DNA of 64,000 bases from positions 62,001 through 126,000 of the forward strand of contig JACPUC010000029.1 of NCBI GenBank assembly GCA_016192455.1. Direction: 5' to 3'. Under the pieces are notes generated by a model, which was not told where the DNA came from, did no database searches, and saw nothing but the letters and a program-made list of their open reading frames with translations. This DNA comes from Candidatus Tectimicrobiota bacterium. GTDB lineage: Bacteria > JACPUC01. Below are positions 1-64,000 of the stretch, one piece after another; within the stretch, counting starts at the first letter, position 1; each line of letters opens with the position of its first letter. A program made the translations under genes and the position numbers.

Positions 1-186
1 GTTGCGCGGTGTGCGGCCGCGGGCGGCGTGGCAGGCCGGATCGCTCTCGCCGATATACGCCTCGGCTTCGACGATGCGCCCGGCGGCGCGGCCCTCGGGA
101 CTTTCCGAGATCAGGACCTTGCCGAGCAGCTCCCGCGCCACGGTGAGCGTTGGACGGGCGTAGAAATCGCGTCCCAAGGCTGCCAT
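1..186 (-). CDS. mpg: DNA-3-methyladenine glycosylase (MPG/AAG family), 5' part; runs off the window edge
   Basis: Manual translation from the ATG at 186: [25 protein letters not shown]...[27 protein letters not shown]. The VARELLGK, IVExEAY and DPACHA motifs are typical of MPG. Absent from the ORF track. Confidence 0.9.
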
Positions 187-940
187 CGGCTCAGCCGAGT
201 TCCAAGGGGGGAAGCTCACTGGAGGGTTGCCCGGCAACGACCGAAATAGACCATGAGGGCTGCTCGTTATCGTCGACAGGAGATCGGCGCGCCACGGCGG
301 CAACACCACCGCCAGCCGGTCAAGCCGGAGCCGTGCCCCTGACGCGCACGCGCGACCAGGCGGCGCGCTCCCTCGACCTGATGCAGGATAGCATGCGGCG
401 GCGCGGCGGGCAAATTCCGGACGTCCCAGCCGCGGTCGCAAACCCTTGGGCCGGCCGGGAGCAAGGCGGCCTCCCTGGCGGCGCATCCGGCGTGGCAAGA
501 ATGGTCAATGCAGCAACCGCAGGTGGTAAGAATTGACCACTCCGGTGCGTCCCTTGCCCGACGCGCGCCCGCGGGTCAGCCGGGAGCATCAACCGAGAGG
601 CGGCCTGATGCGGCGTTTCGGCACGCTCCATGGAGACTTCCGTCGAGGTGGGGAAAGGGAAGCGGGGACGGGGTGATCTCACCTGAAAACGGGCATAAAT
701 CTTGCTGCTGAGCGCGGGTGTGCGGCCTTTCTGGCCCGGGCTTCCCGCGCTGAGTTCGTTCTCGGCGGCGGCCCGCAAGCTTCGCTTCTCGGGGGCGTCT
801 ATTGGGAGTGGAGGGCGAGGGAACACCTCGTCCGTGCCGCAACCAGGGTCATGCGGAGTTCCCACGTCGAGAAGGGTGACGTACCGGAGAAAGAGCTGCC
901 GATCCTCGCTGCGTGGTCGGCGGTGCGAGAGGGTGCGAGC

Positions 941-1135
941 ATGCGGTTTCACAGCATCGCTGCGGCCCGGGAAGCCTATCTCTCGAAGAAGATTGATAAG
1001 TTCGAGTACGATGCGATCTTGCTGCGCAAGGCATTGGAGCAGATGTCCGCGGCGATGCAAGCGTCGCAGTCCACCGAACCAGCGGCAGCATCTTCTCCGC
1101 CGCCAGTGCCGGTTGCCGTCAAACGGGGTCGGTAG
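941..1135 (+). CDS. small hypothetical protein
   Basis: ORF 851..1135; likely start MRFHSIAAAREAYLSKKIDKFEYDAILLRKALEQ after GAGAGGG; protein-like helical composition. Confidence 0.5.
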   Translation: MRFHSIAAAREAYLSKKIDKFEYDAILLRKALEQMSAAMQASQSTEPAAASSPPPVPVAVKRGR

Positions 1136-1268
1136 CCAGACCGCGGAACGCTGCCAGACTCCGCCGTCGGTGTGCAAGTATCGTCGGCCCCACCTTCACC
1201 CCTATGAGCCCGCCAAGCGAAGGGATGTCCCGAAGACGCAGCATCCAGGAGAGCTGAGGAGCCTGCTC

Positions 1269-1706
1269 ATGTCCCGCCAGGGTGAGTTGGAGAGCAGTCG
1301 CCGAGCGCGGCGAGCCGGCAGCGCATCGCCGACGAACCTGCTCGTTGCCGCTCTGCTGAGCGTGCTGCTCCTGGCCGGCGCGGACGGTCGCGCCGCCGCG
1401 GCGATGGAGCCCCTGGGAGCCGGGGCGCGCAGGGCCGGTTCCATGACGCTGGCGCAGCGTGAGTTCGTGGCCCAGCTCAGCGGCTTCGTCGAGGGGCGCC
1501 TGCGCTTTCCCACCATCATCCTCTGGAGCAAGCCGGGCGGCTTTCCCGCCGGGGCGCACAAGGTGGCGGAGGTGCGCAGCGGCTCCCTCGTCAGGGTGGT
1601 GACGGTGCAGCGCGTGAACGCCATGCAGTGGGCGCTCGTCTCCTCGTTCGGGGTCAACGAGCACCCCAACGGCTGGGTTCCGGAAGTGCTCCTGCGGGCG
1701 CAGTAA
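1269..1706 (+). CDS. exported hypothetical protein, possible SH3-like C-terminal domain
   Basis: Hydrophobic signal-like segment LLVAALLSVLLLAGA; C-terminal V-x-V...W-x-x-V...GWVP pattern resembles bacterial SH3 domains. Confidence 0.5.
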   Translation: MSRQGELESSRRARRAGSASPTNLLVAALLSVLLLAGADGRAAAAMEPLGAGARRAGSMTLAQREFVAQLSGFVEGRLRFPTIILWSKPGGFPAGAHKVAEVRSGSLVRVVTVQRVNAMQWALVSSFGVNEHPNGWVPEVLLRAQ

Positions 1707-1798
1707 CTCCCTCCCAGCGCGACTGCCGCTGAGCGTGCCGCCGGGAGTACCGGCAGGGAGGGGAAGTCTTTGCCGGCCGCAGGGTCAAAGGGGTCGAC

Positions 1799-2182
1799 TC
1801 ACGAGCACCGGTGCGACGCCAGGAAGGCCCGCAACCAGCGGCTCCAGGCGGCCTCGATACGGGCATAGGCGGCATCCTGCGCCTGCTGCTCGGGAAGGGA
1901 GGGATCGACGGCGCTGACGATCTCGAAGCCCGCCAGCGACAGGTGGGGATCAGCCCAGTGGTAGTGGGACATGCAGACGGCGCCCTGCTCGCGCAGCGTC
2001 GCCAGGGCGGCGCGCACCTCGTCGTCCGAGAGCCCTTCGGCCACCCCCCTGGCGCGGAGCTGCGCCGCCAGCTCCAGCACCAGGAACGCCTCCTCGCCGT
2101 GCCGGCGCAGCAACTCACGCGCCGCGCTGGTTACGACCGCCCGCGATTCCACGAGTCCCCTCGGAAGCGAAGAAAAGACCAC
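1799..2182 (-). CDS. hypothetical protein (possible winged-helix N-terminus, C-terminal HRCS)
   Basis: 127-aa ORF with protein-like composition at the end of the minus-strand gene run. Confidence 0.6.
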   Translation of the reverse strand: MVFSSLPRGLVESRAVVTSAARELLRRHGEEAFLVLELAAQLRARGVAEGLSDDEVRAALATLREQGAVCMSHYHWADPHLSLAGFEIVSAVDPSLPEQQAQDAAYARIEAAWSRWLRAFLASHRCS

Positions 2183-2317
2183 CGGTCCGCCGCCCCCGCG
2201 GGCAGGCGGCCAAGCGTCGCGTGTGGCGGAAAGTCGGCGCCGGCCGTTGTGACCCGTCTAATCACGCCCAGGCGGGCAGGGGAGAACGGATTCCCCACGC
2301 AGCCAGGCTGCCGAAGG

Positions 2318-2761
2318 CTACCGCGGGCTTGGCGTGCCGCTCTTGAGCTTGCTGACGTAGCGCATGCGCAGGTCATAGAGGAGGTTGCTGAGGAGCTGCG
2401 CCTCGTCGTCGCTGAGGTTCCCCCGCGTCTTCTCCTCGAGCACGCCGAGGATGTCAATGGTTTGTTTGGCGTTGGGCAGGCTCTCGCCGAGCTGTTGGGT
2501 GACCGGGTCCTCCACCTCGCCGAGCTGCACGAGGGCCGTGCTCCCCAGGCTGAGGAGGAAGGTTGAGAAGCTGATCTCGGGCAGGGCGTGCTGTCGGCTG
2601 GCGCGGGCGAACTCTTTCTGCGTCCTGCGCCGTTGATCCTCCTTGGCGGCGTCGGCGGCGGCTTTCTCCTCCTCCCGCATGCGGGTGGAGCGGCGGTCGG
2701 AGATGGAAAACCCTCGAGACTGCTCCTCCTCGTGGCGCTCATCAGCCGGAGGGACGCCCAT
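2318..2761 (-). CDS. DUF1844 domain protein
   Basis: FSTFLLSLGSTALVQLGEVEDP...AKQTIDILGVLEEKTRGNLSDDEAQLLSNLLYDLRMRYV is the DUF1844 signature. Confidence 0.85.
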   Translation of the reverse strand: MGVPPADERHEEEQSRGFSISDRRSTRMREEEKAAADAAKEDQRRRTQKEFARASRQHALPEISFSTFLLSLGSTALVQLGEVEDPVTQQLGESLPNAKQTIDILGVLEEKTRGNLSDDEAQLLSNLLYDLRMRYVSKLKSGTPSPR

Positions 2762-2847
2762 GGTTGTCTCTCCCTTCCTGGTTTCCGCTCACGTCGCGAG
2801 GCGTCGCGCTGCGCCCCCTTGGGTCAGGCGCGGCCGGCGCGCTCCGG

Positions 2848-3570
2848 TCACGGCTGCATGCGTCCGCGGCGCCGCAGCAGCAACACCTTCGCCTCGCCCG
2901 CCTCGCGGTCGCTGGCCGATTCCTCCGCGGCGCCCAGTTTCCGCGGCTCCTCCTTGGGCTGCAGCCGTTGCCAGGTGTAGCGGATGCGTTGCAGCACGGT
3001 GATGTGGGTAAGAACAAACAGGATGAGGAGCGCCCAGGGCATGAGCTGGAGGAAGGCGCCCACCGCCAGCACCAGCAGGCGCTCGGCGCGCTCCATGAGG
3101 CCGACGTTGCACTTCGGAATGTACCGTTCGGCCTTGGCCCGCACGTAGGGGACCAGCACCGTGCCGACCAGGACGCCGCCGACCAGCGCCACATGCAGGA
3201 CATCCCCCTGGCGGGCGTAGTAGATGCTGAGGCTGGTGAGCAGGATCGTATCAGTATAGCGATCCACCACCGAGTCGAGGAACTCGCCGAACTCGGTCAC
3301 CAGGTTGAATTTCCGCGCCACGGCCCCATCGAGCATGTCGAAGCTGCCGGCAAGGAGGACGATGACGGCGGCGGTGCGCCAGTACCCCAGGATGAAGGCG
3401 GCGCCGGCGATGCAGTTGATGCCGAGACCGATGAGGGTGAGAAGGTTGGGGTTGACGTGCCGGCGCAGGATGAAGTGCGCCACCGCGCCCAGGTAGGTGT
3501 CGAACCGCTTATCGATCTTCGCGCTGAGCACGTGTCGCTCCCTCTCTCGGTGGTTCCGCCGCCGCGCCAT
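2848..3570 (-). CDS. CDP-alcohol phosphatidyltransferase
   Basis: PNLLT and DMLDGAVAR...FGEFLDSVVDR motifs; true start may lie about 40 nt inside the ORF. Confidence 0.9.
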   Translation of the reverse strand: MARRRNHRERERHVLSAKIDKRFDTYLGAVAHFILRRHVNPNLLTLIGLGINCIAGAAFILGYWRTAAVIVLLAGSFDMLDGAVARKFNLVTEFGEFLDSVVDRYTDTILLTSLSIYYARQGDVLHVALVGGVLVGTVLVPYVRAKAERYIPKCNVGLMERAERLLVLAVGAFLQLMPWALLILFVLTHITVLQRIRYTWQRLQPKEEPRKLGAAEESASDREAGEAKVLLLRRRGRMQP

Positions 3571-3673
3571 GCCGGCAGCGGCCCGCCTCCTCCTCGCCGC
3601 CGCGGCCGCCCCGGCGCTCGGTCCCGCAACGTCCCAGCCGTCGCCCGCCGCGATCCAGGCCGGCGCTGAGCCG

Positions 3674-3868
3674 CTACGACGAGGCGAAGGGGTTGCGCGC
3701 GTCGCCCTGGGCTTCCTTCAGCCGCCGCCGCGCCGCCTCGGCGCGCTCCCCGGTGAGGACGATCTCTCCAAGGATGGGGCAGTAAAACAGGATAGCCGTT
3801 TCACTGGCGCCGCCGGTCGAGCCGCGCAGCACGGTGCGCTCCTTTACAATCCGTGGGTGACATTCCAT
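3674..3868 (-). CDS. small hypothetical protein
   Basis: ORF 3674..3883; the better RBS (AAAGGGA) precedes the second Met (MECHPR...); lies within the operon. Confidence 0.5.
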   Translation of the reverse strand: MECHPRIVKERTVLRGSTGGASETAILFYCPILGEIVLTGERAEAARRRLKEAQGDARNPFASS

Positions 3869-3991
3869 GCACGTCCCTTTCATTGCCTTGCGTGTCTCAT
3901 GCCCGCGGCTCGCTTGTCTCCCACCCCCCGGCCGCCTCGTCGGCGGGTGCGCGACGGGGCAGGCGACGGCGGCGACCAGGCTTGCCGCCGC

Positions 3992-5119
3992 CTACTTCTC
4001 CTTCCCCCGGTGACCGAAGATGAACTGCCGCAGGAAGCCCGGCTTGCCATCCTGCTGGAGATCCTCGCTCTCGCCTTCGATCTCGGCGAGCTCGCGCAGC
4101 AGCTCTTCCTGGCGCTTCGAGAGCTTCGTCGGCGTGCGCACGGTGATCTGCAGAATCTGATCGCCGGCGCCATAGCCGCGCAGACTGGGGATGCCTCTGC
4201 CGGGGAGGCGGAACACCGCGCCGCTCTGCGTGCCGCGTGGAATCTCGATGGCCTCGCTCCCCTCCAGGGTGGGGACCTCGAGTTTTCCTCCCAGGGCGGC
4301 CAGGGAGAAGCTGATGGGGATGGTGCAGATGAGGTGGGCGCCCTCGCGCTTGAAGAACTCGTGCTCGCGCACGTAGAGGTCGATGTAGAGGTCTCCCGGC
4401 GGTCCTCCGTCCATCCCCTCCTCGCCCTCGCCGGTCAGTCGCAGCCGCGCCCCGGTATCCACGCCGGCGGGAATCTTCAGGCTCAGTCGCTTCTTCGACC
4501 GCACCCGGCCGCCGCCGTGGCAGTCGTCGCACGGCTCGCGGATGATCGTCCCCTGGCCGCGGCAGGCCGGGCAGGTGGTGCGCAGTTCGAAGAAGCCTTG
4601 CGTCCGGCTCACCTGGCCGCGCCCGGCACAGGTTGGGCAGGTGATCGGCGAGGTGCCGGGCCTGGCGCCCGTGCCTTCGCAGGCGTGACAGCGGGTGTAC
4701 TTCTCGATCTCGATCTCACGCTCGGCCCCCCGCACGCCCTCCATGAAGTCGATCTCCAGGTCATACCGCAGGTCGGCCCCCTGGCGGGCGCTGGAGCGGC
4801 GGCCGCGACGGCCGAAGCCGAAGAGGTCGCCGAAGATATCGCCGAAGCTGGTGACGATGTCGTCGAAATCATGGAAGCCGGCGAAGCCGCTCCCCTTCAG
4901 CCCCTCATGGCCGAAGCGATCGTAGAGCTGGCGCTTCTCGGCGTCGCGCAGCACCTCGTACGCCTCGGCCGCTTCCTTGAACTTCTCCTCGGCGTCCTGG
5001 TTGCCGGGGTTGCGGTCGGGATGGTGCTTCAGCGCCAGCTTGCGGTACGCCTTCTTGATCTCCTCGGTATTGGCGCTGCGGCTTACCCCGAGGACTTCGT
5101 AGTAGTCTCGTTTCGTCAT
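3992..5119 (-). CDS. dnaJ: chaperone DnaJ (class A)
   Basis: J domain with HPD, G/F region, four CxxCxGxG repeats, C-terminal GDLY domain. Confidence 0.97.
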
Positions 5120-5227
5120 GAAGCTACCATGCTGGATGGGGAGAGGCTCTCAAACCTCGTGATTTCGCGCGCCCGCGGCGACCAGGAGGGTGGGAGACGG
5201 GCCGCCGCGCGGCGCGGGCCCCACGGC

Positions 5228-5911
5228 TTAGGCGCTGCCCGGGTAGGCGCCCACCTGCACCTTGGCGGGGCGCAGGATGGCGCTGCCGTACCGATAGCCG
5301 ACCTCGAACTCCGCCACCACGATGCCGTCCTGGGCTGGATCGTCAACCCGCCGCAGATGCACCGCCTCGGCGACCTTCGGATCAAACGCCTGCCCCACCG
5401 TTTCAAGGCGCTCCACGCCCTCTCCGGCAAGCTGCCGCATCATCTGCTGGCGAATCTGCTGCACGCCCGCCAGGAGGGAGTCGAAGACGCGCTGCTCCTC
5501 GGCGGCGGCGAGAGCGCGGTCGAAGTTATCCAGGATGGCGAGGAATGCGTGCAGGAACTCTCCCTTGGCCCGGGCGAGTTGCTGCTCGGCGTCGCGTTGC
5601 AGCCGCTCCCGCAGGGCTGCCTGCTCCTGACGGACGGAGTCGCGAAACTCGTCGAGACGGCGTTCGTTCTCGTGCAGGCGCTGCTGCAACTGCTCGACGA
5701 AGGTCGGCAGGCGCGGCTGGAAGGCCGTCTCCGCAGGCGCCGCGTCGGCGCCGACGCTCGCCTCGCCATTGTCGTCCCGCACCCAGAAGCGGCGGTCCGT
5801 TATCCGCAGCGGCGTGTCGCCACCCTCCCGGCGCGAGGCGCCATGGGTGGGGCGCTCCTCGCTGGAGGTGTCGATCTTCGGCGGGGCGCCGGGGTTCCAA
5901 GCTGGTTCCAT
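5228..5911 (-). CDS. grpE: nucleotide exchange factor GrpE
   Basis: LDNFDRAL, GQAFDPKVAEAV and GYRYGSAILRPAKVQV motifs. Confidence 0.93.
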   Translation of the reverse strand: MEPAWNPGAPPKIDTSSEERPTHGASRREGGDTPLRITDRRFWVRDDNGEASVGADAAPAETAFQPRLPTFVEQLQQRLHENERRLDEFRDSVRQEQAALRERLQRDAEQQLARAKGEFLHAFLAILDNFDRALAAAEEQRVFDSLLAGVQQIRQQMMRQLAGEGVERLETVGQAFDPKVAEAVHLRRVDDPAQDGIVVAEFEVGYRYGSAILRPAKVQVGAYPGSA

Positions 5912-5950
5912 GCTCTCTCCTCCCCATGCTGACGCCTGGTCGGCGCAAGG

Positions 5951-6817
5951 TCAGGCGGTGCCAACGAGCGCAGAGCGATTGGCGCGCAACCGCGCAATGC
6001 GTTCCTCGATGGGCGGATGGGTGCTCAGCAGGGTGAGGAGGCCCGAGCCGCGCAACGGACTGACGATGAAGAGGTTCTCCGTTCCCGGGTTGGCTCCCAT
6101 GGGGAAGCGCCGCGAAGCGACGTGGAGCTTCTCCAGGGCGGCGGCAAGGCCTTCGGGGTTGCGGGTGAGCCGCGCCGCCCCGTCATCGGCGAGGTACTCG
6201 CGCGAGCGCGAGATGGCCATCTGCACGATCATGGCCGCGAACGGCGCCAGGATGGCCACGAAGAGCAGCGCCAGGGGGTTGCGCCCCTCCTCCTCGTCGT
6301 CACGGCCGACGCCCCCGAAGATGGCCGCCCACTGCGCCATGTTGGCGAGCATCATGATGACGCCGGCGAGCGTCGCGGCGACCGAGGCGATGAGGATATC
6401 TCGGTGCCGCACGTGCGTGAGCTCGTGGGCCAGCACCCCCTCGATCTCCGCGGGCGACAGCAGGCGCAGCAGCCCGTCGGTGACGGCGATGACGGCGTGC
6501 TCCGGGTCGCGCCCGGTGGCGAAGGCGTTGGCGCCCTCTTGCGGGATGAGGTAGAGGCGCGGCATGGGGAGGCCGGCGCGTTGCGCCAGGCGCCGCACCA
6601 TGTCATAAAGCTCCGGCGCCTCGCGCGGACCGATCTCCTGGGCATGGTACATGCGCAGGACGATCTTGTCGGAGTACCAGTAGCTGCCGACGTTCATGAG
6701 CACCGCGAAGAGGAAGGCGATCATCAGCCCTCCCCGACCGCCGATCGCGGAGCCCACCAGCATGATGAGCACCGTCAACACCGCCAGAAGCAGAAAGGTT
6801 TTTGTTGTGTTGAGCAT
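5951..6817 (-). CDS. htpX: zinc metalloprotease HtpX
   Basis: [14 protein letters not shown] (HExxH), SRSREYLAD and STHPP motifs. Confidence 0.95.
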
Positions 6818-6929
6818 TCCTCTCTCCCACGTCTCTCCACCCAGCCGCGGAGAGCCCCGCAGGTTGCGAGAACCGAATCGCCCGAGCGCGGCGCAGCGGC
6901 CGGCGGGCGCCTGCCGTCAGGGGGCCGCC

Positions 6930-7865
6930 TCAGCTCTTGCGCGGCGTACAGGCATTCAGGCGATCGAACTCGCGCAGCAACTCCTGGGAGCGTTCGTCGA
7001 GGTTGCGGTTATAGACGAGCTGCACGGTGACGTACTGGTCGCCCTGCCCGCCGCCCTTCAGGTGCGGCACCCCGCGCCCCCGCAGGCGAAACTTCTGGCC
7101 GCTCTGCGTCCCCGCTGGGATGGTCATCTGCGTGACGCCGTCGATGGTGGGCACCTCGATCTTCGCCCCCAGGGCGGCCTCGGCGAGCGTGATCGGCACC
7201 GTGCAGGAGATATCGCTGTCGCGGCGCTCGAAGGCGGGGTGGGGGAGCACCCGCGCGACGATGTAGAGATCTCCCGGCGGGCCGCCGTTGCGTCCCTCCC
7301 CCCCCTTGCCGGCGACGCGCACCTTCGATCCGGTGCCCACGCCGGCAGGGATTTTCACGCTGATGGACTCGCGTCCCCCCTTGCCGTTCTGCACGGAGAT
7401 GTGCTTCGCCGTGCCATGCACCGCTTCCTCAAAGGTGAGCTCCAGGGTGGCCTCGACGTCCTCGCCGCGCAGCGCCTCGGTGGCGCGGCGGTGCGCCTTA
7501 GCTCCGCGGGCTCCGAACAACCCACTGAAGAGGTCCTCGAAGCCGCCGGACGGCGAACGGCCGCCGCCGAACTGGCTGAAGTCGAAATTGCCGAAGTTGA
7601 AGCCGCCGGCATTGCCGAAGGGCGTGCCAGGACCAAAGGCGCTGTGGCCGAGCTGATCATACTTGCGGCGCTTCTCGGCGTCGTGCAGCACCTCGTACGC
7701 TTCGGAAATCTCGGCAAAGCGCTCCGCGGAACCCGGCGCCGGATTGATGTCGGGGTGGTACTGGCGCGCCAGTTTCCGGTACGCCCGCTTGAGCTCCGTA
7801 TCCGAGGCGGTCCGCTTCACGCCGAGAACGTCGTAGTAGTCACGCTTTGCCACGGTTCGACTCAC
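6930..7865 (-). CDS. class B J-domain chaperone (CbpA/DnaJ2-like)
   Basis: J domain with HPD, G/F region and C-terminal domain; no zinc finger. Confidence 0.92.
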
Positions 7866-8099
7866 ACACCCCGATGGTGCAGCGCGGCGGGCCGCCTTGG
7901 TCTTCCGGCTGCACCTTCCTCGCGGTCCAGCGCAGCCCCCGGCCGCATGGTCAGAGCTGCCTGCGTTGACCTCGCCGACACGCTAGGAGCTCCGTTTCAC
8001 CGCACGGGCTCCCGTGTCGGCTCGGCGGCTCCTTCCGCCACGCGGCGCGCGCCCGAGCCCCGCGACCTCGGGCAAGGAAACGCGCCGACAGCCCCGCAA

Positions 8100-9989
8100 T
8101 CATTTCTTGTTCGTATCCTCGAACTCCGCATCGACGACGTCGTCGGCGCCTTTGCCGCCGCCGTGGCGGTCCCCAGCGGCCGCCGAGGCCGTGGCTTGCT
8201 GGTACATCGCCTCGGCAAGCCGGTGCGACGCCTTGATCAAGGCATCCTGGGTGCGCTTGATCTCCTCGATGGTGCCTTTCTCGAGGGCCTCCTTGGCGGT
8301 TTTCAGCGCCGATTCAATGGACTCCGCATCGCTCGACGACAGTTTGTCGCGATGCTCGTTGAGCGTCTTCTCGGTCTGGTAGATGGTGCTGTCGGCACGG
8401 TTCCGGGTCTCGACCTCCTCGCGCCGCTTCTTGTCCTCGTCCGAGTGAACTTCCGCGTCTTTCACCATGTGCTTGATCTCGTCGTCCGACAGGCCGCTCG
8501 AGGCGGTGATGGTGATGTTCTGGGTCTTGCCGGTGCCGAGGTCCTTGGCGTTGGCGTGCAGGATGCCGTTGGCGTCGATGTCGAAGGTCACCTCGATCTG
8601 CGGCATGCCGCGCGGGGCCGACGGGATGCCGTCCAGGTGGAAGCGGCCCAGGGTGCGGTTATCGCGCGCCATCTCGCGCTCGCCCTGCAGGACGTGGATT
8701 TCCACGCTCGGCTGGTTGTCGGAGGCGGTGGAGAAGATTTCGGCCTTCTTCGTGGGGATGGTCGTGTTGCGCTCGATGAGGCGCGTCATCACGCCACCCA
8801 GCGTCTCGATACCGAGCGACAGCGGCGTTACGTCGAGAAGCAGCACGTCCTTCACGTCGCCGCCCAGGATGCCGCCCTGGATTGCGGCGCCGACGGCGAC
8901 GACCTCATCGGGGTTCACCCCCTTGTGCGGCTCGCGGCCGAAGAACGACTTCACCAGCTCCTGCACCTTCGGGATGCGGGTGGAGCCGCCGACCAGCACC
9001 ACCTCGTCGATCTCGCTGGTCTTCAGGCCGGAGTCCGCCATCGCCCGCCTGCAGGGCTCGAGGGTGCGCTCGAAGATCGAGCCGGCAAGCTGCTCGAACT
9101 TGGCGCGCGTGAGCCGCATGTGCAGGTGCTTCGGGCCGGAGGCGTCGGCGGTGATGAAAGGCAGGCTGATGTCCGTCTCGACCGTGGAGGAGAGTTCAAC
9201 CTTCGCCTTCTCCGCGGCCTCCTTCAAGCGCTGCAGTGCCATCTGGTCCTTCGAGAGGTCGATGCCCTGATCCTTCCGGTACTCATCAACCAGCCAGTCG
9301 ATGAGGCACTGGTCGATGTCGTCACCCCCAAGGTGGGTGTCGCCGTTGACGGCCTTCACCTCGACGACGTTGTCCCCCACCTCGAGGATCGAGATGTCGA
9401 ACGTGCCGCCGCCGAAGTCGAAGACGGCGATCTTCTCGTCCGCCTTTTTGTCGAGGCCGTAGGCAAGGGCTGCCGCCGTGGGTTCGTTGATGATGCGCTC
9501 CACCTGCAGCCCGGCGATGCGTCCCGCATCCTTTGTAGCCTGGCGCTGGCTGTCGTTGAAGTACGCCGGCACCGTGATGACCGCCTTCTCGACCTTCTCG
9601 CCGAGGTAGTCTTCGGCGGCCTGCTTGAGCTTTTGCAAGATCAAGGCCGAAATCTCGGGTGGCGAGTAGTCCTTGTTGTCAATGCGCACGCGGGCATCGT
9701 TGTTCGCCGCCTTCACCACCTTGTACGGCACCAGCTTGATCTCGCGCTCGACCTCGTCGAAGCGGCGGCCCATGAAGCGTTTGATGGAGTAGATGGTCTT
9801 CTCCGGGTTGGTGATCGCCTGACGCTTCGCCACCTGCCCCACCGCGCGCTCACTGTCTTTCATGAAGGCGACCACCGACGGCGTGGTGCGTCCGCCCTCT
9901 GAATTCGTAATGACCTTGGGCTCGCCCGTCTCCATCACGGCCACCACGGAGTTGGTGGTCCCAAGATCGATGCCGATGATCTTGCTCAT
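8100..9989 (-). CDS. dnaK: chaperone DnaK
   Basis: [25 protein letters not shown] and DVVDAEFE motifs. Confidence 0.98.
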
Positions 9990-10152
9990 AGTTACCCGTC
10001 CTCCTTAGCTTCACGCGCTGGGCAGGAAGCTGCGCGCACCTCCCACCTGGGAGCCCCAGTCCTCATCCATGCAAGGGCAAAACTTCAGGCGTCCGAGCCG
10101 GCCGCCGCAAAAATGAGTCACCTCGCTGAGCATGGCCGGCGCGCTCATTTGC

Positions 10153-10182
10153 AATGTAAGATTTGAGTATCGCGATGTCAAC
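10153..10182 (-). promoter_or_regulatory. sigma70 promoter of the dnaK operon overlapped by a HAIR-like operator
   Basis: Minus strand TTGACA (10181-10176), 17 nt, TACATT (10158-10153). Plus strand TTTGAGT-N7-TGTCAAC (10162-10182) resembles HAIR CTTGAGT-N7-ACTCAAG. Confidence 0.65.
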
Positions 10183-10317
10183 CTTTGAGCAGAAATCGAG
10201 CCAAACTACACAACACTTGTGTAATCAATATGATAGGGGCATGACAGGGAGTCCAAGAGGATTGCGGTCGGAATCTCCTGGAGTATGATGTTAGAATATA
10301 ATCTGATACCAGGTGTA

Positions 10318-11373
10318 TCAACTTGCTCTGAACACCTGGCGCATGAGGTGAAGGGCGCGCTCAATGTCGCCGCGGCGAAGGTCAAGGTGGGTGACGGCGC
10401 GCAACAGGGTTGGGCCGAAGGGGACGAGACGCACGCCGGCCTCGGCCAGGCGAGCCACCGCCGTGTTTACCTCGAGGCCGGCGCCGGCGATGTCGAAGAC
10501 GACGATATTGGTCTCCACCGTGGCGGGGTCGAGGAGAACCCCCTCGATCGTTGCCAGCCCTTCGGCCAATCGGCGGGCATTGGCGTGGTCCTCGGCCAAG
10601 CGCTCGACATGGTGCTCGAGGGCGTAGAGGCCGGCCGCGGCCAGCATACCCGCCTGCCGCCAGCCGCCCCCGAGCATGCGCCGGAAGCGCACGGCGCGGG
10701 CGATGAGCTGGCGGGGGCCGGCAAGGACCGAGCCGACCGGGGCGCCGAGTCCCTTCGAGAGGCAGAAGCTGACGCTCTCGGCGCAGCGGGCAAAGTCGGC
10801 GGCGGGCGTGCCGGTGGCGACGCAGGCGTTGAACAGGCGGGCGCCGTCCAGGTGGACGCGCAGGCCGCGCCGGCGCGCCGCCTCGCTGACGGCGGTAAGG
10901 CGCTCCAGGGTGTAGACCGAGCCGCCGCCGCGGTTGTGAGTGTTCTCCAGGCAGAGGAGGGTGATCGGCGCCAGGTAGGCGGCGGGAGGGCGCGCGGCGG
11001 CGGCGATCTGCGCGGCGTCGAGCAGTCCCCGCCGGCCGTCGAGGGGGATGAGCTGCACCCCGGAGATGGCCGCCGCCCCGGCCACCTCGTAGTTGAACGG
11101 GTGCGAGCCGCGCTCGATGAGCACCTCGTCGCCCAGCTCCGTCTGGCAGCGGATGGCAAGCTGGTTCGCCATGGTGCCCGAGGGGACGAAAAGGGCCGCC
11201 TCCTTGCCGAGGAGCTCGGCGGCGACCGCCTGGAGCCGGTTGACCGTGGGGTCCTCGCCGAAGACGTCGTCCCCCACCTCGGCCGCGGCCATGGCCCGGC
11301 GCATGCCGGCGGTGGGCTTCGTCACCGTGTCGCTGCGCAGGTCGATGACGTGAGGAGCGATGCTCGCGTTCAT
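10318..11373 (-). CDS. ltaE: low-specificity L-threonine aldolase
   Basis: [22 protein letters not shown] and [12 protein letters not shown] (PLP lysine) motifs. Confidence 0.95.
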
Positions 11374-11470
11374 GGAAACGACTCAGGAGGCAGACATGGA
11401 GGAGGTGAGAAGCAAGTCGAAGGTCGTGTCGGGGACCCTTTCTCCCCTACACCTGCCCTCCCCGCGAGCT

Positions 11471-11498
11471 GTAGGGGCGGTTCGCGAACCGCCCCTAC
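11471..11498. repeat. GTAG-type REP palindrome
   Basis: gtaggggcggttcgcgaaccgcccctac is a perfect 28-bp palindrome; near-identical copy at 44488. Confidence 0.8.
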
Positions 11499-11624
11499 GA
11501 TGAGTGGTGCGCCCGATTCCCGCGGCTGGAGGGGGAGGCTCCCTGGCGAAATCGTTCGGTGAAACGAACCTCCGCGTCGCCCGCTTACGGGATGCTCCAG
11601 GCGGAGGGATGTTCTCTTCTGTCC

Positions 11625-13745
11625 TTAGCTCGCCTCCGCCCCGGCCCGCTCCACCTCCACAAGGTTCGTGTAGTAAGTGGCGCCGCCGCCCAGGTCGGCG
11701 AGGCGTTCGCTGGTGAGGCGGTTGATGTTGGCGCCCTCGGGGCAGTGCGCGCTCCACCAGGTCTTGAAGGCCATGGCGACGCCGGGCTTGGTGCGCTCGC
11801 CGACCTGGGCGTAGAGGCGGCACTCGCCGCGGTCGTTGAAGACGCGCACCAGGTCGCCGTCGGCGATGCCGCGCGCCGCCGCATCGACGGGGTTGAGCTG
11901 GAGCACCGGCCGCTGCGCCTTGCGCAGCATGGTCGGCAGGTTGGCGAAGCTGGAGTTGCAGAAGTGCTTCGCCGAGCTGTTGACCAGCCGCAGCGGGTAG
12001 CGCGCGATGAGTTCCGGCGTGCGCTCGGCGCCTTCCGCCGGCGGCTCGTAGCCGGGAAGCGGATCGCGCCCCTGGCCCTCGAGGGCCGCCGAGTAGAGCT
12101 CGATCTTCCCCGACGGCGTGCGGGGAGCGCCGGCGGCGAACGGCGTCGGGCCGATCTCCAGCTTCACCCACCCCTCCTGCCGCAGGCGCTCCAGGCTGAC
12201 GCCGCGCAGCCGCGGCTGCGTCCCGGCCAGCGCCTGGCGGATGAGATCCTCATCGCTGTCGCGGAAGGCCGGTTCGTCGAATCCCATGGCGCGGGCCAGG
12301 AGGCGGAAGACCTCCATGTTGCTCTTGCACTCGCCGGGCGGCTCGACCACCTTCTCGCCAAGCATGAGGTAGGGGTGCCAGTACGACTTGTAGAGGTCCG
12401 CATGCTCCACCATCATCGTGGCCGGCAGCAAAATGTCGGCGTAGCGCGCCGTCTCGGTCATCATCTGCTCGTGCACCGCCAGGAAGAGGTCCTGGCGCCG
12501 CAGCCCGGCCAGCACGCGGTTCTGGTTCGGCGCCACCGCCAGGGGGTTGCTGTTGTAGACGAACATCGCCGCAATCGGCGGCTGGGCCTCGTGGAGGACG
12601 CGCGCCAGCTCCACCATGTTGATGGTGCGCGGGCGTCCTTGCATGAGGTCGGGGCGGTGCAGGGCGGCGAGGTTCAACGGCGCGGCGGCGGCGTTCGAGC
12701 CGCAGATGCCGCCGCCGAGGTCGCGCCAGGCGCCGACGAGCGCCGGGAGGACGGCGATGGCGCGGTGCGTCTGGCCGCCGTTGCTCTGGCGCTGCAAGCC
12801 GGTGCCGAGGCGGATGAGCGCCGGGCGCGTGGTGGCGTAGCGGCGCGCCACCTGCTCGAGCACGGCGACCCCGATGCCGGTGATCCGCGCCGTGCGCTCC
12901 GGGGGATACTCCTTCAGCCGCACCTCGAGGGCCTCGAACCCCACCGTGGCCTGGCGCAGAAACTCCACGTCGTGCAGGCCGTCGCGCACGATGAGGTGCA
13001 TGAGGCCGAGGGCAAGGGCGGCGTCCGTGCCCGGATTGGGCTGCAGGAAGAGGTGCGAGGCGTCGCTCATGCGGGTGCGGTGCACGTTGATGTCGATGGT
13101 GAAGGCGCCGTTCTCCCGCGCCTTCTGCCAGAACGGCAGGTAGTGGATATTCGTGCTCAGAGGGTTGGCTCCCCAGGTGATGAGGAGCCTGGCGTGCGGG
13201 ATGAGCTCCGGGTCGATGCTCAGCGCCTCGCCCATGGTGGCGTTGTAGGCGGCCCGACCGGCGGTGGTGCAGATGGTGCGGTCGAGGAGGGAGGCGCCGA
13301 GACGATGGAAGAAGCGCCGGTCCATCGACATGTTGGCGAGGACGCCCTCATTGCCGGCATAGCTGTAGGGGAGAATCGACTCCGGCCCGAACTCCGCCGC
13401 GGCGGCGCGGAAGCGCGCGGCGATGGTGGTGACGGCCTCGTCCCAGGAGATGCGGGCAAACCGCCCTTCGCCCTTGGCGCCGACGCGCTTCTGCGGCTCG
13501 AGGAGGCGGTCGCGGCTGGTCAGGCGCTCGGGGTAGTGGTTCACCTTGGCGCACAGGAACCCCTGCGTCACCGGATGCCGAGGATCGCCTTCCACCTTCA
13601 CGACCTGCCCGTCGCGGACCTGCACGAGCAGGGCGCAGGTGTCCGGACAGTCATGGGGACAGACGCTGCGTTGCACCACGGTGGGCGCGGCGGCGCTGCT
13701 GAGATACGGGGCCATACGGGCTCCTCTCACCCTGGAGCGCGCCAC
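11625..13745 (-). CDS. molybdopterin (bis-MGD) oxidoreductase, DMSO-reductase superfamily, cytoplasmic
   Basis: N-terminal CPHDCPDTC...C [4Fe-4S] motif, ISWDEA, TETARYADILLPA, C-terminal MGD-binding domain; no Tat signal; start may be MAPYLS near 13715. Confidence 0.92.
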   Translation of the reverse strand: MARSRVRGARMAPYLSSAAAPTVVQRSVCPHDCPDTCALLVQVRDGQVVKVEGDPRHPVTQGFLCAKVNHYPERLTSRDRLLEPQKRVGAKGEGRFARISWDEAVTTIAARFRAAAAEFGPESILPYSYAGNEGVLANMSMDRRFFHRLGASLLDRTICTTAGRAAYNATMGEALSIDPELIPHARLLITWGANPLSTNIHYLPFWQKARENGAFTIDINVHRTRMSDASHLFLQPNPGTDAALALGLMHLIVRDGLHDVEFLRQATVGFEALEVRLKEYPPERTARITGIGVAVLEQVARRYATTRPALIRLGTGLQRQSNGGQTHRAIAVLPALVGAWRDLGGGICGSNAAAAPLNLAALHRPDLMQGRPRTINMVELARVLHEAQPPIAAMFVYNSNPLAVAPNQNRVLAGLRRQDLFLAVHEQMMTETARYADILLPATMMVEHADLYKSYWHPYLMLGEKVVEPPGECKSNMEVFRLLARAMGFDEPAFRDSDEDLIRQALAGTQPRLRGVSLERLRQEGWVKLEIGPTPFAAGAPRTPSGKIELYSAALEGQGRDPLPGYEPPAEGAERTPELIARYPLRLVNSSAKHFCNSSFANLPTMLRKAQRPVLQLNPVDAAARGIADGDLVRVFNDRGECRLYAQVGERTKPGVAMAFKTWWSAHCPEGANINRLTSERLADLGGGATYYTNLVEVERAGAEAS

Positions 13746-13936
13746 GGCTCCGCGGCGCGGCGGCGGGGCGCGCGAGGGGCGGACGGTGAAGCTGGGCCGC
13801 GGGGATGGGGCGCGAGGCGGCGGCGCGGGGGCAGCGGGGAACCGACAGCGGCAATCCTCCCCCCGGGTGGCCGCCGCTGCCTGGACCCTTCAGCATGACC
13901 ATCGGCGAGTCGCGGTCGAATGTCAAGCGTGAGCGC

Positions 13937-14956
13937 CTACGGTCCCTGCGGGCCCGGCCTCAGGAACGGCGGCAGCTTCTGTTCCAGCGGTTTGGGCCGC
14001 GTCCCTTGTGGAGCCTGTGTCGGCAGGTTGAGCATGCGCCGCACGATGGCGCGCGCCCGCTGGAACGCCGGCGTGTCGCGCGCCAGGCCGGGATCGGGCG
14101 GCATCCCCTGAATGAGGGCCTCGACGTTGGCGCGGCGCTCGACCGGCGTCGGATGGGAGGAGAAGAAGACCTCGACCTCGCTGCTCGGCATGCCCCGATC
14201 CAGTCGTTTCTCCTCCAGCTTGTCGAAGAAGCTCACCATGCCGCGCGGGTTCCAGCCGGCGCGGTGAAGCATCTGCGCGCCGAGCTGATCCGCCTCGCGC
14301 TCCGCATCACGGCTGAACTTCATGTAGGCCCCCGTGGCGACGAGCTCGGCGGCGACCAGGGCGATGTCCACTCGCTGCGTGGCGCCGCCGACGAGGGCGC
14401 CGAAGAGCGTGGTGCCGAGCCCGATGGCCTGCGACTTGGCAAGCTGCTCGCTGTGGTGGCGGGCGCTCACGTGGCCGATTTCATGCGCCAGCACGCCGGC
14501 CAGCTCCATCTCGGACTCCGCCGCCGCGATGAGCCCGAGGTGCACGTAGACGAACCCGCCCGGCAGGGCGAAGGCATTGACGCTCGGCTCCTTCACCACC
14601 TTGAAGGCGTGCGGCAGGTTCGCCCGCTGCGAGTGGCGCACGAGGCGCTGACCGAGGTCGTTGACGTAGGTGGCGACATCCGGTTGGTAGACGACGCCCA
14701 ACTTCCGCTCCACCTCGCGAGAAATCTCGCGTCCCAGGCGCACCTCGTCCTCCGTGCTCATCCCGAACACCTTGTCGAGGAGGGACTGCGCCGCAGCGCT
14801 GCCGGGCGCCAGGAGCGCCGGGCCAGGCGACAGGCCGAGCGTCAGGAGGAGAGCGATGGCCAAGGCGCCGCGCCACCCCCGGAGGAGGTGGCGGCTGGCG
14901 TGGGACCGCGGGGTGTGGGTCTTCATGGGAAGGAGTATCCGCGGGTCGGGAAGCAC
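13937..14956 (-). CDS. M48 family metallopeptidase (BepA/YfgC-like N-domain)
   Basis: NAFALPGG, HEIGH, FSRDAEREAD and SSHP motifs; signal-like N-terminus. Confidence 0.9.
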   Translation of the reverse strand: MLPDPRILLPMKTHTPRSHASRHLLRGWRGALAIALLLTLGLSPGPALLAPGSAAAQSLLDKVFGMSTEDEVRLGREISREVERKLGVVYQPDVATYVNDLGQRLVRHSQRANLPHAFKVVKEPSVNAFALPGGFVYVHLGLIAAAESEMELAGVLAHEIGHVSARHHSEQLAKSQAIGLGTTLFGALVGGATQRVDIALVAAELVATGAYMKFSRDAEREADQLGAQMLHRAGWNPRGMVSFFDKLEEKRLDRGMPSSEVEVFFSSHPTPVERRANVEALIQGMPPDPGLARDTPAFQRARAIVRRMLNLPTQAPQGTRPKPLEQKLPPFLRPGPQGP

Positions 14957-15209
14957 CGCCGCGCCGCGGCGACGGCGGCTGCCGCCCGCCCGATGGCGTG
15001 AAACCGCGCAGCGCGAGGCTTGCGCTCTTCTTGAGGAAAATGCCCAAGCGTGCAGGACTCCATAAGTTTGAAACTCCGCCGCGGGCTGCGTTCCTTCCCC
15101 CGTCCGTAATTTTGTCGCCGCGCCGCGGCCGGCGCCTTCGCCGCCGGCGCCGACTCGGCCGCGGCGCTTTCAGACTGCAGGCGAATCAACGCCGCTCACC
15201 GCCGCCCCG

Positions 15210-17297
15210 TCACCCTCGGCTGACGAGGAGGTTCAGGTAGGCGTCGCTTTCGGCATGACAGTTGGGGCCGAGCACGACGGTTGACTCCCGCTCCTCGATG
15301 ATGGCCGGTCCGTCGAAGGCAGCCCCCTCGAAGAGGCGATAGCGGTCGTAGACGGGGCAGGCGCGCAGCTCGCCGTGGTCGGGGAAGTAGGCGAGGCGTT
15401 CCGGCCGGCGGGCATCCTCCAGGCGCTGCCCGGCGCGGCGCGGCACGCTGCGGAGCCGCAGGCGCGGTTTGGCGGCGCTGGCCAGCAGGCGCCAGTTCAG
15501 CCCCTCCACCGGGTAGTCGGCATTGGTGCGGTGCAGGAGCTGCTCGTAGGCGAGGTCGAAGGCGCGGCGCAGGGCGGTGGCGGAGTCCGGCGTGAGCGGC
15601 CCGTCCGGCAGCGGCACGTAGATTTCGTGCGCCTGCCCCACGTAGCGCATCTCGCCGTAGCGCCGGATGCTGATCTCCTCGTCAGGCACCCCCGCCTGGC
15701 GCAGGAGGGCCCGCCCTTCGGCCTCCATCTCGGCGAAGAGGGAGGTGAGGCGGGCGTAGTCGAGCTGGTCAAGGCGGCCCATGAGGGTGCGCACAAAGTC
15801 AAAGGAGAAGGGAGCCGTCAGGAAGCCGAGGGCCGAGGTGGCCCCCGCCCCCAGGGGGTAAAGGATGCGCCGCATGCCGAGCTTCTCGGCGATCCAGAAG
15901 GCGTGCAGGGGACCCGCGCCGCCAAAGGCGATGAGGGTGAGGCGCGAGGGGTCGCGTCCCTTCTCGATGCAGTAGACGCGGGCGGCGTTCGCCATGTTCT
16001 CGTCCACAACTTGGTGGATGCCCCAGGCGGCCCGCACCACGTCCACCCCGAGGGGGGCGGCGATCTTCTCCGCCATGAGACGCCGGCTGCCCTCCACCTC
16101 GAGGGCCATGTCGCCGCCGAGGAAGTAGGCGGGGTTGAGGTGGCCGAGGAGGAGATCGGCGTCGGTGACGGTCGGTTCGCTGCCGCCGCCACCGTAACAG
16201 ATGGGTCCCGGCGCGGCGCCGGCGCTGTCGGGGCCGACCTTCAACAGCCCCAGGCGGTCGATGCGCGCGATGCTGCCGCCGCCGGCGCCGATCTCGATGA
16301 GGTCGATGGCCGGCAGCTTGATGGGGTAGCCGCTCCCCTGTTTGAAGCGCTGCACGCGCGCCGCTTCGAAGTTCGTCGTCGTCAGGGGGCGCCCGGCTTC
16401 CGCGATGCCGGCCTTCGCGGTCGTCCCCCCCATATCGAAGGAGAGGAGGTGCGGTTCCCCAAGGAGCTCCCCGTAGTAGGCGGCGGCCAGCACCCCCGCC
16501 GCCGGCCCCGACTCGAGGACGCGCACGGGGAAACGCTCCGCCGTGTCGCGCGAGGCGATGCCGCCGTTCGAGAGCATGACGTAGAGGCTGCCGTGGCAGG
16601 CGGCCTGCCGCAGGCTTGCCGCCATGCTCCGCAGGTAGGTGCGCAGCAGTGGCTGCGTGTAGGCGTTGACGGCCGTCGTCGTGGCCCGCTCGAACTCGCG
16701 GATTTGCGGGATGACGTCGACGGAGAGCGACACGGCGAGGCGCGGGGCCTTCTCCTGGAGGATGGCGCCGATGAGGCGCTCGTGCGCGGGGTTGCGGAAG
16801 GAGTGCAGGAGGCAGACGGCGACCGCCTCCACGCCTTCCGAAAGCAGCTCCTCCAGGGCGCGCAGCACGTCTCCCCGCTCCAGCGGCACCAGGACGTTGC
16901 CGCGGGCGTCGAGGCGCTCGTTCACCTCCTTCGTCCAGCGCCGCGGCACCAGGGGGGTGGGCAGCTCGATCTGCATGTCGTACTCGACGTAGCGCTTTTC
17001 CTTGCCGACGATGAGGGTGTCGCGGAACCCCTTCGTGATGATGAGCCCCGTGCGCGCGCCCTTGCGCTCGATGAGGGCGTTCGTCACCAGGGTGGTGCCA
17101 TGGACGATGTGGCGCACGCCGGCGAGGTGGCCCCGCGCCTGCCGCACGGTGGTGGTGATCCCTTCGACGGCCCCGCGCGACGGGTCGTCCGCGGTCGTCA
17201 GCACCTTGCCCAGGGTGATGCCGCCGGTCTCGTCATTGAGGGCCACGGTATCGGTGAAGGTGCCGCCGATGTCGCTGCCGATGCGATAGGTTGCCAT
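15210..17297 (-). CDS. hydantoinase/oxoprolinase family subunit A
   Basis: DIGGTFTD, HGTTLVTNA, ESGPAAG, DMGGTTAK and GAGGGSIA motifs. Confidence 0.93.
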   Translation of the reverse strand: MATYRIGSDIGGTFTDTVALNDETGGITLGKVLTTADDPSRGAVEGITTTVRQARGHLAGVRHIVHGTTLVTNALIERKGARTGLIITKGFRDTLIVGKEKRYVEYDMQIELPTPLVPRRWTKEVNERLDARGNVLVPLERGDVLRALEELLSEGVEAVAVCLLHSFRNPAHERLIGAILQEKAPRLAVSLSVDVIPQIREFERATTTAVNAYTQPLLRTYLRSMAASLRQAACHGSLYVMLSNGGIASRDTAERFPVRVLESGPAAGVLAAAYYGELLGEPHLLSFDMGGTTAKAGIAEAGRPLTTTNFEAARVQRFKQGSGYPIKLPAIDLIEIGAGGGSIARIDRLGLLKVGPDSAGAAPGPICYGGGGSEPTVTDADLLLGHLNPAYFLGGDMALEVEGSRRLMAEKIAAPLGVDVVRAAWGIHQVVDENMANAARVYCIEKGRDPSRLTLIAFGGAGPLHAFWIAEKLGMRRILYPLGAGATSALGFLTAPFSFDFVRTLMGRLDQLDYARLTSLFAEMEAEGRALLRQAGVPDEEISIRRYGEMRYVGQAHEIYVPLPDGPLTPDSATALRRAFDLAYEQLLHRTNADYPVEGLNWRLLASAAKPRLRLRSVPRRAGQRLEDARRPERLAYFPDHGELRACPVYDRYRLFEGAAFDGPAIIEERESTVVLGPNCHAESDAYLNLLVSRG

Positions 17298-17380
17298 GGG
17301 GATCGCTTTCTAGCCTGACATCCGTCGGCAAAATTGCCCTGGAGGGCGAGACCTCGACCTGTTGGTTCAGCGGAGCCAGC

Positions 17381-18368
17381 TCAGAAGAGGCTGACCGACC
17401 GGCCGATGCCGCGTTCGCGGGCGGTCTGGCAGAGGCGCTGGGCGATTGCCATGTCGGTGGTGCCGACGCCTCCATTGATGCTGACGATGATCTCCCCCGC
17501 CGCTTCACGTCCCGGCTTGCGGCCGCAGACCACGTCGCCGAGCTCGGCGTAGAGCGACAGGCCGGCGATGTCCACGCCGCGCTTCGGGGCCTGGGCGGCG
17601 AAGGTGGGCCAGTGCTGCACGAGGAGTTTGTCCGCCTGCCTCAGGCAGGCCGGCTCGCACTCCGAGCCGCCCACGAGCGGCGCCAGGAGCGCCCCGGGTT
17701 TCAGCCAGGCGCGCCGGATGAGCGGCGCCTCGAAGGTGGTGGCGGAGGAGACGATGACATCGGCGTCGATGACCGCTTCCCGCACGCTCGGCACGGGGAT
17801 GATGTCATAGTCGACGAGCTTCCTCATCTCCTCCACATAAGCCCGGCGGGATGCCTCGCGCCGCGACACCGCTTTCACTGTTGTAATGCCCGGCAGCACT
17901 TCCCGCAAGGCCAGAACGGCGACGCGCCCGAGCGCCCCCGCGCCCACGATGCCGATGCTCACGGCGTCGGGCCGCGCCAGGTATTTCGCCGCCACCGCGG
18001 TGAGCGCCGCGGTGCGCTGGTAAGTTACCCACATGCCCTCCAGGATGCACTGCGGCATGCCGGTGCGCGGATCGTTGAGGATGATGACCCCGGACGAATC
18101 CGGCAGGCCCTGCGCCGCATTGCCGGTGATGTGGCTCACCCACTTGACGCCGGCGGCTTCCAGGCCGCCCACGTAGGCCGGCATGCCGTGCAGGTAGAGC
18201 TTTGGGGGTTCCGAGCCGAGGTGCAGCGGCGGACTCGGCGCGATGGCGGTGTTGCCAAGCCCCTCCTGGCGCAGCGTCTCCTCGCAGAGGCGCACGCAGT
18301 CCGCCATCGAGACTCCCAGCCCGAGGATGTCCTCGATCGAAAGGACGAGCATGCTGACCTTGCCCATG
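17381..18368 (-). CDS. ornithine cyclodeaminase/mu-crystallin family protein
   Basis: HGMPAY..GVKWV, RTAALTAVAAKYLA and GAGALG (Rossmann) motifs; start MGKV after GGAGGAG. Confidence 0.88.
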
Positions 18369-18465
18369 GGCTGCTCCTCCGTTGGTGTGGCGCTTGCGTG
18401 CGCCAGGCTGGGTGGCATTCAAAGGTGCGCAGGCGCCTCCCTTGTCGCTGCCGCCTGGGGTGATG

Positions 18466-19821
18466 CTACGAGCTGCCCGCCGCGGCGGCCCGAGGCGCGG
18501 GGTCGGGGTAGAGCTCGGCGTAAATGTTCCGGCAGCGGGTCTCCTTGGTGAAGAGGGCCATGACGGTCGAGAAGAGCATGGCGCCCAGCGGCAGGAAGAA
18601 GGCCGCCTGGTAGGCCTCCAGGGGGTAGATGCGCACCCCCTCGACGAGCGTTCCCTGCCAGCCGCGGTCCAGCACCATCCCCATGATCACCTGCAAGACG
18701 GCGCCGCCGATGAAGCCGGCGGTGTTGCCGACGCCGATGGCGATGCCGGCGAACTGCCGCGGGTTCACCTCGGTGGTCATGGTGTGGGTGATGATCGAGG
18801 CGCTGGTGGTCAGCCCGAAGAGGAAGCTGAGGAGGCCCATCCAGGCCAGCGGCGGCTTGCCGCCATTGACGAAACAGAAGATGGCCCAGATCGCCGTCAG
18901 CGCAGCCGCCGAGAGGAAGTAGGGCGGCTTGCGCCGCCGCAGCCAGCGGTCGGCAATGAGGCCCTGCAGCGGTCCGCCGATGATGAGGCCCACGTTGACG
19001 AGGATGAGGTAGCCGCTCGCATGGGTGCGGCTGATGCCGTACACTTGCACGAGGTAGGGGATGCCCCAGAGGCCGAGGAAGGTGAAGAGGCTGCCGAAGT
19101 AGCCGAAGAAGGCGAAGAACGCCGGCCAGGTGTAGCGGTTGCGCAGCACGATGCGCAGGCCCTGCCACACCGAGAGACGGCGGCCGGCGGCCAGCGGCGC
19201 CTCGGTCCGCACTCCCGGCAGGCCGAGCTGCTCGGGCCGGTCGCGGACGAGCAGCCAGGTGACGATGCCGAGCCCGATGGAGAGGATGCCGAGCAACGCC
19301 AAGCTGGCGCGCCAGCCGATGGCGCTGAGCAGCACGCTCAAAGGGGTGGCGGCGAGGATGCCGCCGAAGCTCGCCACGGTCATGGTCAAGCCGGTCACGG
19401 TGACGAACTCGTGCGGGCGGAACCACTCGGCGAAGACACGCATCGAGCTCGTGAACACCACCGCCAGCCCGAAGCCGGTGAGGAAGCGGCCGGCGAAGGC
19501 CACCCAGAGCGACGGGGCGAGGGCGAAGAGGAAGCTTCCCGCGGCGCTGGTGAACAAGCCGAGCGTGGCCACCGGGCGCGGTCCCAGGGAGTCGCCCAGC
19601 ACGCCGGTTGGCACCTGCATGGCGGCGTAGATATAGTAGTACGTGGCGGCGAGCGCGCCGAGGACGGTGCCGGAGGTCTGGAAGGCGGCCATGAGGTCGC
19701 TGGCCATGACGGCGGGGGCGACGCGCTGGAAGTTCACCATGGCGTTGTCCACCCCCAGCACCGCCCAGATCAGCCAGCGGCGGCGCAGGGTTCGCTGCAG
19801 CGCGAGGGGGGTCGAGGTCAT
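18466..19821 (-). CDS. MFS transporter
   Basis: About 12 hydrophobic segments; MQVPTGVLGDSLGPR motif A; start MTSTPLAL. Confidence 0.9.
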   Translation of the reverse strand: MTSTPLALQRTLRRRWLIWAVLGVDNAMVNFQRVAPAVMASDLMAAFQTSGTVLGALAATYYYIYAAMQVPTGVLGDSLGPRPVATLGLFTSAAGSFLFALAPSLWVAFAGRFLTGFGLAVVFTSSMRVFAEWFRPHEFVTVTGLTMTVASFGGILAATPLSVLLSAIGWRASLALLGILSIGLGIVTWLLVRDRPEQLGLPGVRTEAPLAAGRRLSVWQGLRIVLRNRYTWPAFFAFFGYFGSLFTFLGLWGIPYLVQVYGISRTHASGYLILVNVGLIIGGPLQGLIADRWLRRRKPPYFLSAAALTAIWAIFCFVNGGKPPLAWMGLLSFLFGLTTSASIITHTMTTEVNPRQFAGIAIGVGNTAGFIGGAVLQVIMGMVLDRGWQGTLVEGVRIYPLEAYQAAFFLPLGAMLFSTVMALFTKETRCRNIYAELYPDPAPRAAAAGSS

Positions 19822-20209
19822 CGTCGAGCCACCGGAGCGGGTTCCTGGCAACGAGCCACCCACCCATCCCTGCACCATGATGAGAGGTGGGACGGCGTGC
19901 AGCTCATTCTCTCTGGCGAGGGCGCGCCGCCGCCTGCTCGCGGCAGGGAACCAACGGCGCCTCCGCCTTTTCTCAGCCTTCGTTCGCTGGCTGGCGCCGG
20001 GCGCGCACCTTGGGGGATCATGGCGGCGGCCGCTCCCTCCCTCCCCGCGCCTGCCGCGTCGGCGGAGCGAGTATGGCATACCAGCGAGGGAAAAAGCCAC
20101 GCAGGGGGGATGCCCGGCCCTGCTCACCCGAGCGGCCTCGCGGCCGGCGCGGGCGACGGAGCCGATCCCTGCGATGCAGCAAGGTTGCGGGTTCATCTCA
20201 GGAGTTCCC

Positions 20210-21655
20210 ATGGATCGCGCTGACAGGCTAGCGGTGCACCCGCGTCGCGGAGGCGTCCGCCTTCTGACGCTCCTTCTTCTTGCCGTGCTGGCTGGGCTGA
20301 GCGGCGGCATGCCGGCGGCGGCGAGCAGCCACGAAGGCAAGCTCCGCCTCGAGGTGCGGAGGTTCCAGCTCGACAACGGCCTGGAGGGACTGGTGCTGGA
20401 GGATCACAGCGCGCCCCTCGTGGCCGTGCAGCTCTGGTACCGGGCGGGCTCACGCAACGAGCGACCGGGGATGACCGGCATCTCCCACTTCCTCGAGCAC
20501 ATGATGTTCAAGGGCACCACGACCACCGCCGCCAACGAGTTCTCGCGCCTCGTGCAGCGCTTGGGCGGCACGGAGAACGCCTTCACGAGCAATGACATGA
20601 CGGTCTACTTCAGCACCGTGCCGGCGGACAAGCTCGAGGTGGTGCTGCGCCACGAGGCCGACCGGATGCTGAATCTCACCCTGCCGGCGAAGGAGATCGT
20701 CCCCGAACGCAAGGTGGTGATGGAGGAGCGCCGGCTGGGGGAGAATACCCCGCAGCGGCGGCTCTTTGAGGAGCTGGAAGCCGTCGCCTTCAAGGTGCAT
20801 CCCTACCGCTGGCCGGTGGTGGGCTGGATGGAGGACCTCGAGAACATCAGCCGCGACGAGCTGCTGCGCTACTACCGCACCTACTATCGGCCGGACAATG
20901 CACGCCTCGTGGTCGTCGGGGATACGACGCTGGAGACGGTGCGCGGCCTGGCCCAGCGCCATTTTGGGAGCATCTCCGGGAAAGGGTCCGACCGTCCCGC
21001 CAGCCCCGCCGCCGCGAGGGGACGGGAGCCCGAGCAGCTTGGCGAGCGCCGCCTCGAGGTCAACCTCCAGGCCAGCCTCCCCGTCGTGGCGATGGCTTAC
21101 CAAGCGCCGCCGGCGAACCATCCCGACAGCGTCGCGCTCGACCTCCTGGCCGCGGTCCTGGGGAGTGGCGAGTCATCGCGCCTGCACCGCGGCCTCGTCT
21201 ATGAGCAGCAGGTGGCGACGAGCGCCGACGCCGATGCCGATCTGAAGCTCGACGCCGGGCTGTTCACGATCTCCGCCAGTGTTCAGGCCGGGCACAGCGC
21301 CGCCGAGGTCGAACGTCGCATCGAGGCGGAGATCACCCGGCTGCAGGAGGAGCTCGTGAGCGAGCGGGAGATCCAGAAGGCGAAGAACAACGTCATGAGC
21401 AGCTTCATCTTCCGGCAGCAGGGCGTCATGAGCCAGGCGATGACGATCGGCTTCTTCACCTTCTACCGCCCCCTGGAGCAGCTCAACACCTACCTTGACA
21501 TGGTGCAGGCAGTGCAGCCCGAGGCCCTGCGCGAGGTGGCCCGGCGCATCTTGCAGAAGCGCTTCCGGACGGTGGCCGTCCTCGTGCCGAAGGCTGACGA
21601 GGCAAACCAGGGCACGCAGGCCGCGCCCAAGCCGGCGGCGCCTTCCCATCCCTAA
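20210..21655 (+). CDS. M16 (pitrilysin-like) zinc peptidase, exported
   Basis: GSRNERPGMTGISHFLEHMMFKGT (HxxEH), NAFTS and EERR motifs; signal peptide. Confidence 0.92.
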   Translation: MDRADRLAVHPRRGGVRLLTLLLLAVLAGLSGGMPAAASSHEGKLRLEVRRFQLDNGLEGLVLEDHSAPLVAVQLWYRAGSRNERPGMTGISHFLEHMMFKGTTTTAANEFSRLVQRLGGTENAFTSNDMTVYFSTVPADKLEVVLRHEADRMLNLTLPAKEIVPERKVVMEERRLGENTPQRRLFEELEAVAFKVHPYRWPVVGWMEDLENISRDELLRYYRTYYRPDNARLVVVGDTTLETVRGLAQRHFGSISGKGSDRPASPAAARGREPEQLGERRLEVNLQASLPVVAMAYQAPPANHPDSVALDLLAAVLGSGESSRLHRGLVYEQQVATSADADADLKLDAGLFTISASVQAGHSAAEVERRIEAEITRLQEELVSEREIQKAKNNVMSSFIFRQQGVMSQAMTIGFFTFYRPLEQLNTYLDMVQAVQPEALREVARRILQKRFRTVAVLVPKADEANQGTQAAPKPAAPSHP

Positions 21656-21968
21656 GCACAGCCATCCCCTCGTCCGCCTATGCCGCGGCATCGCGCCGCG
21701 GGCGACCCCAGCCCATGCACCGTGCGAGGGCCCGGCGAGGGCCGCGTCTCGTCCCCCGTGGCCGCCGGCGCGCCCGCTGCCGGCGCCTTGACATTTCGCT
21801 GCGGATGGGTGAAAACAGGGGCGCTCGTTACGGCTGTCGAGGCGGCTCGGGGGCTGCGTGAGACTGGAGAAGGACGCAACCCGCCACGCTGTGGCGCGAG
21901 AGCTGGAGCTCCTTCGTGGGCTCTCCAACGTATCGGCGTCTCCATGCCACTCAGGAGGAGGAATTGCT

Positions 21969-23138
21969 ATGAAGGCACAGCGCGCGTTCTGTGGGCTCAC
22001 GGTCCTGCTCATCGTCTGCGGTCTCGCAGTCTTTGCCGGCGGCGCCGCGCGGGCGGCGGAGGATGTGGTGATCGGCGTTCCCCTGCCGGCCTCCGGCCTC
22101 ATGTCCTACTTCGGCAAGCAGCAGCTCGTCGCCACCGAGATGGCGGTGGAGGACATCAACAAGGCGGGGGGCATTAAGGGACGCAAGGTGCGCATGATCT
22201 TCTACGACACCGCCAGCAAGCCCGAGGAGGCCATCAACACCGTCCGCAAGCTCATCGATTCTGACAAGGTGCTGGCCATCGCGGGACCGCTGCTGAGCAG
22301 CGAGACGCGGGTGGCCTTCCCGGTGGCGAACCGCGCCGGCGTGCCGATCGTGGCGTCGGCCTCCTCGGCGCCGGGGATCGGCGCCGCCAACCGCCCCTGG
22401 GCCTTCCGCAACACCGTCCTGGAGGCCGACACCGCCCGCCCCGCCCTCGAGTACTGGGTGAAGGGGAATAAGATCAAGCGAGCCGCGATCATCGTCGACA
22501 ACAAGGACTTCGTGAGCAAATCGTACGGCGCGCAAGTTATTCCCGATCTCTTTAAGGAGTTCGGGGTCCAAATCGCCGATACCGTGAGCTTCCAATCGGG
22601 CGACGTCGACTTCTCCGCCCAGGTGACGAAGGTCAAGCAGGCGACGCCGGATGGCATCGTGATGGCCGCCCTGCACAACGAAGCCGCGGCAATCGCGCGG
22701 GAGCTACGCCGGCAGGGAGTGACGCAGCCGCTTTATGGCGGCGGGCCGCTCGCTGGCGAGTACTTCATCGAGCGCGGCGGCGCCGCCGTGGAGGGGACGA
22801 TCATCGGCAGCGGTTTCTGGGTCGATAACCCCGAGCCCAAGATCGCCGCCTGGGTGAAGCGCTACAAGGAGCGCGATCCCCTGCGCGGCGCCCCGCACCA
22901 GGTCGCCGTGTACCAATACGAGACCATGATGATCTACAAGCACTGCATCGAATCGCCCGGCGTCACGCTCGATCCCAAGGATATCAAGAAGGACCGGGAA
23001 AAGATTCGCGAGTGCTGGGCTGGGCTGAAAAATTTCCCCGTTCTGAGCGGCGCGATGAGCATCAATAAGGATGGCGACGGCGAGCGCAAGTCGCTCATCC
23101 TGCAGGTGAAGAACGGCAAGTTCGCGTTGCTGAACTGA
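21969..23138 (+). CDS. ABC transporter substrate-binding protein, branched-chain amino acid (LivJ-like) family
   Basis: Signal peptide; INKAGGIKGRKV, YDTASKP and DFSAQVTKVK motifs; RBS AGGAGGAGG. Confidence 0.9.
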   Translation: MKAQRAFCGLTVLLIVCGLAVFAGGAARAAEDVVIGVPLPASGLMSYFGKQQLVATEMAVEDINKAGGIKGRKVRMIFYDTASKPEEAINTVRKLIDSDKVLAIAGPLLSSETRVAFPVANRAGVPIVASASSAPGIGAANRPWAFRNTVLEADTARPALEYWVKGNKIKRAAIIVDNKDFVSKSYGAQVIPDLFKEFGVQIADTVSFQSGDVDFSAQVTKVKQATPDGIVMAALHNEAAAIARELRRQGVTQPLYGGGPLAGEYFIERGGAAVEGTIIGSGFWVDNPEPKIAAWVKRYKERDPLRGAPHQVAVYQYETMMIYKHCIESPGVTLDPKDIKKDREKIRECWAGLKNFPVLSGAMSINKDGDGERKSLILQVKNGKFALLN

Positions 23139-23454
23139 GGAGACCCCGTCCGCGCGCGCTCGCCACGGCGCGCCTGCTGCGGCGTCAGGAAGCGACGCAG
23201 CGCGCCGCCACGCTGGCGAGGCCGGCGGGGCAGACGAGGAGGAACGCCGATCACGCCCGCCGCCTCCGTGGCGGCTCCAGCTCCCGAGCTGAACCGCATC
23301 GGCAGGATGTTGCGGCTCGAGGGGGGGACTGTGCCCACCTCGAGCAGAAGCGCCCATCTCCACCCGGCGCATTCGGGCAGGCGGCCGCGAGGAGAGGGAG
23401 GAGGCGCGATCGTCCGCTCCAGCCGAGCCTCTGGATACTGGGAGGAACGAAACG

Positions 23455-24444
23455 ATGCGAGGAGTCCTCATCCGCGAGTTCGGGCCGATCGAGTCGCACA
23501 AGCTGGAAGACGTGCCCGCGCCGGTTCCAGGTGACGACGAGGTGCTCATCAACGTGCACGCCATCGGCGTCAATTTCCCCGATACCCTGATGCTGCAGGG
23601 GCTCTACCAGAAGAAGCCGGCGCGCCCCTTCGTGCCCGGGCGCGACATCGCCGGCGTGGTCGCCGCCGTCGGCAAGAAGGTGACGCGCTGCAAGGTCGGC
23701 GAGCGGGTGGTGGCCCTCGTCTGGTGGGGCGGCTATGCCGAGCAGACCGTGGCGCCACAGTCCAGGGTCTTCCACATGCCCCAGGGATTGGACTACGTGA
23801 CCGCCGCCGGCATGTTCACCGTCTTCAACACCGCCTACGTCTCCCTCGTCGTCCGCGGCCTGTACCAGCCCGGCGAGACCGTCCTGGTGAACGGCGCCGG
23901 CGGCGGCGTCGGCTCCTCCTGCGTGCAGGTCGCCAAGGCCAAGGGAGCCACCGTGATCGCCGGCGACATCACCGAGGCGAAGCGGCAGCTCGCCAAGGAG
24001 AACGGCGCCGATTCCACCATCGACCTCTCCGTCGGCGACCTGAACGAGAACCTCCGCCAGCAGGTCTTCGCGCTGACCAACGGGCGCGGCGTGGATATCG
24101 TCCTCGATCCCGTCGGCGGCGACGTCTTCGACGCCTCGCTCCGCGTCCTCGCCTTCGCCGGGCGCATCGTCACCATCGGCTACACCTCGGGTCGCCTGCC
24201 GGTGGTGAAGGCCAACTACCTCAACGTCAAAAACCTCTCCGCCGTCGGCGTGGCCCTCGACCTGCACTTCGATCACGCCCCCCAGACCATGGAGAAAGTT
24301 GTCGCCGACCTCTTCGATATGTACGTGAAGGGGAAAATCCGCCCGAAAATCACCGCCACCTACCCCCTCGCCGAATTTCAGAAGCCGCTCACGCTTCTGC
24401 ACCAGGGCAAGGCGATGGGCAAGATGGTGCTGACGGTGCGCTAA
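23455..24444 (+). CDS. NADPH:quinone oxidoreductase (zeta-crystallin/MDR family)
   Basis: GVNFPD, PFVPGRDIAG, NGAGGGVG, GVDIVLDPVGG and GKMVL motifs. Confidence 0.92.
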   Translation: MRGVLIREFGPIESHKLEDVPAPVPGDDEVLINVHAIGVNFPDTLMLQGLYQKKPARPFVPGRDIAGVVAAVGKKVTRCKVGERVVALVWWGGYAEQTVAPQSRVFHMPQGLDYVTAAGMFTVFNTAYVSLVVRGLYQPGETVLVNGAGGGVGSSCVQVAKAKGATVIAGDITEAKRQLAKENGADSTIDLSVGDLNENLRQQVFALTNGRGVDIVLDPVGGDVFDASLRVLAFAGRIVTIGYTSGRLPVVKANYLNVKNLSAVGVALDLHFDHAPQTMEKVVADLFDMYVKGKIRPKITATYPLAEFQKPLTLLHQGKAMGKMVLTVR

Positions 24445-24829
24445 CGCCTGCGCCAGCGCCAGGCATGCTGATTGAGGACGGGGGAGCACGCTGGGCTTCC
24501 CCGTTGCGCCTCGTCGTCTGGCGCAAGGCTTGCGGTGCTGCGTGTCGCGCGCCCGCTGCGCTGATCCCCGCGCCGAGGGTCCGGCGTCGATGTCGGTGAC
24601 CGCGGCGCGGCTTGGCGGCGAGTTTCTCGCGTGGATGGATGCCTCTCGGAGCCTACCCGCTCCTGCGATCAGCCTTGGGTCTGCCTCGCTTCCCGACGCT
24701 GCGATGGCGTCGCCTGCCGTGTGCATCAAGCTCAGTCCCAGGGCGCGAATGTCTCCTCGCAGGGCGTGAGGCATCTCCTGGGGAGCCGGAGCATACACCG
24801 CAGAAAAAAGCATCCCTCCTGGCGATCGG

Positions 24830-24914
24830 GCGAAGGTGGCGGAACTGGTAGACGCGCTGGACTTAGGATCCAGTGGGGTAACCCATGGGGGTTCAACTCC
24901 CCCCCTTCGCACCA
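24830..24914 (+). tRNA. tRNA-Leu (anticodon TAG)
   Basis: GCGAAGG acceptor stem pairs with CCTTCGC-ACCA; D arm GGCGGAACTGGTAGACGC; anticodon arm CTGGA-CTTAGGA-TCCAG; long variable arm; T arm GGGGG-TTCAACT-CCCCC. Confidence 0.96.
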
Positions 24915-25627
24915 CCTGGGTTTCAAGGGGAGTCCGTATCGGGAGGCTCAGCCCTGCCCCGTACCGCGAGGTGTCCGGACATTCAATAAGTTCTGTGGCG
25001 GCTGCCATGCGGGAAGAAGACCTGCGTGGACAGCGCGGAGACAGTAAGCCCCCTGAGAGGCTTTCCATGGCCCGTCGCTGGCCGTTCCCTTCCTGTACGT
25101 TGGCCGCGGAACGTTCCAGGGGCGCCGTCGTGGGGGCGACGCACCGGCGGAGGGGGTGGCGCGGGAAGCGCCTGCCGGCGCGTCCGGTCAGGATGGGCGG
25201 AGTGACCCTGGCCTTGTCGATACCTGGGGATGAGACCTTGCAGCGGAATTGGATTCGTGCCATGCTCAGGCACCTCCTTCCGGAAGCCGCGGGGTTAGCT
25301 CCTTTGTGCTCCCGTCACGCATTGTTCTGCAATGGGTTAGTCAAAATGGTGAGGCTTTCGGGGGCAGGAATCGCGGCATCAACGTCTGGTCAAGAAGCGA
25401 TCTGCGTTGCTCCCTCCTGACGAGGTTCGAGGATGTTGTCGGATGAGTGCGGATTGGGAAAAGGTATCCATGGAAGTCGGATGTAGTTCATCTTTTTAGG
25501 TAGGAGGGAAACAGCGGATTAAGGGCGAGGGTTTCGATCATTGAGGAAGCCCTGATTTTCAGCCGCTGGCAGTGGTCCTATTCACGACAAGACGCCGGGT
25601 TCTCAACCGGCAAGACCATAGTTAACT

Positions 25628-25681
25628 CCGCAGATGACGCAGATTTCACAGATGAATCTGCGGAATCGGCGCAATCTGCGG
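25628..25681. repeat. palindromic GCAGAT/ATCTGC repeat element
   Basis: ccgcagatgacgcagatttcacagatg-aatctgcggaatcggcgcaatctgcgg: three ~9-nt units followed by their imperfect inverse. Confidence 0.7.
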
Positions 25682-25808
25682 ATTCATCCCTTGGAGAGAA
25701 CCGCGGCGCGTGGGAGGTCGAAGTAGCGGAAAAGCGGCTGACACTGCAACAGAAGGAAACGGCTGCCGCTGGGTTCCGCTTCAGCGCCGGAAGATGGCGA
25801 GGGGGGGA

Positions 25809-26795
25809 GTGAAGGTGAGGAAGTTTGTTGTCTCTGTGCTCTTGGTAACGCCCATCACGTTCGTCCTGCTCGCCTCTTTCACCTCCTTGACAGCCTGCGC
25901 GCAACAGAAAGTGCCTCTCACCTACGGGTTTTCCAGTGATGTTGGGCGGCAGACGATCCACTATGCCTTGAGTAGGGGTTTGGTGCGTTCAGATGCCGTC
26001 GAGGTGAAACTTTTCCCGCAGTCGATTGACGCCTTGGTGGTGGCCCTGGGCACCAAGCGCTATGAGGTTTTGGAGACCTCGTCCTTCGGATTTTTGGCGG
26101 CTCGATCCCGGGGTGTGAACCTTGTTATTATCGGCAAGGGGTATCGGACGATAGACGGGCAGTATATCCTCGTCAGTAAGGACTCGCCCTTGCAGGGGCC
26201 GCAAGAACTGCGGGGGAAACGTGTCGCCATCACCGCGCTCGGTTCGACTTCCGTGGGGCTGCTCCGCCTGGTGTTGAAGCACAAGTATCAGTTGAATGTC
26301 GATAATGTCCGCTGGCAGGAAATCCCGATGTCGAACATCAGTACGGTGATAAACCGTGGTCAAGCCGAGGCCGGCTATACCTTCCAGACGGCGTCCTACC
26401 GAAGTTTGAAAACGGGCTTGTTTAAGGTCTTGATCAACGTTTCAAAAGAGTTTGAGGAGCTGTTCAAGATCGAATACATTCCATCGGTTTTTGTGACGTA
26501 CCGCGACGTCGTTGAAAAATCACCGGCTGCGATCCGCGAGTTTCAGCGCCTCCTCGCTGCCTCGATTGAGTATGGCCGCGCGCACGCGAACGAGGTCATC
26601 CCGCAGATCGTGAAAGAGCGCGGCTTGGACCCGGAGATGCTGCAGAAATGGATCGACTGGAATGTTGGTGGAGGGCGCTTGAGCGACGCGGATATCGCCG
26701 CGTACCAACGCCAGTGGAAGCTGGCGCAGGACTCCGGCATCCTCCCCGCCCAGGAAGTTACCGCTGACATGTTCTGGAAGGGATTCTGGGAGTAG
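25809..26795 (+). CDS. ABC substrate-binding protein, SsuA/NMT1-like
   Basis: Hydrophobic N-terminus; VSKDSPLQGPQELRGKRVAI motif; start uncertain (25794 or 25809). Confidence 0.8.
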   Translation: MKVRKFVVSVLLVTPITFVLLASFTSLTACAQQKVPLTYGFSSDVGRQTIHYALSRGLVRSDAVEVKLFPQSIDALVVALGTKRYEVLETSSFGFLAARSRGVNLVIIGKGYRTIDGQYILVSKDSPLQGPQELRGKRVAITALGSTSVGLLRLVLKHKYQLNVDNVRWQEIPMSNISTVINRGQAEAGYTFQTASYRSLKTGLFKVLINVSKEFEELFKIEYIPSVFVTYRDVVEKSPAAIREFQRLLAASIEYGRAHANEVIPQIVKERGLDPEMLQKWIDWNVGGGRLSDADIAAYQRQWKLAQDSGILPAQEVTADMFWKGFWE

Positions 26796-26914
26796 GTGGA
26801 GTGGTTGAATTGGGAGCGACGTGTGCAGCCCGCCGCGTGGTGTGGTTCATCGCGTCGTGGTGTCGTATCACTGCAGATCGCCCCTGTGCGAATGCACGGG
26901 GAGGGGGGAAGACG

Positions 26915-27877
26915 ATGGTCAGGAGAGATCGTTGCATGAGATGGGTTGCCGCCTTCGCGATAGGCCTCCTTGCCTTGGGCGCCGTCGTCAAAGTCTCCGT
27001 CGCTCAGGCCCCGCCGGTCCCGCCCCTGGTGAAGCCGGGGTTCACGACGAAGATTGCCGAGAACGTCTACGTCATCCCGGATCACGATGTGCGTCTCGTA
27101 CCCAACATCGGCATCCTGGTTGGTCAGAACGGCATTCTCGTGGTCGATACCGGCATGGGACCGAAGAATGCTGAAACGGTTCTCGGTGAAGTGCGTAAGA
27201 TCAGCAACAAGCCGATCCTCTACCTCGCCATCACGCACATGCACCCTGAACACGGCATGGGAGCGCAAAGCTTCCCAAGCGAGACCAAGGTAATTTACGC
27301 CGAAGCCCAAAAAAAAGAGCTCGCGGACAAAGCTGAGCGCTTCATCAAGTTCTTCAGTGGGTTCAGTCCACAAATTGCGGAGCTGTTGAAGCCGGTGCGC
27401 ATCGTGCAGCCCACGGAAACTTTCCAGAGCGAGGCTCGCCTCAACCTCGGTGGTTTCCCGGTGCAGCTCCTGCATTTCGGGGCCTCGCATACACGGGGCG
27501 ACACGCTGATTTACCTCCCTGAACAGGGCATCATTTTTGCCGGCGATGTGGTCGTGAACGGCTGGTTCCCCATCATGCCTGACAACGATTCAAGCGGCAA
27601 GAACTGGATCGCCACCCTCGAAAAGCTCAAGGGGATGAAGCTGAAAACGGTGGTGCCCGGACATGGTCCCGTGGGTCAACCAACGATGATTGATCCGCTG
27701 CAGACCTACCTGACGACGCTGCGCAGCGAAGTCACCACTCTGCAAAAGCAAGGGAAATCGCAGGAGGAGGTGGTGAGCGCTTTGACGCCGGTGTTCAAGG
27801 AGCGGTACGGCACCTGGAAGGATAATCAGTGGCTGAAGAACGCCATTGGGCGGTTCTACGCGGAAGCCACGATGTGA
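26915..27877 (+). CDS. exported MBL-fold metallo-hydrolase
   Basis: VVDTG, THMHPEH, HTRGD, FAGD and VPGHG motifs; signal peptide. Confidence 0.88.
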   Translation: MVRRDRCMRWVAAFAIGLLALGAVVKVSVAQAPPVPPLVKPGFTTKIAENVYVIPDHDVRLVPNIGILVGQNGILVVDTGMGPKNAETVLGEVRKISNKPILYLAITHMHPEHGMGAQSFPSETKVIYAEAQKKELADKAERFIKFFSGFSPQIAELLKPVRIVQPTETFQSEARLNLGGFPVQLLHFGASHTRGDTLIYLPEQGIIFAGDVVVNGWFPIMPDNDSSGKNWIATLEKLKGMKLKTVVPGHGPVGQPTMIDPLQTYLTTLRSEVTTLQKQGKSQEEVVSALTPVFKERYGTWKDNQWLKNAIGRFYAEATM

Positions 27878-27927
27878 TTGGCACGGCGGTCTCGTTCGCG
27901 GCATCGGCGGGCCGGTGCCGCGAACGG

Positions 27928-28839
27928 TCACGCGGTCGCCGACTCCACCGTGGGTATGGCGAAGGCAGTGCTTGCGAGTTCGGCGAGGGGGATGGGCCGG
28001 CGGCCTAAACTCGTGGAGAAGAGCTCCATCTCTCTGCTCAAACTGGCGAGGTCGAGCTTCGCGACCCATCTGTGAGCCAGGCGGTCGTAGCATTCCTCGG
28101 CGAGGTCGCGCTGCAGGTGCCATCCTTCCATGAGGTAGGCCACGCTGGCTGGCCTGTCTGTCCGCATGGCTTGCACGCAGGCCGTGTACCCATGGATGAG
28201 CCGTTGCACGACCTCGGGGTGATCCCTGATGAACCGCTCCGTTGTCACCAGCGCATGGCTTGCCCGGCCGAAGAATGCCTGACTCAAATCCGCGACGACT
28301 CGAAAGCCGGCGCGCAGCAGGGCGAAACATTCGGGCGGACTCGACACCAGGCCTCTACATTGCCCAGTCGTGAAGGAGGTAAGGCGTTCCTCCGGGGTAT
28401 AGGCGCGCTGGTGGGCGGGGAAGGCGACGTCCAGTCCCGGCCTCAGTCCGTGCTGGCGCAAGAGGAACGCCGCATGCCACTCCGGCATGGCGCCCCTGGC
28501 AGGCGTCATGAGCGCGGCGCCGCGCAAATCCTCGAGCCGCCCCACCTCTGCCGGCGCCACGATGAGATGGAGTGGATTTTCAACTACCTGCACGATGATC
28601 TTCAAGCCGCGTTCGCCAGCGAAGGCTTTCTCGAAGACCCCCTCGGTTGAACCTCCGAAGTCCGCCTCGCCCGAGAGGACTGCTTCCACATTCTGGATGT
28701 CCGCGCGCACCATGACCTCGGCTGCCACACCCTGGGCGGCGAAGAAGCCTTGTTCCACCGCCATCCAGAGGGGCGCGATGTTGAGAGAATGAGCCATCAG
28801 CGCCAGGCGCACGGAATGCGATTCTCCTGCGCGCGCCAC
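27928..28839 (-). CDS. SsuA/NMT1-like solute-binding protein, apparently without a signal peptide
   Basis: APLWMAVEQGFFAAQG, AVLSGEADF and LEDLRG motifs; GTG start 6 nt after AGGAGG. Confidence 0.75.
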   Translation of the reverse strand: MARAGESHSVRLALMAHSLNIAPLWMAVEQGFFAAQGVAAEVMVRADIQNVEAVLSGEADFGGSTEGVFEKAFAGERGLKIIVQVVENPLHLIVAPAEVGRLEDLRGAALMTPARGAMPEWHAAFLLRQHGLRPGLDVAFPAHQRAYTPEERLTSFTTGQCRGLVSSPPECFALLRAGFRVVADLSQAFFGRASHALVTTERFIRDHPEVVQRLIHGYTACVQAMRTDRPASVAYLMEGWHLQRDLAEECYDRLAHRWVAKLDLASLSREMELFSTSLGRRPIPLAELASTAFAIPTVESATA

Positions 28840-29362
28840 CTCGCACCTCCTGTGAAGCCGCATCTGATCGAAACCCGCACTGACGTCGGTTCGCAGCTCA
28901 ACAAGGGTGGCAGCCGGGGCTTCCAGCTCGCGCGGGGAGAGCCGCGCATGGCGTGACGCCGCCGCGAGCGCCTTCCCTCGGAAGACCCTCGGAGCATCTC
29001 CTCATGCAGCCGCGGAACCTCCCACGGTTCTTCACCCTTTCTACCGTGGCCTCCCCGTCGCTCACCCCTTCGCGCCACCCATTCGAGGCTGAATCAGCGC
29101 GGAGTCGGGAGATGCCTCGTGAGACCGGCGCACTCCGAGATGCAAGGCAAGCTCGGGCCGGAGGCGCGCCACTGTCGGGTCCAGCCCCTGGAGCCGCCTC
29201 CCGACAGCTCCCCTGGCAGGTAAACGAGAAGCCGCCGACACGTTGTCGGCGGCTTCTGGCAGCACAGTCACCCCATGCCCCCCGCGGGCTGACGGCAGGC
29301 TCTGCCGCGGTATGTGCGTCTGCGGCCAGGCGCCTTGCTTTGGGGGTCGGTAGTGTGGCTCC

Positions 29363-29752
29363 CTAGCAGCAGAAATGGACGCACTGGTTCTTGCCGCGAT
29401 TGTGCTTCTTGATGGCGGCGTCGATCGTCTTGTTCACCAGGTTCCGGTCCAGACCGACCGCGAAGTTCTTCCCGGCAGGGGACGCGGCGGTATCCTTGAA
29501 CATCGCCACCAGAACGTCTTCAACCACCGCATCCTTACCGCCATTGGCGCGGTAGGCCTTTTGGGGGTCAAGCTTCTTGGCCGGCTCATCCACCTTCTGC
29601 AGCAGGAGCTGGCCGATCGCTTTCTCCAACGCCTTGACCTCCTGCTCCTTCTGGGCAAAGGCGTTGCGAACCAATCCAAGCGAGCCCAGGGTGGCAACCC
29701 CACCGACTGCCGCCGTCTTCTTGAAAAACTCCCGACGGGTATTGCTTTCCAT
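29363..29752 (-). CDS. Tat-signal small protein, copy 3 (129 aa, ends GKNQCVHFCC)
   Basis: MESNTRREFFKK twin-arginine motif, AFA cleavage site, RBS AAGGAG. Confidence 0.85.
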   Translation of the reverse strand: MESNTRREFFKKTAAVGGVATLGSLGLVRNAFAQKEQEVKALEKAIGQLLLQKVDEPAKKLDPQKAYRANGGKDAVVEDVLVAMFKDTAASPAGKNFAVGLDRNLVNKTIDAAIKKHNRGKNQCVHFCC

Positions 29753-29890
29753 GAATGCGCACTCCTTCTCGGCCTCTCGGCCTATAACCCACCATTTTTC
29801 CCACTCGCTCCCCGCGCCGCACGTCCATGTCATCTGTCGTGCGATCGAGGAGCTGCGGGACGCCAACGGGAACCGCTGCTTCCCGCTGCT

Positions 29891-30280
29891 CTAGTTATTG
29901 CACGAGCCCGAGATGCCGAAGTTCTTGCCGGGGAAGCGCTTCGCAAGCACCCTGTCCTTGGCTTTCTTGATGAGATCGGGAAGCGCAGTCACGTCGGGCA
30001 TCTTGCCGCCAAGCTCCTTATCGAGGTCCGCGAGGACCTCTTCCGTGGCCCCTGCCTTGGTGCCGCCAAGCCCCTGGTAGATGGTGACGAGGCTCACCTT
30101 CTTCTTGCCGCGCAGACCTTCCAAAACGCCGCGTCCAACCGCCTGGCGCAGAATCTCCTCGATGCTCTCGGCGGCCAGGGCCTTCGAGACCACCGCGGCA
30201 CTTCCCAAACCGAGCGCTCCTCCGACCACGGCCGCCGACTTCATGAATTTCCGCCGAGTGCTCTTCAGGTCATCACCCAT
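29891..30280 (-). CDS. Tat-signal small protein, copy 2 (129 aa, ends GKNFGISGSCNN)
   Basis: STRRKFMK twin-arginine motif, ALA cleavage site, RBS AGGAG. Confidence 0.87.
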   Translation of the reverse strand: MGDDLKSTRRKFMKSAAVVGGALGLGSAAVVSKALAAESIEEILRQAVGRGVLEGLRGKKKVSLVTIYQGLGGTKAGATEEVLADLDKELGGKMPDVTALPDLIKKAKDRVLAKRFPGKNFGISGSCNN

Positions 30281-30585
30281 TGTCGACACTCCTACCAAGC
30301 CAGGCATGCCTGGCAACCCTTCGCAGGCTCGACCCGCTCTCCCTAGGTCAGCCTCTTGAACTTCTGCATGAATTTCTCTTTCTAGCACAGTGGCAAAAGG
30401 TTCGTCAAGCAGAATATCGCCCCTTGCTCGTCTTCTTCGTCCTGGCTCTTTTCTACTCCCGCGTCGACTCCCCCCTCCAGGCCGCAACGCTCCGGCCGCG
30501 CTGAGGGGGAGCCCCTTTCCCCCCGCCGCCTTGGGCGGAGCAGGAAATGAAGCACGCAAGCGAGAACCCGTGCTCGACGCTACCC

Positions 30586-30975
30586 TTAGTTGTTACATGC
30601 ATTCGAGATGGACCAGTTCTTGCCGGGGAAACGCTTGGCAAGCACCTTGTCCTTGGCCTTCTTGATGATGTCGGGAAGCGCATTCACGTCAGGCATCTTG
30701 CCGCCAAGCTCCTTGTCGAGATCCACGAGGACCTCTTCCGTGGCCCCTCCCTTGCCACCGCCAAGCCCCTGGTAGATGGTGACGAGGCTCACCTTCTTCT
30801 TGCCGCGCAAACCTTCCAGCACGCCGCGTCCAATCGTCTGGCGCAGAATTTCCTCGAGGTTCTCGGCGGCCAGCGCCTTCGAGACCACCGCGGCACTCCC
30901 CAGACCGAGCGCTCCTCCGACCACGGCCGCCGACTTCATGAATTTCCGCCGAGTGCTTCTCAGGCCCTCGCTCAT
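30586..30975 (-). CDS. Tat-signal small protein, copy 1 (129 aa, ends GKNWSISNACNN)
   Basis: STRRKFMK motif, RBS GGGAGG; close paralogue of 29891..30280. Confidence 0.87.
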   Translation of the reverse strand: MSEGLRSTRRKFMKSAAVVGGALGLGSAAVVSKALAAENLEEILRQTIGRGVLEGLRGKKKVSLVTIYQGLGGGKGGATEEVLVDLDKELGGKMPDVNALPDIIKKAKDKVLAKRFPGKNWSISNACNN

Positions 30976-31107
30976 CGCCGCAACCCCTCCCTAATCAATG
31001 GCATGCCCTTTAATGGCCTACCCCTTCTTCCGCACGCGCCATACGGCGCAGGATCAACCGGTCGCGCTTACGCCTACAGCCGTTCCTATCACCCGGCAAG
31101 GTAATAG

Positions 31108-31557
31108 TCAAGTGGAATTATTGCTCTCCCCGCGCTTTCCTTCGCTTGCTCGGTCCTTCCGCCGGCCTCGTCTCGCTGCTCCCGCGGGAGGGGCTGGCGC
31201 CGTTCTGGGGGAGCGCTTGACGACAGCGGTTTCCTTCGTCGGGGAAAGGTGCACCAATAGCACCACCACTGCGGTCCAGGCGAGGAGGCGAAAGTTGCTG
31301 CCCTGCGGGACCTGGACGAAGATGCCGGCCCGTCCCTGCAGTGCCTCCACACCGACCGTGATCAGCCCCATCCCGCGCACCAGGTGCAGGAGAACCGGCG
31401 CCTTGAGCTTCCTGCTCACCAGTTCGTGGCCGGCCGCCATGCCGTGCAACACCATCTTCACCTCACCATCCTCGTACAGTGAAGCGGTGGCGATGCCCCG
31501 CTTCGAGACCTCGACCTGCTTAGCGAGGTCATCAACCACACGGTAGGTCAGTCCCAT
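31108..31557 (-). CDS. cupin-fold protein with degenerate metal site
   Basis: KMVLHGMAAGHEL...LHLVRGMGLITVG...LQGRAGIFVQVP matches small cupin barrels; basic low-complexity tail. Confidence 0.6.
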   Translation of the reverse strand: MGLTYRVVDDLAKQVEVSKRGIATASLYEDGEVKMVLHGMAAGHELVSRKLKAPVLLHLVRGMGLITVGVEALQGRAGIFVQVPQGSNFRLLAWTAVVVLLVHLSPTKETAVVKRSPRTAPAPPAGAARRGRRKDRASEGKRGESNNST

Positions 31558-32118
31558 GGCGCCCTTCCCATGCTCCCTTGGGGGGGTGTTGCGCGGCGTC
31601 AACCGTGCCGGCGCCCCATCAGGCGCCGGCGCCCCGCCCTTGCCGTCAACGCGCCTGCGGCGGCTGCCTCTCCCAGCGCACCGCAGGACTTCCTGCGTGA
31701 CGCTCTTCTAACACAAGCGAGGTTCGCAGCAAAGCGCTGGCAGCCGGGCCGCCTTGCTCTGTCAAGAACGACGGCGCCCTTAGGTGCTTCGCGGGCGGAG
31801 GGAAGGGATACGGGGCGTGCCGAGATGAAAGGTCTGGCGCTGTCGTCGGGGCGCCCGGCGCTCCCTCGCCCTGCGCCGATGGCTTCGGGGGGAGGTTGCG
31901 CCGCGCGTGGCCGTGAAAGAAGCCTTGACCGTCACGGGGAGAGCCGCAATAATAGGCACTTCCAGGCACGCCTCGGTTGCCGGCGGGGGGCGCGTGGCTC
32001 GGTGGAGCGCCGAGCGCCGAGGTTTGTCACGGCAGCGCGCCGGCGGCGAGGCACGCGGCGCCGCGGGCAGCGGCGGTCTCACTGCGCGCGGCGCGCGCCA
32101 GAGTGGGGATGACGCGTC

Positions 32119-32553
32119 ATGAGGCAGGAAATCACCCTCACCGTGCCTTCCTCGACGGAGTTTCTCCACGTTGTGGGGGCGGTGATGTCGGAGATGGCGG
32201 CCCTGGCTGGGTTCGACGACCGGCAGCGGCGTCGCATCGAGTTGGCGGTCGATGAAGCGTGCTCCAATGTCCTTCTCTGCGCCTACCAGCAGGAGAGCGA
32301 GCAAAGCTACCGAATCGGCTGTGTGAAGGAGGCAAGCGAGCTGCGCATCACGATTACAGACTGGGGGCAGGACTACGCCTTTCCCGCCGCCGGGGAGCTC
32401 AGCCTGCCGGCGAAGCTCCCGGACCCCTCGAGCGCGAACATTGGTCTCTACCTCATCTACCAGATCATGGATGAGGTGACCTTCGTCAGCCAGACGCAGC
32501 AGCACGTGTTGAGCATGAGAAAACTCCTCCACCCGAGCGACGCGAGGCCGTAA
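32119..32553 (+). CDS. anti-sigma factor / Ser kinase (RsbW-like, HATPase_c_2)
   Basis: IELAVDEACSN N-box, ITDWG G1 box, IGLYLIYQIMDEV. Confidence 0.85.
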   Translation: MRQEITLTVPSSTEFLHVVGAVMSEMAALAGFDDRQRRRIELAVDEACSNVLLCAYQQESEQSYRIGCVKEASELRITITDWGQDYAFPAAGELSLPAKLPDPSSANIGLYLIYQIMDEVTFVSQTQQHVLSMRKLLHPSDARP

Positions 32554-32891
32554 TGTCAATGGAGATCACCAACCGATTCGAGAACGACGTGCTCGTTCTC
32601 GGCCTTGACGGTCGTTTCGACGCGCATGCCGCACCGCAGGTCGAGGAGACCTTTACGACGCTCTTCAGCCAGGGCGCCACGAAGGTGGTCGTCGATTTCA
32701 GCGCTGTGGGCTATCTCAGCAGCGCCGGCTTGCGCGTCCTGTTGGTGATGATCCGCAAGCTGAAGAGTGCGCAGGGCGCAATTGTCCTGGCGGGGTTGCA
32801 GCCGCACGTGAAAGAGGTCTTCGATATCTCTGGGTTCACCGACTTGTTCACGATCGAGGGCAGCGTGCAGGAGGCGCTCGCGGCGATCTGA
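32553..32891 (+). CDS. anti-sigma factor antagonist (STAS, RsbV-like)
   Basis: GRFDA, VVDFSAVGYLSSAGLRVL (phospho-Ser) and VFDISGF motifs; TAATG coupling to the upstream gene. Confidence 0.92.
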   Translation: MSMEITNRFENDVLVLGLDGRFDAHAAPQVEETFTTLFSQGATKVVVDFSAVGYLSSAGLRVLLVMIRKLKSAQGAIVLAGLQPHVKEVFDISGFTDLFTIEGSVQEALAAI

Positions 32892-32959
32892 TCTCACGTG
32901 GATGCGGCGGAGGTGGCTCTGGCGGCCTCCTGAGAGATCATGCTCACGGAGACGTTGCG

Positions 32960-33385
32960 GTGACGAAGGAAGCCACGCTGCAGTTGCCGGCCGACACTGC
33001 GTACCTCAAGATGATTGGCGAGTTCGTCTCGCGCATGGCAAAGATCAGCGGCTTCGACGACCTCGACTGCAAGCGCATCGAGGTGGCCGTCGATGAGGCC
33101 TGCACCAACGTCATTGAGCACACCCAGCGCGGCGCCTCGCATGACGCCTTCTCAATCTGCTGCCGGGCCGTGGCGAGCGGCATCGAGATCACCATCAGCG
33201 ATCGCGGCGCGCCCTTTGATTTCGACTCCGTTGCCGTGCCCGATGTCTCCGCCGGGGCGGAGGATCGCCCCATTGGCGGGCTCGGCATCTTTCTGATGAA
33301 AAAATTCATGGATTTCGTGAAGTACACGCCCGGCGCCGACGGCATGCGGCACCTGACGATGAGCAAGAACAGGCCCGCGGGCTGA
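32960..33385 (+). CDS. anti-sigma factor / Ser kinase (RsbW-like)
   Basis: AVDEACTNVIEH, ISDRGAPFD and RPIGGLGIFLMKKFMD motifs. Confidence 0.92.
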   Translation: MTKEATLQLPADTAYLKMIGEFVSRMAKISGFDDLDCKRIEVAVDEACTNVIEHTQRGASHDAFSICCRAVASGIEITISDRGAPFDFDSVAVPDVSAGAEDRPIGGLGIFLMKKFMDFVKYTPGADGMRHLTMSKNRPAG

Positions 33386-33551
33386 CGCTGCCGCGGCGCC
33401 AGCCCGCCGCGGAAGCTCGGGTCACCTCTCCTGCTGGACGATCTTGCGCTCGGCGTCACGGCGCCTCGCGCGTTGGCCACCCTACCTCCCGCCTGGGCGC
33501 TCCGCCTGCCAGGGAGCGACCCAGGATGTGTTCCACGGCCAGGACAGATTC

Positions 33552-34946
33552 ATGCCCCTGATGAGTTCTCGCTTCGCTCTCCTGGTGGCGCTTGCACTGC
33601 TGATGCTGGCGGGGTGCGCGCAACTCCCGACGACGAAAATCTCCCAGATTCCCGATAAACCAATCTTCGGCCGTTCGCAGGGCGCTTCGAAGGGAATCCA
33701 GTTTCCGCCCGTGGGCGAGAAACGGCTTGAGATCACCATCAAGGATGGCAAGCTCACCGGTAATCTCGTGAATGCGCCCGCGGGCGAGGTCCTCAGCCTT
33801 ATCCAGCAGCAGCTTCCGGTGCAGTTTGTGCACCGCAGCAAGCTCTACGCCCGCATCACCGCCCGCCTCAAGGAGGTGCCCTTCGAAGAGGCCTTCGAGC
33901 TGCTGATGAAAGCCGGCGGCTACAAGGCTGAGAAAAGTGGCGAGGTCTACCTCATCACGCAAGCCCCTCCTGAAGAAGGCTCGTCGCCGGCGAAGACCCT
34001 GGCCGTCCAGGAGGTGTACCTGCAGTATGTGGACGCGACCAGCGTCCTCGAGCACCTGCGCGCCGCCTACCAGAACATCACCGACCCCCAGTACGGGTTT
34101 GGACTCCTTCCCGGCAACAGTGGCATCTATGTGATCGGCCCGCCGGCCCAACTGCAGGAAGTTCTCGATATCATCGCCCGCATGGATCGCGAGCTGCCGC
34201 AGGTGCTCATCGAGGCGATGGTCATTGAAATGAAACGCACCGATTTCCAGGAGGTGAGTCAAACCCTGTCGGAGTTTCCGGCGCACCTGCTGTCGGAAAT
34301 CCCCGAAGAGCTGACCGGCCGCTTCGATCCGGGAAGCTTGGAAGCGCCGGCGCTGCGGTTTCGTTTCCGAGTCACGGACCGGAGTCGCGATCGGTTCTTC
34401 CTGGAGATCTTCGCCCTGGTCCAGAAAGAACGGGCACGCATTGTCAGCCGTCCGTACATCGCTTCGCGCAGCGGCGAAGCGGCTGAGATTCGAGCCGAGC
34501 AAATCCAGAACATCCGCTCGGAATCACTGCAGTCGGGTGAAAGGCTCTCGTCGCTTGAGGAGCTGCGCGCCGGCACCACCATGCTCATCACCCCGACGGT
34601 GAACCCGGATCGCACCATCAGCATGCGGATGGAGCTGGGGCAGAGCGAGTTCATCGCCGGCGCCGAGGCGGAGTCGACCCGTACGTCCAACTCCGCGAAG
34701 TTCAGAGTGAACGTCCATGACGGCGAGACCATCGTGACGGGGGGGTTGATCAAACGGCGCAGGATAAGGAACCAGGCCTACATTCCTTTCCTCGGGCGCA
34801 TCCCGGTCTTGAAGTACATCTTCGGGAGCTTCGTCAGCAATGTTGAAGAGTCTGAGATTGTCTTCATCTTGACGCCGCATATTCTCCCCATTGACTATGA
34901 AGAGTTCCGCGACAGGAAGCTTCCCTTCCAGGGCGAACCACCCTAA
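33552..34946 (+). CDS. secretin (GspD/PilQ superfamily), predicted lipoprotein
   Basis: Lipobox LAGC; QVLIEAMVIE, ITPTVN, DGETIVTGGLI, IPFLGRIPVLKYIF and EIVFILTPHI motifs. Confidence 0.88.
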   Translation: MPLMSSRFALLVALALLMLAGCAQLPTTKISQIPDKPIFGRSQGASKGIQFPPVGEKRLEITIKDGKLTGNLVNAPAGEVLSLIQQQLPVQFVHRSKLYARITARLKEVPFEEAFELLMKAGGYKAEKSGEVYLITQAPPEEGSSPAKTLAVQEVYLQYVDATSVLEHLRAAYQNITDPQYGFGLLPGNSGIYVIGPPAQLQEVLDIIARMDRELPQVLIEAMVIEMKRTDFQEVSQTLSEFPAHLLSEIPEELTGRFDPGSLEAPALRFRFRVTDRSRDRFFLEIFALVQKERARIVSRPYIASRSGEAAEIRAEQIQNIRSESLQSGERLSSLEELRAGTTMLITPTVNPDRTISMRMELGQSEFIAGAEAESTRTSNSAKFRVNVHDGETIVTGGLIKRRRIRNQAYIPFLGRIPVLKYIFGSFVSNVEESEIVFILTPHILPIDYEEFRDRKLPFQGEPP

Positions 34947-34953
34947 GTGTCAG

Positions 34954-35141
34954 GTCTCACAAGTTCGCTCACACAGGTGCGGCGTCGCACCCTGCATTGG
35001 CAGGGGGCTTGGGGGGGGGCCATGCTCTCCCACACCCCTCCCTCACCCGTTCCCTCTCCCATTGGGAGAGGGGCCAGGGGTGAGGGGTGCGCGAAGGGAC
35101 AAGGGCCCGTCGCAGAATTGCGTGATGGAACTTAGGGGACA
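34954..35141. repeat. MITE-like intergenic repeat containing a CCCTCTCCC-N3-GGGAGAGGG hairpin
   Basis: 5' ~85 nt similar to 44397-44487; ends gtctcacaagttc and gaacttaggggac are imperfectly inverted. Confidence 0.6.
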
Positions 35142-35292
35142 CGACGGGAAGGTCGTCTTCTCGAAAACACCGTGGAAGTTTCGGGCCAAGCAGGGCTCGG
35201 GAGGCGCCCGCGCGTGGGCGATCCGACGGTGGCGCGCCGGCGGGTGAGAGGCCGCGGCAGCGCTCCGAGGTCAACAAAGGGCAAGAAGCTCA

Positions 35293-35321
35293 TTGACGCG
35301 AACCAGCGGGGGAATTATCGT
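35293..35321 (+). promoter_or_regulatory. putative sigma70 promoter upstream of argA
   Basis: TTGACG-17 nt-TATCGT. Confidence 0.5.
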
Positions 35322-35446
35322 TAAGCATATTTCGCGCCGCCGGCGGCGTGTCAGCCGCATGGCGGGGATGAGATGAAGCAGTGGGGGCGGCAGAGGGGGC
35401 GCGTCGTTCGCCTCCTGGCGCGATGCCCCCGGGGCGAGGTTGCACG

Positions 35447-36055
35447 GTGGCGAGCTTGATCCAAAGAGCAGGGGCTCCGGGACCGGCCGACGCACTCCTC
35501 AAGCCGGCGTCTTCAAACGGCGACGAGGGGCGGTGCGAGCCGGCGCCGGCGATCCGGCGGGCAACCATCGCGGACATCCCGCAAGTGCACGCCCTCATCG
35601 CACTCAATGCCAAGACCGGCGCCGTCCTGCCGCGCACCTTGGAAAACCTCTACACCACCGTGCGCGAGTTCCAGGTCTGCGTTGACGCTGACACCGTCAT
35701 TGGCATGTGCGCGCTCCATGTCAGCAACAGCACGCTCGCCGAGATCCGCTCCCTCTGCGTCGATGACCGCTACGAGGGGCGGGGAATCGGCTCCGCACTC
35801 ACCCAGGCGAGCATCAACGAGGCGCGTCGCCTGGGTCTCGGCACCGTCTTCGCCCTGACCTACCGCGTGAAGTTCTTTCAACGACTCGGCTTCACCGTCG
35901 TGGAGAAGAGCACCCTGCCCCAGAAGATCTGGACGGACTGCGTGCACTGTCACAAGTTCCCAACCTGCGACGAGACGGCACTGATCCTGCGACTTCAGGA
36001 GACCCCGGATCAGGAAGGGGCCGCCTCGCCACCTCTGCTGCGGGTGCTGCGCTGA
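35447..36055 (+). CDS. argA: short-type amino-acid N-acetyltransferase (N-acetylglutamate synthase, GNAT)
   Basis: LPRTLENLY, LAEIRSL, GRGIG, VFALTY and LPQKIWTDCVHCHKFPTCDE motifs; start uncertain. Confidence 0.85.
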   Translation: MASLIQRAGAPGPADALLKPASSNGDEGRCEPAPAIRRATIADIPQVHALIALNAKTGAVLPRTLENLYTTVREFQVCVDADTVIGMCALHVSNSTLAEIRSLCVDDRYEGRGIGSALTQASINEARRLGLGTVFALTYRVKFFQRLGFTVVEKSTLPQKIWTDCVHCHKFPTCDETALILRLQETPDQEGAASPPLLRVLR

Positions 36056-36288
36056 ACCTTTCGGGCGCGGACCATCGGCGCGCCGCCTTCTGCCCCACCG
36101 CGTGACGTGCTACACTTTTCATCATTGGAGCGTGCTTCCGGGCTACCCTGGGGGTTGGCGCGCGCGCCGCGAGGCGCACCGGCCTCGCGCCGCTCGCTCG
36201 CGCCCAGCCGGGAGAAGCGTTGGCGACCTTGCCGCTCCGGACCCGTAGCAGGGCAGCCGCCGCACGGGGTATGAGAAAGGATGCGCGC

Positions 36289-38127
36289 ATGCGACCGCGT
36301 CTCGCCAGTCCCGCCCGCTGGACCGACTTCTCTTACACCCAGGCGCGCATCGACCTGACCACGCAGGAGGTGCGGATCGAGGAAAAGCCCTGCGCCGACC
36401 TCGAAGACTTCCTGGGCGGCATCGGGCGCTCCCTGAAAATCCTCGGCGGCGTGCGGGTGCGTGATCCCTTCGATCCCGCCAGCCCGCTCATCATGAACCT
36501 CGGCGTCCTGACGGGAACGAACGCCATGACGGGGCTGCGCGTCTTCTTCAGCGCTTACAGCCCGTTGAAAGTCTCCAACCGGGGGCTGCCTGCCGTGACG
36601 TGGTCCACGGCGAGCGGCAAGTTCGGCGCCAAGCTGCACTGGCTCGGCCTCGATGAGGCGATCTTCGTCGGGCGGGCGGAGCGGCCGCTCACCCTGGTCT
36701 TCTCGGCGGCCCGCGACGGCGGCGTGACGGTGCGTTTCGAGGACGCCGCCGGCCTGCGCGGCATGACGACGCACGACAAGATCATGATGCTCTTGGACCG
36801 CTACCCGCGGGCGCACTTCGCGGCGCTCGGCCCCGCCGGGGAGAACTGGAGCGGCAGCCGCTTCGCCGCCATCGCCGTGAGCACCGAGAACCAGCTCCGC
36901 TCGCGCGATGACAAACCGCGCTTCGCCGGCCGGGGCGGCATGGGCAACCTCCTCGGCTCGAAGAACGTGCTGGCCATGGTCGCCGACGTTGAGGACCGAC
37001 AGGAGGGGCGTCCCAGCGCCAGGCTGGCGGCGATCAACAAGGAAATCGCGCGGGGCAACGGCTCGCGCAAGTATCGCGACGCGGACAAGGGCGGCGGCAT
37101 CGGCGGCACGATGACGAACTACGAGCCGCTCTTCGAGGTGGGGGCGCTGCCGGAGAACAACTTCTGGGCCAGCGGCACGGCGGCGCCGAAGGGTCTCTTC
37201 CGCGGCGTCATCGAGCAGCAGTTCGTGATCAAGGACGAGTCGTGCTACAAGTGCGGCATCCTCTGCCACAAGAATGTCTACGAGAAGGCGACGCCTGGGG
37301 AATCAAGCGGCCGCTTCCGCGCCAAGTTCGACTACGAGCCGCTCAACCTGTTGGCGACCAACCTCGGCATCCACGATGCCGAGTCAGCCTGCCGGCTCGT
37401 GGCCCGCTGCGACCTCCTGGGGTTCGATGCGATCAGCCTCGGCGTCACCCTCGGCTACGTCATGGAGTACAACCGCCGCCACCCCGAGGCGCCGATCGCC
37501 GGCGGCGTGGGCTTCGGCGATGCCGAGGGGGCGTTGAAGATCATCGAGAAGACCGCCCGCGGCGACATGCCGCAGATCGGCCAGGGGGTGAAACGCCTCT
37601 CCGAGGAGCTGGGCGAGACGGCCTATGCCATGCAGGTGAAAGGGCTGGAGCTGCCGGCCTACCTGCCGGAGACCAACCCGGGCTATCCCTTCGCCCTCTC
37701 CGGCGGCCACATGACCATGCGCACCTTCCTGCTGGCCGTCCTCGTCGGCGATTTCAGCATCGAGTACTGGCAGGAAGCCATCCTCGGCCCCGGCCTGCAG
37801 TACCTGCGCGATGACCTCGTCGGCCTGTGCAAGTTCTGCGGCTTGACGGACCCGCCGGTGGCCGAGGCGCTGACCGAGGTGACCGGCGTGCCGATCAGCG
37901 TCGAGGAGATGCGGGCCGCGGTCTACCGCACCTACCTGCGCGGCTTCGCCCTCGAGCGCCGCCAGGGCTACACCTGGGAGGAGTACACCATCCCGGCGCG
38001 CTCCTTCACGCCGAACGAGCACCTGAAGCTGCCCCACTTCGTCACGCCGGAGTTTCTCGAGGAGCTGAAGCGCCGCGTCATCGGCAAGCTGGATGCCTCG
38101 ATGGCGGAGCTGGGAATCAGCGCCTGA
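36289..38127 (+). CDS. aldehyde:ferredoxin oxidoreductase family (tungstopterin) enzyme
   Basis: FLGGIG, YSPL, GPAGEN, AGRGGMG..LGSKN, CYKCGILC, DYEP, CDLLGFDAIS and DLVGLCKF motifs. Confidence 0.92.
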   Translation: MRPRLASPARWTDFSYTQARIDLTTQEVRIEEKPCADLEDFLGGIGRSLKILGGVRVRDPFDPASPLIMNLGVLTGTNAMTGLRVFFSAYSPLKVSNRGLPAVTWSTASGKFGAKLHWLGLDEAIFVGRAERPLTLVFSAARDGGVTVRFEDAAGLRGMTTHDKIMMLLDRYPRAHFAALGPAGENWSGSRFAAIAVSTENQLRSRDDKPRFAGRGGMGNLLGSKNVLAMVADVEDRQEGRPSARLAAINKEIARGNGSRKYRDADKGGGIGGTMTNYEPLFEVGALPENNFWASGTAAPKGLFRGVIEQQFVIKDESCYKCGILCHKNVYEKATPGESSGRFRAKFDYEPLNLLATNLGIHDAESACRLVARCDLLGFDAISLGVTLGYVMEYNRRHPEAPIAGGVGFGDAEGALKIIEKTARGDMPQIGQGVKRLSEELGETAYAMQVKGLELPAYLPETNPGYPFALSGGHMTMRTFLLAVLVGDFSIEYWQEAILGPGLQYLRDDLVGLCKFCGLTDPPVAEALTEVTGVPISVEEMRAAVYRTYLRGFALERRQGYTWEEYTIPARSFTPNEHLKLPHFVTPEFLEELKRRVIGKLDASMAELGISA

Positions 38128-38255
38128 TGGCGCCGCGCCTCGGTTCGTTCCCTGCAGGGGCGGCATCATTGCCGATCTCAGGTGCTTGTCGTGCGAGGGG
38201 CATTGCCCTTCGCGCTCCCTTCCGCGCCAGTGCGCCATGCGCACTCGCGTAAGCT

Positions 38256-38344
38256 GGGGGTGTGGGGGAGCAGGGGTCCCCCACGAAAAAACCACCCTCA
38301 CAAGCACTTGCCAGGAAGCAAGTTCGCAAGCGCCTTCCGAGACC
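38256..38344. repeat. degenerate inverted copy of the intergenic MITE-like repeat
   Basis: Reverse complement contains gtctcggaag...ggcaagtgcttgtgagg...gggacccctgctcccccacacccc, matching 44397-44487. Confidence 0.5.
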
Positions 38345-38349
38345 CACCG

Positions 38350-38676
38350 CTACCGCGCCCCGGCGCCCCGCATGATCGCCGACAAGGCGCCGATCACGAT
38401 GTCCTGGGCGCGGACCTCGTTGGCGTTGTCGCTCGGCTGGCTCTTCAGCCACCAGATGGCCTTCTGCAGGGCGACCCGGGCGCAAAGCTCGCTGCGACAC
38501 TCGATGAGCTGGCGCTCCACCTTCTCCATCATCGTGCCGTGCTTCTGGATGTACTGCACCGCCAGGTTCGCTTCCAGGTCGGGACCGCGCCCGCCTTGCG
38601 CCGCCGCCGGCGGGGCGCCGAGGGCGAGGGCAAGGAGGGCAAGCAACAGCGCCACCAGGGTCATGCGGGGCATCAT
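38350..38676 (-). CDS. secreted hypothetical protein
   Basis: Signal peptide MMPRMTLVALLLALLALALGAPPAAA; helical mature part with CRSELC. Confidence 0.7.
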   Translation of the reverse strand: MMPRMTLVALLLALLALALGAPPAAAQGGRGPDLEANLAVQYIQKHGTMMEKVERQLIECRSELCARVALQKAIWWLKSQPSDNANEVRAQDIVIGALSAIMRGAGAR

Positions 38677-38694
38677 GGGTCCTTTCAGCTCGGC

Positions 38695-39327
38695 TCAGCG
38701 CTTCAGGGCCGTGAAGGGATCGCCCATCGGCCGAGCGTCCACCTTGATGGTCGGCCCGTCGCCGAAACCGAGGAACTTCGACCATTCGACGTAGTGCTCC
38801 TCCAGCTCGATGCCGAGGGCGTCGGCCATGCGCGCCACGTAGTTGAACTGCGCGCACACCGCGGCGATCTCCAGCACCTGCAGGTCGCTGAAGCCGTTTT
38901 CGCGCAGGCTCTGCACGTCGGCCTCGGTCATCGACGAGGGAGAGAGGGTCATCTTCTCGACGTAGGCGATCATCGCCAGGTCGGCGGGGTCGGTGAGGAC
39001 GGACGAGGGGTCGGCGAGGAACTTCTTCACGACGTCGCCGTCCTTGCTCTCGAGGCTGCCACGGAGAAACTCCCCGTGCGTCGTCGTTCAGTAGCGGCAG
39101 TTGAGCAGCGCCGAGGTGTAGGACGAGATCATCTCCTCGCGGCGGCGTCCCAGCGAGGAGTTCCCGAAGGTGGTGGCGAAGACGAGGTTTGCCATGGCGT
39201 TGAACAGCGGCGGCTTCAGCGACATGCTGCGCATGATGCTTGGCACGTAGCCGCGCGCCGCCACGAACCTGTCGTACACCTCCTTCAGGTCCGGGGCCTG
39301 CTCAGGCGTCTGGGTCTTGATGTACAT
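38695..39327 (-). CDS. AhpD/carboxymuconolactone-decarboxylase-like peroxidase, probable selenoprotein (CxxU)
   Basis: ORFs 39088..39387 and 38695..39030 are in one frame, separated only by TGA at 39088-39090. Readthrough gives LNCRY-U-TTTHG, matching the CxxCxxxH AhpD motif. Confidence 0.85.
39060..39078 (-). promoter_or_regulatory. putative bacterial SECIS hairpin
   Basis: mRNA CACGGGGA-GUU-UCUCCGUG begins 9 nt after the UGA, with G in the apical loop. Confidence 0.6.
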
Positions 39328-39479
39328 GGGTGCTCCTCCTTCTCCGTGCGGAGGGTGAGCCGAGGGTGCTGCTCGGGAAAGGGACAACGAGCAAGACAGC
39401 GGCTGAAGGTCCTCAGTCTACCCCAGCAGTGGGGGAGCGGCAAGCGTGGCGGCCGGCGGGGGCGAAGCGCGGCGCTTGC

Positions 39480-39509
39480 TTGACAGCCGGCGCGCGGCCC
39501 ACCTAGATT
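39480..39509 (+). promoter_or_regulatory. putative sigma70 promoter upstream of proA
   Basis: TTGACA-18 nt-TAGATT. Confidence 0.45.
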
Positions 39510-39636
39510 TGCAGCAGAGCGGCGCCTCGGTGCGGCGAGCGGCCGGCTTCCTGGCTCGGTCGCGCGGTGCGGCGAGGGGGGAGCAGGTTGCAAGAAGGGC
39601 GTGGGGCGAGTTCAGCCCGCGCCAGAGGGGAAACCG

Positions 39637-40959
39637 ATGGCGGCCATTGAGGGGATGGCGCGGCGGGCCAAGGCGGCGTCACTGATTCTGGCTTCGGCGC
39701 CGACGGGGGCGAAGAACGCGGCCCTGGAGCAGATGGCCAAGGCGATCGAGGGGCGCCGCGGCGACATCCTGGCCGCCAATGCCAGGGATGCGCGGGCGAC
39801 GGCGGCGCTCGTGGCGGCCGGGAAAATGTCGCAGCCCCTCCTCGACCGCCTGACGTTGAGCGAGGCGAAGGTCCTCGGCATGGCCGAGCAGGTGCGCAGC
39901 GTGGCCGCCCTGCCCGACCCCGTGGGCCGCGCGCAGTACGCCATGGAGCTTGATGCCGGCCTCGAGCTCTTCCGCGTCACCTGTCCCATCGGCGTCATCG
40001 GCGCCATCTTCGAGTCGCGACCCGATGCCCTGCCGCAGATCGCCTCCCTCTGCCTGAAAGCCGGCAACGCGGTGATCCTGAAAGGGGGCACGGAAGCCCA
40101 GCATTCGAACCGTCTGCTTGCCGAGCTGCTGGCCGCGGCGGCGGGCGGCGTGCCCGGCATCCCGACGGAGTCCATCCAGCTCGTCGAGTCGCGCGCCGAC
40201 GTGCAGGCGATGCTGGCCCTCGATGACTGCATCGACCTCATGGTGCCGCGCGGCGGCAAGGAGTTCGTCCGTTACATCCAGGAGAACACGCGCATCCCGG
40301 TGCTGGGGCACGCCGACGGCATCTGCCACGCCTACGTCGATGCCGAGGCCGACCTCGCCATGGCCCTCGACATCGTTTTTGACAGTAAAACGCAGTACCC
40401 CGCGGCCTGCAATGCGATCGAGACCCTCCTCGTGCATGCCGCGATCGCGCCGCGCTTCCTGCCGGCGGCGGCGCGGCGCCTGGGCGGCGCCGGAGTCGAG
40501 CTGCGCGGCTGCGAGCGCACCGTCGCCCTCGTGCCCTCGTGCACGCCGGCAACCGAGGCGGACTGGCGCAGCGAGTACCTCGACCTCATCCTGGCGGTGC
40601 GCGTCGTCGCCTCCGCCGCCGAGGCCATCGACCACATCAACACCTACGGCTCCCGCCACACCGACACGATCGTCACCAGCAACGAGGAGACGGCGCACCA
40701 GTTCCTGAAAAACGTCGATTCCTCCAGCGTCATGTGGAACGCCTCGACGCGCTTCGCCGACGGCTTCCGTTACGGCCTCGGCGCCGAGATCGGCATCAGC
40801 ACGAACAAGACGCACGCCCGCGGCCCTGTCGGCCTCGAGGGTCTGGTCATCACGAAGTACCTGCTCCTTGGCAGCGGCCAGTGCGTGGCCACGTACTCCG
40901 GCGCCACCGCCCGCCCCTTCACCCACCGGCCCCTGGCGGGCGAGCCGCGGGGTTTGTGA
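39637..40959 (+). CDS. proA: gamma-glutamyl phosphate reductase
   Basis: PIGVIGAIFESRP, ACNAIETLL, NASTRFADG, GAEIGIST and HARGPVGLEGL motifs. Confidence 0.96.
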   Translation: MAAIEGMARRAKAASLILASAPTGAKNAALEQMAKAIEGRRGDILAANARDARATAALVAAGKMSQPLLDRLTLSEAKVLGMAEQVRSVAALPDPVGRAQYAMELDAGLELFRVTCPIGVIGAIFESRPDALPQIASLCLKAGNAVILKGGTEAQHSNRLLAELLAAAAGGVPGIPTESIQLVESRADVQAMLALDDCIDLMVPRGGKEFVRYIQENTRIPVLGHADGICHAYVDAEADLAMALDIVFDSKTQYPAACNAIETLLVHAAIAPRFLPAAARRLGGAGVELRGCERTVALVPSCTPATEADWRSEYLDLILAVRVVASAAEAIDHINTYGSRHTDTIVTSNEETAHQFLKNVDSSSVMWNASTRFADGFRYGLGAEIGISTNKTHARGPVGLEGLVITKYLLLGSGQCVATYSGATARPFTHRPLAGEPRGL

Positions 40960-40993
40960 GACAGCGGCGGCGCGGGGGCGCCCGGCGGATCGA

Positions 40994-43417
40994 TCATCCC
41001 CAGCCGGCTGAAGCCGTGGCCGGTCGTTCCTCTAGCGCGACCGCCTGCATCCTCCGGCTCTCCGCCAGAATCCCCCTCAGCTCCGCGGTATGGCCTTGGG
41101 CGTGATCCGACGTGGCCCACTTCTCCGTCACCTCGAGCGCCCCCTGCCAGTCGCCCGCTTCAAGGCAGCACTTCGCGCTCATGAGCGCCGCCAGCAGGCG
41201 CTGTTCGCTCGGCAGGGTGGTGATGTGCGCCAAGCTGCGCAGGTGGACCGCGGCAGCCGCGAAGTTCTCTGCCTCGCGCTCGAGCTGCGCCAGCGCCCGC
41301 AGGATGTCGGCCTGGACCGGCAGCAGGCGGTGCGCCGCCTCGAGGCTCTCCCGCCCCTCGCGCCGCCGTTCCAGGTGCACGAGCGCCACCCCCCGCAGGA
41401 AGAGCGCCTCGGCGGCCAGCGTGCTGCCCGGCGCCGCCTGCTCCGCCGCCGTCAAGGCCTCGATGGCGCTCTCGAGGCCGCCGGTCCGCAGCCTGCAGCA
41501 CCCAAGACCCATATGCGCCTCGGCATAGCCGGGATCGTGCCGCAGCGCCGTCTCGTACGCCTCCCTTGCCGCCGCGGGCGCGCCGGCGCGCTCCGCCTCG
41601 CCAGCCGCCCGGAGCGCCTCCGCCGCCAGGAGGCTGCGCGTGCTCAGGTGGTAGACAGCCAGGCCGTCGAGCGCGCGCTCGAGACGATACGGCAGGCCAT
41701 AGTGCTTGCTCAGGGCGTCGTGACCGGCGTCCTCCTGTGGCGCGATGAGGACGACCGGCGCGTCGGCGGCCGCGCCGGCGGTCGAGGGCGACGCTTGAGG
41801 AGCCGCCTCGCGGCCGACGGCAACCTGGCGCGGCGGCGCCGCCAGCGCGCGGCCGGTCTCCAGAACGACGAACCCCGAGATGCCGCGTACCACGACGGGG
41901 TCGCCGGGCTGGCTGCGCTGGCGCAGGTAGGAGGCCAGGGCCTCACGCTGGCGCAGCTCCAGCGCGCGAGGATCGTCGGCTCCCCAGAGCGCGTGCGCAA
42001 GCCGGGCCGCATCCCGGCAGCCCCACAGCCGCACGTCCGCGAGAATCAGCGCCAGCCCCGCTCCCACCAGGAGGACCAGGCCAAGGCCGTCGAAGATGGT
42101 GAGCTGGGAGAGTGAGGGGCTGGCCGGCTGGAACTCCAGTGCGGCGGCGAGGCTGGGGCTGCGTTGCCAGGCGGCGATGAGCTCGGCACCCCGCCTGCCC
42201 CAGGCCTGGATCGCCGGTCCCGCCAGCAGCGCTGCGAGCGGCAGGAGCAGGAGGAGCTGGGAAGGACGCCGATCGCGAGCCGCGACGAGGAGGGCGCAGC
42301 CGGCGCCGGCCGCCAGCAGCATCGCCGTGGCGGGGGCCGCGAGGTCAAGCGGCGGAGCGCCGGCAGACGAAGCGACTCCCGCAAGCCGCGCCAGGCGCAC
42401 GACGATGAGCGCCAGTCCCGTCAGCGCCGCCGCGGCCAGGGGAAGGGTGGTCCAGACGAGCGGTTCCCACCAGCTCATCTGCGGGTTCGCCAGCTCCGGC
42501 GGCCGGGGCGGCGGCCCGTTGCGCCGGGCCGGACGCAGCTCCGCCAACCGCTCGCGCAGCAGGCCGGCGATGGGTCGCGGGCTCGATCGCGGGGCCGCGT
42601 TGTTCAGCGCCGCGGCGAGGAGGACCAGGATCACCCCGGCCACGTAGGCCAGCAGATGGGCCGGAAACGACCCCCAATCCGGCGGCGCTCCCAGCATGGC
42701 GATGCCGAGCAGGGCGATGAGCGCCAGGCTGCGTCGCATCCAGATGAGGAGCAAGCCGGCGAGAAGGCCCGCGGCTCCCGCATGCGCCAGCGCCACCGCC
42801 TGCGCCTGGACGAGCGACAGGCCGAGCGTCATGTGGCCCGCAAGCGGCTCCAGGCTCGCCACGCTGAGCTCGATGAGCAGGGCGATGCCGAACATCAGGA
42901 AGAGCTCGACAGGGCAGGTCCAGGCCTCCAGCCGGCGGCTCACGAGGTAGAGCGCCATCAGGAGCGCCGCACCGGCAGCCGGCAGGGCGCCAAAAAGATG
43001 GAAGGCCGTCAAAGAGGTGACGAGGGTTGCCGCCAGGGCGACGGCTGCGGCGGCGAAGAACGCCGCCCCCGCGCCGACGCCGAGGCAGCGCTGCGCGAGC
43101 CGCCAAACCGCAACGGCGAAGCTCCCCTCCTCAGGGCTGACGAGTCCGCCGAGGATCGACCCCGCGGCCGCCTCGGCGCGGCATGCCGCCTGCCCGCTTT
43201 CGCCGAAGAGGCCGAAGCGCGGGAACCGCCAGGCGATCAGCAGCGCCGCCAGGCAAAGGCCGATCAGCGGGATCATGGCATGCCTCGCCGTGACCTCGGG
43301 GGGAGGAGGAGGGTGGCGCCGGCTCCGGGCGCGCATCGCCTCGGCGCGTTCTCGGTCCATCGCGGCGCGGACCGGCGTGCAAGAGCGTGCAGCTCCCTCA
43401 GGAGCAGAGGAGCCCAC
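40994..43417 (-). CDS. polytopic membrane protein with C-terminal TPR repeats
   Basis: Many TM segments in the N-terminal ~480 aa; AREAYETALRHDPGYAEAHMGLG and further TPRs; start uncertain. Confidence 0.7.
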   Translation of the reverse strand: MGSSAPEGAARSCTPVRAAMDRERAEAMRARSRRHPPPPPEVTARHAMIPLIGLCLAALLIAWRFPRFGLFGESGQAACRAEAAAGSILGGLVSPEEGSFAVAVWRLAQRCLGVGAGAAFFAAAAVALAATLVTSLTAFHLFGALPAAGAALLMALYLVSRRLEAWTCPVELFLMFGIALLIELSVASLEPLAGHMTLGLSLVQAQAVALAHAGAAGLLAGLLLIWMRRSLALIALLGIAMLGAPPDWGSFPAHLLAYVAGVILVLLAAALNNAAPRSSPRPIAGLLRERLAELRPARRNGPPPRPPELANPQMSWWEPLVWTTLPLAAAALTGLALIVVRLARLAGVASSAGAPPLDLAAPATAMLLAAGAGCALLVAARDRRPSQLLLLLPLAALLAGPAIQAWGRRGAELIAAWQRSPSLAAALEFQPASPSLSQLTIFDGLGLVLLVGAGLALILADVRLWGCRDAARLAHALWGADDPRALELRQREALASYLRQRSQPGDPVVVRGISGFVVLETGRALAAPPRQVAVGREAAPQASPSTAGAAADAPVVLIAPQEDAGHDALSKHYGLPYRLERALDGLAVYHLSTRSLLAAEALRAAGEAERAGAPAAAREAYETALRHDPGYAEAHMGLGCCRLRTGGLESAIEALTAAEQAAPGSTLAAEALFLRGVALVHLERRREGRESLEAAHRLLPVQADILRALAQLEREAENFAAAAVHLRSLAHITTLPSEQRLLAALMSAKCCLEAGDWQGALEVTEKWATSDHAQGHTAELRGILAESRRMQAVALEERPATASAGWG

Positions 43418-43624
43418 ACTGCGGCGATGTGCAAGGTTCCTGCCACAATGGAGCTTGCTGCTCGCCTTGCATCCTCTCCATCGTGGGGTAGAATGATGAG
43501 GAGGGGAACGTCGTGCGGCGCGGCAACACCTGAGCGGCTCGATTCACGGCGGGGAGAGCGGCGCGGCGGCTCAGGGGCGGACCGCGGAGACGCCCGGCAG
43601 GACAGCCCTTCAGGCGGACGGCGT

Positions 43625-44308
43625 ATGGCGCACAGCAGCGGAACCCTTCGCTACGTTCTGCTCCGCGGCTTGGCCCCGGCGCTCGCCGGCCGCGTCGTGG
43701 CGCGGCGCGAGGCGGCGGTGGACAAGTGGCTCACCGTGCGGCTCCACATCCTGGAGGCGAGTCACCTCGTCACCTACCGGCTCCCCGGCGGCGCCTTCAG
43801 TGAGATTCTCGCCTGCCTGCCCCAGGGACCCGGGGAGGCGCTTGCGGATGGGGGAGGCGGCGCGCTCTTGCCCGGAGCGCAGGCGAGCCTGCTTCACACG
43901 ATCGACGCCTTCACCCCCTTGGAGGACCAATCTCACGGCTCCGCCGAGCGGGGGCGGGCAGCGGTGGCGGGAACCGCGGCAGGCACGGAACGCGTCTACC
44001 GACTCGACGGGGCGCGGTACCAGGTGCGCATCTGGCGCGCGCCGTTGCCTGACCCGGCGTACCACGATCTATTGCGCCGCGTCCGACGGCGCGGCGAGGG
44101 GATCGCCCTGCTGCATGAGTTCGGCGCGCTGCCGTCCGCGGCGCGGAACGCTGCGGGCGGCGCGCCTCCGCCCCTCACTGCGCTCCTCTTTGACGCGCCG
44201 ACGGCGACGCTGCACAGCGCCCACAGCTATCCCGAGGAGGGCTGCGTGGTCCTCTCGGCGAGCCGCATGTCGTGGGAGGGATGGGCGCCTGAAGCGCGCC
44301 GCGCCTGA
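43625..44308 (+). CDS. DUF2617-like protein
   Basis: LHILEASHLV...FSEILAC...LHSAHSYPEEG pattern; located near pspA. Confidence 0.6.
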   Translation: MAHSSGTLRYVLLRGLAPALAGRVVARREAAVDKWLTVRLHILEASHLVTYRLPGGAFSEILACLPQGPGEALADGGGGALLPGAQASLLHTIDAFTPLEDQSHGSAERGRAAVAGTAAGTERVYRLDGARYQVRIWRAPLPDPAYHDLLRRVRRRGEGIALLHEFGALPSAARNAAGGAPPPLTALLFDAPTATLHSAHSYPEEGCVVLSASRMSWEGWAPEARRA

Positions 44309-44396
44309 CGTCGGGGCCGGCGGTTGAGCCGAGGCGCGCCGGGGCGATGCGCCGCGCCCTTGTCATGCGGAGCGCGGGCCCCCACACTAGAGTTGC

Positions 44397-44515
44397 GTCT
44401 CAGAAGTTCGCTCACATCGTTGCGGCGCTGTTCGCTGCATTGGCAAGGGGCTTGTGAGGAACCCATGCTCCCCCACACGCCCATCCCGTAGGGGCGGTTC
44501 GCGAACCGCCCCTCC
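44397..44515. repeat. composite repeat: MITE-like segment plus GTAG-REP palindrome
   Basis: 44397-44487 resembles 34954-35040; 44488-44515 gtaggggcggttcgcgaaccgcccctcc matches 11471-11498 at 27 of 28 positions. Confidence 0.75.
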
Positions 44516-44629
44516 AAGCCGGGGCGCGCGAGGAGACACGGTTCCTTCCCAGACTACGATCAGCCCCCGCGGGCGCGGTTGGGGAGAAGGTCCCCTCTCA
44601 GGATTAGGTGATCGAACGGGGATGAGCGG

Positions 44630-45073
44630 ATGGACATCCTGGCGCGGCTCTACTCGATCGCACGCTCCGCGCTGGGCGCGCAGCTCGAGCGGTGGGAGGC
44701 CAGTCAGCAGCGGCGCGGCGTGGACGACCGCGCGGGCCGGGGGGCTGGGCAGCGCCGGGCGCGGGCCGCGGCAGGGGAGGGCGAACGGGCAAAAGCCGGG
44801 CGCGGCGCCTCGCGGGGGGCGGAGCAGGCGGGCGACCCTAGCCGCCGCGGTGCCTACGATCGCCACTTGGCGCAGTGTTACGCGAACCTGGAGCTGCCGT
44901 ACGGCGCCGATCTCGAGACGGCGCGGCGGCGCTGGAAGGCGATGCTGAAGAAGTACCACCCCGACCTGCACGCCGCCGACCCGGAGCGCCAGCGCATCGC
45001 CACACAGATCACGCAGGAGATCACCGCGGCGTACCGCGCCATCGAACAGGCGCACGCAAGGCGAAACCGCTAG
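44630..45073 (+). CDS. C-terminal J-domain protein
   Basis: CYANLELPYGA...WKAMLKKYHPDLH...EITAAYRAI. Confidence 0.85.
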   Translation: MDILARLYSIARSALGAQLERWEASQQRRGVDDRAGRGAGQRRARAAAGEGERAKAGRGASRGAEQAGDPSRRGAYDRHLAQCYANLELPYGADLETARRRWKAMLKKYHPDLHAADPERQRIATQITQEITAAYRAIEQAHARRNR

Positions 45074-45202
45074 CGCAACAGCGGCGCGGCGGGGTGGGGC
45101 AACCCGGCGCGCGGCGGCGCAACGAAGACCGTTCGCGGCAGTGGCGGACGGCGTCCACCGCTCCGCCACAACCCGCGCCAAGGGGAAGAAGGGGGAAACA
45201 GG

Positions 45203-45610
45203 ATGTCGGAGCGATTCGAGCTCGTGAAGAGCTACCTGGCGGAGATCGGCATCCCGATCACCAGCGAGGTCCCCGCGGAAGAACTGGTGATCGTGCAGGA
45301 TGAGGAGCGCGGTATCGCCGATATGATCATCGACTGCGAGGAGAGCATCCTCACCATCGAGCAACCAATCCTACGGGTGCCGGCGAACCCCGGGGACCTC
45401 TTCAAGCGCCTGCTGCAGATGAACCGCACCCTCGTGCACGGCGCCTTCGTGCTCGATGAGGACGGGCGCGCCGTCCTCTTTCGCGACACCCTGGAGCTTG
45501 CAACCCTTGATCGCAACGAACTGGAAGGCTCGATTCAGGCGCTCAGCCTGGCGCTGGCCGAGTATGCCGAGGAGCTGCTGACGTTTGCGCGCCAGGGCGC
45601 CTCGGCGTAA
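45203..45610 (+). CDS. YbjN/CesT-like chaperone-fold protein
   Basis: LFKRLLQMNRTLVHGAFVLD...LFRDTLELATLDRNELEGSI. Confidence 0.8.
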   Translation: MSERFELVKSYLAEIGIPITSEVPAEELVIVQDEERGIADMIIDCEESILTIEQPILRVPANPGDLFKRLLQMNRTLVHGAFVLDEDGRAVLFRDTLELATLDRNELEGSIQALSLALAEYAEELLTFARQGASA

Positions 45611-45728
45611 GCGTTGGCCCGGCGACAAGCACCGCTGCGCCGGCGTGCCCCTCGATCGCGGGCAGGGGCGCGGCGATCAGGAGCGTCGAGAGGGAGCGTC
45701 CTGCACAGGGCGCAGGGAGAGGAAGCAT

Positions 45729-46433
45729 ATGGCAGGCATCTTCCAACGTCTCTTCAAGCTTGGGCAGAGCGAGACGCACGCCCTCGTCGATAAGTTCGAA
45801 GACCCCATCAAGATGACCGAGCAGGGCATCCGCGATTTGAAGAAGGACCTGCAGGGCTCGATGCAGAGCCTGGCGCAGGTGAAGGCCCTGGCGCTGCGCA
45901 TGCAGAAGGACGCCGACAACAACAAACGCTTGGCGGCGGAGTACGAGCGCAAAGCCATGCTGCTGCTGAGTAAAATCCAGAGCGGCGAACTCGACCAGGC
46001 GGAGGCCGAACGCCTGGCCACGGAGGCCTTGAACCGCAAGGAGGAGGCCACCCGGAAAGCCCTGGAGAGCCAGAAGGACTACGAGTCCCAGGAGAAGATG
46101 TCCTCGGAGCTGCAGGTGAAGGTGGAGAAGCTCCGCCGCACGGTGCAGAGCTACGAGAACGACCTCACCACCCTGAAAGCGCGGGCCCGCACCGCCGCCG
46201 CCACAACGAAGATCAACCGCCAGCTCTCCACGGTGGACGCCTCGAGCACCCTGGCGATGCTTGAGAAGATGCGCGCCCGGGTGGAGGAGGATGAGTCGTT
46301 GGCCACCGCCTACGGCGGCCTGGTCGATACCGAGAAGTCGGTGGACGAGGAGATCAACCGCGCCCTGGCCGGCAGCACCGGCGCCCCCACCGACAAGCTG
46401 GCGGAGCTGAAGGCGAAGATGGGCATCAAGTAG
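45729..46433 (+). CDS. pspA: PspA/IM30 family protein
   Basis: MAGIFQRL...DKFEDPIKMTEQGIRDLK, coiled coil, LKARA, LAELKAKMG. Confidence 0.92.
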   Translation: MAGIFQRLFKLGQSETHALVDKFEDPIKMTEQGIRDLKKDLQGSMQSLAQVKALALRMQKDADNNKRLAAEYERKAMLLLSKIQSGELDQAEAERLATEALNRKEEATRKALESQKDYESQEKMSSELQVKVEKLRRTVQSYENDLTTLKARARTAAATTKINRQLSTVDASSTLAMLEKMRARVEEDESLATAYGGLVDTEKSVDEEINRALAGSTGAPTDKLAELKAKMGIK

Positions 46434-46650
46434 GCGAGCACCCTTCGTCCCGTGGCCGCCGCGCCAGGCAGGAGCGCGACCGCCCGCGGCCAGCCCACGT
46501 GCTTAGCCGCATGTCACTGATCACCACGGCGTTGGCGGGCGGGGGGAGTCGCTCCCCTCGCGGCGACTGCACGGCATGCGCCTGGACGCGCCGCGGATGA
46601 GCCGGCCGGCGCCCCCACCCCATCCCGCGGCGGTGGGATGCGGCGGCGGG

Positions 46651-47463
46651 ATGAGTCTCCCGCATCCCCTCCCCTCCTGGTTGCGGCGCGGCGTGGAAGA
46701 CATCGGGCACCAGTATCTCTTCTACCCCGAGCGCGAGCACCTCGGCAGCCCGGCGGACCTCGGCCTCGCCTACGAGGACGTCTGCTTCGCGGCGCGCGAC
46801 GGGGTGCGCCTGCACGGCTGGTTCATCCCGGCGCGCGCCGACGCCGAGCTGGCCCACGTCACCCTGCTCTGGCTGCACGGCAACGCCGGCAACATCAGCC
46901 ACCGCCTGGAGAACCTGGAACTGCTGCACCAGCGCCTGGGGCTGGCGCAGTTCATCATCGACTACCGCGGCTACGGCGCCAGCGACGGCGTGATGAGCGA
47001 GGCCGGCAGCTACCTCGACGGCCACGGCGCCGTGGACTGGCTCCTCGGCCGCGACGGCGTCAGCCTCGAGCGGCTCGTCTGCTTCGGACGCTCATTGGGG
47101 GGCGCGGTGGCGGCGGCGCTGGCGCTTGAGCACCGCTTCGCCGGCCTCATCCTGGAGAGCACGTTCACGAACATCCGCGACGTGGTGCGGCGCCTCCTCC
47201 CCTTCCTGCCGCTGGACGCCCTCAGCTTGCAGTATGACACGTTGGCGAAGCTGCCGCGCCTGCACCTCCCCCTCCTCATCCTGCACGGCGACCGCGACGA
47301 ACTCCTGCCCCACGCCATGGGGCGCCGCCTCTTCGCCGCCGCCAACGAGCCGAAGCGCTTCTCCACTCTCAGCGGCGCAGGTCACAACGACACCTACCTC
47401 AGCGGCGACGCTTACTACGAAACGCTGCGCTCCTTCATCGCGGCATGTACGCGGGCGGGCTGA
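46651..47463 (+). CDS. alpha/beta hydrolase (ABHD13/YhfR-like)
   Basis: HGNAGN, DYRGYG, GRSLGG, HGDRDE and AGHND motifs. Confidence 0.92.
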   Translation: MSLPHPLPSWLRRGVEDIGHQYLFYPEREHLGSPADLGLAYEDVCFAARDGVRLHGWFIPARADAELAHVTLLWLHGNAGNISHRLENLELLHQRLGLAQFIIDYRGYGASDGVMSEAGSYLDGHGAVDWLLGRDGVSLERLVCFGRSLGGAVAAALALEHRFAGLILESTFTNIRDVVRRLLPFLPLDALSLQYDTLAKLPRLHLPLLILHGDRDELLPHAMGRRLFAAANEPKRFSTLSGAGHNDTYLSGDAYYETLRSFIAACTRAG

Positions 47464-47528
47464 GGACGGGAGCGCCAGCCCTGCTCCCCGCCGCGGCCCC
47501 ATCCCCTTTCGCCTCCGGAGTCTCTCCG

Positions 47529-48560
47529 CTACTTCTTGGTCACGCCGGCCCGCGCCTGGGCCTTGCGCAGCAGCGAAAGATCGACGTACCTGTTCACCTC
47601 GAACGACTCCTTGATGAACTGCATCTCCGCCAGCAGGTCGATGCTGCGCTGCAGCGCCGGCAGGTCCAGCTCGCCGTCGGGGGCGCGGTAGAAATCGAAC
47701 TGCGGCTTGAAGGCCCAGGCCTCCATGGCCTTGCGGGGCGCCTTCGTGTACCGCGCCGCCAGGTCGAGAGCCTTGTCGCGGTTGGCGGGGTCCCTGAACC
47801 AGCGCAGCCCGATGAGGTAATCCTCCAGGAAGTCGGTGAGCGCCTCGGGGCGTTCCTTGATGGTCTTGTCGAGCACGGTGGACATGAGGAATTCGGTCTG
47901 CCCGACGTAGTCCTTGCCGGTGAAGAGCTGGCGCAGCTTCCCCTTGCTGTCCTCGCGGAAGAAGAGCGAAATGGGGATGATGCCCGCGTCGATCTTCCCC
48001 TGCCGCAGCATCGGCCCCATGTTGGGGAAGGCCACCTCGACGATGTTCACGTCGCGTCCCGGCGCCAGGTTGTTCTTCTTCAACGCCACCTTCAGCATCA
48101 GGTCGATGCCGGCGCCCAAGACGTTGATGGCCACCGTCTTGCCTTTCAGGTCGCGCACCGTCTTGATGGGCGAGTCCTGCGGCACGTACCAGGTTTGCGA
48201 GGTATGTCCTTCCACGCCGTCCCGCGCCGTATCGGCAATGATCCTGATCGGCAGGCGCGCATTCAGGACCGTGTTGGCGAAGCTCGAAAAGGCCAGGTTG
48301 GCGACCTCGAGCTGTCCGGCCGCCATGGCGGCGATCTGCGGCGAGGTTCCCTGGAACTGCAGCGAGGTGACGGTGTACGAGGCGCCGTGGTGTTTCAACA
48401 CCCCCTTCAGCTCGTAGATCAACGGCGTCAACTGACCCACGGCGTTGATGTAGGCGACCCGCAGGTTCACCGGCTCCGCCGCCGCGGCCGGGGGCGCGGT
48501 CACGAGCAGCGCGACGCCCACGAGGAACCACGCTACGAAAGCAAACCGTATGGTGCGCAT
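47529..48560 (-). CDS. ABC substrate-binding protein, SsuA/NMT1-like
   Basis: Signal peptide; DSPIKTVRDLKGKTVAIN and LRQGKIDAG motifs. Confidence 0.88.
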   Translation of the reverse strand: MRTIRFAFVAWFLVGVALLVTAPPAAAAEPVNLRVAYINAVGQLTPLIYELKGVLKHHGASYTVTSLQFQGTSPQIAAMAAGQLEVANLAFSSFANTVLNARLPIRIIADTARDGVEGHTSQTWYVPQDSPIKTVRDLKGKTVAINVLGAGIDLMLKVALKKNNLAPGRDVNIVEVAFPNMGPMLRQGKIDAGIIPISLFFREDSKGKLRQLFTGKDYVGQTEFLMSTVLDKTIKERPEALTDFLEDYLIGLRWFRDPANRDKALDLAARYTKAPRKAMEAWAFKPQFDFYRAPDGELDLPALQRSIDLLAEMQFIKESFEVNRYVDLSLLRKAQARAGVTKK

Positions 48561-48670
48561 CCCTCCCCCTCCTCTTGCGGCACCCGTGCCGCCACGGCCG
48601 TAGGCCGGAACCCGAGCCGAGGTCTCCCCGCGCCGCGGCACCGTCGAAACGCCGCGCGCCTCCCGCCGGC

Positions 48671-49060
48671 TCAGTCAGGGTAGATCGCTTCCGCTTCGAT
48701 TTCGAGATCGGCCGTGCCGATGAAGCCGCTCACCTGGATGGCGGTTCCCACGAAGGTGGGCCGCGGCAGGTACTGCGCGCGCACCGCGTTGACCGTGGGA
48801 AGATCGTTGATGTTCTTGATGAAGGTCGTCAGCCTGGCGACATGGTCGAACGACAGGCCGCAGTGCGCCAGCACCCGCTTCATCCATTCGAAGACCTGCC
48901 GGGCCTGCACCTCGACGTTGCCCACCGCCTCGGGCAAGGCCTCCCAGGTATCCAGGTTCCACTGCCCGGTCATTCCCGACAGGTAGAGGTGGTCGCCCAC
49001 GCGCACGGCCCGGGCGAAGGTGCGGCCTTTTTCATCGCGCAGCAGGACCTCTTTCTTCAT
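48671..49060 (-). CDS. RidA/YjgF family protein
   Basis: AVRVGDHLYLSG, VEVQARQ, NAVRAQY and LEIEAEA motifs. Confidence 0.88.
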   Translation of the reverse strand: MKKEVLLRDEKGRTFARAVRVGDHLYLSGMTGQWNLDTWEALPEAVGNVEVQARQVFEWMKRVLAHCGLSFDHVARLTTFIKNINDLPTVNAVRAQYLPRPTFVGTAIQVSGFIGTADLEIEAEAIYPD

Positions 49061-49364
49061 GGCAGGCTCCTCCGGGGTGGGAACGCGGGAAGCTTCCGCG
49101 GAGCGGGCGCGGCGCCGTCGCGCGCGTGCTGGGGAAGCATGCCACAGCGGCATGGCGCACGCGAACTTCCAGGTCGTCATCCGCCCTGCGCGCGCGTTGG
49201 CCGCTCAGGCCCTCGGCAGGGGGAGCAGACGCCCTTGGGGTGGGAGGCAGGAACCCCGCCCGGCGGCGGGCGCGTACTCCGCCACGCTGCGCTCCCTCAT
49301 CGCCGCCTGCAGGCGAGCGGGGGAAGGCGGGGCGATTGCCTCCTCCCCGCGCTCCAGCCTCGCC

Positions 49365-51782
49365 TCAGGCCCGTGCCGCCTGCATCCAGCCCCAGAGGCG
49401 GGCGGGGTGGATCGGCACCTCGAGCACGTCCACCTTCATGCGCGCCAGGGCGTCCTCGACGGCGTTGGCGATCACCGGCGGGGCGCTGATGGTGCTCCCC
49501 TCGCCGCAGCCCTTGCTGCCCAGCACGGTGATGGGGGAGGGACAGACCTGGTGCTCGATCACGATCGGCGGCAGGTCCATGCTGCCGGGGCAGAGGTAGT
49601 CGGCGAAGGTGGCCGCCACCATCTGGCCGTCCTCGTCGTAGGCCATCTCCTCGTAGAGCGCCCCGCCGATGCCGTTGACGATGGAGCCGCGCATCTGCCC
49701 CTCGATGATCAGGGGGTTCAGGATGGTGCCGGCGTCGTGCACCGAGTAGAACTTCCGCAGCTCCACCTGCCCCGTCTGGGGGTCCACCTCGACGACGGCC
49801 AGCTCGGCGATGAAGCCATAAGTGCTGCAGGAGTTCACGCGGTCGTGCTCGTCGGCCTTCGTGGCGACGTTGATGTTGTACATGTGCGTCGCCTGGATGC
49901 CCATCTCCATGCCCTCGGGGAGGACCTGCGGGCTCCAGTGCGCCACGCCGGCCACGTGCGCGAAGTCGATCGCCGGCCCGCCGCTGCCGCCGACGCGGAA
50001 GACGCCGTCCCGCAGCTCCACGTCCGCAACGTTCGCCTCCAGGAGGTGAGCGGCGATGCTCGTCATCTTCTCGCGCACCTTGCGGGCGGCGAGGGCGAAG
50101 GCGCAGGCGCCGGTGGAGGCGAAGCGGCTGGCGAAGGTGCCGGTGGTGACGCTCCAGGGATGCGTGAAGGTGTCGAGGTTCGAGGTGACGGTGATCTCCT
50201 CGGGGGGGATGGTCAGCTCGCTGGCGACGATCTGCGCCACGATGGTCTCATGGCCCTGCCCCTGCGGTCCGGTGTTGAGGATGGCCGTGATCCTGCCGAG
50301 CGGATCAACCTTCACGGAGCCGGTGGCGCCGGTGCCGGTCTTGGCCAAATAGGTCGACTTGGCGCGCTCCTCGGGGGTGCGCACCAGGCTGCCCCAGGCG
50401 AGGTTCGTGGTGGTGGGGTCGGTGACCGTGGCCAGGCCGATGCCGAGGTAGCGGCCCTGGCGGCGCGCCTCGTCTTGCTCGGCGCGCAGGTCGTCGTACT
50501 TGGCGATGTCGAGCAGGCGCTGCAGTCCCGCCGGGTAGTCGCCGCTGTCGTAGTAGCCGCCCGACGGCGTGGTGTAAGGAAACTGGGAGGGCTGCAGGAA
50601 GTTGCGGCGGCGCAGTTCGGCGGGATCGATGCCGAGCTGGCGGGCGATGTGATCCATCAGGCGCTCGAGGCTGAAGTACCATTGCTGGGCTCCCCAGCCG
50701 CGATTGGGCCCGGTGGGCATCTTGTTCGTGGTCACGGCGCGGCAGCGGAGGGCGACGTGCTCGATGCGGTAGGAGCCGGTCCAGCAGGCGGCGGTGCGGA
50801 ACATGCACCCCGGCTCGGGGGCGCGCAGGAAGGCGCCGACGTTGTCGAGGAAGTTGATGCGCAGGGCGAGCACGGCGCCGTCGTTCATCACCGCGGCATC
50901 GAGGTAGGTGAGGCGGTCGGTATGGCAGGAGCTGGCCATGAGGTGCTCGCGGCGGTCCTCGATCCAGTTCACGGGGACGCCGGTCTTGCGCGCCGCCAGG
51001 GCGGTGAGCGTCATGTAGGCGTAGATCGGCGCGTTGATGCCGAAGCCGCCGCCGATATCGGCCGGCGTGATGACGCGCAGCTTGTTCTCCGGCACGCCGA
51101 GGGCGCGGCACATGACGCCATGGAGCAGGAAGGGGCCGGGAAAGTTGGCGCGCACCGTGTAGACGGTGGTGAAGGGGTCATACTCCGCCGTCACCGCGTA
51201 GGTCTCCATGGGGATGGAGCTGTAGCGCGGGAAGCGGAAGCGGGCCGAGACGACGTGGTCGGCGCGGGCGAAGGCGGCCTCGGGATCGCCGAAGGTCATG
51301 CTGCGTTCAAGGACGACGTTGTTCGGCACCCGCTCGTGGAGCTGCGGCGCGCCGGGCGCGACGGCGGCCTCGGGGTCGGTGACGTGCGGCAGCGGCTCGT
51401 ACTCCACCTCGACCAACTCGGCGGCGTCCTCCGCAACGTAGCGGTCGCGCGCCACCACCATGGCGACGGGCTGGCCGACGAAGCGAACCTTGTCCACGGC
51501 GCAGGAGTAGTACTTCTGGGGCGTCTGCACGCCGATCGGAAAGGGTTTGGACATGGCGGCCACATCGGCGCCGGTGAGCACCCCGACGACGCCGGGATGG
51601 GCCTCGGCCTTGGCGGTGTCGAGGCGCGCGATCCTGGCGTGCGGGTGCGGCGAACGCACGATGGCGGCGTGCTGCTGGCGCGGCACGACGATGTCATGCA
51701 TGAACTGCGCGCGCCCGGACAGCAGCCGGCTGTCCTCGAAGCGTTTTACCGGTTTGCCGATCCACCCTGCCGCAACTTGCAT
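49365..51782 (-). CDS. xanthine dehydrogenase family molybdopterin-binding (large) subunit
   Basis: IGKPVKRFED, RSPHPHARI, DIGGGFG, GQGHET and KGCGE motifs. Confidence 0.93.
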   Translation of the reverse strand: MQVAAGWIGKPVKRFEDSRLLSGRAQFMHDIVVPRQQHAAIVRSPHPHARIARLDTAKAEAHPGVVGVLTGADVAAMSKPFPIGVQTPQKYYSCAVDKVRFVGQPVAMVVARDRYVAEDAAELVEVEYEPLPHVTDPEAAVAPGAPQLHERVPNNVVLERSMTFGDPEAAFARADHVVSARFRFPRYSSIPMETYAVTAEYDPFTTVYTVRANFPGPFLLHGVMCRALGVPENKLRVITPADIGGGFGINAPIYAYMTLTALAARKTGVPVNWIEDRREHLMASSCHTDRLTYLDAAVMNDGAVLALRINFLDNVGAFLRAPEPGCMFRTAACWTGSYRIEHVALRCRAVTTNKMPTGPNRGWGAQQWYFSLERLMDHIARQLGIDPAELRRRNFLQPSQFPYTTPSGGYYDSGDYPAGLQRLLDIAKYDDLRAEQDEARRQGRYLGIGLATVTDPTTTNLAWGSLVRTPEERAKSTYLAKTGTGATGSVKVDPLGRITAILNTGPQGQGHETIVAQIVASELTIPPEEITVTSNLDTFTHPWSVTTGTFASRFASTGACAFALAARKVREKMTSIAAHLLEANVADVELRDGVFRVGGSGGPAIDFAHVAGVAHWSPQVLPEGMEMGIQATHMYNINVATKADEHDRVNSCSTYGFIAELAVVEVDPQTGQVELRKFYSVHDAGTILNPLIIEGQMRGSIVNGIGGALYEEMAYDEDGQMVAATFADYLCPGSMDLPPIVIEHQVCPSPITVLGSKGCGEGSTISAPPVIANAVEDALARMKVDVLEVPIHPARLWGWMQAARA

Positions 51783-52092
51783 CGTCCGTCTCCTTCCCTT
51801 CTCTGAGGCGCCCAGAACACGAGCGCCTCCTTGGCGCCGAGGTCTTCAATCACGCACCGACATTGGCGGAATCACGCGCGGCGAGGCGCCCGCGGGCGCT
51901 CCGAAGCACACCCCAGGGGTGCGGCGCGCGCCGGGGGACGAGCGAGCCAGGCAGAGCCCTTCGCGCACCTTGGATGGCGCCGCCACGTTCCGCCGCGGCC
52001 CAAGGCGCCGCAACGCACCCCACGCCCCTTGGCGCCGGGCCGCCGGCGCCGGCTCGGGCACCTCGAGGCCCCGGCGGCCGACCCTCCCTGGG

Positions 52093-53097
52093 CTAGCGGA
52101 TGTAGCGCATGTCGACCGCTACATCCATCGAGATCTTCTTCTTCACGAGCCCCTGCTCGAAGTAGAACTCCTGCGCCAGAACCAGCGACTCCTTGTCCAC
52201 CCGTCCGTCAGGCGCGAAGTAGGGCGGGATGGCCTTGGCGATGATCGGCGGCGGCACCTTCGTCCACTTCTGCAGCATGGGGTCGATCTCCGGCGAGGTC
52301 CAGCCGTGCTTCTGGAGGAAGTTGATGCCCTTCACGTAGGCGTCCACCCAGCGCTGCGCCGCGTCGTTGCGCTCCTTCATGAACTTGCCGGAGAACATGA
52401 TGACGGCGATCTGGAAGACGGGGCGGTCCAGCCAGTACTCGGCGGTGGCGAGGAGCACCGCATCGCCGTCGATGACCGAACGCGTGCCCCATGGCTCGAC
52501 AGTCGAGAGGACGTCGAGCGCCTTGTTCTTCAGGGCCTGGTACTGCTTCGGCGGCTCCAGGTAGCGCTGGGTGAGCTCGGTGAAGTTCAGTCCCGCCTTC
52601 TTGGCCATGCGGTAGAGGTTGTACTCGCTGGCCGAGCCTTTCGCGACTTGGCCGATGATCAATCCCTTGATGTCCGCGACGCTGCGCACTTTTCCCGAGT
52701 CGTAGAGGTCCTTGCGCACCACCAGGGGTAAAAAGGCGAACCCCTTCTTGGCCTGGCCCTTGTCGGCGACGATGCGGAAGTTCTGTCCCGAGGCGATGGC
52801 GTTGTACAGCCCGGCGCTTGGGGAGCCCGAGGCCACCTCCAACTCGCCGGTGGCGAGCGGCGCCATCTGCTTGCCGGCGTCGGCGAAGCGGCTGAGCTTC
52901 AGCGTCAGGTTCTGCTCGGCGAAGAAGCCCTTCTCCTGGGCGACGAACAAGGGCGCGAAAGAGAGTAACGGCATGTAGCCGGTATGCACCTCGTCGGCCG
53001 CCCCAGCGGGGATCGCGGCGAGAGGCGCGCCGCAGAGCGTCGCGGCGAGGAGCCCCACGAGCGCCAGCTTGGTCTTGTGATACAACGAAGTTCTCAT
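52093..53097 (-). CDS. ABC substrate-binding protein, SsuA/NMT1-like
   Basis: Signal peptide; APLFVAQEKGFF, LATGELEV and SVADIKG motifs. Confidence 0.88.
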   Translation of the reverse strand: MRTSLYHKTKLALVGLLAATLCGAPLAAIPAGAADEVHTGYMPLLSFAPLFVAQEKGFFAEQNLTLKLSRFADAGKQMAPLATGELEVASGSPSAGLYNAIASGQNFRIVADKGQAKKGFAFLPLVVRKDLYDSGKVRSVADIKGLIIGQVAKGSASEYNLYRMAKKAGLNFTELTQRYLEPPKQYQALKNKALDVLSTVEPWGTRSVIDGDAVLLATAEYWLDRPVFQIAVIMFSGKFMKERNDAAQRWVDAYVKGINFLQKHGWTSPEIDPMLQKWTKVPPPIIAKAIPPYFAPDGRVDKESLVLAQEFYFEQGLVKKKISMDVAVDMRYIR

Positions 53098-53400
53098 ACG
53101 GTATTCCCCCTTCAACACCCAGCAGGAAGGAGCCACCGCTGGCCCGGCGCATCTCCGCCCAAGGCGTTGACCTTCGATGCCGCGACGGCAGCGAGCCAAA
53201 GCCACCAGCCCCCCGCTTGGCCCTTGCGCAGGGAGCCAGCGGATATTCCCGATGGCTTCCCTGTGGCTGCCGCCGGGGTCCAACCGAGCCCTTGGCAAGG
53301 AGAGTTTATCTCTACCAGGGCATGCTACCCCTTGCCCTCTCAAGGTTCAACTCACCCGCGGCTCGCGCCGGACCAAGCCGAACGCTGCTCAGTAGCGTGC

Positions 53401-54651
53401 TCAACCATAGCAGCCATACTGCCGCGTCGCCCGCGCCATCGCCAGGGCGTTCTCGGGCTTCGCCTCATCGGGGATGCCGATGGCGCCGTCGATGATGAGG
53501 CCGCCGCCCTTGCCGGCAACATCGATGAGCTGCTTGCAGTAGGCCGTCACCTCATCCGGCGAGCCGGTGCACAGCAGCGAGGCCGGCACGTTGCCGCGCA
53601 TGCAGACGGTGTCCCCCAGCACCTCCTTGGCGATGGCGAAGTCGGTCTGCTCGAAGCGGTACATCGCCTTGCCCTTGGGGATGTCGCGGATGGTCTCCAG
53701 GCGCGACTCGCAGTGCCCCTCCCAGAAGACGCAGGGCGTCAGCCCCTCGTCGATGAGCGCCAGGATGAGCTGCCGCAGCGACCCCCAGTAGAAGGTCTTG
53801 AAGTGTTCCAGCGACATGAAGCCGTCGATGCCCTTGTGGAGGGGGATGAAGACCACCGGCACGCTGGTGGCCTGCAGCGAGCGTAGGGTGCTCTGAATGG
53901 TGATGCGGGTCACCTTGTCGAGCAGCGCCAGGAGCTTCTCCGGGCGGCGGTAGATATCCACCATGATGCCGCGCGTGCCGCGGAAGAAGTCGCCGATGTA
54001 GTCGAAGGGAGCGATGGCGAAGGCGCCGTACTGGGCGGGGAACCCGAGGGCCTGCATCTCCTGGCCGAAGGCGACGGCCTTGCCCACCAACCGCTGGGAC
54101 TCGACGCCGGCCCGGCGCAAGACCTCGAACGCCTCGCCCACCTCCGGCTCGCCGAAGGGGGTGAGGCCGGCGACGAAGCGCGTGTAGTAGATCATCGGGA
54201 AGTTCGGCAAGCGGCTGAACGGGGCCAGTGTCCCGCAGACGCGCGGCAGGTAGGTGTGGAGCATGTAGTCCGTGGGGTCGAAGAGGAAGTCGTCGTACTC
54301 CTCCGCCTTCATGTACTCCCCCTCGACGAACTGGTAGGTCTTGTCCGGGGCCACCCCATGCCCCGGCCAGCGGATGAGCTTGTAGTCGAGGATTTCCAGC
54401 AGCGGGCCGATGGCGAGGGTGAGGTAGGGGGAGTTGAACATGTCCGGCTCGAGATCGAGGAGGGCCTTCCTATACGCCGCCCCTATCTTGTCGTAGTCGT
54501 ACATCGCCTCCTCGCAGCTCAGGCCGGCGTAGTTCACGGGGAAGAAGGTGAAGGTGGGCAGGAAGGGCACCCGATCGGGTTCCTTCAAGGCGATCACATC
54601 CCAGACCCGCTTCGCCCGCTCCTGATACAGCTCTTCCGGTGACTTGCCCAT
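53401..54651 (-). CDS. uroporphyrinogen decarboxylase-like protein (corrinoid-dependent methyltransferase family)
   Basis: EPDRVP, MKAEEYDDF, RGTRGIMVDIYRRPE, AKEVLGDTVCMRGNVP and GKGGGLI motifs (URO-D/MtaA fold). Confidence 0.8.
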   Translation of the reverse strand: MGKSPEELYQERAKRVWDVIALKEPDRVPFLPTFTFFPVNYAGLSCEEAMYDYDKIGAAYRKALLDLEPDMFNSPYLTLAIGPLLEILDYKLIRWPGHGVAPDKTYQFVEGEYMKAEEYDDFLFDPTDYMLHTYLPRVCGTLAPFSRLPNFPMIYYTRFVAGLTPFGEPEVGEAFEVLRRAGVESQRLVGKAVAFGQEMQALGFPAQYGAFAIAPFDYIGDFFRGTRGIMVDIYRRPEKLLALLDKVTRITIQSTLRSLQATSVPVVFIPLHKGIDGFMSLEHFKTFYWGSLRQLILALIDEGLTPCVFWEGHCESRLETIRDIPKGKAMYRFEQTDFAIAKEVLGDTVCMRGNVPASLLCTGSPDEVTAYCKQLIDVAGKGGGLIIDGAIGIPDEAKPENALAMARATRQYGCYG

Positions 54652-54772
54652 GACGACGGAGCCTCCTCCCGTGCCCTCTTCCCTTATCCCGTGCTTGATT
54701 CACAACCCGCGCCTTCGCTTCCAGAGAGTGCGGACGATCCGCCCCGGGGCGCAGCGCGGGAGCATCGAGCCT

Positions 54773-56176
54773 TTAACCCTTATCGATATACTTGACGCGT
54801 TCGAGGCCGCTCTTGCGCTCATCGGTCCAGCGGCGCGCCTTGAATTCGAACCGCTCCACAGTTCCGAATGGGACCTCGTCCAGCAGCATCGAAACCTGCG
54901 TTTTCGCCTTAAGTGTGTGCGAAATCTCATCGAGGATTGCCGCACGCTGCTGCGCGGAAGCTCGGCCCGCCTTGAACTCCACGTTCACGCGAACCTGTTC
55001 GCGGCCCGCCTCATCCAGGTAAATCCGTCCATTGTATTCGTCCACTTCCGGATGGAGGAACATCACCTCGTCCACCGCCTGGGGCCAGACGTTCGTCATC
55101 TTCATCTTGATCATGTCGTCATATCGGGCAACGGTTCCAGCTTCCCAGATCATCGTCGTTCGCCCGCAGGGGCAGCTCTCGGGCGGCAGCAGCCGCACCT
55201 TGTCGGACATGCGAAAGCGAACCAACGGCACCGCCTGGCGTTCCAGGGTGGTGATGATCGGTTCACCTTCGTCTCCGTAAGCCACGGGCTCCATCGTCTG
55301 CGGATTCACGATCTCAACGAGGACGTTATGATCCATGACGTGCAACGAGCCGCGATTGCCATCGGCCAGCGCACCACGCTCGCAGGTGTAGCCGATGATC
55401 GTGCCCGCCTGCGTGCACCCATACACCTCGTGGATAGGGAGACCACCCCAGAGCTGCTGCATGCGCTCGATCCAGGTGAGTGGGTAGGACTCATTGGCGA
55501 TGGTGATGACTTTCAAACGCGGAAAATCACCCGGCACCGCCATGCCCAGCTCCCCACACAGGAGGCTGAGGCGGGTCAGGTAGGCAGGCGAGGCCAGCAA
55601 GTGGTGAGCCTGGAAGCGTTGCGCCAGCCGCAACTTCGTGCTGGCATCGAACATCCCGAGCAGCATTGAGTTGGCTCCGTGATCCATGTAGCCCCAGGCT
55701 GCGCTGAGACCCGCGGCGCCAGTGCCGATGGGATAGAGATGGATGCAGACGTCGCCAGGCTCAATGCCCGCCGCGGTGTAATGATAGCGCCACATCTCGG
55801 CGGCGTAGCGGAGATCGTCGGCCGTCATGGCGTAGACCTCCTGGCCCATTCCCGTTGACCCACTGGTGAGATGAATCTGGCGGAGTTCCCTCTCGTTCAC
55901 GCACAGGCGCTGTCCGTAAGGAGGCGCGGCGAGTTGGTCGTCAAGCAGGATTTGTTTATCCATGAGGGGGAGGCGCCGTAGGTCATCGAGCGAGCGAATG
56001 CTTTCTGGGCTTACCCCGGCCTCATCGAAGCGGCGTCGATAGAAGCTGCTCGTGGCATAGACGCGGCGGAGGAGGCCTTGAAGCTTCCGAAGTTGCAGCC
56101 GGCGGCGCGCCTCGGGCCGCTGCGTTTCTACCTCGCGGTGATAGAGACGTGTACCTGCCATCGCTTCCATGCCCAT
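54773..56176 (-). CDS. phenylacetate-CoA ligase (PaaK) family protein
   Basis: SLDDLRRLP, LTSGSTG, EVYGCTQ and PLVRFRMSD motifs; start uncertain (56161-56242). Confidence 0.85.
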   Translation of the reverse strand: MGMEAMAGTRLYHREVETQRPEARRRLQLRKLQGLLRRVYATSSFYRRRFDEAGVSPESIRSLDDLRRLPLMDKQILLDDQLAAPPYGQRLCVNERELRQIHLTSGSTGMGQEVYAMTADDLRYAAEMWRYHYTAAGIEPGDVCIHLYPIGTGAAGLSAAWGYMDHGANSMLLGMFDASTKLRLAQRFQAHHLLASPAYLTRLSLLCGELGMAVPGDFPRLKVITIANESYPLTWIERMQQLWGGLPIHEVYGCTQAGTIIGYTCERGALADGNRGSLHVMDHNVLVEIVNPQTMEPVAYGDEGEPIITTLERQAVPLVRFRMSDKVRLLPPESCPCGRTTMIWEAGTVARYDDMIKMKMTNVWPQAVDEVMFLHPEVDEYNGRIYLDEAGREQVRVNVEFKAGRASAQQRAAILDEISHTLKAKTQVSMLLDEVPFGTVERFEFKARRWTDERKSGLERVKYIDKG

Positions 56177-56255
56177 GCGTGTTCCCCTGAGCCGCCGGGA
56201 CCGTTGCCGCCCCGAATCAGCCCGAAGGCGCCCCCGCGCCACCTCTTGAGAAGAG

Positions 56256-58556
56256 TTACCTTTCGCCCCTGAACGTTGCAGCTCGTTTCTGGGCCAGGGC
56301 CCTCAGCACACGCTCTGGGGTAAGGGGAAGCGTTTTGAGGCGTACGCCGAGTGCATCGTAGACTGCATTGGCTATGGCTGGGGCAATCGCTAGGATTCCC
56401 AGCTCGCCCATTCCTTTGGCGCCGAACGGACCGTTCGGGTCCGGGCTTTCGATGATCACCGCCTCGATGTCGAAAGCCTCCGTGGCGCCCGGCAGTTTGT
56501 AGTCAAGAAGGTTCGAGTTCAGAACGGCACCCTGACGGGTAATCATTTCCTCGTAAAGAGCGAACCCGACCCCTTGCGCTACGCCTCCTTCTACCTGTGC
56601 GACAATGTTGCGGGGATTGATGGCGCGACCGACATCGTGCACTGAGCACACCTTGAGCACGTGAATCAGGCCGCTTTCCGGATCGATCTCGATCTCGACA
56701 GCCTGCCCGAGGTAGACCGGCGTCTTGTACGCCCTCGGTCGCCCGCTCGAGCGGTATTTGGGATCGAGTACGGTCGAAAAAAGGCCGCGCCCGGTGATCG
56801 GTGCCCCGTGTATGTAGTAGCTTTCCCGGGCAAGGGCAGGGATGGAGATTGTTTTGGCGGGGAAAGCGCGGGCAAACACCACACCGTCTCGGGCGACGAG
56901 GTCAGCAGGACTAACCTCGAGGCGCTCGGCGGCGAGTTGGAAGAGTTGCTCCCGAGCCTCTGCAGCGGCGAGCTTCGCGGCATTTCCCGCCAGGTGCGTG
57001 ATACGGCTTGCATTGGCGCCGCAGTAATCGAAGGGCGTAACTTCGGTATCGGCGGCTTCAACGCTCACCCCCTCGTAGAACAGGCCGAGTTCCTCAGCCA
57101 CGATCTGACAGAGGGCCGACATCGATCCCGTACCGACTTCCGGCGTGCCGATCAACAGCGTGGCGCTGCCATCTTCGTTGACGTTGACCACCGCGTTGCA
57201 GTAATCGGGATACCCATAGCCGCCCCCGGTGTACGCGACGCAGGCCAGGCCGCGGCCGCGCGCACGTCCATTCGACGCCAGCGTTGATTCGTACCGCTGA
57301 TTCCGCTCTCCAACCGCCTTCAACACCTCGCCAATGATGGGCGCGCTCACCCGCTCCCCGGTGGGGTTGGTATCCCCGTCTTGCAGGGAATTGCGCAGGC
57401 GGAATTCCAGGGGGTCAAGGCCGATCTCCGCCGCCACGATATCGAGCATCGACTCACGGGCGAAGCTGGACTGCACGGCCCCGAAGCCACGAAACGCGCC
57501 CGCCACCACGTTGTTCGTATAGACGATGCTGCCTTCGATGAGGACGTGCGGAATGCGGTACGGACCTCCAGCCGTCTCGGTGGCGATGATGAGCACCAAG
57601 CCACCAATCTCACTGTACGCTCCGGTGTCGAGGAGGATGGTTGCCTGGAAGGCGGTGAGCCGGCCGTCGCGGGTGACGCCGATCTTGCAGCGAACCGAGG
57701 AGGGATGGCGCACGGTCGAACAGGTGAACTCCTCGGAACGATCAAACACCAGTTGGACCGGTCGCCCGGTGCGCATACTAAGCAGCGCGGCAGCCGGCTC
57801 GCACAGCAGCTCACGTTTGCCACCGAACGCGCCGCCGACGTGCGGGGCGATGATGCGCACCTTGTTCACCGGCAAGCCGAGAACCGCGGCCAGGGTGGGA
57901 CGGTTGAAGAACGGATGCTGGGTGCTGGCCCACACGCTCACCTTCCCGTCGGGGCTTGCGCAGGCCACCGCCCCTTGGGTCTCGAGAGGACATTGTTCCA
58001 CCATCGGGGTCTGGAACGTGTCCTCGATCACAAGGTCGGCAGCAGCGAATCCTTCGGCAACGTCTCCCTTGATGTACCGTTCACTGCGGCACACATTGCT
58101 CTCCCCGTGCAACGTGGGGGCCGCGGGCGCCAGAGCCTCGTGCACGTCGAACACCGCGGGCAATGGTTCGTACTCGACGCGAACGAGTTCAAGGGCCTCG
58201 TCGGCGGCATCCTCATCTTCCGCGGCTACCACCGCAACGGGCTCACCCACGAACCGCACGCGGTCGCGCGCGATGACGTAGCGATCTTTCTTCACCGGCC
58301 CGATGCGCACATCGGGGATATCCTGCCCGGTCAAGATGGCGCGCACTCCCGGCACCCGAGACGCACGCCGCACGTCGATGGCGACAACTCGCGCATGCGG
58401 GACTGGGCTGAGGAGCTGCGCCCCGCGCAGCATCCGAGGCAGGTGGATATCACCGGCGAACCGAGCCCGGCCGGTGGCCTTCTCAACTCCGTCCACGCGG
58501 GGGAGCGACCGTCCAATCACTGCGTAGTGTGTGGCATCCGGTTGGCTGCTATTCAT
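56256..58556 (-). CDS. xanthine dehydrogenase family molybdopterin-binding (large) subunit
   Basis: RVDGVEKATG, VGGAFGGK, GAFRGFG, AQVEGG and GPFGAKGMGE motifs. Confidence 0.93.
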   Translation of the reverse strand: MNSSQPDATHYAVIGRSLPRVDGVEKATGRARFAGDIHLPRMLRGAQLLSPVPHARVVAIDVRRASRVPGVRAILTGQDIPDVRIGPVKKDRYVIARDRVRFVGEPVAVVAAEDEDAADEALELVRVEYEPLPAVFDVHEALAPAAPTLHGESNVCRSERYIKGDVAEGFAAADLVIEDTFQTPMVEQCPLETQGAVACASPDGKVSVWASTQHPFFNRPTLAAVLGLPVNKVRIIAPHVGGAFGGKRELLCEPAAALLSMRTGRPVQLVFDRSEEFTCSTVRHPSSVRCKIGVTRDGRLTAFQATILLDTGAYSEIGGLVLIIATETAGGPYRIPHVLIEGSIVYTNNVVAGAFRGFGAVQSSFARESMLDIVAAEIGLDPLEFRLRNSLQDGDTNPTGERVSAPIIGEVLKAVGERNQRYESTLASNGRARGRGLACVAYTGGGYGYPDYCNAVVNVNEDGSATLLIGTPEVGTGSMSALCQIVAEELGLFYEGVSVEAADTEVTPFDYCGANASRITHLAGNAAKLAAAEAREQLFQLAAERLEVSPADLVARDGVVFARAFPAKTISIPALARESYYIHGAPITGRGLFSTVLDPKYRSSGRPRAYKTPVYLGQAVEIEIDPESGLIHVLKVCSVHDVGRAINPRNIVAQVEGGVAQGVGFALYEEMITRQGAVLNSNLLDYKLPGATEAFDIEAVIIESPDPNGPFGAKGMGELGILAIAPAIANAVYDALGVRLKTLPLTPERVLRALAQKRAATFRGER

Positions 58557-58627
58557 GGATGCACTCTTGATCGAGCTGGAGTGGACTACGATCCCCATTC
58601 ATCCAACACCACACGGGGCGTGCCTCT

Positions 58628-59272
58628 CTACGCCAGAGTTTTGTGGCCTTCGGTCCAACCTTTCGAGAGCTCGACGGCCACCATGGCATCAGCCCCATAC
58701 GCGTCGGCCCCGGAGTACTGCCTGATCCGTTCGTCAATCGGGGCGCCGCCGATCATGATCTTCAGGCTGTCGCGCAGGCCGGCCTCGGTGATGGCCTGGA
58801 TGGTCCTCTTCATCGGCTCGAAGGCCACCGTCAAGAGCGCGCTGAGGCCGAGGATCTCGGGCTGCACGGCCTTGATGGCGTCGATGAACTTCTGCGGCGG
58901 CACGTCCACGCCGAGGTCGTGGACCTCGAAGCCGTGCACGTCGAGCAGCATGGTGACGATGTTCTTGCCGATGTCGTGGATGTCTCCCTGCACCGTCCCA
59001 ATCACCACCCTCCCCCGGCGCCGCACCTCCAGCCCTTTGGTCATGCGGGGCTTGGCCATCTGGGAAATCTCTTGCAACATCTCGCCCGCCAGCATCAGCT
59101 CGGGCAGGTAGTAGGTGCACTCCTCGAAGCGCTGGCCGACGATGGTCATGGCTTCTCGGCACGACTCCAGCACCTTCAGCGGGTCCACGCCCCCCTCGAG
59201 CAGCTCGCGCGCCAGGGACAAGGCCCGTTCCTCTTTCATGCCCGCGATGGAATCAATGAGCTCCGAAAGCAT
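58628..59272 (-). CDS. corrinoid (cobalamin-binding) protein, MtbC/MtaC-like
   Basis: Cap domain followed by GTVQGDIHDIGKNIV, DLGVDVP, GLSALLT and IGGAP motifs. Confidence 0.93.
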   Translation of the reverse strand: MLSELIDSIAGMKEERALSLARELLEGGVDPLKVLESCREAMTIVGQRFEECTYYLPELMLAGEMLQEISQMAKPRMTKGLEVRRRGRVVIGTVQGDIHDIGKNIVTMLLDVHGFEVHDLGVDVPPQKFIDAIKAVQPEILGLSALLTVAFEPMKRTIQAITEAGLRDSLKIMIGGAPIDERIRQYSGADAYGADAMVAVELSKGWTEGHKTLA

Positions 59273-59707
59273 GTCTCCTCTCCCCGGCGATCGCGTCGCG
59301 CCAACGATGCTCCCTGGCGGCGGCCCGCCCCCGATTCTGTGATTATCACGATGTTTGAGCTTACGTCAAGACGAGGGCGCGAACAGAGGTGCCCGCCGGC
59401 GCAAGGCCAGACCTCCAAAGATGCGCCCGGTGGCGCCGGCGCGGTGCCTCGGAGGAACGCCGGAGGGCACGCGCGAGGGCGCCCGCGAGGCGCGGTGCGA
59501 ACGGCGATCGAGCGTGGGTGGCCACCCCGCGGCTGAGGTGGCCGGGCCGGTGCGCGCGCGGCGAGGGAACGTCACCCCCCCCGCCCGCGGCGGCGCGCCT
59601 CCTGCCTGGAGCCGGCCACGAGGTGTGCATCGACAGGCAGCGCAGGCTCGGGCGGCATGGCGCCCGAGGCCGCGGCAGCGCCTGGGATGAGCAGGGGCGC
59701 GGCGGCG

Positions 59708-60565
59708 CTACGCTTCGGAGTAGGTGTAGAACCCCTTGCCTGATTTCCTCCCCAGAAACCCAGCTCGCACCATCCGGCGCAGCAAGGTGGGGGGGGCAAA
59801 GCGAGGAGATCGAAACTCCTTGTAGAGAGCCTCCGCGGCATGCAATGCGGAGTCGAGACCAACGAAATCGAGCAGGGTGAAGGGCCCCATCGGATAGCCG
59901 CAGCCGAGCCTCATTGCCTTGTCGATGTCCGCAATAGTGCCGATCCCCTCTTCCAAGGCCCGCACCGCATCCATGAGATAGGGGCTGAGCAAACGGTTGA
60001 CCACGAACCCAGGCTTGTCCACGGTTGCCACGGCTTCCTTGCCGAGGGTGGCGGCAAAGTCAGCGGCGCATTGAAAGGTAGCCTCGCTGGTGACGAGGCT
60101 GCGAATCACCTCGACGAGATGCATGAGGGGGACCGGGTAGAAGAAATGCAACCCCAGGACTTTTTCGGGCCGCTTCGTAACCATGGCCAGTTCAAGGATG
60201 CACAGCACCGAGGTGTTCGAGGCCAGGACCGCCTCCGGCTTGGCGACCGCATCAAGCTCCCTGAAGGCTGCTTGTTTGAGGGTGAGGTTTTCCGGAATGG
60301 CTTCGATGATGAGGTCGCACGCCGCGAAATCGTTGAGCTGCGTGGTGCCATGAATGCGAGCCAGCGTCTCCCCTTTGCGCGCCTCGTCCAGCTTGCCCCT
60401 GCGCACCCCCGTGGCCAGGAACCCTTCAATCCGCATGAGTCCCTTGCGCAGCAGCTCCTCGCTCGATTCCCGCACCACGACCCGGTAGCCGGCCGCCGCG
60501 CTGACCTGGGCGATGCCGGAGCCCATGAGACCACATCCGAGGACGCCGACGCGTTCAATCACCAT
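59708..60565 (-). CDS. 3-hydroxyacyl(butyryl)-CoA dehydrogenase
   Basis: GCGLMGSGIA, IEAIPEN, SNTS, PGFVVNRLL and GYPMGPF motifs. Confidence 0.92.
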   Translation of the reverse strand: MVIERVGVLGCGLMGSGIAQVSAAAGYRVVVRESSEELLRKGLMRIEGFLATGVRRGKLDEARKGETLARIHGTTQLNDFAACDLIIEAIPENLTLKQAAFRELDAVAKPEAVLASNTSVLCILELAMVTKRPEKVLGLHFFYPVPLMHLVEVIRSLVTSEATFQCAADFAATLGKEAVATVDKPGFVVNRLLSPYLMDAVRALEEGIGTIADIDKAMRLGCGYPMGPFTLLDFVGLDSALHAAEALYKEFRSPRFAPPTLLRRMVRAGFLGRKSGKGFYTYSEA

Positions 60566-60642
60566 GCGCTGCCTCGAAGGTCAGCGAGCCGCGCCGGAAA
60601 AGGCCATGCCGCCGTTGCCGCGCCCCGCGCCGACGCCTCGGC

Positions 60643-61914
60643 TTAGAGGCTCCGCCCGGCGGTGTGCGCCAGCTTGCGGTGCTCCAGCGCCTCGAAGAAG
60701 GCGTCGATGCGGTTGCGGAGCTGGGCGCGCTGGAAGTAGCGCGGGTCGGCAAGGTCGGACTCGATGAGCAGGGATGGGACCTTGCGCTCGTGGATGAAGT
60801 AGTCGCGCGTGTCCGCCATGCCCATCGAGTAGGAGCGGCAGCTCTTGGCGGCGTGCACGATCAGGCACTCGGCGTTGTAGTCTTCGACGTAGCGGTTGAG
60901 GAGGGCGACGCGTTGCGGCATGCTGAAGTTCGGGAAGCAATGCAGCGCATACTCGGCGATGGACTCGAGCGGCCGCGCGGGGTCGTGGCGGAAGCCGAAG
61001 TCGAAGAGGCCGCCGACCTTCGAGTAGGTGGAGGCCACGAAGACCACGCCCCACTTCTTGAACAACTCCCAGAACTCGCGGAAATGCGGCCACGGCGGCG
61101 GCCCCTCGATGACGGCGCGGAAGCGCTCGTCGCCGATGGGGCTGATGCCGTGCTCCAGGCGCTCCCGCACCTCGAGCCAGGCGTGCTGGTAGAACTCCAG
61201 GCATTGCGACGTGCCGCGCAGCAGGAAGATCGGCCCCTGGAAGTAGACGATGTCGAAGAACATATCTACCGGCGCCGGCACGTTCTTCGAGGACTGCAGG
61301 ATGTCGCACCAAATGTCTTCGGCGGCGCGCGCCTCGGCCAGCACCTGGCGCAGCTTCTCCTCGTCGTAGGCGACGCCGCTGATGCCGCTGCAAACGGTGA
61401 TGAGGTCCTTGAGCTGCGACACAAAGTAGTCGAGCTGGTAGGGATAAATCCCCTCGTGGCTCAGGTAGGGACCGTCGAGCATGAAGAGGGGGACATGGTA
61501 GTAGCTGGCCAGGGCCTCGAACCACTTCACGAAGGTGGTGCAGCCGACGTAGTTGCACACCAGCAGATCGGGCTTGGGCAGCTTGCCCATGGGCGAGACG
61601 TTGTCGTTCAGGAAGAGGCCCACGTCATTCTTCACGTAGGCGCAGACATCGGAGGAGTAGCCGCTGTCCTCGGCTTTCAAGATGAGGGGCCCGGCACTCT
61701 TCTTCATGGCGCACTGCAGGGCGTTGATTTCCGGAAAGACGACCTCGAAGCCCATCACCCGCAGGAGCTCGCTGACATTCCCGGGCACCAGGCTGTAGGC
61801 GATGGGCGTGCGGGTCTCTTCCGCATGCACCAGCCGGTCGTACCAGTCACCGAGGAGCTGACGCTGGGCCTCCTTCGTGGAACCCTGATACTTCAACGTT
61901 GCCTGCTCTGCCAT
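60643..61914 (-). CDS. 2-hydroxyacyl-CoA dehydratase / benzoyl-CoA reductase subunit B family protein
   Basis: FPEINALQ, GYSSDVCAYVK, CTTFVKWFE, KSCRS and LLIESDLADPRYF motifs. Confidence 0.87.
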   Translation of the reverse strand: MAEQATLKYQGSTKEAQRQLLGDWYDRLVHAEETRTPIAYSLVPGNVSELLRVMGFEVVFPEINALQCAMKKSAGPLILKAEDSGYSSDVCAYVKNDVGLFLNDNVSPMGKLPKPDLLVCNYVGCTTFVKWFEALASYYHVPLFMLDGPYLSHEGIYPYQLDYFVSQLKDLITVCSGISGVAYDEEKLRQVLAEARAAEDIWCDILQSSKNVPAPVDMFFDIVYFQGPIFLLRGTSQCLEFYQHAWLEVRERLEHGISPIGDERFRAVIEGPPPWPHFREFWELFKKWGVVFVASTYSKVGGLFDFGFRHDPARPLESIAEYALHCFPNFSMPQRVALLNRYVEDYNAECLIVHAAKSCRSYSMGMADTRDYFIHERKVPSLLIESDLADPRYFQRAQLRNRIDAFFEALEHRKLAHTAGRSL

Positions 61915-62094
61915 GAAAGCCCCCCAACCTGAAACAACGAGGGTTGCCGGTAACCGGTTGAAAGAACAACAAGGAGGCGGCCGCAGCCCTGTCAACGGTC
62001 ACGACCGCGTGCTGGTCTCCTCACCTGTCGGGGCCACGCCAGGGAGACCCCCGCGGGCCTGCCCGGTCCGCGCGCCGGCGCCGCGCCGCCGCGC

Positions 62095-62745
62095 TCAGGC
62101 TGCGGCGGGGCTGGCCAGGGCCTCGAGCGCCGCGGCATGCCCGCGGCGGAAGGCCGCAAGGTTGCGCTCCGCCGAGCCCTTCGGCGCCCGCTGCGCCACG
62201 ATGGTCTCGATCTCCTCCGCCGCCACCTCGAGCCCGCCGCAGGCGGCCAGCGCTCCCAGCATGACGACGTTCATCGACATGTGGTGCCCCACCTCCTCGG
62301 CGCGCGCCGTGGCATCGAAGGCCACCACCCCGGCGCCGAGCTGCCGCAGGTAGTCGATGATCCAGGGTGTCTCGGGGTAGCCCAGGGGGCGCGGCTCGGG
62401 CGAGAAGATGTCGCGGCCCAGCGTCTCGAAGGTGGGCATGACGCGCCGCGTGTTCATGATCACCCTGCCGCCGCGCTTGGCGTAGAGCGCCCCCAGGCGC
62501 AGCGTCTCCAGCGGCTCGAAGCCGACGAGGAGGTCCGCGCCGCCGTAAGGGATGAAGTTCGTGAACTCCTCCTGGTCGGCGGAGTAGCGGATTTCGGTGA
62601 TCACCAGGGTGGCGCGATGGGCGGTCCCCAGGCAGTCCTTGGTGGAGATGGCGTATCCCTTGGAGGCCAACAGATCGGCCAAGATGCGGCTGAAGAGCAG
62701 GATGCCGGAGCCGGAGAGGCCGGTGACGAGCACGTTGGTGATCAT
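62095..62745 (-). CDS. iorB: indolepyruvate:ferredoxin oxidoreductase beta subunit
   Basis: GADLLVGFEPLETLR, NVVMLGAL and NLAAFRRG motifs; directly downstream of iorA. Confidence 0.8.
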   Translation of the reverse strand: MITNVLVTGLSGSGILLFSRILADLLASKGYAISTKDCLGTAHRATLVITEIRYSADQEEFTNFIPYGGADLLVGFEPLETLRLGALYAKRGGRVIMNTRRVMPTFETLGRDIFSPEPRPLGYPETPWIIDYLRQLGAGVVAFDATARAEEVGHHMSMNVVMLGALAACGGLEVAAEEIETIVAQRAPKGSAERNLAAFRRGHAAALEALASPAAA

Positions 62746-62759
62746 GCTGGGTCTCCCTC

Positions 62760-64000
62760 TCAGGCGTCCGCGGGGTGGATGGCGTGCGGCCCGCACACTT
62801 GCTCGCAGAGGCCGCAGCCGTTGCAGAAGGTCGGGTCGATGGAAAGGAGGTGATCGTCGCGCATGATGGCCAGGCAGCCGAGGGTGTCGAAGCACTCGCG
62901 GCACTTGCCGTTGCGCATGTAGGTGCAGAGCTGCGGGTCGATCTCGTAGGTGCTGAAGTTGACCTTGCCGCGTCCCCCCAGGGCGCGCTCGGCGAGGATC
63001 GAGCAGGCCCGCCGGGTGATGACCATGGAGACGCCCTCGGCCGCCAGGGCGCGTTCGAGGGCCTTGCGCGTCGCCTTCAGGTCGAAGGGATCGACGACCT
63101 CGATGGGCTCGATGCCGATGGCCGCCGCGATCTTCTCGATGCTCAGGATGCCGGTCGTGTCTCGCTTGGCGGTGAGGCCGAAGGCGCCCGGATGCGGCTG
63201 CTGCCCGGTGGCGCCGATGCACTGGTTGTCGTAGAGGACGACGGTGAAGGAGGAGCCGTTGTAGACGGCATTGATCAGCTCGGGCAGGGCGGCGTGGAAG
63301 AAGGTGCCGTCGCCCATCTGCACCACCTGCTTGTCGCCCAGCTTCACGCGGTACATGCCGTGCGCCAGGCCGGGGCCGGCGCCCATGCAGATGATCGTGT
63401 GCATGGCGTCCCAGGGCGGGTAGATGGCGCGCTCGTAGCAGCCGATGTCGCCGTGCGACACGAAGTCCTCCTTGCAGACCCGGCGCAGGGCGCGCGTCAA
63501 GGCGTACATCGTCCCCATCTCCGGGCAGCCGGGGCAGAGCGCCCCTTGGGGACGCTTGGTGATCTGCTCGGCAACGAACGTCATCGCCTGCCGGCTGCGC
63601 TCCGGGGCAAGGAGCGGCGCGAAGGTCCGGCCGGTGAGCTGGGCCAACGGCTCGGCGACGTGCTCGGCGCTCAGCTCGTCGGTGGCCGGCAGGTGGCCGG
63701 TCTTCTTGCCGAGGATGCGGGCGTGCCGGTCGAGGTCCGCCGACAGGTCGCGCACGAAGGTCTCGATCACCGGCTCGATCTCTTCCACCACCAGCACCGT
63801 TTCGAGGCTCTTCAGCATGGCCTCGACCTTGCCGCGCGGCAGGGGGTTGGCGGCGCAGAGCTTCAGGGTGGCGACCTCGTCCGCCACGCCGAGCTGGGCG
63901 ATGGCCTCGGCGGCCGCCTGGTAGGCCATGCCGGAGCCGATGATCCCCAGCCGCTCGTGTCAGTTGAGCTTCAGGCGGTGGTGCGGCATGGCGTCGATGG
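62760..64000 (-). CDS. iorA: indolepyruvate:ferredoxin oxidoreductase alpha subunit (5' end outside the window)
   Basis: VVEEIEP, CPGCP, GDIGCY, GDGTFFH (TPP-binding) and TGQQPHP motifs; C-terminal ferredoxin CNGCGLCEQVC. Confidence 0.9.

Follow-up and report, generated by a model that had tools for sequence, protein, structure and literature searches.

Three tandem genes for small, apparently Tat-exported proteins with cysteine-bearing C-terminal arms in a Candidatus Tectimicrobiota bacterium

The locus and its products

The window analyzed here, a stretch of 64,000 nucleotides from a Candidatus Tectimicrobiota bacterium, carries three neighboring genes on its minus strand, A (P0001; 30586..30975), B (P0002; 29891..30280) and C (P0003; 29363..29752). 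As the original prediction had stated, all three lie on the same strand, measure 390 nt including the stop codon, and code for proteins of 129 aa. A purine run resembling a Shine-Dalgarno sequence, recognized by eye, is found 5-8 nt 5' of each ATG. Because the GC content in the frame of A, B and C is highest at the third codon position (GC3, 0.78-0.80), followed by GC1 and then GC2, and because differences between strains are mostly synonymous (see below), the three are, as judged by sequence, genuine genes and not chance open reading frames. Downstream of C, a terminator-like hairpin (29227..29257, minus strand), recognized by its fold and sequence, has a 14-bp GC-rich stem followed by UCUCGUUU. 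It probably ends the transcription unit; a consensus terminator scan left it unlisted. Upstream of A, after a gap of 132 nt, lies an ORF (31108..31557, minus strand) of 149 aa from its ATG, the product of which has no signal peptide. No family match was found for this ORF, and its best PDB match (E = 0.28) was not significant. Rfam returned nothing credible between positions 28800 and 32200.

The NCBIfam Tat signal model TIGR01409, the cut-off of which is 16.7 bits, recognized all three proteins, in line with the earlier assignment of a twin-arginine signal and an AxA site to each copy. The signal peptide of A (30868..30975, minus strand; STRRKFMK ... ALA/AE, with the slash at the cleavage site) matched at 26.7 bits over residues 8-36, that of B (30173..30280, minus strand; ALA/AE) at 26.8 bits over residues 8-36, and that of C (29654..29752, minus strand; NTRREFFK ... 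AFA/QK) at 21.5 bits over residues 5-33. The cleavage sites were placed by eye at the ends of these matches. Scores with the Pfam model PF10518 (18.2 for A, 19.4 for B and 13.8 for C) were under its cut-off of 22.7. The same genome encodes TatC (PF00902 at 236 bits, G000:C10). A, B and C appear to be exported by the Tat pathway, cut after AxA and located in the periplasm; precursors of about 13 kDa would then yield exported products of about 10 kDa. The mature proteins are computed to be basic, with pI values of 9.2-9.4.

The signal peptides contain no Cys, and the mature parts contain one in A, one in B and three in C. All of them are within the last nine residues (positions by eye), and the earlier observation that Cys is confined to the tail in all three proteins stands. 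We refer to the segment from GKN onwards as the C-terminal arm. In A the arm is GKN-WSISNACNN (30589..30624, minus strand; supported by pLDDT and strain X6) and in B it is GKN-FGISGSCNN (29894..29929, minus strand), in both cases GKN plus nine residues with a single Cys at +7. In C it is GKN-QCVHFCC (29366..29395, minus strand), with three Cys and one His, and is identical in the orthologue P0005, described below.

Divergence between paralogues and between strains

A and B are 86% identical. An earlier count of 18 differences in 129 residues, four of them in the last nine, proved exact; four other differences, absent from that account, sit in the first six residues. At the nucleotide level, the head has 6 differences in 18 positions, the body 26 in 342 and the tail 11 in 27. 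In the body, dS is 0.20 and dN 0.044. Synonymous change is saturated both in the tail (4 changes for 5.5 synonymous sites) and in the head, which has diverged over its six codons as much as the tail, and the gene flanks are at random identity and cannot be aligned. Saturated synonymous sites in the tail, an equally diverged head and unalignable flanks together point to a homogenized middle and not to selection on the tail. The pattern fits gene conversion across codons 7-120: A and B would have a constant body and differing tails because these codons were homogenized while the ends kept their older divergence. Of the strain variants in the bodies of A and B, four of nine match the base of the paralogue, against about 0.2 expected by simple arithmetic. 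The original prediction had likened these proteins to RiPP precursors, with their constant leader and variable core; the tail difference of A and B is instead attributable to mosaic age and not to diversifying selection. The trio may thus serve as a worked example of how gene conversion, and not tail selection, can yield a "constant body, variable tail" in tandem paralogues.

Copy C, described before as distant but alignable, is indeed so: it shows 34% identity to A over the full length and 28% between the mature parts (89 aa, BLASTP E = 3e-5), in an alignment that is gapless through GKN up to the aligned Cys. Despite an identity as low as 28%, GKN and the +7 Cys are the same in all of these paralogues.

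Sequences from related strains (among them X5, X6 and X7) came from four soil and groundwater runs; the sequencing runs listed included none of RNA. Among the differences listed, 28 in all, 16 are intergenic and 12 lie within genes; of the latter, ten are synonymous, one is a replacement (N104D in C) and one changes a stop codon to another (TAA to TAG). A, B and C are shown here, by sequence comparison, to be under purifying selection. In strain X6, the 163 nt that follow C carry ten differences and the final 42 coding nt of C carry none; the 62 nt that follow A carry five, and the sole changes in the neighboring 95 nt within gene A (94 of them coding) are one synonymous and one stop-to-stop. 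No replacement was found in the tail of A in X6, and no difference is listed for the tail of B in X6 or X7 or for the tail of C in X5 or X6. P0005, encoded on a contig of 1167 bp, is a 93%-identical orthologue of C and the sole homologue found beyond the window. Nine of its 129 residues differ from those of C, the final 25 being free of differences (manual count), and its tail is identical. Tail variability, as had been postulated, is thus found neither between strains nor in P0005. The evidence weighs in favor of the tail of A, B and C being important, because GKN and Cys are invariant, because P0005 is identical in this region, because of the pattern in X6, and because Cys is otherwise absent from the exported proteins.

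These observations bear on whether A, B and C could be RiPP-type precursors, in which a distantly encoded maturase would act on the tail Cys and Ser residues in the cytoplasm before Tat export and release of the tail after GKN. In favor of this idea, the proteins have an extended, conserved N-terminal region ahead of a short Cys/Ser tail and occur as several tandem paralogues. This recalls the NHLP/Nif11 precursors, in which a leader of about 80-100 aa precedes a short variable Cys/Ser core and several paralogues occur in tandem. To our knowledge, however, NHLP/Nif11 leaders carry no export signal and are located in clusters with maturase and transporter genes. Moreover, their cores are variable whereas the tails of the trio are conserved among strains and in P0005, and Pfam and NCBIfam gave no match of A, B or C to NHLP, Nif11 or other precursor families at E <= 1. 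The difference between the tails of A and B, for its part, is accounted for by mosaic age, and the body is predicted to fold. Signal-bearing, Cys-bearing precursors, some of them protein-sized, do exist: the bufferins and oxazolins are MNIO-modified and bind metals, according to the available text of PMC12452194. Their signals are Sec-dependent and their genes directly precede those for the MNIO and its partner (PMC12452194, same portion), whereas the trio has Tat signals and the MNIO gene lies on another contig (C1). The terms 'Tat' and 'twin-arginine' are not mentioned in PMC12452194, a literature search, in the text accessible to it, found no natural RiPP with a Tat signal, and A, B and C have no bufferin family match in Pfam or NCBIfam.

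Several radical SAM/SPASM genes and a single MNIO gene are present in the genome. The MNIO gene, however, has in its vicinity a candidate precursor of its own as well as genes for an ABC exporter and a radical SAM protein. The four SPASM proteins score far below every peptide-maturase cut-off and are most like cofactor maturases, and the nearest of their genes is 43 kb from the trio. YcaO was not found in the genome; PF05147 (LanC/LanM-type cyclase) had no match in it either, a blank that shows little since the control matched 0 of 14 genomes. As noted before, no modifying enzyme is adjacent, and a maturase is absent within about 5 kb on either side of the trio. With no maturase nearby, invariant tails and a mosaic origin for the A/B difference, the idea of a RiPP precursor is left unsupported, and we regard it as very unlikely.

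Searches for relatives and the predicted fold

The proposal that A, B and C belong to an undescribed family was borne out, as none of them matched a curated model, a solved structure or a known fold. Beyond the Tat signal, no family match was obtained in Pfam or NCBIfam, and PADLOC gave no match; two matches in PHROGs (E = 0.076 and 0.16) were not significant. Sequence searches turned up P0005 and the window itself but no further relative, and profile searches found none that was credible in 734 other genomes. With a full-length profile (A1), the window's own genome alone matched among 61 genomes. A profile of the mature region (A3) had no matches in 5, 401 and 17 genomes; six weak matches in another 251 genomes (E 0.0016-0.03, in open frames of 318-1192 aa) were judged to be noise. 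The exhaustive-library search used C alone as a single query and failed to bring up A or B at E <= 0.001; relatives near 30% identity would thus be missed by it. A scan of metagenomes matched 599 stretches, with no relative among them. When the tail pattern P-G-K-N-x6-C-N-N-stop was sought in metagenome contigs, all 16 matches lay in frames shorter than 60 aa. Two other candidates were set aside: P0006 (1222 aa), which matches signal residues 20-47 alone, in eight stretches, was dismissed as low-complexity, and a 434-aa Tat protein (L008), one 'relative' among the genome-contig matches listed, covers query residues 5-79 and was judged to be signal-driven. A rough regular-expression search of the genome for further small, Cys-tailed Tat proteins returned A and B alone, and is weak because it missed gene C. 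We conclude that A, B and C are, as far as these searches reach, tandem paralogues of a lineage-restricted orphan family.

Structure prediction, proposed before as a check for a helical bundle with a disordered tail, gave a picture consistent with both. The AF2 model of mature A (pLDDT 66, pTM 0.52), of middling confidence and built on an alignment of four rows, has four helices, and residues 82-93, which form the arm, have pLDDT < 50. An earlier model that included the signal peptide (pLDDT 54) was discarded. A homodimer prediction for mature A scored 0.00, a value that counts neither for nor against dimers. The best match in a PDB profile search (E = 0.35) fell on the signal peptide, and Foldseek found no fold match in the PDB at E <= 0.001. 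A wide VIA-align search gave a best Z of 5.6, to saposin-like folds, which is under the noise level for helical models.

Atlas similarity gave no usable match for A and nothing >= 0.9 for C. The nearest named neighbors were small Tat subunits, at scores (0.81-0.82) equal to chance level. Small signal-bearing escorts have been described: one is the Tat 'hitchhiker' subunit of FAD glucose dehydrogenase (PMC6719666, in the part available), and heterodimers with a signal on one partner alone have been reported (PMC10924467, in the part available). The trio could likewise be Tat escorts or small structural subunits that carry a signal-less partner out, with the tail Cys contacting or linking that partner. 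The three proteins are small, largely helical and devoid of evident cofactor residues apart from the tail Cys/His, yet have a Tat signal, much as the gamma subunit of FAD-glucose dehydrogenase and the small subunit of [Fe]-hydrogenase are small and signal-bearing with no obvious cofactor; in addition, the same-strand ORF 132 nt upstream of A could supply the partner. On the other hand, no sequence match links them to these hitchhikers, and an Atlas similarity of 0.82 is no better than chance; PF02256 ([Fe]-hydrogenase small subunit) and other known escort subunits are absent at E <= 1, and no hydrogenase or dehydrogenase gene adjoins the trio. Furthermore, three paralogues would be odd for one candidate partner, the upstream ORF has neither a family nor a demonstrated tie to the trio, and a Cys on a disordered arm, the sole invariant feature of the tail, would be left unexplained. 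An escort function seems to us unlikely.

Possible roles of the C-terminal thiol arm

The reading that we prefer, with low confidence (a probability of about 0.35), is that A, B and C are small helical periplasmic proteins in which a C-terminal thiol arm is the working site. Tat export and cleavage after AxA would deliver a basic periplasmic protein with a compact body of four predicted helices; the disordered arm, GKN-x6-Cys, would hold the only thiol or thiols of the protein, and the thiol would be its working part. By analogy, a metal ion or a sulfur/thiol adduct could be bound or carried by the thiol, and arm chemistry would differ among the copies, with one Cys in A and B as opposed to three Cys and a His in C.

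The analogy is with SoxY, a small exported carrier with its working Cys in a C-terminal peptide; A, B and C likewise have Cys on a C-terminal tail. The body of SoxY is a beta-sandwich, whereas that of A is predicted to be helical. SoxY carries a Tat signal and a flexible 'swinging arm' (cf. the title of Sauve 2007). The SoxY tail is GGCGG as opposed to GKN-x6-C in the trio, and the tails WSISNACNN, FGISGSCNN and QCVHFCC do not match it, as already noted in the original prediction. Membership of the SoxY family was considered and rejected: TIGR04488, the cut-off of which is 125 bits, matched C alone, with 14 bits and over signal residues 5-53 alone, and PF13501 (SoxY) was absent at E <= 1 for A, B and C. 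The likeness would therefore be analogy, not homology. The genome, which is 88% complete, yielded no gene of the SoxY family. The trio's neighbors are substrate-binding, MBL, unknown and partner-switching genes, the MBL protein being merely SoxH-related (TIGR04559 scored 151 bits, under its cut-off of 280), and genes for metal resistance or sulfur oxidation were not found among them.

Csp1 offers a second comparison. In the available text of PMC7558416 it is a Tat-exported periplasmic helical-bundle protein that uses Cys thiolates, a homotetramer with about 13 Cu(I) ions bound inside the four-helix bundle, and the bundle is lined with Cys according to the part of PMC9484137 available. The Tat signal and the helical, periplasmic character are common to the trio, which differs in having a Cys-free body and one to three Cys in the tail; no family or PDB sequence match to Csp1 was found for A, B or C.

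The carrier or metal-arm role of the thiol is one that we infer, and several points speak against it. There is no match to a metal-binding or sulfur-carrier family, the single Cys of A and B is unable on its own to bind most metals, and a single C-terminal Cys could equally well form a disulfide link with a partner. Possibly, A, B and C are periplasmic proteins of a non-carrier type, for example envelope-stress or chaperone-like, in which the terminal Cys merely forms intermolecular disulfides that join the three into homo- or hetero-oligomers. Basic, helical, small, exported and lineage-specific proteins would suit such a role, and an unpaired Cys on a flexible end readily forms disulfides in an oxidizing compartment. 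Nothing argues directly against it; however, it leaves the choice of Tat unexplained, as well as the Cys3-His tail of C, and we consider it rather unlikely.

The choice of Tat would be accounted for if A, B and C were the first of a class of Tat-exported, protein-sized scaffolds, with a Cys arm modified or loaded in the cytoplasm and three paralogues for three arm chemistries; Tat would serve as the route precisely so that the arm could be completed before leaving the cytoplasm. The loading may consist of a RiPP-like modification or of a covalently carried cofactor or sulfur species. We consider this quite improbable. If the tail is modified before export, Tat export would be tied to peptide modification, for which no natural case was found in print, within the accessible text of the literature searched. 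If instead, as in our preferred reading, the thiol of the arm serves as a ligand or carrier, the trio would represent a second, structurally unrelated answer to the SoxY-type "Cys on a swinging C-terminal arm", and the source of this second design would be a bacterial lineage that is alone in its phylum among the genomes searched. In a rough placement by DnaK, chosen since rpoB was not found in the genome, the best matches had 64-72% identity and were scattered across many phyla. The trio is in any case a well-documented orphan family with a built-in comparison of one Cys with three Cys and a His.

Three constrained genes with predicted Tat signals

The three tandem paralogues A (30586-30975), B (29891-30280) and C (29363-29752) lie on the minus strand; each is an ORF of exactly 390 nt that codes for 129 residues, as the original prediction had it. 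Each ATG is preceded by a purine-rich ribosome-binding site that, by eye, ends 5-8 nt upstream. A and B are separated by 305 nt, B and C by 138 nt. RNA folding placed a GC-rich, 14-bp hairpin followed by UCUCGUUU downstream of C (29227-29257, minus strand), which is probably the end of the A-B-C unit. The B-C spacer RNA (29753-29890, minus strand) is far more stably folded than its shuffles, at -61.8 kcal/mol (z = -4.27; 0 of 200 shuffles equally good), has no U tract and has no match in Rfam.

A, B and C are real genes under constraint. Their codon-position GC matches the coding pattern of the genome, and their GC3 (0.78-0.80) falls at the 9th-13th percentile of its 2032 long frames. Sampled words of the stretch were present at 0.88-0.97 in four groundwater runs from one study and at 0.06-0.18 in five further runs (five studies, soil and groundwater). 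Four of the latter five were used for strain comparison, through 13 short contig pieces; the nine longer ones (157-359 nt) diverge at 0.5-5% of positions, and four fragments of 35-43 nt fit less well. The list of strain differences, which is incomplete in that positions near contig ends were left out, has 28 entries, 16 intergenic and 12 in genes; the latter are 10 synonymous changes, one replacement (N104D in C) and one TAA-to-TAG change.

The predicted Tat signals were recovered in all three proteins with TIGR01409, the NCBIfam Tat model (26.7, 26.8 and 21.5 bits for A, B and C; cut-off 16.7), the matches stopping at ALA/AE and AFA/QK. With Pfam's shorter Tat model, all three scored below its cut-off. 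The genome encodes TatC, and we infer that A, B and C are exported and cleaved.

An orphan family

Apart from the Tat signal, A, B and C had no match in Pfam or NCBIfam, and none in PADLOC or in a PDB sequence search; the two PHROGs matches (E 0.076 and 0.16) were not significant. Among 5.8 billion proteins, word-indexed searches brought up nothing beyond the products of the window itself and P0005, a 129-aa protein from a 1167-bp contig with 93% identity to C. With C as query, an exhaustive phmmer search of 1.84 billion representatives yielded no further credible relative; its sensitivity did not suffice even for A or B, so relatives near 30% identity may have been missed. Searches with family profiles were without credible result in 60 other genomes and in sets of 5, 251, 401 and 17 genomes (three phyla picked by DnaK similarity). 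Six weak profile matches in the 251-genome set were rejected, being located within large unrelated frames, as were 16 chance matches in a metagenome-contig scan for the tail pattern. The sequences behind the family are few: three paralogues, one orthologue and short strain contigs.

The source genome (4.46 Mb, 31 contigs) is the sole member of its phylum in the searched genome set; the sequences closest to its DnaK, from MAGs of many phyla, reach no more than 72% identity, and rpoB was not found in the assembly, which is 88% complete. In such a lone deep lineage an orphan family is unsurprising. The family is new, as had been proposed, but belongs to a familiar kind, that of small periplasmic proteins exported through Tat.

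The earlier counts were right: 18 of the 129 residues distinguish A from B, four of these within the last 9, and cysteines (1, 1 and 3 in A, B and C) are confined to the last 9 residues, with positions read by eye. C, described as distant but alignable, is 34% identical to A; over 89 aa of the mature parts the identity is 28% (E = 3e-5), and the alignment is ungapped from GKN to the aligned Cys. All three are basic (pI 9.2-9.4, 11-14 Lys). A structure prediction had been proposed as a test for a helical bundle with a disordered tail. An AF2 model of mature A, from an alignment of only four rows, has four helices, and tail residues 82-93 have a pLDDT below 50; the overall scores are middling (pLDDT 66, pTM 0.52). 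Fold searches with this model found nothing above noise.

Origin of the A/B tail difference

Differences between A and B amount to 6/18 nt in codons 1-6, 26/342 in codons 7-120 and 11/27 in codons 121-129. In the tail, changes are frequent at replacement positions (dN 0.43) as well as at synonymous ones (4 of 5.5 sites), and each of the four differing residues requires 2-3 base changes; for the body, the values are dN 0.044 and dS 0.20. The flanks, in register, show random identity. Of the nine strain variants in the bodies of A and B, four have the very base of the paralogue, where about 0.2 are expected by chance. Together, these sequence patterns indicate that the middle of A and B was recently homogenised, whether by gene conversion or by an exact copying event not long ago, and that the ends retain older divergence. 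The A/B tail difference is no evidence for diversifying selection on the tail.

The tail variability noted between paralogues was not seen between orthologues. P0005 differs from C at nine residues, none in the last 25, and none of the listed strain differences lies in a tail where contigs cover it (the related-strain runs X5 and X6 for C, X6 and X7 for B, and X6 for A). In the 3' non-coding DNA next to the genes, the 163 nt that follow C hold 10 differences and the 62 nt that follow A hold 5. At the level of sequence, the tails are conserved wherever orthologues are comparable.

Neighbourhood and possible function

Upstream of the trio is a minus-strand ORF of 149 aa, without family or signal peptide. 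Downstream, past the probable terminator, a minus-strand gene codes for a signal-less SsuA/NMT1-like binding protein, by domain match. Facing it is a plus-strand operon for a second such protein and, beginning 5 nt after that gene, a metallo-beta-lactamase-fold protein (26801-27877) with an N-terminal signal-like segment; its best model is TIGR04559, the SoxH-related 'quinoprotein relay system zinc metallohydrolase 2' (151 bits; cut-off 280). On the other side of the trio (32119-34946, plus strand), a HATPase_c_2 (anti-sigma kinase-like)/STAS/HATPase_c_2 partner-switching set is directly followed by a PilQ/GspD-type secretin. No peptide maturase was found among these neighbours, in agreement with the prediction that no modifying enzyme is adjacent.

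Elsewhere, the genome has one MNIO gene, which has a candidate precursor of its own nearby, as well as a radical SAM gene and an ABC exporter. YcaO was not found in the genome, nor was LanC, for which the control search was silent as well; all four SPASM proteins score far under every peptide-maturase cut-off. That A, B and C are RiPP-type precursors, as was first suggested, is now improbable: this reading has lost its main argument, a variable core on a constant leader, and gained none.

The best available idea is a functional analogy to SoxY, to which we give roughly one chance in three, because the sole, invariant thiol of a small exported protein would sit on a disordered C-terminal arm. 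A, B and C fail every tested feature of SoxY itself, among them the GGCGG tail, whose absence had been noted before, and SoxY was not found in the genome. Two rivals are live: a plain disulfide-linking role, which is doubtful, and a Tat escort or small-subunit role, which is unlikely.

The part of the window from about 24000 to 36000, which holds the trio, the partner-switching set with its secretin, both binding proteins and the metallo-beta-lactamase-fold protein, has a G+C of 0.59-0.64, against 0.68-0.73 elsewhere in the window; this part may have been acquired or be otherwise atypical. At 6696-9902 (plus strand), PF10712 'NAD-specific glutamate dehydrogenase' (561 bits), a family suspected to be an antisense artefact, lies opposite DnaK (8100-9989, minus strand; HSP70, 883 bits). 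The MNIO gene belongs to a separate RiPP-like cluster on another contig (about 3339-10069 of locus L092, G000:C1:6000-17000), in a stretch that by eye seems AT-richer than the genome. Its candidate precursor is a 64-aa ORF with a terminal Cys-Gly repeat (...GFCGCGCGCGCGA), and the MNIO protein matches PF05114 (271 bits) and, as best NCBIfam model, BufB (224 bits; cut-off 310). The cluster also has an overlapping 282-aa ORF without family, a split ABC exporter and a radical SAM/SPASM gene, and an opposite-strand family-5 binding-protein gene lies between the candidate precursor and the MNIO gene.

Follow-up and report, generated by a model that had tools for sequence, protein, structure and literature searches.

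Introduction

AhpD-like selenoproteins, in which selenocysteine (Sec, U) stands at the second Cys position of the active-site motif to give CxxU, have been known since 2005. The available text of the Sargasso Sea study describes 27 such sequences and places them in COG2128 (PMC1088965), and that of the GOS survey gives 299 sequences of 'AhpD-like 1', there the fourth most numerous prokaryotic selenoprotein family (PMC2398784). AhpD-like selenoproteins are also included in the BSepDB database, according to the accessible portion of its description (PMC13326102), and a table in the accessible portion of a 2026 review has the entry 'AhpD-like protein, TIGR01926, CxxU' (PMC13188914). The remark in the initial annotation of the locus considered here, that selenoproteins of this type had already been described, agrees with the first, second and last of these sources. 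A related CMD-fold domain with a CxxU motif is found in NF041238 (AhpD_rel_CFYUT), the 'hypothetical protein 1' of the Sargasso Sea.

Here we describe a gene of this kind in a 64-kb stretch of DNA, the whole of which was analyzed and is called the window below. We conclude that it is most likely one intact gene whose in-frame UGA encodes selenocysteine at the active site. Since every defining feature of the AhpD-like selenoprotein family that could be tested was found, we assign the window gene to that family. It matches the same HMM family above the cut-off and has the same CxxU with U at the second Cys; as in the family described in the available parts of those sources, a candidate SECIS element with a G in a small apical loop lies directly downstream of the UGA and Cys homologues are widespread. 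Unlike the family at large, the clade of the window gene has a conserved extra C-terminal tail of ~30 aa (residues 180–210), and the gene comes from a high-GC genome, whereas the AhpD-like selenoproteins described in the accessible text of the surveys come from marine plankton. Membership in NF041238 was rejected, with a score of 73.2 bits against a cut-off of 175 and an alignment confined to profile positions 170–341 of 357 (the C-terminal half); the window motif is NCRYUT, versus CFYUT in NF041238. The window gene is an ordinary member of a known family and brings no new principle. Its distinguishing traits, the conserved C-terminal tail and an immediate clade in which the searches turned up no Cys form, are minor.

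Results

A single 210-codon frame is interrupted by one in-frame TGA

The gene is on the minus strand, and its features are as follows.

38698..39327, minus strand: coding sequence of the AhpD-like protein (TIGR01926, CMD fold), 210 codons including the predicted Sec codon; from translation, Pfam CMD, TIGR01926, GC3 and dN/dS
39088..39090, minus strand: in-frame UGA, codon 80, most likely read as selenocysteine (CxxU); from the TGA in a close relative (L001) and Cys in homologues
39060..39078, minus strand: putative bacterial SECIS hairpin; from fold energy, model criteria and synonymous resampling
38695..38697, minus strand: true terminator TGA; close relatives end at or near the same point
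39335..39341, minus strand: Shine-Dalgarno-like AAGGAGG; read from the sequence, 7 nt before the ATG

One frame of 210 codons runs from 39327 to 38698, starting at an ATG (39327–39325) that follows AAGGAGG (39341–39335) with a 7-nt spacer, and the TGA at 39090–39088 (codon 80) is its sole interruption; the terminal stop at 38697–38695 is likewise TGA. The ORF list splits the gene into an N part (39088..39387) and a C part (38695..39030) that share this frame. Translation through codon 80 gave a product of 210 aa with the sequence ...SALLNC77-R-Y-U80-T-T-T-H84-GEFLRG... The initial annotation had described the split, the single interruption and the read-through product in the same terms and at the same positions, and we confirmed all three. 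In the frame of the gene, GC3 was 0.95 in the N half and 0.94 in the C half and GC2 was low; both halves flanking the TGA have a coding-type composition.

All TGAs of the window were scanned in six frames for coding-like flanks (GC3 >0.78 on both sides). At this threshold two passed, codon 80 and the terminator of the same gene, the latter with the next gene lying 18 nt further on in the same frame. When the threshold was relaxed six TGAs passed, and three of the four extras coincide with the ends of listed ORFs. The GC3-based scan at the strict threshold detected no second selenoprotein in the window beyond the AhpD-like gene. The stops of 25 family-supported ORFs of the window were TGA (12), TAA (7) and TAG (6). 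Since 12 of these 25 ORFs terminate with TGA, the codon is not reassigned in this organism.

The product has the AhpD-like fold and active-site relay

The protein matched Pfam CMD (PF02627) with 34.2 bits (cut-off 23) and TIGR01926, 'peroxidase-related enzyme', with 101 bits (curated cut-off 81.8), residues 11–174 covering profile positions 12–174 of 178. There were four NCBIfam matches in all, and no AhpD equivalog was among them; with no ahpC adjacent to the gene either, classification as a canonical AhpC-coupled AhpD was rejected. One relative, P0155, bears the JGI name YciW, which we take to be of the COG2128 type.

The solved structures closest by sequence, and by fold as well, were 6k40 (the AhpD-like alkyl hydroperoxide reductase of Deinococcus radiodurans, E 1.9e-20), followed by 3c1l, 2oyo, 2prr and 2pfx, all of them AhpD-like. 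In all five a Cys takes the place of the window's UGA and the chain ends near window residue 180, and the CxxCxxxH of 6k40 and 3c1l aligns with C77..U80...H84. An AlphaFold model, built with a 68-row alignment, was all-helical with a mean pLDDT of 93.9, and its best PDB matches were these same AhpD-like entries (6k40: TM 0.78/0.87, 31% identity). Lower-ranked matches of the model included the debrominase Bmp8 (6ohi, 6ohj; TM 0.72–0.73, 17–18% identity) and PA0269. To Mycobacterium tuberculosis AhpD (1lw1) there was distant fold similarity only (E 0.53).

The residues of a CMD/AhpD relay are present as E65, C77, Y79, U80 and H84, with the Glu-Cys-Tyr/His-Cys-His spacing of 12, 2, 1 and 4. The available part of a study of the relay names Glu36, Cys48, Tyr50, Cys51 and His55 in the proton relay of PA0269 and Glu118, Cys130, His132, Cys133 and His137 in that of M. 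tuberculosis AhpD (PMC3141380), so that the five-residue spacing of both is identical to that of Glu65, Cys77, Tyr79, Sec80 and His84. Across the 68-row alignment C77, H84 and R166 were invariant and E65, Y79 and C80 were at least 90% conserved; because its rows were picked by the analyst, mostly as single-domain CxxC forms, the alignment is informative for E65, Y79 and H84 only.

The C-terminal tail (residues 180–210; 38698–38790, minus strand) has the pattern LGFxxGPT..V.....GDPF and is conserved among close relatives, L186, G187, G191, P192, G202 and D203 being invariant in eight of them. The tail lies outside the 178-position TIGR01926 profile and past the ends of the solved homologues, and the confidence of the model drops along it from 96 to 47.

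Homologues most often have Cys at the position of the UGA

When 1.84 billion representatives were searched exhaustively with HMMER, 2720 matches were obtained at E ≤0.001, and the best 150 were aligned to the query, multi-domain proteins being aligned along a single path, which is a caveat for the counts that follow. Opposite codon 80, these best 150 of 2720 had Cys in 102 cases, another residue in 35 (Gly 16, Ser 5, Trp 4, Ala 4, Phe 3, Leu 2, Met 1) and a gap in 13; Cys was present at position 77 in 114 and His at position 84 in 135. Together with the Cys of 6k40, the 102 cases bear out the original assignment of the UGA to the second Cys of CxxCxxxH. The nearest full-length homologues, P0005, P0007, P0008 and P0013, are CxxC forms with 34–39% identity, and P0010 is a CxxS form. 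Three distant genomic loci (L002–L004) all carry TGC at the site. The initial annotation had counted homologues with a non-Cys residue at this site against its reading. On that point the nearest full-length homologues side with it, four of five having Cys, and the Ser of P0010 and the 35 other residues among the best 150 of 2720 do not. No uninterrupted homologue with >45% identity was found, either in the word-indexed searches, which cover 5.8 billion proteins, or among the 1.84 billion representatives searched with HMMER.

The stop is conserved in relatives and both halves of the gene are constrained

A profile search of genome contigs with an 8-row alignment of close relatives yielded 4 confirmed loci from 49 candidate stretches, among which L001, on an 11-kb MAG contig, is the only close relative. 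It shares 66% identity with the window protein over residues 1–209, carries the TGA at the same codon and continues after it with ten identical residues, TTTHGEFLRG. In a codon alignment of the two genes dS was ~1.06 and dN/dS was 0.48 for codons 1–79 and 0.21 for codons 81–210, ratios which indicate that purifying selection acts on both halves of the gene. Because the TGA has been kept in L001 across this long divergence and both halves are under selection, we regard a sequencing error and a recent pseudogene as ruled out.

Among proteins, the word-indexed search for shorter products gave 8 matches from 19 candidates. Three are 79-aa proteins ending in ...LLNCRY: P0003, which is the window's own, P0158 (75% identity) and P0159 (68%), the latter two known as proteins only, so that the identity of their stop codons is not visible. 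The remaining five are C-terminal pieces with 66–94% identity. P0159 with P0154, and P0158 with P0004, probably represent the halves of two more genes, the members of each pair having a shared source and longest contig (2195 and 1660, respectively). The occurrence of the same stop in independent relatives settles the check for sequencing error that had been proposed with the initial annotation: it is not an error. The expectation that automated annotation would break the gene into two fragments was also correct, for the public protein sets keep the halves separately as P0003 (79 aa) and P0160 (111 aa), the latter, from NCBI nr, being 100% identical to the C-terminal ORF of the window.

The word-indexed search for products of near-full length gave 1 match among 286 candidates, P0002 (141 aa, from a 1227-base contig). 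In this protein the first 12 residues of the family are joined directly to the post-Sec TTTHGEFLRG, an exact in-frame loss of residues 13–80 that includes Cys77 and Sec80. The deletion in P0002 is either natural or an artefact of assembly.

A SECIS-like hairpin lies immediately downstream of the UGA

A hairpin, CACGGGGA-GUU-UCUCCGUG, is present at 39078–39060, beginning 9 nt past the UGA. Its arms (39078–39071 and 39067–39060) form 8 pairs, one of them G-U, around the loop GUU (39070–39068), and it encodes H84-G-E-F-L-R89 and the first base of G90. [quoted passage not shown] The hairpin agrees with 4 of 4 criteria of the model as given there (3-nt loop GUU, 8-bp stem, 17-nt spacing, −10.1 kcal/mol), and the stem-loop that the initial annotation had noticed 9 nt 3' of the UGA is thereby confirmed and fits a published model. 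The L001 copy had an energy of −11.0 kcal/mol, its synonymous GGG to GGA change turning the G-U pair into A-U.

For the 19-nt core the energy of −10.1 kcal/mol corresponded to a z of −4.15, with 1 of 200 shuffles equally good. The 45-nt and 66-nt contexts of the window were no better than their shuffles (z −0.58 and −0.71), and the fold energy of the wider region, not being significant in the window, was discarded as evidence for a SECIS; the 45-mer of L001 had a z of −2.41. Next, the codons of the stem were considered. The stem requires TTT, CGT and GGR, which make up 11% of Phe, 6.4% of Arg and 31% of Gly codons, respectively, in 16 window genes, and L001 retains TTT, CTC and CGT. When HGEFLRG was re-encoded with the codon usage of the window, the full hairpin arose in 24 of 20000 draws, and in 53 of 20000 the MFE was ≤ −10.1 kcal/mol; on synonymous resampling of the 45-mer, the observed energy was matched in 18.7% of draws. 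The codon choice in the stem points to selection on the RNA.

As a control for false positives, the same model was applied to all 1562 UGA trinucleotides of the window. A simple hairpin passing the model was found at 207 of them, and at 43 a hairpin in a permitted place had 8 or more contiguous pairs and reached −10.1 kcal/mol or better; the SECIS model is permissive in this GC-rich window. Part of the conservation of the hairpin is owed to the protein, because it sits in the codons of an invariant peptide. Compensatory covariation was not found in the two DNA sequences compared, which differ in the stem by a single one-sided change (G-U to A-U). A search of 38950–39200 against Rfam at permissive thresholds returned no family and three chance-level matches (E 2.3–6.1). 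By itself the hairpin is modest evidence for Sec; taken together with its position, rare codons and conservation, it is good supporting evidence.

Genomic context

The neighbors of the gene are a 108-aa ORF without a family, an aldehyde:ferredoxin oxidoreductase gene and proA; no ahpC or peroxiredoxin gene adjoins it. The nearest of these and a second gene with an in-frame TGA, at the end of the window, are listed here.

38350..38676, minus strand: 108-aa ORF in the same frame, 18 nt 3' of the terminal TGA; from the ORF list, GC3 0.88
62760..64000, minus strand: IorA-like (indolepyruvate:ferredoxin oxidoreductase alpha-like) gene with an in-frame TGA at 63962–63960

The 108-aa ORF is probably co-transcribed with the selenoprotein gene. 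Its product has a hydrophobic N-terminus resembling a signal peptide and two Cys (CxxxxC); it matched no Pfam family and had no Atlas match at 0.9 or above. In L001 a different ORF lies downstream and the window arrangement with the 108-aa ORF is absent. Since the ORFs flanking L001 (449–1033 and 1731–2729) differ from those of the window, the selenoprotein gene is not in a conserved operon, and synteny was rejected as functional evidence, the neighbors in L001 being unlike those in the window.

Genes for the Sec machinery were sought in the window. ARAGORN and Rfam at the gathering threshold gave only tRNA-Leu and no tRNA-Sec in the 64 kb, and no selA, selB or selD was found by NCBIfam among 89 scanned ORFs, chosen by the analyst from the 109 of at least 180 aa. 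Nor was there a peroxiredoxin match among the same 89 of 109, and no tRNA was found in the 11 kb of L001.

The window also holds benzoyl-CoA reductase/dehydratase-like, 4-hydroxybenzoyl-CoA reductase-like and CO-dehydrogenase-like molybdoenzymes, the aldehyde:ferredoxin oxidoreductase (36220–38127), a corrinoid protein, a PaaK-like ligase and five SsuA-family substrate-binding paralogues (25710–26795, 27928–28863, 47529–48641, 52093–53343 and a TIGR01728-like match near 26 kb). Genes such as these point to a high-GC organism, anaerobic or facultative, that metabolizes aromatic compounds.

In the IorA-like gene the TIGR03336 match extends across the TGA, rising from 311.9 to 328 bits, and 12 codons upstream of the TGA fall within the window. 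A Sec reading of this TGA was rejected, as 34 aligned homologues show Gly or variable residues, not Cys, at the position, and the sole hairpin departs from the SECIS model on two counts: neither of the first two loop nucleotides is a G, and the UGA is 15 nt away. The TGA probably reflects a nonsense lesion or a miscalled base (TGA vs GGA), or else the gene is genuinely split.

Discussion

That the locus is a single functional gene for a 210-aa AhpD-like thiol/selenol oxidoreductase with Sec at position 80 is, in our judgment, very probable. An explanation that dispenses with Sec altogether is that a Cys codon (TGC/TGT) has turned into TGA, in a dead gene or through a misread or misassembled sequence. 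TGA is one base away from TGC, and the window does hold another in-frame TGA, that of the IorA-like gene (63962–63960), which looks like just such a lesion or error. However, TGA stands at the same codon in L001 at 66% identity and a dS of about 1, two further relatives (P0158 and P0159) stop at the same residue, dN/dS is below 1 in both halves with GC3 of 0.94–0.95, and the hairpin with its rare codons is conserved in L001, all of which makes a dead or misread gene extremely unlikely. The stop could also be a real one if the locus encoded a 79-aa N-terminal peptide and a separate C-terminal protein started at GTG 39030, and these are exactly the two products that gene callers yield (P0003 and P0160). 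Yet no start codon lies between the TGA and GTG 39030, and residues 81–90 (TTTHGEFLRG, with the catalytic His) are nevertheless identical in L001 and P0002; a split would, in the structural model, part Cys77 from His84 within one helix, and the frame continues from one half into the other with a coding composition all along it. We consider a genuinely split gene exceedingly improbable.

Two further explanations accept the full-length product and differ from ours in what stands at position 80 or in what the enzyme does. The UGA might be read through without selenium, for instance by a near-cognate tRNA or by Cys-tRNA; alternatively, the organism might have no Sec pathway and make a low-yield Cys or Trp form. 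Sec machinery was not found in the 64-kb window, and the presence of Trp in 4 and Cys in 102 of the best 150 of 2720 homologues implies that non-Sec products could be functional. But among the true stops of the window TGA is the most frequent (12 of 25), a conserved, rare-codon hairpin that fits the SECIS model and sits in the right place has no role in selenium-free read-through, and the family is a documented selenoprotein family; read-through of this sort is very unlikely. The chemistry leaves somewhat more room. A selenoprotein whose CxxU carries out another thiol/selenol-dependent reduction, as in the AhpD-fold debrominase Bmp8, would be compatible with the presence of Bmp8 (6ohi, 6ohj) among the structural matches at TM 0.72–0.73, with the lack of an adjoining ahpC or peroxiredoxin gene and with the naming of TIGR01926 members merely as 'peroxidase-related'. 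Against this, the nearest solved relatives carry annotations as alkyl hydroperoxide reductase or as proteins of antioxidant defence, the AhpD proton relay is complete and identity to Bmp8 is only 17–18%, and we hold a non-peroxidase to be rather unlikely.

Returning to the preferred reading, an AhpD-like oxidoreductase with Sec80, a working scheme can be outlined. Bacteria insert Sec by means of SelB, which, together with GTP and Sec-tRNA(Sec), binds a hairpin when the ribosome arrives at the UGA and brings in Sec. Here the UGA would be decoded when SelB and Sec-tRNA(Sec), belonging to a Sec machinery that the organism is predicted to possess, bind the hairpin 9 nt downstream, which lies inside the coding sequence of the active-site helix (H84–R89). 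In the folded protein, Cys77 and Sec80 are expected to form a CxxU redox pair at the start of this helix, and Glu65, Tyr79 and His84 would complete an AhpD-type proton relay and shuttle protons. The second Cys is, we presume, the attacking residue in M. tuberculosis AhpD. By analogy with the AhpD paradigm, the selenolate of Sec80 may attack the predicted substrate, a peroxide, or else an oxidized cysteine (sulfenic acid or disulfide) of a partner protein; the adduct would then be resolved by Cys77 as a selenenylsulfide, and a cellular reductant would recycle the enzyme.

A more specific proposal, possible but somewhat doubtful in our view, is that the clade of the window gene forms an always-Sec subfamily of TIGR01926 with a tail of ~30 residues and a minimal SECIS (8 bp, GUU) in the codons of HGEFLRG, and that it could act on a non-peroxide substrate, like Bmp8. 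If this were true, one short stretch would be under two constraints at once, from the catalytic helix and from the recoding signal, and this could tie the lineage to Sec for good.

The main value of the finding is for annotation. Because the public sets store the gene as unrelated fragments of 79 and 111 aa, the selenoproteome and the antioxidant repertoire are undercounted. On our reading, the gene implies that a high-GC, anaerobe-like bacterium uses the Sec pathway. The sole pointer to taxonomy, too slight to carry a conclusion, is that the best named homologue of the IorA-like protein at the window end (53% identity) is labelled Candidatus Methylomirabilia; a Methylomirabilota MAG with 63 predicted selenoprotein genes is mentioned in the accessible portion of the 2026 review (PMC13188914).
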